Origin: a virus
Lineage: Duplodnaviria; Caudoviricetes
Reading direction: 5' to 3' (one strand)
Virus record (IMG/VR): IMGVR_UViG_3300023283_000070
Coordinates: 1-41,701 of that record
DNA length: 41,701 nt
In this document: one piece after another, positions 1-41,701 of the stretch
Position numbering within the stretch: position 1 is the first letter of the stretch
Layout of the letters: the number at the start of each line of letters is the position of its first letter
Notes under the pieces: generated by a model
What the model was told of the DNA's origin: nothing
The model's input: only the letters and a program-made list of their open reading frames with translations
The model's database searches: none
Position numbers and translations under genes: made by a program

Positions 1-127
1 CGCCCATCTCAAAGCCTTCCTCGGCTTCTGGCCCCACATGACGCTGCAGGCCGACAAGGGGGCCGGGAAGTCCACGCTGGTGAAGCGCCTCGAGCGCACC
101 GTCGCGTTCACGATGTTCTCCGGGGAG
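1..127. repeat. Terminal direct repeat, left copy (assembly circularisation overlap)
   Basis: 1-127 is identical to 41575-41701; it lies mid-gene and the reading frame is preserved across the join. Confidence 0.97.
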
Positions 128-1060
128 TCGCTTCAGACAGCGTTCCGGCTCCTGACGTCGATCTCCCACACGTCCCACCCGGTGGGCTGGGAGGAGATCA
201 GTGCGCGGAAGCAGGACATCATCGACCAGGCCGTGACGAAGCTGCAGGAGAGCTACCAGTACACGGTGAGCCGGCGGTCGTCGGACATGACCGAGTACCT
301 GATCTCGGCCCCGGTGCTGCTGGCCGGCGAGGACGTGCCCGTGCGGTCGCTGCTCGGCAAGACGGTGCGCACCGAGCTCAGCGGGCGCAAGGGGCCGCTG
401 ATGCCCGAGGACCTGCCGAAGTTCCCCGTGCGCCAGTGGCTCGAGTTCCTCTCCCGCATGACCCGGCCCCAGGTGCAGGCGGTCTATGGTGAGGCCAGGA
501 CGCGCTGCGAGGAGCTCTCTCGCGCCACCAGCGCCGACGAGGGGGCCCGCCGCATGGCGGGGAACTACGCGGCCGTCGCGGCGGCCTGGCAGCTCCTGTG
601 CGCCTTCGCCGAGCTCTCACCGCAGCAGGGGGAGTTCGTCGGTGACCTGGTAGAGGGGATGAACGCACACATCAAGGAGACGTCGAGTGACCGCGAGCCC
701 TGGGTGTGGATCATGGAGACCATCCTCAGCGAGCTCGCCGCGGGACGGTACCAGCATCCCCACCAGTGGGATTCGATCTACGACGGCGCCCACGAGTGCT
801 TGATCATCCGGTCGAGTCACATGATCGACCACATCGCGCGCGAGACCGGGTTGCGCGAGAAGTGGAACATGCTCCCCATCAAGAGCGACCGCGTGTTTCG
901 CCGGCAGCTCCTCCAGTCCGGCGTCGTCGTCGACGGGAACGTCGAGCGCAGCATCAAGGGGCGCCGCGAGAGTTACATGCTCGCCATCGGGCTGCGCGAG
1001 CTCGCGCGGTTCGGGATGCACGCGAGCGCGCCGGAGGAGCCGCCTCCCTATGGCGACTGA
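2..1060 (+). CDS. C-terminal P-loop helicase part of the primase/helicase (continues from 39911 across the junction; about 907 aa total)
   Basis: In frame with the 39911 ORF after circularisation; Walker A-like ADKGAGKS and Walker B-like VGWEE. Confidence 0.85.
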   Translation, partial: AHLKAFLGFWPHMTLQADKGAGKSTLVKRLERTVAFTMFSGESLQTAFRLLTSISHTSHPVGWEEISARKQDIIDQAVTKLQESYQYTVSRRSSDMTEYLISAPVLLAGEDVPVRSLLGKTVRTELSGRKGPLMPEDLPKFPVRQWLEFLSRMTRPQVQAVYGEARTRCEELSRATSADEGARRMAGNYAAVAAAWQLLCAFAELSPQQGEFVGDLVEGMNAHIKETSSDREPWVWIMETILSELAAGRYQHPHQWDSIYDGAHECLIIRSSHMIDHIARETGLREKWNMLPIKSDRVFRRQLLQSGVVVDGNVERSIKGRRESYMLAIGLRELARFGMHASAPEEPPPYGD

Positions 1061-1210
1061 CCCCCCCGTACCCCCCCCCCCCCCATCAAACGTCGCCGCA
1101 CCGACCACCCCCCCCCCTCCCCCCCCCGCGAGGGAGGGCGTCCAGGCCCGCGCCGGCGAACGACCGTCAGTGGCTCACGAGGCCCATCGAGGACGCGGAG
1201 AGGTGTTCGC

Positions 1211-1542
1211 TGACTCGTGGATGGAGGGTCCGATCCGACGCAAGCCGTTGATCGTGGAGCAGAACCCTCCCACGAGTCCACCCCCGAATCCCACGAGTCT
1301 ACCTCTGCGCTCCATGAGTCAGGCTCGCAGTTCCATGTGCGACAATTTGACGCACCGGCACTCGTATCTATCTATCTTTTTGATCCGAAAAGAGAAAGAG
1401 AAGAAGTGGTGGGGGCGGAGCTGCAGGGGGCGATCCATGAGTCAGGGGCGCTGGTCAAAAAACCATCCATGAGTTACGAGAGCTCGGATCGGCTAATTCA
1501 TGGATGTGTACCCACCCCTAATCCCTGTGGGTTCAACGAGTT
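1211..1542. other. Putative replication origin with CCAYGAGTY iterons and an AT-rich segment
   Basis: CCACGAGTC at 1270 and 1291, CCATGAGTC at 1312 and 1435, CCATGAGTT at 1467, degenerate copy at 1333, inverted copies at 1212-1220 and 1495-1503; AT-rich 1364-1406; directly after the replication gene. Confidence 0.7.
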
Positions 1543-1572
1543 ATATGCGTCGGTCGGGCGGAGAGACGGCCC

Positions 1573-2625
1573 ATGAAAAAATCTCCCCCCCCCCCCTCCG
1601 CGGAGGCCTCCGGAGCGGTCGGCGAAGACCTGATCGTCGCCCATCTGGAGTGGCGGCGGCACAACCAGGGCCGTGCGGCCGCGACGATCGACAAGTATCA
1701 CCGCTTCCTCGAGCAGCTCGTCGCCTTCGCCGGCGAGCGAGGGACGCCGGTGCTGGAGCTTGGGCACGTGGCGCTCGAGGAGTTCGTCGGCCCGCTCGCG
1801 CACCAGGCCGGGCTCACACCGCGCGCGCGGCGCCCGCTCGTCGCAGCCGTGCGCGGGTTCTTCGCGTGGGCTCACCGCTCCGGCCTGGTGGGCGCGAATC
1901 CGGCCGTGTGGCTGCAGTACCCGGCCAGCGGCCGCCGGCTCCCGGACGCGATGAGTCTCGAGAGTGCCGGCAAGCTGATCATGGCCCCCGGGATGGACAC
2001 CTTCCTCGGCGTGCGCGACACCGCGATCCTGTCCGTGCTCCTCGGCTGCGGCCTCCGGCTCTCCGGCGTGGCCCGGCTGAACGAGTCGGATCTGCTATGG
2101 GCGCAGCAGGACGGAGTCGAGTGGCTGGTCATCCGCGCTCGTGAGAAGGGCGACCACGAGCGCCTCGTCCCTGCGCCGCACGAGACCTGGGGGCTGGTGC
2201 GCGCCTACTTGGGCCACCCGGAGCTCGAGACCATCGATCGCGCGCTCCCCGACGGCGACCAGGTGCTGTGGGCGTCGACGATGAACCGCCAGGTGCCCGA
2301 GCACCGGTATCACGGTGAGGAGCGCCGGCTGTCTAGGCGCTGCATCCAGCAGCTCCTCCAGCGATACGGACAGCGTGCAGGCATCCCGAAGCGTGAGCTC
2401 CACCCCCACGCGCTCCGGCACCTGTACGGCACCGAGCTCGCCGAGGACGGGACGGACGTGCTCCGGATCCAGGCGCTGATGGGCCACGCCAACCCCAAGA
2501 CGTCTGCCGAGTACGTGCGCCTTGCGGTCCGCACGCTCAGCGGGACGGTTGCCAAGTCGAGCCCCATCACGAAGGTCAAGACGCCGGTCACGGGGCTGCT
2601 CCCGGCCCTCAAGCGCGCTCGATAG
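1573..2625 (+). CDS. Tyrosine recombinase, XerC/XerD-like (350 aa)
   Basis: N-terminal SAM-like core-binding region; catalytic R (GLRLSG), HxxR (HALRH), H (MGH), Y (AEYV). Confidence 0.93.
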   Translation: MKKSPPPPSAEASGAVGEDLIVAHLEWRRHNQGRAAATIDKYHRFLEQLVAFAGERGTPVLELGHVALEEFVGPLAHQAGLTPRARRPLVAAVRGFFAWAHRSGLVGANPAVWLQYPASGRRLPDAMSLESAGKLIMAPGMDTFLGVRDTAILSVLLGCGLRLSGVARLNESDLLWAQQDGVEWLVIRAREKGDHERLVPAPHETWGLVRAYLGHPELETIDRALPDGDQVLWASTMNRQVPEHRYHGEERRLSRRCIQQLLQRYGQRAGIPKRELHPHALRHLYGTELAEDGTDVLRIQALMGHANPKTSAEYVRLAVRTLSGTVAKSSPITKVKTPVTGLLPALKRAR

Positions 2626-3127
2626 CGGCCCCCCCCATGCGATGCTCACCGACACGTTCCCGCACCCATCCGGCGCACAGAACCGCCCTTGCACGGGGCA
2701 GGAGCATGGCGGAGAGCCAGGAACAGTCGATGCTGCGGTCCGGGTGCGCCCCGGCCCGGAACCGGCCTTTGGAACGGGCAAAGTCGCCGGGCCCTCAAGA
2801 CAGGGTCGACCGGGAGGGCCAAGCCAGGGCCCGAGGTGCGTGGAATGTCCGAAAGCGCAGTTCGCCCGGATCGGGCGACGGCGCGATGGGACTCTCCGCC
2901 CGCCGGCCCGAACGAAAGGCGCAGCTCGCCGGGAGGAATCCCTGCCCGAGGGGCTCGAGGCCGCCGAGCTCGAGCTCGCGACCGCGGCCGGGCAGCTCGA
3001 GGCGGGTGGGGGGTCGGCCAGGCGGCCGGCCCCGTGCAGGGAGGGGGGTGGATACCAGGAAATCTGCGATCCAACGCGGATTTGTCTACAGTAGCGAGCA
3101 CCAGACGGGGCGAGGGCTCGGTGTCGT

Positions 3128-4792
3128 ATGAAGATCGGTGAGGAGGGCAAGGCGGCCGTCATCTACGCACGGGTGAGCACGGCGCGCCAGGCCGAGGAGG
3201 AGCTCCCCCTCGACAGCCAGGTCGCGCGGTGCAAGGAGCGCGCGGCCGCCCTGGGCGCGCGGGTGGTGAAACAGTTCGTTGATCCGGGGCTCTCGGGGCG
3301 TTCGGACCGCCGGCCGAAGTTCCGGGCAGCCATCGAGTACTGCGAGGGGGCGGGGGTCGACTACTTCATCACCTGGAGCACGTCCCGGTTCGCCCGCAAC
3401 AAGGTCGATGCAGGCGTCTATAAGCTCCGGCTCGCCCGGGCGGGCACCGAGCTCGTCTACGCCTCGATGCGGCTGGATCGGGAGAGCGACGCCGGCTGGA
3501 TGACCGAGGGGGTGCTCGAGCTGTTCGACGAGTTCGTGTCACGCCAGGTCGCCCAGGATACGATCCGGAGCATGGCGGCGAACGCCGAGCGTGGCTACTG
3601 GAATGGTGGCAACCCGCCCCTCGGCTACCGGCCAATCCCGGCACCGGACAACCCTGCCCGCCGGCGCCTCGAGGTCAACGAGGCCGAGGCCGGCCTGGTC
3701 CGCGAGATATTCCGCAAGCGGCTCGAGGGCGTGGGGACGAAGGCGATCGCGCAGTGGCTGAACGAGCGCGGGATGCTTCACCGCGGGCGCCCGTGGAAGA
3801 ATGGCGCGGTGGCACGCCTGCTGCGCAACGAGGCGGTGATCGGCCGTGTCGTGTTCGGTCGCAAGGACCGGTCCACGGGCCGCCGGCGTCCGCGCGAGGA
3901 CTGCATCGCGGTGGACGCGCACCAGCCCATCATCGACGCGGAGACCTGGCAGGCCGTGCAGTCGATGATGGACGCTGGCGTGAACCCGACCGAGCGCGGG
4001 CACCCGACCAGCACCCACCTGTTCACGGGGATGCTCCGCTGCGGCCTGTGCGGGGCGCGGATGCAGGTCGAGACGGCGAAGGGCCGGTCGAAGCGATACT
4101 CGTACTACGGGTGCCGGGCGCGCCAGCGTGAAGGGACCTGCAGGATGGGTCGGATCCCCTGCCACGAGCTCGACGAATTCCTGGTGGGGGTGATCGGCGA
4201 GAAGGTGTTCACCCGCGCCAACCTGGACCAGACCATCCGGGACCTGCACGAGGCTGCGGGCGCCTGGTCCCGGGACCACGCGGCGCGCGCGGCCGCGCTC
4301 GAGCGGGAGATCGAGAAGGTCGAGCAGCGCAACAGCAAGCTGTTCGAGCTGCTCGAGCGCCACGGGGCCGAGACGCCCCACCTGGGCGACGTCACGCGCC
4401 GCCTGCGGGCGAACAACAAGGAGCTCCAGGCCCTCGAAACCCAGCTCGGCGACTTGCGCGAGGAGGAGCCGCCCGAGATCGCCGTCACCGAGGACGACGT
4501 CGACGAGCTGCGCGAGCTCTTGATGGAGATCATCCGCACGACCGACCGGCCGGCGACGGTGCGGGAGTTCTTCTCCCACTTCATCCGGCAGATCGTCGTC
4601 GACGAGGAGGACGTGTCGATCCGCTACAACCCCGACCTACTGGTCGCCGTCCCCGCGGGAACGGTTCATCGAAGGGTGCACTCGGGCGGTATTTGGCTCC
4701 CCGGGCGGACCCTGCTGAGAACCCGGACCGTGAGGGTACCGCGGCCGGCGCGTCGGGGCAGGGCCGCCCCGGATGCCCGCCGCACGGCCTGA
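3128..4792 (+). CDS. Large serine recombinase (integrase)
   Basis: YARVST catalytic Ser, SRFARN, recombinase domain (GYWNGGNPPLGY), Zn ribbon LRCGLCG..YYGC, coiled coil. Confidence 0.95.
   Translation: MKIGEEGKAAVIYARVSTARQAEEELPLDSQVARCKERAAALGARVVKQFVDPGLSGRSDRRPKFRAAIEYCEGAGVDYFITWSTSRFARNKVDAGVYKLRLARAGTELVYASMRLDRESDAGWMTEGVLELFDEFVSRQVAQDTIRSMAANAERGYWNGGNPPLGYRPIPAPDNPARRRLEVNEAEAGLVREIFRKRLEGVGTKAIAQWLNERGMLHRGRPWKNGAVARLLRNEAVIGRVVFGRKDRSTGRRRPREDCIAVDAHQPIIDAETWQAVQSMMDAGVNPTERGHPTSTHLFTGMLRCGLCGARMQVETAKGRSKRYSYYGCRARQREGTCRMGRIPCHELDEFLVGVIGEKVFTRANLDQTIRDLHEAAGAWSRDHAARAAALEREIEKVEQRNSKLFELLERHGAETPHLGDVTRRLRANNKELQALETQLGDLREEEPPEIAVTEDDVDELRELLMEIIRTTDRPATVREFFSHFIRQIVVDEEDVSIRYNPDLLVAVPAGTVHRRVHSGGIWLPGRTLLRTRTVRVPRPARRGRAAPDARRTA
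4663..4723. other. Putative attP inside the integrase 3' end
   Basis: Imperfect palindrome centred on 4693 (GGTTC/GAACC, AGGGT/ACCCT, CTCGGG/CCCGGG all symmetric); the reverse complement of 4694-4706 is GCCCGGGGAGCCA, which resembles a tRNA-Asn 3' end. Confidence 0.6.
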
Positions 4793-5720
4793 TCCGCTCC
4801 AGGCGGTCAACTTCCAGTGCGCGGTATGCTCGCACGCCTTCGAGGCGGCGCCTGAGCGCGTAGAGGACGCCCCGGAGCTCGAGCACCACCCGTTCCGCTA
4901 CTTCGGCACCTGCCCGGCGTGCCGCGCCGAGGCGGGCCAGGCGGCGTGGGAGCGGAACCTGCTCAAGGCCTGGTCGAGCGCCACGGGGCCTCGCACGCCA
5001 GGGGGCAAGGCCCGCTCGGCCGCGAACCTGGCCGGCCACCCGACCCCGGAGGAAGCCAGGCGAACCCGCTTCAATGCCATGAAGCACGGCCTGTTCGCGC
5101 GCGTCGCCACCTACTTCCCGGCGCGCCCCGGCGCCTATCCGCACTGCCAGGGCTGCGAGTACCGGGAAGACGTCTGTCCCGGCCAGACGGCCTGCCTCAA
5201 GCGCACGGAGCTGTTCCTCCGGCACCAGGTCGCCTTCGAGACCAAGGACCCGGCGCTGCTCACCGAGCTGCGCGGCGACACCCAGGCGGCCGTGCAGGCG
5301 CTGATCAACGACATGGTGCTCGCGATCGCGCAGGACGGAGGGCCGCGAATCCGGGAGATGTGCTGGTACTACGACAAGGACGGCGGCTTCCACCTGGCAA
5401 AGTGGACGGACGCGAAGGGCGAGGAGCACCAGATCCACGAGCTCAAGGCGCACCCCCTGCTCAAGCCGCTGATCGACTTCCTCTCCCGCAACAGCATGAC
5501 GCTCGCGGACATGGGGATGACGCCACGGGTGCAGGACGAGCAGGACCTGATCGAGGGGCATCTCGCCGGCCAGTCGGAGCAGCAGGAGCAGCTCGCCGAA
5601 TACGAGCGACGCCAGGCCGAGGCGCTCGAGTCGCTGCGGGGCATGATCGCTCGGAGCCGCGATCGCGCCGAGCGTGACCCCATCCTGCTCGAGCACCGGC
5701 AGACCGAGGGCGAGGATTGA
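4773..5720 (+). CDS. Putative terminase small subunit with Cys clusters (315 aa)
   Basis: Upstream of terL; ATGPRTPGGKARSAAN..NAMKHGL motif; CxxC pairs; acidic helical C-terminus. Confidence 0.6.
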   Translation: MPAARPDPLQAVNFQCAVCSHAFEAAPERVEDAPELEHHPFRYFGTCPACRAEAGQAAWERNLLKAWSSATGPRTPGGKARSAANLAGHPTPEEARRTRFNAMKHGLFARVATYFPARPGAYPHCQGCEYREDVCPGQTACLKRTELFLRHQVAFETKDPALLTELRGDTQAAVQALINDMVLAIAQDGGPRIREMCWYYDKDGGFHLAKWTDAKGEEHQIHELKAHPLLKPLIDFLSRNSMTLADMGMTPRVQDEQDLIEGHLAGQSEQQEQLAEYERRQAEALESLRGMIARSRDRAERDPILLEHRQTEGED

Positions 5721-5732
5721 GAGGAGGCGGCG

Positions 5733-6200
5733 GTGAGCTCTAAGGCGCTGGCACGAGACGACTCATTGCTGGGGGTCGATTTCCTCGACAGGGAGGGATG
5801 CATCGGCGCCCGTGGGGAGCGCATCCGCCAGGCCCGACTCAGGTTCACGCAGGCTCAGGTGGTCACGCTGACACGAGACGAGTTCTTCCGCGAGATGATG
5901 GACGTCAAGTTCTATGCTGGCACCCAACGTGATGATCCCGGTTGCGGTGTCCACCGAGTACTCCCCGCCCGAGGGCGGCGCCGAAGCCTTCGTGAGTTCG
6001 ACCCCCTGGTCTTACTGACGACGCCGGCCGCGCGCGCCGAAGCCGTGCGCGAGTACTGCGCCTGGCTCCACGGGACCCCCGCCGGTCGGGCCGTGAAGCG
6101 CGCCGCGCGCCGCGAACTCCGTGGCCGAAACCTGGCGTGCTGGTGCCCCACGGGGCACCCGTGCCACGCCCACGAGCTGCTCAAGGTCGCCAATGCCTGA
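5733..6200 (+). CDS. DUF4326-like protein (only the C-terminal half is recognisable; possibly chimeric)
   Basis: ELRGRNLACWC..PCHAHELLKVAN motif; stop overlaps the terL start. Confidence 0.6.
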   Translation: MSSKALARDDSLLGVDFLDREGCIGARGERIRQARLRFTQAQVVTLTRDEFFREMMDVKFYAGTQRDDPGCGVHRVLPARGRRRSLREFDPLVLLTTPAARAEAVREYCAWLHGTPAGRAVKRAARRELRGRNLACWCPTGHPCHAHELLKVANA

Positions 6201-7788
6201 GCGCGTCAGCAAGGCCACGCGGATCCGGATGCAGAACGTCGCGGAGCGCGAGGTCGCGCGCTACGCGGGGAACCACGCCGCCTGGCACAAGCACGTCCAC
6301 AACGTGGAGCTGGACCCCGTGCAGATCCTCAAGATGCGGGAGATGGACGAGCGTCCGAACACGGTCGACTTCTCCTGCCGGCGCACGGGTAAGACGGCGG
6401 TGAAGGAGCTCTACCTGCTCGAGCACAACGCCTGCGAGGCCGATCAGGAGCTCGGAATCGTGGCGCCGCGAGAGGCGCAGGCGCTGGTGAATCTCGAGTA
6501 CCACCTGGACGCGATCCGGCGGGCGCCGATCCTCACCGCATGGCTCGCCCACAAGCGCGGGCGGACGCAGTTCGCCGATACCTACTACGAGTTTGGCAAC
6601 CGGTCGAAGGCGCGCGCCTACGGGATCATGAGCCAGGTGGACGGCGGCGACCTGACGGCGGCCAGCCTCGAGGAGGTCGACGACATGCCGCGCGAGCGGC
6701 TGTTCTCGCGGTTCCTGCTGATGATGGCCGCGAATCGCCGGCTGGGGGCCTCGAAGGAGAGCCGGAACGACCCGCAGATCCGCGTCACGGGCGTGTTCAA
6801 GGGCGCCGACACGCTGACCGACCTGATCGCGAGCGAGCGATACCAGCCGCTGATGACGGTCGACGTCTATCTCGGGATGGAAATGGGGATCCTGAACGCC
6901 GCCTTCATGGAGGAGATGCGCATCCAGCTCGCCCCCGACGAGTACCTGCGCCAGCTCCTCTGCCGGAACGTCTCGGCGCGCAATCTCGTGTGGGAGAAGT
7001 TCGTCCGCCGCGCAATGCAGGTCGGCCTCGAGGCCGGTCTCGAGCTCGCGGTGCCGCTGCCGGGGGGGCGCTACCGGAAGCGCGGCCTACTCGCGCTCGG
7101 CTACGACGCGGGCGGCCACGGCGAGAGCGCGCACGCCTCCCGCCATGCGCTCGTCGTCGCCGAACAGATCGGCAACTACTGCACCATCCCGTTTGTGCGC
7201 ACCTGGCCCCCAGGCGCCGACGACCAGGTCGTGAAGCGCGACCTGTTCGGGCTGTGGGAGTACTTCGGCCCGGACTTCGCCATTGGCGACGCCTACGGTG
7301 TGGGGATGCTGACACAGCTCTGCGACGAGCTGTTCGCCGCCGGGCTGACGCGCGTCGACCGACGCACCATCGGGGACGGCGACAGCACGGCGAGCACCTG
7401 GCCGGAGTGGCCATTCTCGCCGCTGCGTTTCGAGGGGATGACGAAGCACTCGATGGCGCAGGCGCTCCGGCTCATCTTCCACAACAAGCAGGCGGCGATC
7501 CCGTACTTCGACGACCGCGATCCCCTCGACGAGGAGACGGCGGACCTGCGTCTGTTCGTTCGGCAGCTCCCCAACATCCGGCCGGAGCAGACGCGCACGA
7601 CGTACGCGAGCTACAAGATGGTCGACGAGACGATCGGCGACGACCTGTTCGACGCGGCGATGGCGGCCGTGTGGGCCCTGGTGACGCGCGGGGCCTCGCC
7701 GACCATCACTGCGGTGCTCAGCACGCGCCGGGGCCGCGAGCAGCTCCTGGAGCAGACACCGAAGCAACTCACGAGGGCGATGGCATGA
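6193..7788 (+). CDS. terL: Terminase large subunit
   Basis: ATG 6193 (MPERVS); Walker A SCRRTGKT, Walker B LEEVDD; RNase H-like nuclease residues (LGYDAG, DDLFDA). Confidence 0.88.
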   Translation: MPERVSKATRIRMQNVAEREVARYAGNHAAWHKHVHNVELDPVQILKMREMDERPNTVDFSCRRTGKTAVKELYLLEHNACEADQELGIVAPREAQALVNLEYHLDAIRRAPILTAWLAHKRGRTQFADTYYEFGNRSKARAYGIMSQVDGGDLTAASLEEVDDMPRERLFSRFLLMMAANRRLGASKESRNDPQIRVTGVFKGADTLTDLIASERYQPLMTVDVYLGMEMGILNAAFMEEMRIQLAPDEYLRQLLCRNVSARNLVWEKFVRRAMQVGLEAGLELAVPLPGGRYRKRGLLALGYDAGGHGESAHASRHALVVAEQIGNYCTIPFVRTWPPGADDQVVKRDLFGLWEYFGPDFAIGDAYGVGMLTQLCDELFAAGLTRVDRRTIGDGDSTASTWPEWPFSPLRFEGMTKHSMAQALRLIFHNKQAAIPYFDDRDPLDEETADLRLFVRQLPNIRPEQTRTTYASYKMVDETIGDDLFDAAMAAVWALVTRGASPTITAVLSTRRGREQLLEQTPKQLTRAMA

Positions 7789-9185
7789 GCGTACTCGGGG
7801 ATCTACTTGCCCGGTTCGGGCGCGGGTTCAAGGCCGCCGAGGAGAAGAAGCTCCCCGGCGAGCAGGCGCCGAACGACCTGGAGCTGGGCCGTCGCGCGAC
7901 GCCGGAGAACGCCACGAAGTACCTGTACCGGGCGATGTGGGTCGATTCCGACGTCCGCCAGGCCATCCTCGAGATTCGGGACATGGATCGGCAGGACGGA
8001 CGAGTCAAGCGCGTCCACGGTCGCAGCGCGCGGGCGGCGGTGAAGGGGGGCCTCAAGATCCGCGGTGCCAGCGGCCAGGAGCGTGTCCACCGTCGCTGGC
8101 ACGATTTCGAGCGCCGTCTCGGCCTGAACCGCCGGGAGAAGCTGCAGAGCGACATGCGCGGGCTGATGATGGAGGGGAACCTGCCCGCGCAGTGGGTGCT
8201 CGACGCCGAGGGGCAGCGCGTCGTGCGCGTGCTGCGGATGCCGACGGAGACGCTGCTGCCCGACGTGCTCCCGAACGGCACCTTCCGGAACCCGCGGGAG
8301 GCCTACACGCAGTTCGATCTGAGCACGGGCGCTCGCCTCGCCGTGTTCCCGCTCTGGCAGCTCACGTGCGGCCGCCTCGAGCCGGACAACTTCGACGACG
8401 TCGGCGCCCTCGGCCGGCCGTATCTGGACGCCAGCCGTGCCGTCTGGAAGAAACTCACGATGACCGAGGAGGACCTGGTGATCCGCCGTCGGATGCGTGC
8501 GCCGCTCCGCGTCTCCCACGTGCTGGAGGGGGCGGGAGAGGAGTACCTGGACCGCTACCGCAAACAGAACGAGCAGGCGCAGTCGGAGGGCGTCACGACC
8601 GATTACTACACCAACGTCAAGGGATCCATCACGGCCCTGCAGGGGGACGCCAGCCTGGATCAGATCGCGGACGTGGAGTATCTGCTCGACACATTTTTCG
8701 CCGGCGCGCCGGCGCCGAAGGGGCTGTTCGGCTACACGGGGGATCTCGCCCGGGACATCCTCGACGACCTGAAACGCGACTACTTCGACGAACTCGACGC
8801 CATGCAGGACACCCTATCGCAGGTCTACCGCTGCGGCTTCGAGCTCGAGCTGCTCCTCGCGGGCATGGACCCCGACAACTTCGACTTCGAGGTCGTGTTC
8901 GCCGAGCGCAAGACGGACACGCCGAACCAGCGCGCCGACCTGGCGCTCAAGTACTCGGCGCTCGGTTTGCCGAAGCGGATGGTGTGGGACGCCGCCGGGT
9001 TCGACGCCGAGGCCGTCGAGCAGGAGCTCGAGGTCGAGCGCGAGCGGTCCGACCCGTTCCCGGACGAGAGCGCCATCAACCCGCCGCAGGCGGGCGCCGG
9101 CCCGGGGCGTGTGAGCGTGACGCCTGGCAATGAGCGCAAGGGCGAGAGCGCCACGACGATCAGCACGAGATCCTCCCAGGGGTGA
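7785..9185 (+). CDS. Portal protein
   Basis: ATG 7785 overlaps the terL stop (ATGA); 466 aa; position between terL and MuF; portal-like GRPYLD..W segment. Confidence 0.8.
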   Translation: MSVLGDLLARFGRGFKAAEEKKLPGEQAPNDLELGRRATPENATKYLYRAMWVDSDVRQAILEIRDMDRQDGRVKRVHGRSARAAVKGGLKIRGASGQERVHRRWHDFERRLGLNRREKLQSDMRGLMMEGNLPAQWVLDAEGQRVVRVLRMPTETLLPDVLPNGTFRNPREAYTQFDLSTGARLAVFPLWQLTCGRLEPDNFDDVGALGRPYLDASRAVWKKLTMTEEDLVIRRRMRAPLRVSHVLEGAGEEYLDRYRKQNEQAQSEGVTTDYYTNVKGSITALQGDASLDQIADVEYLLDTFFAGAPAPKGLFGYTGDLARDILDDLKRDYFDELDAMQDTLSQVYRCGFELELLLAGMDPDNFDFEVVFAERKTDTPNQRADLALKYSALGLPKRMVWDAAGFDAEAVEQELEVERERSDPFPDESAINPPQAGAGPGRVSVTPGNERKGESATTISTRSSQG

Positions 9186-9490
9186 CCAAGGAGGAGCGTG
9201 CCAAGGCGCTCGCGCTGGCGCGGTGCCGGATGCTCCCAGGCTCCGGAGAGAAGCGGTTCGTGCGCAGCATGGTCTATCTGGCGGTCGACGAGCCCGACAC
9301 GGTGCTGACGCCGCCTCAGAAGTGGTACCTGGACACGGTCGTGTACCGCTTCCGACGGCAGCTCGCCGGCCGCGACGACGACTTCGCGATCCCGGCGGCG
9401 GCGCCAGACCGCGCGGACTATCTGGCGGCGGCCGAGGAGCGCCGCGCACGCCGCAACCGCGGCCGCCCGGTGCAAGGGAACCTGCTCTGA
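9182..9490 (+). CDS. Hypothetical protein (102 aa)
   Basis: Translationally coupled to both the portal and MuF genes; normal codon bias. Confidence 0.7.
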   Translation: MTKEERAKALALARCRMLPGSGEKRFVRSMVYLAVDEPDTVLTPPQKWYLDTVVYRFRRQLAGRDDDFAIPAAAPDRADYLAAAEERRARRNRGRPVQGNLL

Positions 9491-12400
9491 TGGCGTCGAT
9501 CCCGCAGGACGTCAGCGCCAACAGCCGCACCCAGCGGAAGGCGGCCATCAAGCGCGCGGCCCGGCGCGCGCGCCTGGAGCTCCGCACCCTCGACGCCGAG
9601 GCGCGCGCCGGCCTCACCGAGGTCTACAGGCGCGCACGGGACGACATCAAGACGGCGATCCTTCACGTCGCGCAGCCCGCAGGGAACGTCCGCCTCGAGG
9701 TCCTGCAGGACCTACTCAGGCAGGTGGAGGGGCGAATCACGGCCCTCGGCGCCGGCCGCGACGCCGCCCTCGCCACGCACCAGGCCGCGGCCGCGAAGAT
9801 CGGAGTGTCTCCGTTCGCGGAGGACGTCGCCTCGCTCGGCACCTCGCTCTCGAAGGTGTCTGACGACGCCGTCCAGTTCGTGCGCCGGTTCGTCGCCGCG
9901 GACGGCCTCCAGCTCTCCGATCGGTTGTGGCGCCTCGACATGCACGCCCGCGAGATCATCGGGCAGGAGATCCAGACGCGGGTGATCCAGGGCCATTCGG
10001 CGAGCAAGGCGGCCGAGGAGTTCCTGCTGGGCGGACAGCAGGCGCCGGCCTTTCTCGTCGAGAAGATCGGCCAAGCGCAGGCCGAGAAGATCGCGAACGT
10101 CGCCGGCGCCAAGCTGCTCGGCGGCAAGGGAAGCCCGCACGCGAACGCGCTCCGGGTGTTCCGCACCGAGATCAACCGCGCTCACGGCGAGGCCTTCCGC
10201 GCGGCTGCCTTCGAGCACCCGGACGTCGTCGGGACACGATTCCTGCTCTCGCCGAACCACCCGCGGCCGGATATCTGTGACATGCACGCGCGCGTGAACC
10301 GGTACGGGCTCGGCCCGGGCGTCTACCCGCGGGGGCGCTCTCCCTGGCCGGCGCACCCGAACACGCTCAGCTTCGAGGAACCGGTATTCCGCGACGAGGT
10401 CACTGACGAGGATCGCGCCGGCAAGGAGACGCGGATCGAGTGGCTGCAGCAGCAGCCGCCCGGAGTGCGCGTCGGCGTGCTCGGGGGTACGCGGAAGGCG
10501 CAGGCCTTCGCGCACGGCCTGATCGCGGAGAGCGAGATCGCGACGCCTTGGCGGGTGCTGCGGCCGCGCCTGGAGAAGAAGGGGTTCAGCTTCACTCACT
10601 CGCCCGAGCTCGCGAGCGAGTTCGAGGACGCGGCCCGCAACCAGGCGCAGATCATCGCCGAGGCGGCGGCGTTCGAGGCGGCGAAGGCCGAGCTGCGCGA
10701 GCAGGCCGCCGCCGCCGCGGAGCGTGCCAAGGAGGCCGCCGCGCAGCGCGCCGCGCAGATCGAGATTGACGCAATCGAAGCGACCGGCACGGGCTTCGCC
10801 GCGAAGGCGCTCACGAAGCTCAAGAAGTCGGGGGAGATCGACGCCGACACGCCGCCCGCGCAGGCGCTCGAGAAGGTGCAGGCCGAGGCCGCGGCACTCG
10901 AACAGAAGAAGAAGACCCAGAGCGGCCTGTCGAAGTACAAGTCCGCCATCGTCGCCGGCAAGGCGCCACCGCCCGCCGGCGTCACGGCAGTGGAGTCGCT
11001 CACGGACGCCGAGCGGGCCGAGTTCCTCGCCGGCGTCGAGGCGGCGGTGAAGAAGAAGAAGAAGCAGTTCCAGTCGGGGAAGTCGAAGTACAAGCAGGCG
11101 GTGCTTCAGGGGAAGGACCCGCCTCCCGCGGCGGTCGCCGCGTTCGATTCGATGACCGCGGCCGAGCAGAAGGCGTTCCTGGAGGAGATCGAGGCCGCGA
11201 AGATCAAGCAGGCGGCCGAGGCGCTCCAGGCCGGGGAGCTCCGCTTCGCCGACTTCGAGCGCGTCGGTCCACAGGGCGGTTCCAACCCCGGGGGGCTGTT
11301 CCGGCACCAGGTCACCGGAGAGCAGTGGTACATCAAGACGCCGGCGAGCGAGGACATCGCCCGCAACGAGGTCCTCGCCGGCGCCCTCTACCGCGCCGTG
11401 GGCGTCGAGGTCCCGGAGCTCCGTCTGCTCGAGGTCGACGGCAAGCCCGGCGTCGCTTCGCGCATCGTCGAGGGCCTCGGACAGGACGCCGCGGCGCTGC
11501 GCGCGGCTCGTGTCGCGGGGGTGCACGAGGGCTTCGCCGTGGATGCGTGGCTCGCGAACTGGGACGTGGTCGGTCTCGAGTTCGACAACCTGCTGGTGAA
11601 GGGCGGTCGGGCGCTCCGGGTGGATACGGGCGGGGCGCTGCGCTACCGCGCGCAGGGCGGACTCAAGGGCGCACGGTGGGGGCCGGTCGTGGAGGAGCTA
11701 GACACGTTGCGCAACCCGCAGACGAACCCGCAGGCCGCTTCCGTGTTCGGCTCCATCACCCGCGAGCAGCTCGAGGCGTCCGTGGCCCGGGTGCTGGCCG
11801 TCGACGACGACGAGATCCGCCGCCTGGTCGAGGGGCTGGGCCCGCGCGACGCCGCGGCGCGCCGCGAGCTCGTCGAGACTCTGCTGGCGCGCCAGCAGGA
11901 TCTGGGGCGGCGCTTCCCTGCCCTCGCCCGCCAGCGGCCGGCGCCGGCGCCGGCGGACGCCGGCGCGCGCATCACCGAGGAGGAGCTCGGGTTCATCCGC
12001 GAGGCCCGGCTGAACGGCTACGCCGTGAACACGGACAAGGGCGACGTCGAGGACCAGTCCGTGCTGGTGTGGCACGAGCTCGACGAGTCCGGGGCGCCGG
12101 TCACGGTCGCCGTCCTCAAGGTGCGCGAGCAGGCGAAGGTGGCGATCGGACGGCTGGTGAAGGAGTCGGGTGGCGACAGCGCCACGTTCGACGACCGCGG
12201 CGCCCACGCGAAGGTGCTGGAGGCGGTCAAGGGCGTCGGGATGCAGGCCAGCAAGAGCGACGTGCTCCGCGACAAGGACATCGCCCGGATCCGGGAGGCG
12301 CGGACGGTGTTCGATGCCGCTGTCGCCGAGATTCAGCGCCGTGACGGCGCGCCCGTCGCGCGCGGCTTCCGGGCGCACTTCGAGCCCTGGATCCAGGCGC

Positions 12401-13596
12401 TGGAGGCCTCGCTCGAGCGCCACACGGCCCGTGGCGGCCCCGCCTTCTGGTCGGCGCCCGGAGGGCGGCTGCTCGAGCAGTTCGTGGCGCCGGTGGTCGA
12501 CACCGGACAGGTGCCGCGAGTTCGTTTCGAGCGCGTCTCCGGCGTCTGGCGCAAGAAGAAGATCTCCCGCGGTCACGCGCAGCTTACCGCGGAGCATAAC
12601 TACACGACCGGGCATACCTGGCAGGCAACGCTCGCGAACGGCGTCACGGTGCGCTACTGGCCTGACACCGGGGACGTCCCGTTCGCGCTTCGCAACCGCC
12701 TCGAGCTCGAGTCCCCCGGCAACGCGGCGTCGGATGGGGCGCGCCTGTTCGAGGCGCTCGACGAGCTCGGCGTCGACTCGAGCCGGGCGACGTCGATCGA
12801 CACGGAGGAGCTCTACCTGCGCCGGGTCGCCTACCACCTGCGGGACGGGTTCCGGGACTTCGAGGCGGCGGTGAATGGCGTCCAGGACCAGTCCGAGCGG
12901 GTCGCCGCGATGCAGGCCTGGGTCAGCCAGCACCTCGGATCGGACATCACGCAGTCGCCGCTGTACCGGCCGGAGGGTGCCCGGGAGGCCTTCAACCAGG
13001 GCCGGCGCCACCAGGTGCGGCCCGACCTGTTCGGTCCCCGGTGGGAACGGTTCACCGCCGGCTACGTGCTGCACCACCGCATCACACAGTCGCGTGGCAT
13101 CGCGGCGGCGCTCGACAGGGTGCTCGAGAGCGGGGGGGTGATGGCGCCGACCACCGAGAAGCTGCGCCGCGGGCTGACGATCGGAGGGATGAGTCCAGCG
13201 TCGGATCTCGGGACGGGCGGCGCCAGCTACTTCTTCACGCGAGTCCAGACGCGCGCGACCGCGCAGGGACACGAGGGGCTCAACTGGAAGGCGGACCACC
13301 TGGCGCGCCTCGACGCGATCAGCTACTCGTCGGACCAGTTCGGTCGCGTGACCAGCCCGGACTTTGTGCTCGGGCACCGCCGCACGGGCATCGACGAGTG
13401 GCGCGCGACGGCGCGCAGCGGCAGCAACGAGACGATCTTCAAGGACGGGCTCTCCATCTTCGACGCGCTCGACAGCATCCGCGTGAGAGCGAGCGATCTC
13501 GACAAGGTGATGAAGGTGCTCGAGAAGCACAAGATTAGGGAATGGCCCGACGGCCGGCCGCTGAGCGAGGTCGTCAAGGTGGTCGGGAGGGACTGA
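9490..13596 (+). CDS. MuF (Mu gpF/SPP1 gp7-like) head protein with C-terminal kinase-like and ADP-ribosyltransferase-like domains (1368 aa)
   Basis: ATG 9490 (TGATG overlap); MuF motifs RTEINRAH, DICD..A, PAHPN; kinase motifs GGSNPGG, WYIK, NEVLA, DAWLANWD, VDTGG; ART-like LHH, GGASYFFTR, SNETIFK. Confidence 0.8.
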   Translation: MASIPQDVSANSRTQRKAAIKRAARRARLELRTLDAEARAGLTEVYRRARDDIKTAILHVAQPAGNVRLEVLQDLLRQVEGRITALGAGRDAALATHQAAAAKIGVSPFAEDVASLGTSLSKVSDDAVQFVRRFVAADGLQLSDRLWRLDMHAREIIGQEIQTRVIQGHSASKAAEEFLLGGQQAPAFLVEKIGQAQAEKIANVAGAKLLGGKGSPHANALRVFRTEINRAHGEAFRAAAFEHPDVVGTRFLLSPNHPRPDICDMHARVNRYGLGPGVYPRGRSPWPAHPNTLSFEEPVFRDEVTDEDRAGKETRIEWLQQQPPGVRVGVLGGTRKAQAFAHGLIAESEIATPWRVLRPRLEKKGFSFTHSPELASEFEDAARNQAQIIAEAAAFEAAKAELREQAAAAAERAKEAAAQRAAQIEIDAIEATGTGFAAKALTKLKKSGEIDADTPPAQALEKVQAEAAALEQKKKTQSGLSKYKSAIVAGKAPPPAGVTAVESLTDAERAEFLAGVEAAVKKKKKQFQSGKSKYKQAVLQGKDPPPAAVAAFDSMTAAEQKAFLEEIEAAKIKQAAEALQAGELRFADFERVGPQGGSNPGGLFRHQVTGEQWYIKTPASEDIARNEVLAGALYRAVGVEVPELRLLEVDGKPGVASRIVEGLGQDAAALRAARVAGVHEGFAVDAWLANWDVVGLEFDNLLVKGGRALRVDTGGALRYRAQGGLKGARWGPVVEELDTLRNPQTNPQAASVFGSITREQLEASVARVLAVDDDEIRRLVEGLGPRDAAARRELVETLLARQQDLGRRFPALARQRPAPAPADAGARITEEELGFIREARLNGYAVNTDKGDVEDQSVLVWHELDESGAPVTVAVLKVREQAKVAIGRLVKESGGDSATFDDRGAHAKVLEAVKGVGMQASKSDVLRDKDIARIREARTVFDAAVAEIQRRDGAPVARGFRAHFEPWIQALEASLERHTARGGPAFWSAPGGRLLEQFVAPVVDTGQVPRVRFERVSGVWRKKKISRGHAQLTAEHNYTTGHTWQATLANGVTVRYWPDTGDVPFALRNRLELESPGNAASDGARLFEALDELGVDSSRATSIDTEELYLRRVAYHLRDGFRDFEAAVNGVQDQSERVAAMQAWVSQHLGSDITQSPLYRPEGAREAFNQGRRHQVRPDLFGPRWERFTAGYVLHHRITQSRGIAAALDRVLESGGVMAPTTEKLRRGLTIGGMSPASDLGTGGASYFFTRVQTRATAQGHEGLNWKADHLARLDAISYSSDQFGRVTSPDFVLGHRRTGIDEWRATARSGSNETIFKDGLSIFDALDSIRVRASDLDKVMKVLEKHKIREWPDGRPLSEVVKVVGRD
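10903..11200 (+). repeat. Two tandem 51-aa repeats inside the MuF protein
   Basis: QSGLSKYKSAIVAGKAPPPAGVTAVESLTDAERAEFL versus QSGKSKYKQAVLQGKDPPPAAVAAFDSMTAAEQKAFL, 153 nt apart. Confidence 0.85.
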
Positions 13597-13598
13597 GC

Positions 13599-13940
13599 AT
13601 GGATCTGTTCGAGGCCTTCGAGCGCAGGCTGCCGCTAGTGGTGGTGGTGGCGCCCGACAACGAGCGCCTGGTCGGCGCCCTGTTCCGGCGCGAGCGTGGC
13701 GTCGCCTGGGCCGACGCCGGCTGGCCGGATGCTACGTGGCAGCCGTTCCACGTCCTCGAGGGGAAGGTGTCGGGGGAGGGTCCGTGGCAGGTCGGCGGTA
13801 CCGAGATCCGCCTGGCCGTCGACGGCGAGCGGTTGATGGAGGACTGGCGCGGCTGGCGCGAGTTCCGGGCGAGCGAGGACGGTCGGCGCTTCACGCCGGC
13901 CGCGGCCGCGGCGGAGGCCCGCCGCAGGGGGGTGCTGTAG
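13599..13940 (+). CDS. Hypothetical protein, candidate immunity protein (113 aa)
   Basis: ATG 13599, 2 nt after the MuF stop, with GGAGG RBS; Trp-rich. Confidence 0.7.
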   Translation: MDLFEAFERRLPLVVVVAPDNERLVGALFRRERGVAWADAGWPDATWQPFHVLEGKVSGEGPWQVGGTEIRLAVDGERLMEDWRGWREFRASEDGRRFTPAAAAAEARRRGVL

Positions 13941-14269
13941 TGTGGATCTTCGCCAGGCAAGGGTTCGTGTCCGTCGTGGAGCACCGTGAGCGGCGCCGGA
14001 TGCTGCTCGTACGGGGGCGCTTCGCCGGCGACGTCGAGGCGGTGTTCCCCGAGGCCGAGGGGCAGGTCGTCGAAACCCCGGACGCGGACTACCGATTCCG
14101 CGCCGAGCTCGATCGGACCGCCGTCGCGCTGCGGCTCGTCGACCTGGTTTTCGAGCTGGACTATCCGAACTTCAAGGCGTCGCTCCCGCCTGAGGCGCTC
14201 GATCGTCGCGAGGTCTATTCCGACGTCTGGCACCTGATGGCGCAGCACCAGGCCAGCGCGGGGGCGTGA
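13940..14269 (+). CDS. Conserved-looking hypothetical protein (109 aa), candidate second partner of MuF
   Basis: GTG 13940 overlaps the previous stop; MWIF..GFVSVV, LLVRGR, ADYRFRA, LDYPNFK pattern. Confidence 0.75.
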   Translation: MWIFARQGFVSVVEHRERRRMLLVRGRFAGDVEAVFPEAEGQVVETPDADYRFRAELDRTAVALRLVDLVFELDYPNFKASLPPEALDRREVYSDVWHLMAQHQASAGA

Positions 14270-14463
14270 TCGGCGCGAGCTCCTCGCCTTCGGTGCGAGC
14301 CCTGCGCCCGGAGGTCCGGTGTGCCCGGTGTAGACGGGTGCTATTCGACGGCGTGGTCATCAAGTCGCGCGTGGTGCGCCTTCTGCCGGCCGGTGGCGAG
14401 GCGAAGTGCAAATGCAAGGCGTGGGTGCGAGTCCCCGTCACCTACCGTGAATCAGACACCTAG
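14266..14463 (+). CDS. Com-like zinc-finger protein (65 aa)
   Basis: EVRCARCRRVLF...EAKCKC resembles the Mu Com RCxxCxKLL..KCxxC pattern; coupled to the upstream stop. Confidence 0.55.
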   Translation: MIGASSSPSVRALRPEVRCARCRRVLFDGVVIKSRVVRLLPAGGEAKCKCKAWVRVPVTYRESDT

Positions 14464-14464
14464 A

Positions 14465-14493
14465 TTGCAAATGCCCGGGGGTGCGGCTAGTCT
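14465..14493 (+). promoter_or_regulatory. sigma70-like promoter for the capsid operon
   Basis: TTGCAA-N17-TAGTCT in intergenic DNA. Confidence 0.55.
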
Positions 14494-14561
14494 GTACGGG
14501 AGCCGACTGATCCCAAGGCGATGAGGGCACGGCGCCGCCAGCGTGTGGCGCCGCGGAATCC

Positions 14562-14618
14562 GAAAGCCGGGCGTCCGCGAGCGATCCGCGGGCGCCCGGC
14601 TTTTTTCGTTTCGGGGCC
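14562..14618 (+). terminator. Terminator/attenuator-like hairpin in the capsid leader
   Basis: 17-bp stem (14563-14579 with 14587-14603) followed by a T6 tract, 12 nt before the GTG start. Confidence 0.65.
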
Positions 14619-17462
14619 GTGAACACAGGGCGGATCTACTCTCTCGAGGAGGACGGGCACACCGGCGCGGTGCGCTTCCTGTCCGGATTCACCGTCTCTC
14701 TGGATGAGGGCCGGCGCACGAGCGTCGTCACGATCGTGCGTACCGGCTCGTTCAACGATCCGCGCTACGGCCAGTTCGAGATCACGCGGCAGATGCTGCT
14801 GCAGATGGTCGAGAACTTCGAGGCGAACGTCTACGGGCAGGACATATTCGTCGACGTCGCACACCGCCCGAGCGATGGGGCTGCGGCGAAGATACTGTCG
14901 CTGTTCGTGGAGGGGAACCGCCTGCGCGCCCGGGTCGAGTGGACCGACTACGGGCTCGACGCGGTACGGCGCCGTGGATTCCAGTACCTGTCCGCCGAGT
15001 TCCACGAGAACTGGCAGGACAACGAGCAGAACCGGACCTTCGGGCCGGTTCTGCTAGGCGCCGCGCTCACCGTGCGTCCGGTGATCAAGCGCTTGGACCC
15101 CATCCAACTGTCCGAGGCCAGCGATGACCATGCGGTGCTGGTTCATCCCGAGCTCGAGAGCACCCTCAAACGGGAGATCACGACCATGTGGAAGAACCTG
15201 ATCGACAAGCTCCGCAAGCAGCTCGCGGAGCAGCGCCTCTCCGAGGCGGTCATCAAGCGCCTGGCGGAGGCCTTCGCCTCGGCGCTGGAGGGCGTCACCG
15301 AGGAGCAGCGCGCCAACGTGCTGCTGAGCGAGTTCATCGAGTCGGGCAAGGCGCTCGCCGGCGATCGCCGGATGCTGCTCGGCGACGGCCTTGCCGGATT
15401 CCTGAACCGGCGCATCGAGGAGCTCGTCTCCGACGGGCAGGACCGCGCCGACGTCGTGCGCCGGATGGCGCAGGCCGGCGGCATCAACGAGAGCACGGTC
15501 AATCAGATCCTGCTGGGCGACACCGCCGGCGGGATCAACTGCCCGCCCATCGAGCGCCTGAACGGCTTCGCGCGCGCGCTCAACGTCAGCGCCGGTCGGC
15601 TCCGCGAGATCGCCGAGCGGGACGGGTGCACCTACGGGAACGGCAATCGGCGGGCCTCGAGCGACCCGCTCACTGCGGCCGACGTCGAGCGCATCCTCGA
15701 GGAGCGCGAGCGCGAGCGAGCCGAGACCGAGGCCGAGCGCACCCGGCGCCTCGAGGAGAACCGTGCGCTGTTCGCGAAGGTCCTGGACGAGGCCGAGGGC
15801 CTCAAGGCCCTGAGCGAGGAGACGCGCACGCAGCTCGCCGGCGCTGCCGACCTGATCACCGCGGAGATGACCGAGGGGCAGGTCCGGAAGCTCGCCGAGC
15901 ACCAGGTCAACATCGGCGGGCAGATCAGCGCCCAGGCGAAGCTCGCGGGCATGGGATTCGTCCGGAGCGGGGGGAGCGGCAGCGTGGTCATCAGCCTGGA
16001 CGAGTCGAACACGGTGAAGAAGCTCCAGGAGACCGTGGACCGTCGCCTCGGGATCCTGGATCTCTCCGACGCGCGGCGCTACGCACGCACCGGAGGGCAG
16101 CTGGTCGAGGAGAACAAGAAGCTCGCCGAGCGGGTGCTGGCGATGTTCGACGCCGACCCGCGGAACCGGACCCAGCTCGAGCGCGAGGCGAAGCAGCTCG
16201 CGAGCGGCGACAGCGTCGTCTCGGACGTCAACGTCCCGGTCGTGTGGGAGCGCACCGTCATCCGCGAGGCGCTCTACCAGGTGACCGCGCTGATGCTGAT
16301 GGACACCGGCGTCGAGCAGTTCGCCACGTCCTACATGATCCCCTACAGCTTCCGGGACACCGGCGCCGCCGGTGTGGACAACACGCGGAAGTACGAGGGG
16401 CAGGCCATCTCCCGCGCGGGCGTCACGCAGACGGCGGAGACGGCGTACAACAGGCCCCAAAAGCTCGCCTTCGAGGTCTCGGACGAGCTTCGCTATCTCA
16501 CCGCCGCGCGTCACCTGGACTGGGACGCCGTCGCGGAGAACCAGCGCAACGCCACCCGCATCATCTCCGAGGACAGCGATCGGCTCGCGTACAACGAGCT
16601 GCTGCAGGCGTCCGACGAGTTCGGCGCCGTCGTGGTCTCGGTGGCCGAGGACCTCGAGCCGCAGGCGGACGACACGAAGAACCTGTTCGTGCTCGCCAAC
16701 TTCCCCGTGGTGCGGCCGCGGGCGGTGTACGACCTGCAGGGCAACCAGGTCGGATCGACGGTCAACCCGATCGTCGTGACCTACGACTCGGTCGCGCGCG
16801 CGGAGTGGGACGGCACGGGATCGCAGCCGGCCGGCATCTACTACGTCCTCGACTACAACCTGGGCGAGATCCGACTCGTTGACGAGGCGGGCGACACGCA
16901 GGTGCCGGCGGACGCGACCGCGTACACCATAACCTACAGCTACGCGACCAACGTCTACGCCTTCGACACCGATCTCGGCGGGGCCGCGGCGGACGCCCAC
17001 TGGGACACGTTCCTCTACCGCTACGGGTTGCGCAAGTCGGTCGTCGAAGACGATCGCTTCCACGAGGCGAACTTCGGCGTGATGCGCGGCGCCGTGATGA
17101 CGCAGATCGAGCAGGCGAAGCAGTTCGGCGCCAACCACCGCCGACCGGGGACCGATCTCTCGGCGGACGGAAGCCTGGGCCGCATCAAGGACGTTCCGAA
17201 CTTCAAGGCGTTCGGTCCGAACCTGCACATCGGCGACCAGCGGCTGCTGATCGGCGAGCGCGGCGTCACGCGGTTCCGCATGACGCGCCCGTGGATGCTC
17301 GGCGAGCTCGAGAACCAGAAGGACGCCAACGGCCGCTTCACCGGCAAGAAGGAGGCCTACGGCGACCAGTTCATCGTCATCCACACGCCGACGCAGCTCA
17401 AGCGGGCGCTCACGAGCTTCGTGCTCTACAGCGCCGCGGGTCGCGTCGCTCGGACGGTCTGA
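14619..17462 (+). CDS. Mu-like prohead protease-scaffold-major capsid polyprotein (947 aa)
   Basis: Mu I-type protease motifs (VDVAH, ARVEWT, YLSAEF, LLGAALT.RP); coiled-coil scaffold with in-frame internal ATG at 15186 after GGGAG; capsid-like C-terminal part. Confidence 0.85.
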   Translation: MNTGRIYSLEEDGHTGAVRFLSGFTVSLDEGRRTSVVTIVRTGSFNDPRYGQFEITRQMLLQMVENFEANVYGQDIFVDVAHRPSDGAAAKILSLFVEGNRLRARVEWTDYGLDAVRRRGFQYLSAEFHENWQDNEQNRTFGPVLLGAALTVRPVIKRLDPIQLSEASDDHAVLVHPELESTLKREITTMWKNLIDKLRKQLAEQRLSEAVIKRLAEAFASALEGVTEEQRANVLLSEFIESGKALAGDRRMLLGDGLAGFLNRRIEELVSDGQDRADVVRRMAQAGGINESTVNQILLGDTAGGINCPPIERLNGFARALNVSAGRLREIAERDGCTYGNGNRRASSDPLTAADVERILEERERERAETEAERTRRLEENRALFAKVLDEAEGLKALSEETRTQLAGAADLITAEMTEGQVRKLAEHQVNIGGQISAQAKLAGMGFVRSGGSGSVVISLDESNTVKKLQETVDRRLGILDLSDARRYARTGGQLVEENKKLAERVLAMFDADPRNRTQLEREAKQLASGDSVVSDVNVPVVWERTVIREALYQVTALMLMDTGVEQFATSYMIPYSFRDTGAAGVDNTRKYEGQAISRAGVTQTAETAYNRPQKLAFEVSDELRYLTAARHLDWDAVAENQRNATRIISEDSDRLAYNELLQASDEFGAVVVSVAEDLEPQADDTKNLFVLANFPVVRPRAVYDLQGNQVGSTVNPIVVTYDSVARAEWDGTGSQPAGIYYVLDYNLGEIRLVDEAGDTQVPADATAYTITYSYATNVYAFDTDLGGAAADAHWDTFLYRYGLRKSVVEDDRFHEANFGVMRGAVMTQIEQAKQFGANHRRPGTDLSADGSLGRIKDVPNFKAFGPNLHIGDQRLLIGERGVTRFRMTRPWMLGELENQKDANGRFTGKKEAYGDQFIVIHTPTQLKRALTSFVLYSAAGRVARTV

Positions 17463-17485
17463 GCGGAGATGGGATGACCCGGAAC

Positions 17486-17524
17486 GGAAGCGGGCGGGGC
17501 GCGGCGACGCTTCCGCCCGCTTCC
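17486..17524 (+). terminator. GC-rich hairpin after the capsid gene (no U tract)
   Basis: GGAAGCGGGCGG / CCGCCCGCTTCC 12-bp inverted repeat. Confidence 0.5.
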
Positions 17525-17552
17525 CGACCCCCCCCCGATGCGAGGCAGAGGC

Positions 17553-17945
17553 ATGAACGAAGATCTGGTCCCCGTAAAGAACAACACGGCGATGACGATG
17601 CACGTCGCCGGCGTCCTCATCGCTCCCGGGGAGACGCGGCATCTGCCGCGCGTGCACGTCCCCGCGAACCTGCTCCCGCGCACGACACCGGCGGCGGTGC
17701 CGGCGCCATCGGATCCGGTGCTCGAGCTGCTCGACGACTCCGTCAAGGACATCGTCGGTCGGCTGCCGGAGCTCGACGACGAGCAGCTCGCAGCGGTGAA
17801 AGCCGCGGAGGTCGACGGCAAGACGCGCAAGTCGCTGATGGACGCGATCGCCCAGGAGGAGCTCCGGCGCGCGAACGCGCGGGCCGACGGCGCCGGCCAG
17901 GGAGACGGCGAGGGCGACGGCGCCGGCAGCCCCGACACGGAGTAG
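17553..17945 (+). CDS. Hypothetical head-associated protein
   Basis: ATG 17553 after GAGG; helical LAAVKAAEVDGKTRKSL motif typical of post-capsid small proteins. Confidence 0.65.
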   Translation: MNEDLVPVKNNTAMTMHVAGVLIAPGETRHLPRVHVPANLLPRTTPAAVPAPSDPVLELLDDSVKDIVGRLPELDDEQLAAVKAAEVDGKTRKSLMDAIAQEELRRANARADGAGQGDGEGDGAGSPDTE

Positions 17946-17949
17946 GTCC

Positions 17950-18378
17950 GTGGAGCTCCGGCTCGTGCGTCACGAGTCCGGTGACCAGGGCACCGTCGGG
18001 GCGATCCTCGCGGGCGAGCTGCCGCTCTGCTACACGCTGGAGCCGCCGTGGCGCGACAACCGTCCGAACCGGAGCTGCATCCCGAGTGGGCGCTATCTCG
18101 TCATCTCGCACCGCTCGCCGCGCTTCGGCCACGTCTACCTGGTCACGGACGTACCCGGACGCTCGCACATCCTGTTCCACGCCGGGAACTTTGGCGGAGA
18201 CGTCGATCTCGGCTACCGCACCCACACGCAGGGTTGCATCCTGCCGGGCTCGCGGCAGGGCCGCCTCGCCGCCGATGGTCGCCTACAGCGCGCCGTGCTG
18301 GCCTCTAGGATGGCGACCCGGCAACTGTTCTCCCGGCTCGGCAACGAGCCGTTCGTCCTCACCGTGGAGGCTGCATAG
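17950..18378 (+). CDS. DUF5675-family protein, putative endolysin (L,D-transpeptidase-like)
   Basis: YTLEPPW, SCIPSGRY, VPGRSHILFHAGN, TQGCIL motifs; adjacent to a holin-like gene. Confidence 0.8.
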   Translation: MELRLVRHESGDQGTVGAILAGELPLCYTLEPPWRDNRPNRSCIPSGRYLVISHRSPRFGHVYLVTDVPGRSHILFHAGNFGGDVDLGYRTHTQGCILPGSRQGRLAADGRLQRAVLASRMATRQLFSRLGNEPFVLTVEAA

Positions 18379-18849
18379 ATGATGGACGCGATCGCCTCCG
18401 TCCTGACGGGCGGAATCACCGGGCTCATCGGAACCGCGGTCAGCGGCGTGGTCGAGTACTTCAAGACGAAGCAGCGCAACGCGCACGAGCTCGCGATGAT
18501 CCAGGCGGAGAGAGAGACGCTCCAGCTTGAGATCGCCGGCCGGGAGCGTGTCGCCGAGATCGAATCGGAGAGTGCCCGCGACATCTCCGCCTCGGAGTCT
18601 TTCCGCGAAAGCCTGCGCGCCGACATCGCCCGTTACAGCAGCGGAGACAGCCCCTGGCTGGTGGGGGTAGACGTCGTCCGCGGGCTGGTGCGTCCGGTGT
18701 TGACGCTGGGCCTGGTGGCGTTCACCGCCTGGATCTATGCCACGGCGCCGGAGTCGATGGAGGACCAGGTGACGTCGACCGTGCTCTACGTCTGCACAGC
18801 TGCGGTGCTGTGGTGGTTCGGGACAAGGGTGAAGATGCCGACCAAGTGA
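18379..18849 (+). CDS. Putative holin (GTA 3TM-like)
   Basis: N-terminal Gly-rich hydrophobic segment, coiled coil, W..VRGLVRPVLT, two C-terminal TM helices ending WWFG.R. Confidence 0.65.
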   Translation: MMDAIASVLTGGITGLIGTAVSGVVEYFKTKQRNAHELAMIQAERETLQLEIAGRERVAEIESESARDISASESFRESLRADIARYSSGDSPWLVGVDVVRGLVRPVLTLGLVAFTAWIYATAPESMEDQVTSTVLYVCTAAVLWWFGTRVKMPTK

Positions 18850-18853
18850 GCCT

Positions 18854-19123
18854 GTGGACAGCCCGGGCGAAGTCTGGCGACGGCTCAGCGCACTCGAGAC
18901 GTCATCGAAGGTGAATGCCACCAAGATCGCACGATTGGAGAAGGACCTGAGCGGGTACAGACGCACCATGTACGGAGACCGAGGCGACAACGGACTGATT
19001 GGGGCCGTTCGCAAACTGGCCGACGCCGAGGAGCGCCGCTCCAAGAGCGATGCGCTGCTGCGGAGCGCCGTGCTGATGCTGGCTGTGACCGTCCTCGCGG
19101 AGGTCGCGAGCACGTTTCTGTGA
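18854..19123 (+). CDS. Small coiled-coil membrane-anchored protein (lysis region)
   Basis: Coiled-coil N-terminus and one C-terminal TM helix. Confidence 0.55.
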   Translation: MDSPGEVWRRLSALETSSKVNATKIARLEKDLSGYRRTMYGDRGDNGLIGAVRKLADAEERRSKSDALLRSAVLMLAVTVLAEVASTFL

Positions 19124-19401
19124 TGCGGCGCCGTCGTGCCGAGTACGCAGCCCGCGAGCTCCTCGCTGCGATCTGCCTCGTCGTCGTGCTCGTCGCGGCG
19201 CTGGTGATCAACGGGTTCCTGTCCGCGGCTGCAGCCCCAGCGCCGGAGATGGGGTTCGAGCATACGGCGCCGCCGCGAGGACCGACGCCGAAGTGGGGCG
19301 AGACGGGTAGCGCGTGGAACCTGGCGCCGGAACGGGGCGGGCTTGGGTTCTGGCTTTGCTACATGGAGCAGGCGACGCCGGATGGGGATGGTTCGCAGTG
19401 A
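19120..19401 (+). CDS. Small membrane protein
   Basis: Basic N-terminus then a TM helix; coupled on both sides. Confidence 0.45.
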   Translation: MMRRRRAEYAARELLAAICLVVVLVAALVINGFLSAAAAPAPEMGFEHTAPPRGPTPKWGETGSAWNLAPERGGLGFWLCYMEQATPDGDGSQ

Positions 19402-19847
19402 ACATCACGCTCGTTATCCGCCGGACGACAAGCTCAAACCCGCGTCTCTCCGACGAGGCGAACCGCTGGCGTGAGGGGGAGGTGGTGAACATCTACGCCT
19501 ACAACGCTCGCACGTTCGCGCCTCCGGCCGTCGGCTCTGCTCACTACTCGGTCGTGGTGACCGGCCTGCCGGACGTGGGCATCGAGGCGCTGCGCCGGCG
19601 GCTCGCGAAGCCGCACGAGTACATCCCGGCGATCACGCCGGACGGTCCCGTCCATCACGTAGCTCGCAGGACGTTCGCCGCCGATTTCTCGTCGCTGTCG
19701 CGGGATCTGCTCGACCAGCTCAAGCGTGATCGCTATCTCGTCATGACGGCAGCTGAGATGAAGGATCTGTTCTGGCGGCGCAAGCAGTCCGACCGTTCGA
19801 TGGAGCGGAAGGTGCGTGACGAGGACATGACGGCGGACGCGGACTGA
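19398..19847 (+). CDS. Hypothetical protein (149 aa)
   Basis: GTG 19398 overlaps the upstream stop; its stop overlaps the next ATG. Confidence 0.6.
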   Translation: MNITLVIRRTTSSNPRLSDEANRWREGEVVNIYAYNARTFAPPAVGSAHYSVVVTGLPDVGIEALRRRLAKPHEYIPAITPDGPVHHVARRTFAADFSSLSRDLLDQLKRDRYLVMTAAEMKDLFWRRKQSDRSMERKVRDEDMTADAD

Positions 19848-21655
19848 TGGCGGATCTCGAACGATTCGTGGATACCGCTGCGACCGCCGGTGGCGACGGC
19901 ACGACGCAGGATCACAGTGGTGCCAACCGCGCCTACGCATCGCTTTCCGAGGCCGAGAGCGCCGAGGACGGGCTGCACGATCTGTCTACAGACGGCAACA
20001 CGCTCACGTTCTCGTGCGCCGGCGGATCGGACTCCACCGGCGTTACCATCGCCGGCTTCGGGACCGCGGAGAACAACTGGCTCCGCGTGCGCGGCGATCC
20101 GAGCGCGCCGGATGGCGATGGCGAGTACGGCGGTCCCGCAAACTGGAGCACGGGGCACTACGTCCTCACGAGCGGCGGATTCAGCACGCTGATTCCGAAT
20201 AACAATTTCGAGATCATCGAAGGGATGCAGATCGACAACACGAAGAACCACAGCGCTGCGAGCGCGCTCGACCTCAGGCTCACCGACTTCTTTCACGTCT
20301 TCAACAACCGGATCAAGTATAGCGGCGGGAGCGCCGGAGGCGACGCAGTAGGTACCCAAAACAATACGAACCCGAATTGGGATGGGGAAACTGCGTGGGG
20401 ACCAGCCGGCAGCCCCAACAGCTACGCCATGTCGATCGTCAACAACATCGTCATCTCGGATGGTCATGGGATAGATCCGACTGTTGAGAACAGCTCTGTG
20501 AGAAACGGGCTTATCGGCATCGTGGGGAACACCATCTACGCTAGTGGTACTTACGCGATCCGAATCAACAACGGCTCGAGTCGTACCGACACCATCACGG
20601 TCACCAATAATGCTGCCCCGGATGCACAGATCGATGATGTGGTGGCTGCAATGGCAGGGTCCACCGTCACGCAGGACTACAACGCGCACCAGAACGGCGA
20701 GACGGTTGTCGGCACGAGCAGCGTCGCCTTCACGGCGACCCTCGCCGACGATCTTGAAGATCCGGGCTCCGGCGACGCGAACGATCTGCACCCGGCGGGC
20801 ACGGGATCGATCCTGTACGAGGCGGGAGACAGCGGAACGGTGCTCTCGCCGGACATCGACGGGACGACACGCAAGGCGACGCCGGACATCGGGGCGCACG
20901 AGCTGGAGGCGGCGGGGGGCTCTACCATCGAGGCATCGGTAGCGCTCGCAGCGACGACCGACGTCGCGCCAAGCGGCACCGCCGCTCTCGCAGGCGCGTC
21001 TGACGTGGGCGGAGTCGCGGGCGTGAGCATGGACCCTCAAGCCGGGCTGGTGGCAACCGTGCCGATAGATGTGGTTACGGCGTTCACTTCTGGTGCGGAG
21101 GCACAGCAGCAGGGGAGCGCAGCATACGGTGCACAGGCCGGCGTCCTCAGCGGGGCTCAGGCGGCCCTCGAGGCGGCGCTCTCCTATGCCCTGCAGGCCG
21201 CTTTCCTGACGACCGGGGGCCAAGTCGTGGAGGCCGACGTCGAGCTCGGCGCCGGCGCCGGCGTCACCACGGCAGTCGTCCGCGTGACGGAGGGAGTGCT
21301 TACGCTCGCGGGCCAGGCTGCCGTGGCCGCCGGCGTCGTCGCCGAGCTCGGCGCCGATCTGGACGTCGCCGCGGTGGCGAGCGTCGCCGCCGGGGCCGAG
21401 GCGGAGCTCGAGACCGCGGCGACTCTCGGCGCCGACGCCGGCTTCGCCGTCTCGCGGCGCCTGGTGACTGCGGCCGGCGTCGCCTTCGACCTGTTGGCGG
21501 AGCTCACGGCGAGCGGCGTCGTCGCGGGCTTCACGGCGACGCTCTCGCCGGATCGGACGGTCCGGGTGCAGGCGGACTCTCGCGTCATCCGTGTCGCCGC
21601 GGACGACCGAATCATCCGGGTGGCGGCCGATCGCCGAATCATCCGCGCCAAGTAG
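19847..21655 (+). CDS. Putative fibre/spike protein with beta-helix-like N-terminal domain and Ala-rich repeat stalk (602 aa)
   Basis: Asn-ladder repeats (FNNRI, VNNIV, VGNTI, TNNA), DIDG..R...PDIGAHE cap motif, C-terminal 9-aa R(V/I)IRVAAD repeats. Confidence 0.65.
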   Translation: MADLERFVDTAATAGGDGTTQDHSGANRAYASLSEAESAEDGLHDLSTDGNTLTFSCAGGSDSTGVTIAGFGTAENNWLRVRGDPSAPDGDGEYGGPANWSTGHYVLTSGGFSTLIPNNNFEIIEGMQIDNTKNHSAASALDLRLTDFFHVFNNRIKYSGGSAGGDAVGTQNNTNPNWDGETAWGPAGSPNSYAMSIVNNIVISDGHGIDPTVENSSVRNGLIGIVGNTIYASGTYAIRINNGSSRTDTITVTNNAAPDAQIDDVVAAMAGSTVTQDYNAHQNGETVVGTSSVAFTATLADDLEDPGSGDANDLHPAGTGSILYEAGDSGTVLSPDIDGTTRKATPDIGAHELEAAGGSTIEASVALAATTDVAPSGTAALAGASDVGGVAGVSMDPQAGLVATVPIDVVTAFTSGAEAQQQGSAAYGAQAGVLSGAQAALEAALSYALQAAFLTTGGQVVEADVELGAGAGVTTAVVRVTEGVLTLAGQAAVAAGVVAELGADLDVAAVASVAAGAEAELETAATLGADAGFAVSRRLVTAAGVAFDLLAELTASGVVAGFTATLSPDRTVRVQADSRVIRVAADDRIIRVAADRRIIRAK

Positions 21656-21667
21656 AGGAGCGACGAC

Positions 21668-21907
21668 ATGCGCGTGACAGTGCTTGAGTTTATCGAGGAT
21701 GCGAACGAGTTCACCGACGCCGCGGAGATCAAGCAGGTGGAGGCCGGCGCCAAGGCGGGCACCCACGCCATCCTGCGGGTGAAGCGCGACAAGGAGGGCA
21801 AGGTCGTCTCCGTGTTCGCCGTCTCCCGGCTGGCACCGGGCTCGGCCGATCTGCCCGCGTCGCAGGCGCGGAACCTGATCGCCATCCGCAAGGCGAAGAA
21901 GGCCTGA
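21668..21907 (+). CDS. Hypothetical protein (79 aa)
   Basis: GAGGAG RBS; good codon bias. Confidence 0.65.
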   Translation: MRVTVLEFIEDANEFTDAAEIKQVEAGAKAGTHAILRVKRDKEGKVVSVFAVSRLAPGSADLPASQARNLIAIRKAKKA

Positions 21908-21939
21908 ACGGCCGGGGGACCCCGGCGGGAGAGACGACG

Positions 21940-22509
21940 ATGAAGCTGATCGAGAAGGCGCGCGCGGGGGTCCGGCTGCTGGCCGCGCTGCTGCTGGGCG
22001 CCGCGGTGCGCGCCGGGGTGGTGGTCTCTCATCACTTCCGCGTGGAGTGCGTCGGTCCGGATGGAGCGCTCAAGTGGGCCGCGGAGGCGCGGAACCTGGT
22101 GGTGAACGTCGGTCTCGACGAGATCCTGGACAAGTTCTACAAGGGGGCGACCTACACCGCCGCGCACTATGTGGGTCTGACCGACGGCACGCCCACGGTC
22201 GCGGCCGGCGACACGATGGGCTCTCACGCCGGCTGGAGCGAGGTGACCGCGTACAGCGAGGCCAACCGGCCCACGCTCACCCTTGGCGCCGTCTCGGGGC
22301 AGAGCGTCGACAACTCCGGGAACCAGGCGAGCTTTTCCGTCAACGCGAACGGCACGACTATCGGCGGCGCGTTCCTCGCCACGGCCGCCACCAAGGGCGG
22401 CTCGAGCGGGATCCTGATCGGCGCCGCGGCGTTCGGCGTCGGCGACAAGAGCGCGGACGATGGCGACACGCTGAACGTCACCGTGACCGCGACGATGGCG
22501 AGCGCCTAG
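21940..22509 (+). CDS. Virion structural protein, fibre-associated beta-sandwich type
   Basis: NLVVNVGLDEIL..GDTLNVTVT pattern typical of fibre-base proteins. Confidence 0.6.
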   Translation: MKLIEKARAGVRLLAALLLGAAVRAGVVVSHHFRVECVGPDGALKWAAEARNLVVNVGLDEILDKFYKGATYTAAHYVGLTDGTPTVAAGDTMGSHAGWSEVTAYSEANRPTLTLGAVSGQSVDNSGNQASFSVNANGTTIGGAFLATAATKGGSSGILIGAAAFGVGDKSADDGDTLNVTVTATMASA

Positions 22510-22520
22510 AGCGCGACGTC

Positions 22521-22838
22521 GTGCCGCTGATCTACGCAGCGAATCGGGCCGAGCCGGTCGCTCAGGGCGTCCCGCCGATCGACCCGGATGCGACCGTCGA
22601 CTACGGCTTCGAGTGGGAGGATTGGCTGGCCGGCGACACGATCTCCGATCTGACGGTCCTGCTCGGCGCTGAGCTGAGCAAGGAGAGCCAGCAGATCGAC
22701 GGCACCACGACGATCGCCTGGCTGAGCGTCGTCGGCGGCACCGGCGCCGGGACCCGGGTCCTGATGACACACCGCGTCGTCACAGCCGGCGGCCGCACGG
22801 AGGACCGGTCGATGTACATCACCGTCGCGGAGAAGTAG
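22521..22838 (+). CDS. Fibre-tail adaptor-like protein
   Basis: GTG 22521; DPDATVDYGFEW..WLAGDTI, AWLS.GG, T.GGRTEDRS motifs. Confidence 0.7.
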   Translation: MPLIYAANRAEPVAQGVPPIDPDATVDYGFEWEDWLAGDTISDLTVLLGAELSKESQQIDGTTTIAWLSVVGGTGAGTRVLMTHRVVTAGGRTEDRSMYITVAEK

Positions 22839-23474
22839 ATGGCCGGTACCCTGTCACAGGCCGACCTCGTAGCGGATCTGAAGGCGACGCTCGGCGACGC
22901 CGCCAAGACGTTCTCGACCGCTGCCGACGGGGACTTCAAGCGCCACCTTGCGCACTCCGCGGAGGATTTCGCGCGCGTGCGGCCGTATGTCCGCAGCGCG
23001 ACGCTGACGCTGGTGGCGGGCCAGGACGTGTACTCGGCGCCGGCCGACCTGGTCCGCGTGCACCGGATCCGGTGGGGGGATCCTGAGCGCCGCTCGCGCA
23101 AGCCGTGGGACGGGGCGCTGTGGCCGGGTCCGGCGCCGCGCGTCACGCCGGTCGGCGCCGGCCCGGCGCGGGAGTTTCTGCTCGACCCGGCGCCGACGGC
23201 GGCGCAGATCGACAGTCTCGGCGCGACCTTCCCCTACGAGTACGTGGCGGCGCACGTGATCGGCGCCGCCGCGACCGATACGACGGTGGAGGCACACGAT
23301 CGCGCGCTGCTGCTCCTGCGCTCCCAGGCGGAGGCGATGAAGGAGCTCGCGACGCGGAACATGCAGAAGCCGGTCCAGCTCCGGGATGGCGTCTCCGGGG
23401 TCCCGCGGAACGGCACGCCGGCCGCGCTCTACGACCAGCTCATGGAGCGGTTCGAGGCGCTCTCGCGGCGCTAG
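22839..23474 (+). CDS. Putative head-tail adaptor
   Basis: Position; helical N- and C-termini with a central beta insert (LTLVAGQDVY..PADL). Confidence 0.6.
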   Translation: MAGTLSQADLVADLKATLGDAAKTFSTAADGDFKRHLAHSAEDFARVRPYVRSATLTLVAGQDVYSAPADLVRVHRIRWGDPERRSRKPWDGALWPGPAPRVTPVGAGPAREFLLDPAPTAAQIDSLGATFPYEYVAAHVIGAAATDTTVEAHDRALLLLRSQAEAMKELATRNMQKPVQLRDGVSGVPRNGTPAALYDQLMERFEALSRR

Positions 23475-23719
23475 AGGCGCTCCCCGGAGGGGCCGACTCC
23501 GGAGGGTGCTCTCTGGTCGCGCGCTGCGCCTACGAAGCTCCACACGAGCGCCACGAGCCAGCCGACAGCGGTCCATCCGAGGAGCAGGTTGACGCCGAAG
23601 ATGGCGTACGAGTTGCGGTGCCGTCTGACCGCGGCGATGAACGTCGGCAGGAGATAGAGCAGGCCGGCGACGAGGAACACGAGAGTGTAGCCGAGGGGGG
23701 TGAGCTCGTAGTCGGGCAT
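23471..23719 (-). CDS. imm: Superinfection immunity protein (T4 Imm family)
   Basis: YLLPTFIA..RRHRN..AIF.VNLLLGWT.VGWLVALVWS signature. Confidence 0.92.
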   Translation of the reverse strand: MPDYELTPLGYTLVFLVAGLLYLLPTFIAAVRRHRNSYAIFGVNLLLGWTAVGWLVALVWSFVGAARDQRAPSGVGPSGERL

Positions 23720-23821
23720 GACGGCTCCGGCGGTGAGGGCTCGGCGCCGAATCCTAGCACGGTAGTCGCAAGTGGGCCATTATCCTATACTGAGCGCGAA
23801 GGCGTAACGCGGAGACACGCG

Positions 23822-23870
23822 GAAAGCCGGCCGCCCGGGAGGGCGCGCCGGCTTTCGTCGTTTCGGGACC
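23822..23870 (+). promoter_or_regulatory. Hairpin leader of the neck/tail operon, homologous to the capsid leader
   Basis: GAAAGCCGGC/GCCGGCTTTC stem then TCGTTTCGGGACC-TTG; TATACT -10-like box at 23786-23791. Confidence 0.6.
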
Positions 23871-24365
23871 TTGAAACTCGTCATCGAGCACAACGCCGCG
23901 CAGGTCCAGCACGCCTTCGAGCAGGCTCCGAAGCTGATCACCGCGGCGCTCGACCGCGCGCTCTCGCGCGGCGTCATCGAGCTCGCCCGCGCCGCCCGCA
24001 GGAAGGCGCCGGAAGGCTTCGGGCAGCTCCGGCAGTCGATCCTGCATCGCCGTGTCGGCGAGGCGACCTACGAGGTCGTCGCCGGCACGGAGTACGCGCG
24101 CCATGTCGAGGAGGGGGCCGGGCGCGGCGGCTGGCCGACGCAACAGCGGATGATCGACTGGATCCGGCGCAAGGGGATCCAGCCCCGGGACCCGGACATG
24201 ACGCTCGAGGATCTCGCCTTGGTCATGCGCCGCAGCATCGCCCGCAGGGGCACTCCGGCACAGCCGTTCATGGCGCCCGCCCTCGAGGAGAGCCGGGACC
24301 GACTTACGGCGCTGCTCAACCAGGAGATCGGTGACGCGCTCGAGCGTATCGGGAGCGCCGCGTGA
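23871..24365 (+). CDS. HK97 gp10-like neck/tail completion protein
   Basis: KAP..FGQLRQSI, EYARHVEEG, GTPAQPFMAPAL motifs. Confidence 0.85.
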   Translation: MKLVIEHNAAQVQHAFEQAPKLITAALDRALSRGVIELARAARRKAPEGFGQLRQSILHRRVGEATYEVVAGTEYARHVEEGAGRGGWPTQQRMIDWIRRKGIQPRDPDMTLEDLALVMRRSIARRGTPAQPFMAPALEESRDRLTALLNQEIGDALERIGSAA

Positions 24366-24778
24366 GCGAGCAGGGCGCGCGGCTCGATCTGCTGACAGCC
24401 GCGCTCCTGGCCGTGGCGCCGACTCGCCTGGTCACCCGAAGCCTGCGGGGCCTGAACGAGATCGAGGACCGAGAGCTCGATGCCGGCGTGTTCACCATTG
24501 TGAGCAAGGGCGAGTCCGACTACGCGAACACGCCCGGACGCGAGGCGCAGCTCGGTACCGGCAGTCTGATCATCATCGGTCAGCTCAAGGTCGCCGAGAA
24601 CGCCGACGGCGCGGAGCTCGAGGAGGCGGAGTTCCTCATGGTGGAGGAGCTCAAGGCGCTCGCGCAGAGCAACCTGGCGGAGTCGATCGGCGGGCTGACG
24701 ATGCTCGCGTACCGCCAGAGCGCGCAGCTCGAGCGGCCGTACGGATGGCTCGCGGCGGATTTCGAGCTACGGCGCTGA
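24362..24778 (+). CDS. Putative tail terminator
   Basis: Position and size (138 aa) between the gp10-like and tail tube genes. Confidence 0.55.
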   Translation: MSEQGARLDLLTAALLAVAPTRLVTRSLRGLNEIEDRELDAGVFTIVSKGESDYANTPGREAQLGTGSLIIIGQLKVAENADGAELEEAEFLMVEELKALAQSNLAESIGGLTMLAYRQSAQLERPYGWLAADFELRR

Positions 24779-24795
24779 CCGGACAGGAGGGCAGC

Positions 24796-24990
24796 ATGAG
24801 AGAGGGAGGCAGGTACAAGCGGGACACGAAGGGCGGGGTCACGAAGGTCGACGGCACCCAGCCGCACCCCGACGGCAACCGGCCGAGAGGCGCCGACGGC
24901 ACGCCGCTGGACGTGCCGGCGCCGGCGCCGGCCACCAAGGCGCCGGCGCCGAAGGGCGACGCCGAGGCCGAGAGGAGTGATCGCGGATGA
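24796..24990 (+). CDS. Small hypothetical protein (64 aa)
   Basis: AGGAGG RBS, ATG 24796; stop overlaps the tube start. Confidence 0.65.
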   Translation: MREGGRYKRDTKGGVTKVDGTQPHPDGNRPRGADGTPLDVPAPAPATKAPAPKGDAEAERSDRG

Positions 24991-25910
24991 AATTCCGGAA
25001 GCGCACCCTGCTGAGCAAGATCGAGGGCACCTACGGGACGGACGCATCGCCGGCCGACGCCGACGCCATCCTCACGAGCGGACTCGCCATCCGCCCGCTC
25101 GAGGGCGGCGCCATCGGCCGTGAGCTCGACCGCCAGGTGCTGGGAGGAGACCAGGCGATCCACGTCGGCAGCCACGTGGGCGTGAGCTTTGGCGTGGAGC
25201 TCGCTGGCGCCGGCGCCGCCGGCGACGTGCCGGCCTACGGGAACCTCCTGCGCGCCTGTGGCTTCGCCGAGACCGTCAACGCGGGCACCGATGTGCAGTA
25301 CGACCCCGTCTCGGCGTCGTTCGAATCGGTCTCGCAGCACTTCGCCCTGGACGGTCAGCGCCACAAGGTGTTAGGCGCGCGAGGGACTTTCGAGCTCGCG
25401 TTCGAGCCGCGGGCGTTTCCTCGCTTCACGTTCGACTTCGAGGGTCTGTGGGACGACCCGGCGAGCGCGGCCGACCCGAGCCCGGACTGGAGCGGATTCA
25501 GCGCGCCGCTCGCGATCAGCAACGCGAACACCCCGACGTTCGCGCTCCACGGCACGACGCCGGGCCTGGTGAGCCTGCGGCTCACGCTGAACAACGAGGT
25601 GACGCACCGAGACCTGCCCGGCGACGAGTCGGTCGTCATCGGCGATCGGTCGATCACCGGCCGCGTCGTGTTCTTCGCGCCGCCGCTCGCGACGAAGAAC
25701 TGGTTCACCACCGCGCGGGCGAACACGCTCGGCGCGCTGCAGCTCGTGCACGGCACGGTCGCGGGCGCCATCGTCCAGATCGATGCGCCGAACGTCCAGC
25801 TTCTGAACCCGCGCTATGACAACTTCAACGGCGACGTCGTGATCCAGGCGGATCTGTCTCTGGTGCCGAGCGACGCCGGAGACGACGAGCTCCAGATCAC
25901 AGTGAAGTAA
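24987..25910 (+). CDS. Tail tube (major tail) protein
   Basis: LLSKIEGTYGTD N-terminus, LLRACGFAET, GDDELQI C-terminus; position before the chaperones and tape measure. Confidence 0.85.
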   Translation: MKFRKRTLLSKIEGTYGTDASPADADAILTSGLAIRPLEGGAIGRELDRQVLGGDQAIHVGSHVGVSFGVELAGAGAAGDVPAYGNLLRACGFAETVNAGTDVQYDPVSASFESVSQHFALDGQRHKVLGARGTFELAFEPRAFPRFTFDFEGLWDDPASAADPSPDWSGFSAPLAISNANTPTFALHGTTPGLVSLRLTLNNEVTHRDLPGDESVVIGDRSITGRVVFFAPPLATKNWFTTARANTLGALQLVHGTVAGAIVQIDAPNVQLLNPRYDNFNGDVVIQADLSLVPSDAGDDELQITVK

Positions 25911-25923
25911 TACGGAGAGCCCC

Positions 25924-26259
25924 ATGTATCGAATCAACACGAAACGCACCTTCAAGCGAGAAGTGGAAGTCGTTTTCCCGGCGGAGAGCGGCGCCGGCAC
26001 CACCAAGGGCACGCTGCAAGCAGAGTTTCGGATGCTGTCGCAGTCGGACATCGACGATCGCATGGACCAGGGCGACGCGGCGTTCCTGCGGGAGGTCCTG
26101 GTCGGTGTCGCCGGGGTCGGTGACGAACACGGCGCAGAGCTGTCGGCCGACGAGGCACGGGCGGCCGTGCTGGAGGACCCGCTGGCCGTGTCGGCGCTCG
26201 TCGGCGACTACTTCGAGGTCACCAAGGGGCGCAACTTTCGCCGACGTCGAGCTCGCTGA
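25924..26259 (+). CDS. Tail assembly chaperone (gpG-like)
   Basis: Position after the tube gene; FLREVLVGV.GV.DE.G pattern. Confidence 0.75.
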   Translation: MYRINTKRTFKREVEVVFPAESGAGTTKGTLQAEFRMLSQSDIDDRMDQGDAAFLREVLVGVAGVGDEHGAELSADEARAAVLEDPLAVSALVGDYFEVTKGRNFRRRRAR

Positions 26260-26611
26260 GGCTGCGCGCCACTGGGCGCGCTGCATGCAGGGGCACGGCC
26301 GCGCGGACGAGGCGATCGATGAGCTCGAATCCCAGGGAGCTCCTCCCGAGGTGCTCGAACAGTTCGAGGCGCAGCGCGACTCGGAGGAGTTCGAGGTCCT
26401 CGAGGAGAACATGCCGACGGTGGACCTGTTCGTCGCCGTCTGCACGCAGTGGCGCGCCGCACCGTTCGGAGGCTGGCTCGGGCTCGACTACCCGGCCGTC
26501 GACGTCGTGCTACGGCGACGTGCCCTCCACGTCACGCCGGAGCAGTTTTCGGGGCTGCAAGTCATGGAACACGCCGCGCTCGACGTGCTGAACGACCGGG
26601 GCGATGGCTGA
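26237..26611 (+). CDS. DUF1799-like tail assembly chaperone C-terminal part (gpT-like), probably reached by frameshift
   Basis: AARHWA..EVLEEN..TVDLF..TQWR..GLDYPAV..LQVME.AAL signature; overlaps gpG in the +1 frame. Confidence 0.75.
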   Translation, partial: FADVELAEAARHWARCMQGHGRADEAIDELESQGAPPEVLEQFEAQRDSEEFEVLEENMPTVDLFVAVCTQWRAAPFGGWLGLDYPAVDVVLRRRALHVTPEQFSGLQVMEHAALDVLNDRGDG

Positions 26612-29600
26612 TCAGTTCCTCACCGTCCGGCTCCGCGGCGATGGGTCCGGCCTGGTCGGTGAGCTGCGCATCTCCGAGCAGCAAATTGGTGAGCTCAAGG
26701 ACTCTCTCGACGGCGCCGGGCGTTCTGCCGACGGCGCTTCCCGGGAGGTCGACGGCTTCGGCCGGCACTCGCGCCGCGCCGGCGAGGACGCGAACCGCCT
26801 CGGTCGCGAGGGCGAGGGCGTCACCCGCATGTTCCGTACGCTCAAGGGCGTGCTCGCCACGCTCGGCGTCGGCCTGGTGGTGCGCGACATCGTTCGGGCC
26901 GGGACCGAGATGCAGGGGCTGCGAGCCGCGATGACCGCGGCGACCGGGGACTCTCAGCGGGCCGGCGCCGAGTTCGCCTTCGTGCGCGAGGAGGCCGAGC
27001 GGCTCGGCCTGCAGGTGCAGTCGACGGCGCGGGAGTACACGCGACTCGTGGCGGCGTCGAAGGGGACGCGCCTCGAGGGGCAGGCGACCCGCGACATCTT
27101 CGTCGCCATCTCCGAGGCCGGGCGGGTGATGAACCTGACCGCCGAGCAGCAGGCCGGAGCCCTGAACGCCGTCCAGCAGATGATGAGCAAGGGGTCGGTG
27201 CAGGCCGAGGAGCTCCGCGGCCAGCTCGGCGAGCGCATCCCCGGCGCCTTCGGGCTCGCGGCGCGCGCGATGGGCAAGACGACCGAGGAGCTCAACGACT
27301 TGCTCGACCGCGGAGAGGTCCTCGCCGAGGACCTGCTCCCGGCCCTCGCGCGCGAGCTCCGGTCGTTTGTCGCCGAGGGGGTCGACGAGGCGGCGGGCAG
27401 CGCCGCGGCCGAGTTCGCTCGCCTCGACAACGCGCTGCTCGAGCTGCAAATCACCCTGGCGGAGTCGGGATTCCTCGGCCTGTTCGCCGAACTCGCCAAC
27501 GTCCTCTCCGAGACGGTGATCCCCGCCGTCGGACGGGCGCTCGAGCAGATCGGCGTCGTCACCCGGCGCGTCGAGCGGCTCACGCTCGGCGAGATCATGC
27601 TCGAGATCGAGGCCAACGCGGAGCGCCTGCTCGAGGTCGACCGCGCGCTGATGAACGCGAACGAGCGTGAGACGGTGCTGGTGCAGTCGCTCGAGCAGGA
27701 GTACACGAAGCTGATCCGGCGCCAGGTGTCTCTCAAGGAGCGGCGCGACGATCTCCTCGCGCAGCTCCGCGAGGTCGTCACCGGGACGAAGGCCGAGGCG
27801 AACGCCACGGAGGGCAGCGCCGGCGCCACCGGCAAGGCCGACCAGGCGGCCACGAAGTACCTGGCGACGCTGAAGGAGCAGCTCGCGACCATCGGGCTCA
27901 CCAAGGACCAAGTCATCGTGTGGAAGGCGGAGCAGGCCGCGGCCGCGGCCGAGAGCGAGGAGGTCGCCGCGCAGATCCGGGGGACCGCGGCGGCGCTCGC
28001 CGCGGAGGTCCGGGCTCGGGAGGAGGCGACGGAGCTCGCGCGGGAGCACGCCGCGGCGCTGCGCGCCGAGCAGCGCGAGCGCGAGCGCGTGACCCGAGAG
28101 CTCGAGCGCCAGCGCCAGCGCGACGCCGACCTGGTCGACCAGCTTCGGGAGGAGCTCCGGCTGATGGGACTCACCGACCGCGAGCGCGAGATCGAGATCG
28201 AGCTCCGCAAGCTGAGCGCCAAGGCTACCGACGAGCAACGCCAGGAAGTGCGGGAGCTGGTCGATGCGCTGCACGACGCGCGCGTGGCCCAGCAGGAGCA
28301 CGTGGAGGCGGTGGAGCGGGCGCAGGGCCCGATGGTCGCCGTCTACGAGGACACGGCCAACAGCATCCGCCAGAGCTTCCGGGACACGTTCCGCGACATC
28401 TTCGACACCGGCGTGCGGGGGTTCGAGGGTATGGCGGAGCGCATCAAAAACGTGTTCAAGGACCTGCTGGCGGATCTGCTCACGCTCGCCATCGCGCGGC
28501 CAGTGATCGTGCCGATTGTCGGCGCCGTGGGTTCAGCGCTAGGCGTCCCGGACGCGGCCCAGGCCGGCGTGCTGGATCAGTTCGGCGTCGGCGACTTGGC
28601 GAGCGGCGCCGGGCGCCTGTTCGGCGTCGATGGCGTCACGAGCGCCATCGACAAGATCGGCGCCGGCCTCGGGTTCGCCACGCCGGGCGGTGCCATCACC
28701 GGCGCGGAGGCCGCGGCCGCCGGCGGCGCGCTCTCGAACACGGCGCTCTCGAGCAGCAGCGGGTTCTTCGGGAGCTCCGCTACGCTGAGCGGCACGCTTG
28801 GCGCCGCCGGCCTCGGTGCGCTCGGAGGCGGCCTGGTCGCACGGCTTTTCGGGGGGAACCAGACCACCGGGTCCATCGGCGGAGGCCTCGGCGCCGGCAT
28901 CGGATTCGCCGTGGGGGGGCCGATAGGCGGGATCATCGGAGGGCTCGGCGGCGGCGCGCTCGGCGGCCTGCTGGGCGGAGGGCAGTCGCCACCCGACCGC
29001 ACGCAGCACGGCTCCCTGAACCTGCATCGGGCGCAGATCACCGGCGCGGGCGGCTTCAGCGGGGACAAGTTCAGCGCCGAGAACGCGCAGCTCCGCGATC
29101 TCGCGCTCGGCCAGGCGCAGCAGCTCACGGCGCTGCTCTCCGACATCACGGGGCGGCGGATCCGGGGCAGCCTAGGCGTGAGCTTCGGCGACAAGTCGGG
29201 CTTCCAGTTCGGGTTCGAGGGCGCCCGCACCAACGTGGGGCAGGACGTTGGGGCGCTGATGCGCGGGATCACGCGAGAGATCGTCGACCGTTTCGGTGAG
29301 CTGCCGCAGCACATCACAGAGCTGCTCGACCAGGTGGACTTCTCGAACGTGGAGCAAGCCATCCAGCAGCTAGCGGCGCTGCGCGCACAGATCCAGGCGA
29401 CGGCACTGCGCTTTACCGCGATCGCGGACTCCCTCGCCGCGGCGAGCACGGCGCTGCAGCTCAACCCGGCGCTCTCGGCGCTGTCTCCGCTCGACCAGCT
29501 CAAGGTCGCCCGGCGCGAGTTCCGGTCCACCCGCGAGGCGGCGTTCGGCGGCGAGGAGGACGCGCTCTCGGCGCTGCCCGGCGTCGTGAACCAGTTCCTC

Positions 29601-29894
29601 ACCGCGAGCCGCGCCGTCCACGCCTCGAGCCCGGCGTTCGCGCAGGACTTCAACCGCGCGATCCGCGCCCTCGACAAGAGCGAGGACGTCGCCCGCAACC
29701 AGGCGAAGCTGCTCACGAGCTCGGAGCGGGTGGCGGCCGCGGTGAATCGGAACACGGCCGCCACCACCGCGGGAACGACGGAGGTCGTCGAGCGCCTCGC
29801 CAAGCTTCAGGGAAGCTTCGATCGCTTTGCCGGAGCGGCGGCGCGCTTCGAGTCGCTCGACGGCGGGCGCGCGGTGGGCGTGGGTGGCCGATGA
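26604..29894 (+). CDS. Tape measure protein (1096 aa)
   Basis: QMMSKGSVQAEELRGQLGERIPGA tape-measure motif; long helical and Gly-rich regions. Confidence 0.95.
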   Translation: MADQFLTVRLRGDGSGLVGELRISEQQIGELKDSLDGAGRSADGASREVDGFGRHSRRAGEDANRLGREGEGVTRMFRTLKGVLATLGVGLVVRDIVRAGTEMQGLRAAMTAATGDSQRAGAEFAFVREEAERLGLQVQSTAREYTRLVAASKGTRLEGQATRDIFVAISEAGRVMNLTAEQQAGALNAVQQMMSKGSVQAEELRGQLGERIPGAFGLAARAMGKTTEELNDLLDRGEVLAEDLLPALARELRSFVAEGVDEAAGSAAAEFARLDNALLELQITLAESGFLGLFAELANVLSETVIPAVGRALEQIGVVTRRVERLTLGEIMLEIEANAERLLEVDRALMNANERETVLVQSLEQEYTKLIRRQVSLKERRDDLLAQLREVVTGTKAEANATEGSAGATGKADQAATKYLATLKEQLATIGLTKDQVIVWKAEQAAAAAESEEVAAQIRGTAAALAAEVRAREEATELAREHAAALRAEQRERERVTRELERQRQRDADLVDQLREELRLMGLTDREREIEIELRKLSAKATDEQRQEVRELVDALHDARVAQQEHVEAVERAQGPMVAVYEDTANSIRQSFRDTFRDIFDTGVRGFEGMAERIKNVFKDLLADLLTLAIARPVIVPIVGAVGSALGVPDAAQAGVLDQFGVGDLASGAGRLFGVDGVTSAIDKIGAGLGFATPGGAITGAEAAAAGGALSNTALSSSSGFFGSSATLSGTLGAAGLGALGGGLVARLFGGNQTTGSIGGGLGAGIGFAVGGPIGGIIGGLGGGALGGLLGGGQSPPDRTQHGSLNLHRAQITGAGGFSGDKFSAENAQLRDLALGQAQQLTALLSDITGRRIRGSLGVSFGDKSGFQFGFEGARTNVGQDVGALMRGITREIVDRFGELPQHITELLDQVDFSNVEQAIQQLAALRAQIQATALRFTAIADSLAAASTALQLNPALSALSPLDQLKVARREFRSTREAAFGGEEDALSALPGVVNQFLTASRAVHASSPAFAQDFNRAIRALDKSEDVARNQAKLLTSSERVAAAVNRNTAATTAGTTEVVERLAKLQGSFDRFAGAAARFESLDGGRAVGVGGR

Positions 29895-31423
29895 AGGTGT
29901 TCCTCGCCGAGCTTGAGGGCTACGACCCGGTCGCCGCCGGCGTCGCCACGCTCTACTTCTCCTCTGACGGCATGGCGCCGTTCCCACCGACCGATCCGGA
30001 CCGTCCAAACCAGGCCTACGACGCACGTCTGCAGGCGCCGGCGAACCTGCAGCGCACGGTGTTCTCGGACGGGCGCACGGCTGGCCGCAGCCAGATAAAC
30101 GGCGGCGAGATCGTCATCGCGAATCCGGACGGTGTGCTCGACCACCTGTTGGACTGGGGGCTGGATGGACGCGCGTTGCGCATCCTGTGGGGCGACCAGG
30201 GCGCCGCGTGGGCGGAATTCAAGGCGATCTTGGTCGGCACGATGGAGCAGCCGCTGTTCGACTATGTGAAGGCCCGCGCCTCCACCGTCCGGATCCGGGT
30301 GCGCGACCGCCAGGACGAGCTCGACGTGCCGCTGCAGACCTCGAAGTACGCGGGCACCAACTCGGGCAGCACGGGCGACGAGGGGACGCCGGACGACGTC
30401 CAGGGGCGCCCTAAGCCCACGGTGTGGGGCGAGGTGCTGAACATCACCCCGGTCCCCAGCAACTCGCCGGGGCTCCGCTGGCAGGTCCACGACGGCCCCA
30501 TCGAGGACGTGCCGAAGTGCTACGACCAGGGGGTCGAACTCTTGAAGGCTTCGGCGCCGCCCTCGGGCGGGGAGTACTCGGTGGACACCGCAACCGGGAT
30601 CATCACGTTGGGTGCCAGCCCGGCCGGCACCGTGACCTGCGACGTCAAGGGGGACCAGACGGGCGGCGCCTATGTCGACAACGTCCCGGACCTGATCGAG
30701 CGCATCGTCACAGAGCGCGGGGGATTCGGGGCCGGGGATCTCGACACGTCCTCCTTCGCCGCGCTCGAGGCCGCGAACAGCGCCAAGGTGGGGCTATACG
30801 TACCCGACGAGCTCCACATCGCCGAGGCGCTCGATCTGCTGTGCGCAAGCATCGGTGCCTACTGGACGTTCGGCCAGGCGGGCCAGCTGACGGTCGGGCT
30901 GCTCGAGGCGCCGGCGGCGCCGGCGGCGCTGACGCTGACCGAGCCGGACATCGTTGAGCTCCGACGCCAGGCGACGCGGGATCCCGACCGCGGCGTGCCC
31001 GTCTACCGCGTGATCCTGGCCTACCAGCGAAATTGGACGGTGCAGGACGGGGACGCGCTCGCCGCCGCGGTAGGTGACGATCGCCGCGCCTGGCTGGAGC
31101 AGGCCGCCCGCAAGATCACGGCCACGGACACGAGCGTGCAGACGAAGCACCTGCTCGCCCGCGAGCTCGAGCGCGAGACGCTGCTGCTCGAGGAGTCGGA
31201 CGCCGACGACGAGGCGGACCGATTGGAGACGCTATACGGCGTGCGCCGCGACTCGCTCGAGCTCGTGACGGAACTCACAGATCAGACCGCGGCGCTGGAT
31301 CTGATGAGCGTGGTTGCTCTCGACTTCCCCCGCTTCGGCCTCGGCGGCGGCAAGCTGCTGCGGGTGCTCTCGATCGAAAAAGACCATCGCACGGAGCTGA
31401 TCACGCTGGGGCTCTGGGGCTGA
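29891..31423 (+). CDS. Tail tip/hub protein (510 aa)
   Basis: Follows the tape measure; GRPKPTVWGEVLNITPV motif. Confidence 0.7.
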   Translation: MKVFLAELEGYDPVAAGVATLYFSSDGMAPFPPTDPDRPNQAYDARLQAPANLQRTVFSDGRTAGRSQINGGEIVIANPDGVLDHLLDWGLDGRALRILWGDQGAAWAEFKAILVGTMEQPLFDYVKARASTVRIRVRDRQDELDVPLQTSKYAGTNSGSTGDEGTPDDVQGRPKPTVWGEVLNITPVPSNSPGLRWQVHDGPIEDVPKCYDQGVELLKASAPPSGGEYSVDTATGIITLGASPAGTVTCDVKGDQTGGAYVDNVPDLIERIVTERGGFGAGDLDTSSFAALEAANSAKVGLYVPDELHIAEALDLLCASIGAYWTFGQAGQLTVGLLEAPAAPAALTLTEPDIVELRRQATRDPDRGVPVYRVILAYQRNWTVQDGDALAAAVGDDRRAWLEQAARKITATDTSVQTKHLLARELERETLLLEESDADDEADRLETLYGVRRDSLELVTELTDQTAALDLMSVVALDFPRFGLGGGKLLRVLSIEKDHRTELITLGLWG

Positions 31424-32283
31424 TGGCGAACCTGGCCATCTTCTGGAACGTCAAAAGCGACCTTGGGGTGCTGTCGGGCGGGTCTTGGGCGGCGGCGCTG
31501 CCGCTCAAGAATCTCCAGAACGTGCATCTCTCCCAGGTGGCGCGTTCGGCCGACGCGGAGCTCGCGAGCACCCAGTTCGACCTGGACTTCGGGCGGCTCG
31601 ACTACTTCCGCGGTGTCGTCCTGATCGCCCACAACCTGACCGCCGAGCTCGCACGGGTCCGCGTGCGGGCGGCGCAGGACGCCGGCTTCGCCCAGCTCAC
31701 CTACGACTCCGGCTGGCAGGACGCCTACGCCGCGATCTTCCCCCACGAGGAGCTCGAGTGGGAGGACGACAACTGGTGGAGCGGGAAGCTCTCTGAGGCG
31801 GACCTGGCCGGCTACACGCGTAATTTCGTCTGTGACGCCGGCGCCATCGTCACGGCGCGCCATGTGCGCGTGGAGATTGACGACACAGAGAACGCCTCCG
31901 GCTACGTGGACGTCGGGCGCCTGGTGGTGGCGCCGGCCTGGCAGACGAAAGTGAACTTCTCCTTTCCCCACTCGCTCGCGTTCGAGCCGCGGACGCTCGT
32001 GGAGGAGTCGATCGGTGGACAGGAGTTCTTCGATGTGAGGCGGGCGGCGCGCGTCATGCGGTTCAGCCTCGACTGGCTCTCCGACGCCGAGGGCTACGCC
32101 CAGGCCCTCGAGCTCACGCGGCGCAAGGGGGTGTCCGGCGACCTGTTCGTGGTGCCGGATCCAGCCGAGATCGTGAACCTGTTCCGGCGCTCGTTCTACG
32201 GGCGCCTCCGACGGCTCTCGCCCCTGGAGCACTACCAGTTCAACCTGAACAGCATGGGGTTCGAGATCAAGGAGCGGCTCTGA
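31423..32283 (+). CDS. Distal-tail-like protein (286 aa)
   Basis: Position; galactose-binding-like N-terminal part (LIAHNL, YDSGW, YVDVGRL) and Dit-like C-terminal part. Confidence 0.6.
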   Translation: MANLAIFWNVKSDLGVLSGGSWAAALPLKNLQNVHLSQVARSADAELASTQFDLDFGRLDYFRGVVLIAHNLTAELARVRVRAAQDAGFAQLTYDSGWQDAYAAIFPHEELEWEDDNWWSGKLSEADLAGYTRNFVCDAGAIVTARHVRVEIDDTENASGYVDVGRLVVAPAWQTKVNFSFPHSLAFEPRTLVEESIGGQEFFDVRRAARVMRFSLDWLSDAEGYAQALELTRRKGVSGDLFVVPDPAEIVNLFRRSFYGRLRRLSPLEHYQFNLNSMGFEIKERL

Positions 32284-33377
32284 TGGTCGAGAAGGTCACC
32301 CTCAACGGCAACGTGTACTCCGACGGCGTCGACGACGAGGGCACCGGCGTCCGGCATCTCGGTGCCGGAGGGCATCGGACGAATTTCCTGCTGATGCTCC
32401 AGGACTTCGTCGGCGACGCAGCGAAAAACCTGTCCACGTCAAGCGCGACGTCGGTGAACCTGTCGACGCTCGTCATCGACGGGAGCGTCGTGCTCACCGT
32501 CGACGAGGACGTGCCCTTCGCCGTCGGCGGCTTCGTGACGGTCGCCGACCAGGCCGCCCCCGGCGACAACTGGTTCTTCGGCCAGGTGACGGACTACGAC
32601 GCCGGCGCGCTGGCTTTGACGCTCACGCCGCTCGTGAAGAGCGGCACCGCGACGATCTCGGCCTGGGACGTCTCCGGATCCGGCGCCCGCGGCGCCCCGG
32701 GCGCGATGGCGTCGCTCCAGGCCGACGCGACGCCTCAACTCGGCGGAAACCTGGACGGCCAGGACTACGAGGCGCACTCGCTGGTCCTGCACGACGTCGT
32801 CGTGTACGACGCCCGCCTCCGGTTCCAGAACATCGGCTCCACGGGGGACGATCAGGACCTGGATCTCAGCGCCTACCAGTCCTTCCGCGTGAAGCCGAGT
32901 GCGGATCTCGCGCTCAACATCCTGAACGCGCCGGCGCACGACGAGGCGCAGGCCTGGCTCGTGTGGGTCGAGGACGGCGGCTCGCACGTCATCACCTGGG
33001 ACGCGAGCATCGTGTGGGACGAGGGCGTGGCCCCGCAGCTCGCGACGACGCACCTGACGGGCGTCGTGCTCTACACGCACGACGGCAGCGCGCAGGCCTT
33101 CACGGCTGACGCCGGGACCGACGTCATCACGGCCGCCGGGCACGGGCTCTCCGATGCGCAGATCGTGCGGCTGACGACCACCGACACGCTTCCCGCCGGC
33201 CTCTCCACGGGGACCGACTACTACGTCCGCGACGCGACGGCCGACACGCTCCAGCTCTCGGCGATCGCGGGTGGCGCCGCGATCGACATCACCGACGCCG
33301 GGACGGGTACGCACTTCATCGGCGAGGCGCGCATCTACGGGCACGTCGCCTTCCACGAGGCTGCGGTCACGTCGTGA
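32283..33377 (+). CDS. Tail fibre protein (364 aa)
   Basis: DATPQLGGNLD, GSHVITW..SIVW..G.AP and LPAGLSTGTDYYV fibre motifs. Confidence 0.75.
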   Translation: MVEKVTLNGNVYSDGVDDEGTGVRHLGAGGHRTNFLLMLQDFVGDAAKNLSTSSATSVNLSTLVIDGSVVLTVDEDVPFAVGGFVTVADQAAPGDNWFFGQVTDYDAGALALTLTPLVKSGTATISAWDVSGSGARGAPGAMASLQADATPQLGGNLDGQDYEAHSLVLHDVVVYDARLRFQNIGSTGDDQDLDLSAYQSFRVKPSADLALNILNAPAHDEAQAWLVWVEDGGSHVITWDASIVWDEGVAPQLATTHLTGVVLYTHDGSAQAFTADAGTDVITAAGHGLSDAQIVRLTTTDTLPAGLSTGTDYYVRDATADTLQLSAIAGGAAIDITDAGTGTHFIGEARIYGHVAFHEAAVTS

Positions 33378-34171
33378 ACCCTCTCCTAGCGCTCGCGATC
33401 TCGCCGGTGCCGGCGCTCGTGCAGGCGGGGCTGCAGTTCCACCTGGACGCGGGGCATGGCGACTCCTACGGCGGCAGCGGGCAGACCTGGTCGGATCTGT
33501 CGGGCAACGGGCAGGACTTCTTCCGCGGCGTCGACGGGACGGTCGAGGGGGGCGACCCTACCTTCAACGGCGCCGCCGGCGGCAAGTCGTCGGACGAGTA
33601 CTGGTCGCTCGACGGCGGCGATTTGTTCACCTTCGCGGCCGCGAACGAGGCGTGGATGGACGCGATCCACGAGGACGGCGGCGCGTGCACCTTGGGGCTG
33701 TGGCTGCGCACGCCGGCGAGCTTCTCCGACGACAATGGCCTCATGGGCACGGTCGGCGGCGCCGCCACCAAGGGGTTCCGCTTCAGCATCACGTCCGCGG
33801 GTCAGCTCGAACTGCAGATCCGGGGCGGCGGTAGCAATAAGCTGACCGTGACGGCGGATGCCGCCCTGGCCGCCGAGACGGACTACCTGGTGGCGCTCTC
33901 GTTCGACGAGGGCGCGGGCGCGGGCGGCAGCTTCTTCGCGCGCAATGGTGAGTACGAGCAGGTAGCGTCCGCGGACACGTGGGACGGCACCGTGGTCAAC
34001 CCTGCCAGCGGAGCGGCCACCGACACACTGCAGATCGGCGCGCTCGGCGGCGGATTCAGGGGCATGGAGAGCGGCAGCCGCATCTATGCCGCATGGGGTT
34101 ACGACCGGGCGCTCACGAAGGCCGAGGTCGACCAGAACTGGGAGCACTTCCGACGGAGGCTGGGACTGTGA
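33374..34171 (+). CDS. LamG/ConA-like lectin-domain tail protein
   Basis: LQFHLDAG..SY.GSGQTWSDLSGNG start and YDRALT.AEV.QN end. Confidence 0.8.
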   Translation: MNPLLALAISPVPALVQAGLQFHLDAGHGDSYGGSGQTWSDLSGNGQDFFRGVDGTVEGGDPTFNGAAGGKSSDEYWSLDGGDLFTFAAANEAWMDAIHEDGGACTLGLWLRTPASFSDDNGLMGTVGGAATKGFRFSITSAGQLELQIRGGGSNKLTVTADAALAAETDYLVALSFDEGAGAGGSFFARNGEYEQVASADTWDGTVVNPASGAATDTLQIGALGGGFRGMESGSRIYAAWGYDRALTKAEVDQNWEHFRRRLGL

Positions 34172-34785
34172 GCGGACTGTGGTGCAGGGTCGAGAGCGGG
34201 CGCATCGTGCGCGGACCGACGACGCTCCGGGCCGCCGCCTACAACGTGAGCGCGCGACGCCTGGCGGAGTTGCCAGCGGCCGAGCTCGAGCGCCGCGGCG
34301 TCTACCCGGTGCCACCTCCCGCGCGCGATCCGCGATACCAGGCCGCCGAGCTCCTCGGCGTCCAGTACGACGCGGCGACCGGCTCCATCCAGGCCGAGTG
34401 GGAAGTCCGCGCGGTCGATCTCGAGGAGTTGCGACAGCAGCGCATCGGGGACGTCCTCGGCGAGCGTGAGAGGCGCCTCGAGGCTGGATTCGACTACCAG
34501 GGGGCCCGGTACCGGCTCGGCGTGTTCGAGCTCGCGACGCTCACCCTCGCCGCGGCCACCATCGCGGCCGGCCTCGGGCTGGCCGTGGTGCCTCGGGTCT
34601 GGCGGAGCGACGGCGAGGTCGTAGAGCTCGACACGGACGCCAAGGTGCGCGCGGCCGGCGCCGCCGCCCTCGAGCACGTCGCCGGCGTCGATGCCGCCGC
34701 TGCCCAGCACATCGCGGCGCTGCGGGCGCTGGCGACGGCGCAGGAGCTCGCGGAGTACGACGTCGGCACAAGCTGGCCGCGCTAG
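34168..34785 (+). CDS. Tail fibre assembly-like protein (DUF4376-like)
   Basis: GTG 34168; ERERRLEAGF.Y.G, ending ..YDV..SWP. Confidence 0.6.
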   Translation: MSGLWCRVESGRIVRGPTTLRAAAYNVSARRLAELPAAELERRGVYPVPPPARDPRYQAAELLGVQYDAATGSIQAEWEVRAVDLEELRQQRIGDVLGERERRLEAGFDYQGARYRLGVFELATLTLAAATIAAGLGLAVVPRVWRSDGEVVELDTDAKVRAAGAAALEHVAGVDAAAAQHIAALRALATAQELAEYDVGTSWPR

Positions 34786-35540
34786 GAGGGACGCTTCCGG
34801 AGCAGTCGTGCGAGAGCGCGGATCTGCTCTCGTGCTGCCGGGTCGATGGCTCGGAAATCCGTGAGCAGCGCCTGTTCTTCCTCACTCCGAAGAAGGGTAT
34901 CCCCGGCGCCCGGGGCTTCTGCTGCGGCGGGCGCCTCCGCAGCCCGCGTGCGGAGTTCCCGTGGCCGGTGGATGCGTTCGGCCGCCTCGAGCCGGCCCGT
35001 GCGCCGCTCGTCGCCGAACAGCTCGTAGGCCCCCAGGTAGCCGTAGCAGAGCCGCTTGGCGCTCTCCGCGTCCAGCACGACCCGGTAGACCGCCCGCTCG
35101 TCGATCTCCCGGCTGAGACGCTCGAGCGTGCGCGCCCCGGCGCCAGCGAGCACGTCGATCGCCCGATAGCGCACGACGGTGTCGCCGCGCTGCCATTCGG
35201 CCGGTTCGTGCAGTACAAGTGCAGTACGACCCCCGTCCGAGACCACGTGCACGTCCGCGCCAGGTCGATCGCTCAGTCGTGCCTCGAGCTCGGCCCCGCA
35301 GTCGGCGTCGCTGTCGCAGCTCACGACCAGGAACGGCGCCCCGGTCCCTTCCAGGAGCCACGACAGGCTGACGTTCTCGACGTGCTGCACGGGGATGAGG
35401 CTCTCCCAAGACGGGATCGCGCCCCGGAACATGGCGGTGACGGTCGCCGCGGGGATCCCCAGCCGACGCCCCCAAGGGTGCTTTCGACGCTCGCCGAGCA
35501 CAAAGTTGAGGCGTTCGACGAATCCTGGGCTTTCGGCCAT
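34782..35540 (-). CDS. Putative repressor (N-terminal XRE HTH, no S24 peptidase motif seen)
   Basis: FVERL..GRRLGIPAATVTAM..VSLSWLLEGTG; divergent from the Arc-like and CII genes. Confidence 0.75.
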   Translation of the reverse strand: MAESPGFVERLNFVLGERRKHPWGRRLGIPAATVTAMFRGAIPSWESLIPVQHVENVSLSWLLEGTGAPFLVVSCDSDADCGAELEARLSDRPGADVHVVSDGGRTALVLHEPAEWQRGDTVVRYRAIDVLAGAGARTLERLSREIDERAVYRVVLDAESAKRLCYGYLGAYELFGDERRTGRLEAAERIHRPRELRTRAAEAPAAAEAPGAGDTLLRSEEEQALLTDFRAIDPAAREQIRALARLLRKRPS

Positions 35541-35596
35541 CCGAAATCATCCTTGACCATTTCGGAAATCCGTAATACGCTGTGATCCTAGCGTAT
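35540..35596. promoter_or_regulatory. Genetic switch region: rightward promoter and two operator-like inverted repeats
   Basis: TTGACC(35553)-N17-TACGCT(35576); TCCGAAAT-N11-ATTTCGGA over the -35; ATACGCT-N8-AGCGTAT over the -10. Confidence 0.7.
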
Positions 35597-35622
35597 CCAC
35601 TTGTTGCCACAGGAGCGCGATT

Positions 35623-35817
35623 GTGGGGAGAAACGGCAGACCGGACAAGGAGAGGCGCTCGGTCGCGCAGCAGGCGGCCGTCCTGACGCGGCTCTCCGAG
35701 GAGACGAAGGCGCGGCTGATGGCGCTTGCGCGGCGTGAGCGCCGCACGCTGAGCGGCCAGGCCGCGATCTTCATCGAGGAGGGGCTCGCCCGCGCGGAGG
35801 GGCGCGCGGGCGCCTGA
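35623..35817 (+). CDS. Arc/ribbon-helix-helix DNA-binding protein (Cro-equivalent)
   Basis: VLTRLSEETKARLMALARRERRTLSGQAAIFIEEGL; AGGAG RBS. Confidence 0.8.
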   Translation: MGRNGRPDKERRSVAQQAAVLTRLSEETKARLMALARRERRTLSGQAAIFIEEGLARAEGRAGA

Positions 35818-35828
35818 GAGCGCGAGAG

Positions 35829-35944
35829 GGTCCCGACGGCGCGGCAACACCGCCGGGACCGGTTGAGGCTGCTGGCTTGTGTCACCTTTGAGCCTCGCGG
35901 TTCAGGTTAGCACAGCCCCTGAACCGCGAGTGTAGCCAGTAGCC
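35829..35944 (+). ncRNA. Structured intergenic RNA between the Arc-like and cII genes
   Basis: Hairpin 35829-35860; perfect 13-bp stem 35894-35906/35918-35930 nested in an 11-bp stem 35867-35877/35934-35944. Confidence 0.45.
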
Positions 35945-35979
35945 GCCCGAATGGCTGTGAACAGAGGGCGGCGGCTCAC

Positions 35980-36435
35980 ATGCTCGACGGCCATTCGTCG
36001 TTGGATCGGGCGATGCACGACCTGGTCCATTCCTTCCCTGGCGGTGCCCGCAAGCTAGCGCCTCTCGCGCGGATGAATCCGGGCACCCTGTCGAACAAGG
36101 TCAACCCGTCGTGCGAGGGGCACCACCTGACCGTCGACGAGGCGGTGGCGCTACAGCACGCCGCCGGCGATTTCCGCATCCTCGAGGCGGAGGCGGCGGC
36201 GCTGGGGCACGTGGCGGTGCGCCTCGGGGACTTCCGCCGCACGTCCGACGTCGAGCTCCTCGACAAGTACGCCGAGCTCACCGCCGAGCACGGCGAGACG
36301 GCCGGCGCCATCCGACGCGCGCTCCGGGACCGGCGCATCACGCCCGACGAGCTCGCCGAGATCCGACGGGAAATCTTCGAGGACGCCCGCGTGGCGTTCG
36401 AGTTCCTCTCGCGGCTGGAGGCCATCGCGGAATGA
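35980..36435 (+). CDS. Phage regulatory CII-family protein (186 CII/CP76-like)
   Basis: FPGGA..LA....MNPGTLSNKVNP...HHLTVDEA; DRRITPDE C-terminal motif. Confidence 0.85.
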   Translation: MLDGHSSLDRAMHDLVHSFPGGARKLAPLARMNPGTLSNKVNPSCEGHHLTVDEAVALQHAAGDFRILEAEAAALGHVAVRLGDFRRTSDVELLDKYAELTAEHGETAGAIRRALRDRRITPDELAEIRREIFEDARVAFEFLSRLEAIAE

Positions 36436-36581
36436 GGCGCGTGGCCGACCTGGTGCCGGTCGAGGTCCGGAGCGCGGTGGACGGCGTCGGCGCGGCTGCC
36501 GACGAGCGCCGCGCGCGCCTCGAGCAGGGCGCGACGGTGACCGTCGAGGCCTGGACCTATCGGCTCGGGAGCCCGTCGTGA
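36432..36581 (+). CDS. Small hypothetical protein (49 aa)
   Basis: ATGA overlap with the cII stop and GTGA overlap downstream. Confidence 0.4.
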   Translation: MRRVADLVPVEVRSAVDGVGAAADERRARLEQGATVTVEAWTYRLGSPS

Positions 36582-36769
36582 GCAGCTCTCGGGCCCAGGC
36601 CCCCGCCGCACGTACCTGGGAGGTCACTGACAACGCTGGCGCGCGCGAGCTCGCCGCGCCGGCCGGCCTGATCCACACGCTGTTCGGTCCCGAGCTCCGG
36701 GCGCGGATGCGCCGGCGCCGGCACCCGGACAGCCCCACGCGACGGCGCGTGGACGCGGCGCGCGAATGA
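36578..36769 (+). CDS. Hypothetical protein (63 aa)
   Basis: Coupled start with GGGAG RBS. Confidence 0.35.
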   Translation: MSSSRAQAPAARTWEVTDNAGARELAAPAGLIHTLFGPELRARMRRRRHPDSPTRRRVDAARE

Positions 36770-36835
36770 CGGTGCGGCGAGGAGCCTGCCGGATGCCAAC
36801 GCGCGAAGGGGGTTCGACTCCTCCCCGTCGCTCCA
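36739..36835 (+). ncRNA. tRNA-like RNA (tRNA-Gly-type acceptor, non-canonical D and anticodon region)
   Basis: GCGACGG/CCGTCGC acceptor stem, GGGGG-TTCGACT-CCTCC T arm, discriminator T, encoded CCA. Confidence 0.65.
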
Positions 36836-36976
36836 TGTGCGGCGCGATGCGAGTCGCGGCGGGCGCAGTCCCGCTCGTCGGGCTGCTGGCCGGAGGCTGC
36901 ACACTGAGCGTACACGTGACCGACTCCACAGTGGTGCAGGTCGGCAACGCGCTCGTGGCGCTCTGCCGAGGCGACG

Positions 36977-37198
36977 ATGTACCAGCGCGACTTTCCAGAG
37001 CTCCCGAGCGACGTTAGCCGTGAGGAACTCCACGCCGCGTACCGGCGCTCGCCGGGTCTCCGACGCCAGCACACGTTCGGCTCGGCGCTCTCGCGGCCTG
37101 TCGTGCGGCGCTGCCTCGAGATCATGGCGCGCATCCATCGGACACGGGTGAAGCAGCGCGCCGAGGCGAAGCGATGGCGGCGATCTACCGGATTGTGA
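36977..37198 (+). CDS. Hypothetical protein (73 aa)
   Basis: GAGG RBS, ATG start. Confidence 0.55.
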   Translation: MYQRDFPELPSDVSREELHAAYRRSPGLRRQHTFGSALSRPVVRRCLEIMARIHRTRVKQRAEAKRWRRSTGL

Positions 37199-37506
37199 AC
37201 ACCGACACCGACGGCGCGACCGCCGAGCGGCGCCGCCTGTGGGTGGACGTCGGCCGTCCCATGTTCCTCGGCGACGGCTGCTGGATGCGCTTCTACACCT
37301 ACCGCGACGACGGCGAGTGGGAGGCCTACCAGATGTTCACGTCGCCCGGCAGCAACTACGAGGCGGCGCTGCCCCTGACACAGCGCGTGCAGCACCGCGT
37401 CGGCTACGACGTGCTCGTGCGCGCGATGGAGCTCGGCGCCAGCGGACGGCCCGAGCGGTTCCTGGTGGAGTTCCAGCCGAGGGCCTCGGCGGAGCTCCAG
37501 GCCTAA
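37174..37506 (+). CDS. Hypothetical protein (110 aa)
   Basis: Strong GC3 codon bias. Confidence 0.65.
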   Translation: MAAIYRIVNTDTDGATAERRRLWVDVGRPMFLGDGCWMRFYTYRDDGEWEAYQMFTSPGSNYEAALPLTQRVQHRVGYDVLVRAMELGASGRPERFLVEFQPRASAELQA

Positions 37507-37522
37507 GCCGGAGGACAAAGGC

Positions 37523-38122
37523 ATGGCGAACGTGTTCACGAGGTATCTCACCGCCGCCGAGGAGCGGCAACTGTTCAAGGCGGTCGGGCAGTACGCCGAC
37601 CCGCTCGCGCGCCGCGACCACGCCTGGATGAGGGCGCTGCGCTACACCGGGGTCCGCGTCCGCGCCTTCTCGCGACTGACCGTGCTCGACGCCAACCAGG
37701 CGCTGCGCACCGGCTACCTGCAACTGTCGGCCGAGATCCAGAAGGGCAGCCGAGCGCACACGGTTTACCTGACGCGCAAGGCGCGCGTTGCGTTCCGCGA
37801 TCTGCTGCGGGTGCGCCGGGACATGGGACACGCGCCGGTCGACGACGCGCCGCTCGTGATGAGCCGGAATCATCGCCCGCTCTCCGTGCGCTCGTACCAG
37901 GTACGGATGCAGCACTGGTGCCAGCTGGCCGGCCTGGACGTGCAGGCCTCGCCGCACTGGTGGCGCCACACGCTCGCCAAGCGGCTGATCGCCCGCAGCG
38001 AGGCCCGCGACCCCCTCGGCATCGTGCAGGGGGCTCTCGGGCACCGCTCGCGCAACAGCACCGCTGTCTACGTGCTCCCGGACCGGGAGGACGTCGAGCT
38101 CGCGATGGAGCTGGCGTCGTGA
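37523..38122 (+). CDS. Tyrosine recombinase, catalytic domain only (199 aa)
   Basis: GGAGG RBS; R (TGVRV), K (QKG), HxxR (HWWRH), H (LGH), Y (AVYV); no core-binding domain. Confidence 0.9.
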   Translation: MANVFTRYLTAAEERQLFKAVGQYADPLARRDHAWMRALRYTGVRVRAFSRLTVLDANQALRTGYLQLSAEIQKGSRAHTVYLTRKARVAFRDLLRVRRDMGHAPVDDAPLVMSRNHRPLSVRSYQVRMQHWCQLAGLDVQASPHWWRHTLAKRLIARSEARDPLGIVQGALGHRSRNSTAVYVLPDREDVELAMELAS

Positions 38123-38349
38123 GCCCCCGGAGCGGGGAGGAGGGGGAGTGGATCCCGGTCGAGGCGCGGCTGCCGCCGCCGCTCACCGATGTGCTAGTCG
38201 CCTACCTCGACGCGCTGACGGGCGAGCTGGAGGTGGACCTCGGATACCGAGGTCGCGGCGACGCCGCGTGGTTTCTTACGGACGGCGCTCTGCTGCCAGT
38301 CGGGGGCAGGGTGACGCACTGGAAGCCGCTCCCCCATCCCCTCCAGTGA
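38119..38349 (+). CDS. DUF551-like protein
   Basis: WIPVEARLP...DVLV...VTHWKPLP signature. Confidence 0.8.
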   Translation: MSPRSGEEGEWIPVEARLPPPLTDVLVAYLDALTGELEVDLGYRGRGDAAWFLTDGALLPVGGRVTHWKPLPHPLQ

Positions 38350-38660
38350 ACGGCATCGAAACGCCCGGCGTGTACGTCGACCGCAATCGGCGCTGCTACA
38401 TCGTGGTGAAGAAGGGTCGGCGCTATGTGCACGCCGTGCAGATGTGCGCGGCGCGCCTGCGCGTCTCGCGGCTCACGGCCCACCAGATACAGGCACGCCG
38501 ATTGCGGCCACTCGACAACTACCCGCTGAGAGCGGCGCTCGCTCAGTTCCTCGAGCGGGGCCGTACGGCCGGCATCACCGACAGAGCGCGGCGCGCGCTC
38601 GAGGAGCTGCGGACCAATGGAAACGGACGTATTCGACGAAGGACCGGTCACTCTGACTGA
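38346..38660 (+). CDS. Hypothetical protein (104 aa)
   Basis: GTGA overlap with the upstream stop. Confidence 0.55.
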   Translation: MNGIETPGVYVDRNRRCYIVVKKGRRYVHAVQMCAARLRVSRLTAHQIQARRLRPLDNYPLRAALAQFLERGRTAGITDRARRALEELRTNGNGRIRRRTGHSD

Positions 38661-38967
38661 ACAAGAGGCGCGGCGGCTGCACGCGATCCGAGACTACCTT
38701 CGGGAAGCGACTCGTGACGCGGAGCACGCGATGCGGCTCGTGACGTCGCATCCGCGCTTCGGTGAGGTCCGGGAGCTGAGCAAAGCACTCACAGCGGGGG
38801 ATTCGATGGGAGCGCGGTGCGCCCTCGCCATCGAGTACATCGACGTGCTGCTCGCCCGCGCCAGCGTCGAGTCGCCGCCAAACATAGAGGGCAAGGGAAT
38901 CATCGGGCGCGGTGATCCGCACCCCGGTTCGGGAGCCGCGGAGGGCGAGGCTGTCGCCACTGAATAA
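38617..38967 (+). CDS. Hypothetical protein (116 aa)
   Basis: GAGGAG upstream of the ATG. Confidence 0.55.
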   Translation: METDVFDEGPVTLTEQEARRLHAIRDYLREATRDAEHAMRLVTSHPRFGEVRELSKALTAGDSMGARCALAIEYIDVLLARASVESPPNIEGKGIIGRGDPHPGSGAAEGEAVATE

Positions 38968-39075
38968 GCCGGGGAGGGGGCGGCGTCCGTAACGCGCCGC
39001 GTCGGGCGGACCCCCGAGGGTTGCTTCCTCCAGCTCTCGCACAGGCCCGACGTTCAACCTTTTGGGGGGACGCCA

Positions 39076-39318
39076 ATGCTGACCATCGGATTCGTTGCCG
39101 GCATCGCCTACATGACCGTCGGCCTGCTCGTGCTCGTGTTCGTGCGGTTCCCGTCCGTAACGCGCCTGCCGGACTCGTGGGAGAACAGCTTGGTGCTGTC
39201 GCTGATCGCGTTCGTTGCGTGGCCGCTTACCTTCGTTGTGGCGCTGCTGCTCGGCGTCGTGCGGCGGCGCCGGCTCGCTCGTTACCACGCTGACCTCCTC
39301 CGCTCCTTCGGGCCGTGA
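39076..39318 (+). CDS. Small two-TM membrane protein
   Basis: Two hydrophobic helices (..AWPL..); GGGGA RBS. Confidence 0.6.
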   Translation: MLTIGFVAGIAYMTVGLLVLVFVRFPSVTRLPDSWENSLVLSLIAFVAWPLTFVVALLLGVVRRRRLARYHADLLRSFGP

Positions 39319-39569
39319 GCGACGCCCCGCGCCGGTTGCCGTGCGGGTGCCCGTTGGGGCGCTGCGGCTCCGAAGGCGTGCGCTTCACGCGCGAGGACAG
39401 GACCATCCAGTGGTTGCGTGTCGATGGGCGCGACGCCGCCGAGCGGCGCCGGCTGATGCGGTGGCTGCGGGAGAACCGGCCCGCCATCGCGGAGTTGCTC
39501 AAGCACCCGTTCGTCGCCGAGGTCGTGAAGCGGTTCGACGCTCACGTGTTGATTCCGAGAAAGGAATGA
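39315..39569 (+). CDS. Hypothetical protein (84 aa)
   Basis: Coupled start and stop; HPFV.EV.KRFDA motif. Confidence 0.55.
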   Translation: MSDAPRRLPCGCPLGRCGSEGVRFTREDRTIQWLRVDGRDAAERRRLMRWLRENRPAIAELLKHPFVAEVVKRFDAHVLIPRKE

Positions 39570-39695
39570 GCAGAGAGCGGCCATCTCTCCGGGGGGGGAA
39601 TTACCGCTGGTCTCTCTGGCGCCGGTGGGACCCACGCGGCCGACATCGAGTTTCCGATGACGCCCAGCCTCGCCCGTGGAGGACGACGTGACGGG
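39566..39695 (+). pseudogene. Degenerate DUF1643-like gene fragment
   Basis: AAISPGG / NYRWSLWRRWD / FPMTPSLA / VEDDVT spread over different frames; resembles the DUF1643 N-terminus. Confidence 0.5.
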
Positions 39696-39903
39696 TCTCT
39701 CCGACGTTGAGTCGTGCGACGCCACTGATTACGCGCGTGCGCGCGGCCGTCACGATCGGAACGAATCAAGCAGCTACGTCAATCCGTATCCGTCCGGAAC
39801 CCCGCAGGCGAGCGCCTATTACTCGGGATGGTGCGAACGCAATCTCGAGCTGCATCTTAGCCAGCCCGGCGGCATCTACGCCGCGCCGTGGAGCGGGTGC
39901 TAA
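39676..39903 (+). CDS. Hypothetical protein with Rmf/CrpP-like NPY..AY..GW motif
   Basis: VNPYPSGTPQASAYYSGW; start uncertain. Confidence 0.35.
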   Translation: MEDDVTGLSDVESCDATDYARARGRHDRNESSSYVNPYPSGTPQASAYYSGWCERNLELHLSQPGGIYAAPWSGC

Positions 39904-39910
39904 CGTAGCC

Positions 39911-41701
39911 GTGCCGACGATCCAAGAGCTCAAAAGTCGCATCGACCTGCACGACCTGGCGGAGCGCCTCGGTCTCGAGCGTCCGGGCGGCACCGGCAAC
40001 TACCGCAGCCCGCACCACGACGACACGAACCCGAGCCTGTCCATCTACGACGACGGTCGGCGCTGGAAGGACCACAGCGCCGACCGCGGCGGCGACTGCC
40101 TGGACCTGGTCAAGTTCGTCACCGGCTGCGACACGGGAGAGGCCGTGCGTCGCCTCCACGAGCTCTACGGATGGGAGCAGGAGCGCCCGGCCGAGCGCGG
40201 GGCACCGCGACGCCGGAGCCGGGAGGAGTACATCGCGGACCAGTGCCTGGCCCAAGCCGAGCTCGCGGTGGAGTACCTCGTGGAGCAGCGGGCGATCCCG
40301 GAGGACGTTGTGCGTGCGGCCATCAAGGCCCGCGCGGTCGGCTTCAACACCTGGACGAGCGACCGCGTACCCGCAGGCGAGCGGCAGCACGGCGGCCCGG
40401 CCGTCGCCTTCGTCGTCACGACCCTGAATCCTGGGCAGATCGTCGCCGTCGACATGCGCTTCGTCGACCCTGAGCTCAATGGAGGGCTCAAGACGCAGAC
40501 GCACGGGGAGAAGGGCTACCCGTGGTTCTCGAGCCTGAGACGGCTCGAGCGCGCCGACGAGGTCTACATCGTCGAGTCGCCGATCAACGCGCTCTCGGTC
40601 GAGGCGGCACTCCGGGGGCGCGCGGCGGCGCTGGCGACTCGGGGGCTCGCTGTCGACGCGCTCGATCTTGCCTTCCTGCGTGCTAAGCGGGTGGTGATCT
40701 GCATGGACGCCGACTCGCCCCTCGAGCAGGGGCCCGACGCCGGCCGACGCCCGGGGCCCGAGGCCGCCTGGCGCCTCCACGAGCTGCTCACGGCGCTGAA
40801 CGTGTCGGCGCTGATGGTCGACCAGCTCGACTGGGAGGAGCACGGCTGGAACGACGTGAACGACGTCCTGCGCCAGGCCGGCGTCGATGAGCTCGCCGTC
40901 CAGCTCCGGCAGCTTGAGCCGTGGGCCATCCCGGGTCTGCCGGGCAAGATGGCGCCGGGCCGCGCGCGGATCTACCTGCCGCGGCACGACTTCTCGCAGT
41001 ACTGGCGCTTCCGGTGCAAGCCGGACTTCACGAGCTGGGTCAAGAGCCGCGAGGACGAGGAGGGCGGCGAGAAGCTCTCCTACGAGGACGTGTGCGGCTT
41101 CCGCCTGGCCTCGCTGTCACGCGTGACCGTGGCGAGCTACACGTCCACCATGACCGGCGACGTCGACCACCAGCCGCGGGTGCTGTTCGCCGCGAGCGTC
41201 CAGGTGCCTCGACACGGGCCGGTGCTACAGCGGCGCGTGTTCTCCGACGACGAGCTCCACAACCTGGACCGCTGGCGCAAGTTCGGCCCCATCTTCAAGC
41301 CGGCGGCCTTCTCTCGGCTCCTGACCATCCTCGAGCGGTCGGCCGACCTGGGCGCGCGCGACGCGACCAACTTCGTCGGACTCGCCTGGCGTAAGGGGCG
41401 CCCGGTGGTGAACGAGGGGCCGGACTGCTACTTCACCGATCCGGAGAAGCAGTGCCCCTACCACAACCTGATCTTCCCGCAGGGCACGCCCGAGGACGCG
41501 CACGCGGTCATCGAGGCGTACCAGGGCACCTTCGCCGCGAACGCGGCGACGTTGCTGCTCACGTGGGCCCTGGGCGCCCATCTCAAAGCCTTCCTCGGCT
41601 TCTGGCCCCACATGACGCTGCAGGCCGACAAGGGGGCCGGGAAGTCCACGCTGGTGAAGCGCCTCGAGCGCACCGTCGCGTTCACGATGTTCTCCGGGGA
41701 G
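39911..41701 (+). CDS. DNA primase (TOPRIM)/helicase, N-terminal part; continues through the junction to 1060
   Basis: GTG 39911: MPTIQELKSRIDLHDLAERLG..YRSPHHDDTNPSLSIY (CHC2-like region), TOPRIM VYIVES and ICMDAD; open to the window end. Confidence 0.88.
   Translation, partial: MPTIQELKSRIDLHDLAERLGLERPGGTGNYRSPHHDDTNPSLSIYDDGRRWKDHSADRGGDCLDLVKFVTGCDTGEAVRRLHELYGWEQERPAERGAPRRRSREEYIADQCLAQAELAVEYLVEQRAIPEDVVRAAIKARAVGFNTWTSDRVPAGERQHGGPAVAFVVTTLNPGQIVAVDMRFVDPELNGGLKTQTHGEKGYPWFSSLRRLERADEVYIVESPINALSVEAALRGRAAALATRGLAVDALDLAFLRAKRVVICMDADSPLEQGPDAGRRPGPEAAWRLHELLTALNVSALMVDQLDWEEHGWNDVNDVLRQAGVDELAVQLRQLEPWAIPGLPGKMAPGRARIYLPRHDFSQYWRFRCKPDFTSWVKSREDEEGGEKLSYEDVCGFRLASLSRVTVASYTSTMTGDVDHQPRVLFAASVQVPRHGPVLQRRVFSDDELHNLDRWRKFGPIFKPAAFSRLLTILERSADLGARDATNFVGLAWRKGRPVVNEGPDCYFTDPEKQCPYHNLIFPQGTPEDAHAVIEAYQGTFAANAATLLLTWALGAHLKAFLGFWPHMTLQADKGAGKSTLVKRLERTVAFTMFSGE
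41575..41701. repeat. Terminal direct repeat, right copy
   Basis: Identical to 1-127. Confidence 0.97.

Follow-up and report, generated by a model that had tools for sequence, protein, structure and literature searches.

MuF-ADP-ribosyltransferase (ART) fusions and multi-enzyme head cargo are already known. In the MuF polymorphic toxins, as described by Jamet et al. 2017 (PMC5576092), small ORFs follow 89.4% and ARTs make up 14% of the toxins; the same source places SPP1 gp7 in capsids. Further precedents are T4 Alt, which according to PMC5512222 is injected, and the T7 kinase, which is described as disarming host defences (PMC13645617). For DarT, the residues reported as essential are the catalytic Arg (R51/R52) and the base-holding H119/N104 (PMC9967889, PMC11543638). 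The effector HopAG1 is described as having an ART at its N-terminus and a Nudix domain at its C-terminus, and the word "kinase" is absent from the main text of that description (PMC9963460).

Here we compare with these systems a phage locus that encodes a MuF protein of 1368 aa. Our preferred reading, to which we give a probability of roughly 0.6, is that this protein is an injected two-enzyme effector accompanied by two antidotes, with predicted activities, packaging and immunity.

Gene and head module

The window, i.e. the whole stretch of DNA analysed, is a 41,701-base record flanked by direct terminal repeats, with a CheckV completeness of 100% and a GC content of about 70%. It codes for a primase, two tyrosine integrase-like genes, a serine recombinase and a CII-like activator, as well as for a portal, a 947-aa protease-domain protein, neck, tail tube and tape measure; the terminase match is weak (E 0.03). 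Judged by this gene content, the phage is likely temperate and long-tailed. All features described below lie on the + strand.

The MuF-kinase-ART gene (9490..13596) is a single open frame situated between the portal gene (7785..9185; PHROG 104, 19480) and the protease-capsid gene, and thus within the head module. A start at 9130, proposed by the ORF lister, was rejected because the ATG at 9490 overlaps the stop of an upstream 102-aa ORF (TGATG); the 1368-aa form is also the version held in databases, which counts against the earlier start. Two small genes, here termed d1 and d2, follow. Downstream of these lies the 947-aa protein (14619..17462), which possesses a maturation protease domain (PF10123, PHROG 328) and is likely fused to the capsid protein, the capsid part being suggested by length and position. 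An 18-pair, terminator-like hairpin (14562..14604; one site detected, 0.6 expected by chance) may close the terminase-portal-MuF-d1-d2 block. A sigma-70 promoter scan revealed no site upstream of d1 and d2.

The first part of the protein is a MuF (minor head/head morphogenesis) domain (9490..10584), which is matched over aa 16-301 by PHROG 1657 (head morphogenesis; E 9e-30) and also by five more head PHROGs. Pfam MuF (PF04233) gave no match on the 1368-aa query; among the matches listed, 100 of the 119 homologues have it as a precomputed assignment. An Ala-rich linker (10585..10899; aa 366-470, 32% Ala) leads to a small conserved unit that occurs twice (10900..11214), the repeats being visible at a 51-aa offset. 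This unit is present in 110 of 230 collected proteins, as one copy in 97 and as two in 13. A previous sequence-only reading of this DNA had reported a MuF domain, an Ala/Lys linker and two 51-aa repeats, and all three are borne out.

Predicted kinase and ADP-ribosyltransferase domains

The repeats are followed by a predicted atypical kinase domain of the CtkA/CotH/PI4K/HipA fold (11233..11925; aa 582-812), characterized by K616, E627, D692, N700 and D712. The module from aa 580 to 1368 was modeled with a pLDDT of 93.4 and a pTM of 0.75. Exhaustive alignment of the kinase model using VIA returned CtkA with a Z of 16.2 (rmsd 3.2, 208 aligned), followed by CotH (14.3), PI4KII-alpha (13.7), MavQ (12.8) and HipA (11.9). 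Foldseek with the whole-module model (aa 580-1368) likewise ranked CtkA first (E 5e-6) and returned kinases only. HipA_C is found below threshold in 45 of 62 members (best member E 1.2e-5), and the query reaches 17 bits against a cut-off of 30.5 (PF07804/PF20613). Membership of the HipA family was rejected because the score is below the curated value and the small genes match no family, HipB and HipS included. The Lys, Glu, catalytic Asp/Asn and DxG are all conserved, their roles being assigned by motif order rather than residue-level superposition. The catalytic loop is atypical (D-x7-N, Arg-His absent), and the model contains a full helical C-lobe. The nearest neighbors of the fold act on proteins and lipids, so that the fold does not reveal the substrate; we lean slightly towards protein Ser/Thr, consider NAD+/ADP-ribose-type or other small molecules a tentative second option, and think a lipid improbable.

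The C-terminal domain (12772..13593) is DarT-fold ART-like, with a helical lead-in, a core from 13057 and the residues H1196, R1226, S1235, D1239, Y1247, R1251 and E1314. Its model (aa 1095-1368) has a pLDDT of 92.5 and a pTM of 0.89. When this was compared by VIA with 48,161 chains, four reached a Z of 8, all of them DarT (9.9, 9.3, 9.1 and 8.9; rmsd 3.4-4.0, 145-155 aligned, 7-12% identity), and the next matches were SopF (6.8), Tpt1 (5.7), CopC (5.5) and OspC3 (5.2). In Foldseek, ranks 1-7 were DarT, all weak (E≥0.055). The best rows are thus ARTs in both fold searches, at moderate scores. The language-model atlas returned unnamed clusters first and then DUF5846 and OspC-containing clusters at 0.90-0.91; the row at 0.90 has OspC on 33% of its members. 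Pfam (whole protein and each domain), NCBIfam and PADLOC gave no match above cut-off, and sequence and profile searches of the PDB gave none for the kinase, the ART, d1 or d2. On the basis of the model, we read the ART as a new family within the DarT/SopF/OspC branch, to which modifiers of DNA as well as of protein belong. We put even odds on DNA or RNA as its substrate; protein is a plausible but less favored candidate, and an enzyme that only hydrolyzes NAD+ seems improbable.

Three narrower assignments of the ART were rejected. Membership of DarTG was dismissed because neither d1 nor d2 matches a DarG macrodomain or NADAR. The OspC/CopC ADP-riboxanases have an E-x-H catalytic pair; the phage motif is N-E-T, the fold Z to this group is only 5.2-5.5, and the E-x-H/ankyrin targeting set was not found. 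Identity with ART-PolyVal was discarded because PF18760 is placed elsewhere in some homologues.

Between kinase and ART, secondary structure of the model reveals a beta-sheet domain assigned to the ART module (11965..12771), into which a four-helix bundle (about 12202-12432) is inserted. Gp15 of cyanophage Pan1 combines MuF with a DarT-fold ART and with a beta unit that, by eye, lacks the bundle; the kinase is absent. Two other loci (L039 and L064) possess kinase, bundle and an ART of the R-S-E class. These arrangements suggest that the beta unit is part of the ART and that the bundle tends to come after the kinase.

Of 7,992 candidates scored in a search with aa 580-1368, 294 passed; the alignment comprises the best 120 of these 294, query included. 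The 119 homologues share the end point of the module, span 96-100% of it and are 36-54% identical to the query. K616, E627, D692 and D712 are conserved in all 120 and N700 in 119; for the ART the counts are 116 (H1196), 118 (Y1247), 120 (R1251) and 120 (E1314). Conservation is highest in the two putative catalytic domains, with 27-45% column conservation in the middle region; R720 and K726, in a basic segment after the DxG motif, and N842, G843, D849 and D855 of the beta-sheet domain are also invariant. More widely, the ART profile matches 1,912 clusters (50% identity) at E 0.001 and 460 at 1e-30, and the patterns of the module are matched by about 800 viral stretches. In longer homologues, Nudix, zeta-kinase, WGR and LPD38 domains are added.

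The HipA/PI-kinase-like and ADP-ribosyltransferase-like domains proposed by the sequence-only reading are therefore upheld as predicted folds, both by confident models and fold searches, the latter with the moderate scores given above. The motifs it picked out lie where it placed them: GGSNPGG (11275), K616 (11335), NEVLA (11365), DAWLANWD (11542) and VDTGG (11620) in the kinase, and VLHH (13066), YFFTR (13228) and E1314 (13429) in the ART. Its unassigned region of ~350 aa exists, although not as a single domain. As a prediction, the dual-enzyme reading holds for both folds; it had overlooked two co-inherited small genes and the interchange of ART classes.

Kinase-ART pairing and the small genes

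Loci were collected from viral contigs, genomes and GenBank phages and reduced at 90% anchor-domain identity to 129, of which 127 have the kinase; since they were drawn by similarity to the query protein (best 80 per search), the set is not a census. By profile, kinase and ART occur together in at least 97 of the 127 distinct loci: 49 have the DarT-fold ART, 41 the R-S-E class by its own profile and seven more the R-S-E class by Pfam. Among all 129 the DarT-fold ART is found in 51 and the R-S-E class in 41, never together. Six of the remaining 30 kinase loci end at the locus edge, and 17 tails read by eye include 10 with R-S-E-like motifs, one DarT-like tail and six with neither. In 11 of 21 tails of other kinase proteins, Pfam detects an R-S-E ART (E≤0.01 or better) in the same terminal position, which argues that this is an ART slot. 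When the DarT-fold label is placed on a quick tree of 125 kinases, 14 changes are required, and supported branches force at least six of these; on this sequence evidence the ART class has been swapped repeatedly among kinase loci. That kinase and ART have stayed paired while the ART was exchanged repeatedly suggests a functional logic behind the pairing, one not described in the literature searched.

One form of such logic is that both domains serve one pathway rather than acting as two independent toxins: the kinase would phosphorylate NAD+ or ADP-ribose, or else the mark once it is installed, or would make a phosphate for the ART to cap, with Nudix as a third step. It is the rival that survives best, and we rate it as possible but doubtful. 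The kinase has a near-obligate ART partner whichever the ART class (11 loci with R-S-E-like motifs and one with a DarT-like tail, all by eye, add to the profile count), and the link is kept with separate genes in Gordonia phage Forza, where the portal is followed by the kinase gene and, two genes beyond that, by a separate ART gene. Nudix domains are adjoining or fused (genes or domains in 23/41 R-S-E versus 6/49 DarT-fold kinase loci), the basic pair R720 and K726 is invariant, and the kinase residues are also conserved in a HopAG1-like, plant-directed protein, suggesting a universal substrate. Against this, the reverse link is looser: Pan1 has the ART but no kinase, as do 8 of the 77 ART proteins that have space for one. 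Distances between kinases moreover show no correlation with those between ARTs (27 loci, r 0.04) and chemically different ART classes are freely swapped, which fits independent cargo, and among solved structures the nearest folds are those of protein and lipid kinases.

A more far-reaching version, which we consider marginally less probable still, is a kinase family specialized in ADP-ribose biology and injected with either ART class. It would phosphorylate NAD+, ADP-ribose or the fresh mark, or prime the acceptor, and the double modification would resist host erasers; d2 would then represent a novel fold of eraser or inhibitor, and d1 a novel antidote against a DNA ART delivered by the virion. 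If so, the middle of the plant effector HopAG1 would be explained by the same kinase.

Returning to the two-enzyme effector with two antidotes, d1 (13599..13940; 113 aa) begins 3 bases past the stop of the MuF gene and is, by co-occurrence, the candidate antidote of the DarT-fold ART. It is present in 33 of 51 DarT-fold loci versus none of 78 others, and also follows the ART of the kinase-less Pan1; in four independent tree pairs, all but 0.3 on average point in the same direction (p 0.125). The gene d2 (13940..14269; 109 aa) overlaps the stop of d1 and is, again by co-occurrence, the candidate antidote or partner of the kinase. It accompanies 38 of 49 kinase+DarT-fold loci, 24 of 41 kinase+R-S-E loci and two of the remaining 37, on the opposite strand in 18 of these 64. 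A search of 50,697 phage records gave seven d2 matches, all kinase-bearing, and none in 12 actinophage kinase records or Pan1. Distance correlations (d1-ART 0.40, d1-kinase 0.26; d2-kinase 0.39, d2-ART 0.33) weakly separate the d1-ART and d2-kinase pairings.

When d2 was itself used for searching, 14 distinct new loci of at least 5 kb were obtained, with a kinase inside four. Five of the d2-found records were searched whole, and four possess the kinase, in three cases >10 kb from d2; in these three an R-S-E ART was recognized, twice by profile and once by eye. The fifth record, which gave no kinase match, is 55% complete. Four bacterial-looking loci (L171, L174-L176) have d2 with no kinase nearby, and two of three plasmids gave no kinase match. 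A generic role of d2 as ART partner was rejected, since kinase-less phage records are without d2; the one exception-like case (L177), in which d2 adjoins an R-S-E ART, has its upstream DNA missing. Absence of d1 from 18/51 and of d2 from 11/49 DarT-fold loci, some of them incomplete, suggests that the antidotes may be non-essential or replaced. The co-occurrence pattern nonetheless makes it likely that d1 and d2 are two antidotes, of the DarT-fold ART and the kinase, respectively.

A distinctly less likely rival is self-protection or superinfection control, in which the DarT-fold ART would mark its own incoming or a competitor's DNA and d1/d2 would be erasers or regulators that take the marks off at a later stage. 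The fold itself is compatible with this, as are the invariant polar residues of d2 (R25, R27, D50, Y51, R54, N77 and K79), which make an enzyme role possible for d2, and the conserved His/Trp of d1, all of which could be catalytic; d2 can also sit among replication genes distant from the head module. The reading is weakened by the lack of a macrodomain, NADAR, Pfam, PDB or PADLOC family match for either protein (the ESM atlas gave only unnamed clusters with d2), and by the R-S-E ARTs, which mostly modify proteins and occupy the same slot.

Proposed delivery and relation to known systems

The MuF domain and the head-module position support packaging of the effector in the virion. In GenBank, a kinase + R-S-E ART protein of Yersinia phage fHe-Yen8-01 (gp129, 2,146 aa; no MuF match) is labeled "particle-associated," as are the next two genes, one of them a Nudix, whereas the d2 homologue is plainly hypothetical; an open literature search found no paper on this phage. 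According to the preferred reading, the MuF head protein would ride in the virion and enter the cell with the phage DNA. The predicted ATP-dependent CtkA/HipA-fold kinase and the predicted NAD+-dependent DarT-fold ART would modify host targets in the first minutes of infection, blunting defence or stalling the cell until the phage makes its own d1 and d2. These would neutralize one enzyme each, and would also protect the lysogen.

The analysis defines a widespread, unannotated phage cargo module, and d1 and d2 are candidates for two new antidote families. With head delivery of a DarT-fold enzyme, a weapon known from anti-phage defence would have become one used by phages. Neither a MuF-borne CtkA-fold kinase, a head ART of the DarT fold, the coupling of kinase and ART nor the d1/d2 families were found in the openly accessible literature; subscription papers or supplements of the polyvalent-protein papers may list them. 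Kinase, R-S-E ART and d2 are present in cultured E. coli and P. putida phages, which makes the entry role of MuF-type or other head cargo directly testable.

The resemblance to HopAG1 put forward in the sequence-only reading holds in part. Genomes of the P. syringae complex encode 715-aa proteins with a kinase 39-40% identical to that of the phage and possessing all its motifs, N-terminal R-S-E-like motifs (by eye) and a C-terminal Nudix domain. At locus L127 two ORFs follow, the second behind what, from its pattern, we presume to be an hrp box. This arrangement matches the reported hopAG1-hopAH1-hopAI1 gene order (PMC2745422), and from architecture and synteny we infer that L127 is HopAG1. 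The resemblance thus stands for the kinase (40% identity to the HopAG1-like protein) and fails for the ART, which there is of the N-terminal R-S-E type. Membership was rejected, the kinase alone being common, and the N-terminal ART, C-terminal Nudix and T3SS context being absent here. In common are the kinase joined to an ART and the Nudix, as in many phage relatives; HopAG1 differs in its N-terminal R-S-E ART, its T3SS cluster and the absence of MuF and d1/d2. A lysogen-borne effector against eukaryotic hosts or predators, like the phage-encoded Bxa or T3SS effectors of these folds, would accord with the fold relatives (CtkA, SopF, OspC, CopC and CteC), with the HopAG1-like kinase homologue and with several loci in Endozoicomonas genomes, but it is very unlikely given the absence of secretion signal context, the strict head-module position, the predominance of environmental phages across many phyla, and antidote-like genes that are present here and absent beside HopAG1-like genes.

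With DarT1/DarT2 the phage ART shares the fold, the strand-1 His, the terminal Glu and a GG motif after the first helix; it differs in its low identity (7-12%), in having no DarG/NADAR partner and in being fused to a virion protein. DarTG is a host toxin-antitoxin defence, which the phage ART is not. The phage kinase has the fold and the K-E-D-N-D catalytic set in common with CtkA, HipA, CotH and PI4KII, at about 15% identity; it is set apart by the D-x7-N loop without Arg-His and by a RAQG-x2-K segment found in it alone, and d2 has no match to the HipB/HipS families. The T7 kinase, a phage kinase against host defences, is a functional precedent; as described in PMC13645617 it is early-expressed and has a DPV motif and a shut-off domain, which set it apart from the MuF kinase.

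Multi-enzyme virion cargo is a feature shared with the polyvalent proteins (Iyer et al. 2017, PMC5512222; 2022, PMC9503650), T4 Alt and Bxa. As given in those papers, polyvalent proteins include MuF fused to ART, Nudix and zeta kinase, as in longer homologues of the phage protein. Their ARTs are H-Y-D (ART-PolyVal/N4) or Alt/VIP2, unlike the DarT-fold ART here, and the polyvalent-protein kinase described, from Verrucomicrobia/Bacteroidetes, has no C-terminal subdomain, whereas ours has the full helical C-lobe. The MuF polymorphic toxins, as described in PMC5576092, come closest in layout: the phage protein likewise has an N-terminal MuF, a variable C-terminal enzyme, a place in the head/packaging module, an adjoining small downstream ORF and a likely temperate phage as carrier. 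Kinase relatives also occur in phages without the MuF fusion, and the main text of that paper is without the word "kinase." The locus differs from these toxins in an ART that is DarT-fold and without Pfam match, and in combining two enzymes with two candidate antidotes.

Recombinase, head and DUF4326 genes

Three recombinase genes are carried by this 41.7-kb phage (window positions 1573-2625, 3128-4792 and 37523-38122), two of them tyrosine integrase-like and one encoding a large serine recombinase. The 947-aa protein encoded at 14619-17462 (+) possesses a Mu-like protease domain at its N-terminus and is likely a protease-scaffold-capsid fusion. Upstream of the terminase lies a gene for a DUF4326 protein (5733-6200, +); since PMC9503650 ties DUF4326 to ADP-ribose processing, this protein may be part of the same ADP-ribose network.

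Relatives of the ART, kinase and candidate antidote genes

In the ~90-kb phages (loci L072 and L075), the slot of d1, the likely antidote of the DarT-fold ART, is filled by a conserved 160-aa helical-looking protein (L072, 8713-9192; L075, 8734-9237), which is located between the gene for kinase plus R-S-E ART and a Nudix gene. In Yersinia phage fHe-Yen8-01 the 160-aa protein has been noted as particle-associated. Homologues of d2, the likely antidote or partner of the kinase, occur with no kinase nearby in L175 (near 10001-10303) and L174 (8701-10324), one adjoining a type I restriction-like gene and the other a Nudix gene; these are possibly orphan antidotes in hosts. The DarT-fold ART domain stands alone on Mycolicibacterium plasmid CP089609.1 (7962-8591; match H25, 32% identity).

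The MuF-kinase-ART proteins of L028 and L030 are interrupted by inteins. The kinase is also found in proteins of >2,900-5,500 residues from Chloroflexota and Actinomycetota (L106, L122, L131, L137, L150), where it is accompanied by ARTs, Nudix, WXG100-like or deamidase domains; L106 carries two kinase copies. The kinase proteins of Dehalococcoidia (L133-L138) end in a divergent R-S-E-like ART, the match to DraT being weak, and locus L134 additionally carries a C5 DNA methylase.

Small flanking ORFs

A 102-aa ORF (9182-9490, +) is situated between the portal and MuF genes and is coupled to both; a search for its family found none, and the related loci were also without a match. No homologue of the 65-aa ORF at 14266-14463 (+) was found among 71 related loci. 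Its product contains two Cys pairs and is zinc-ribbon-like by weak Pfam and NCBIfam matches, and it resembles Mu Com.
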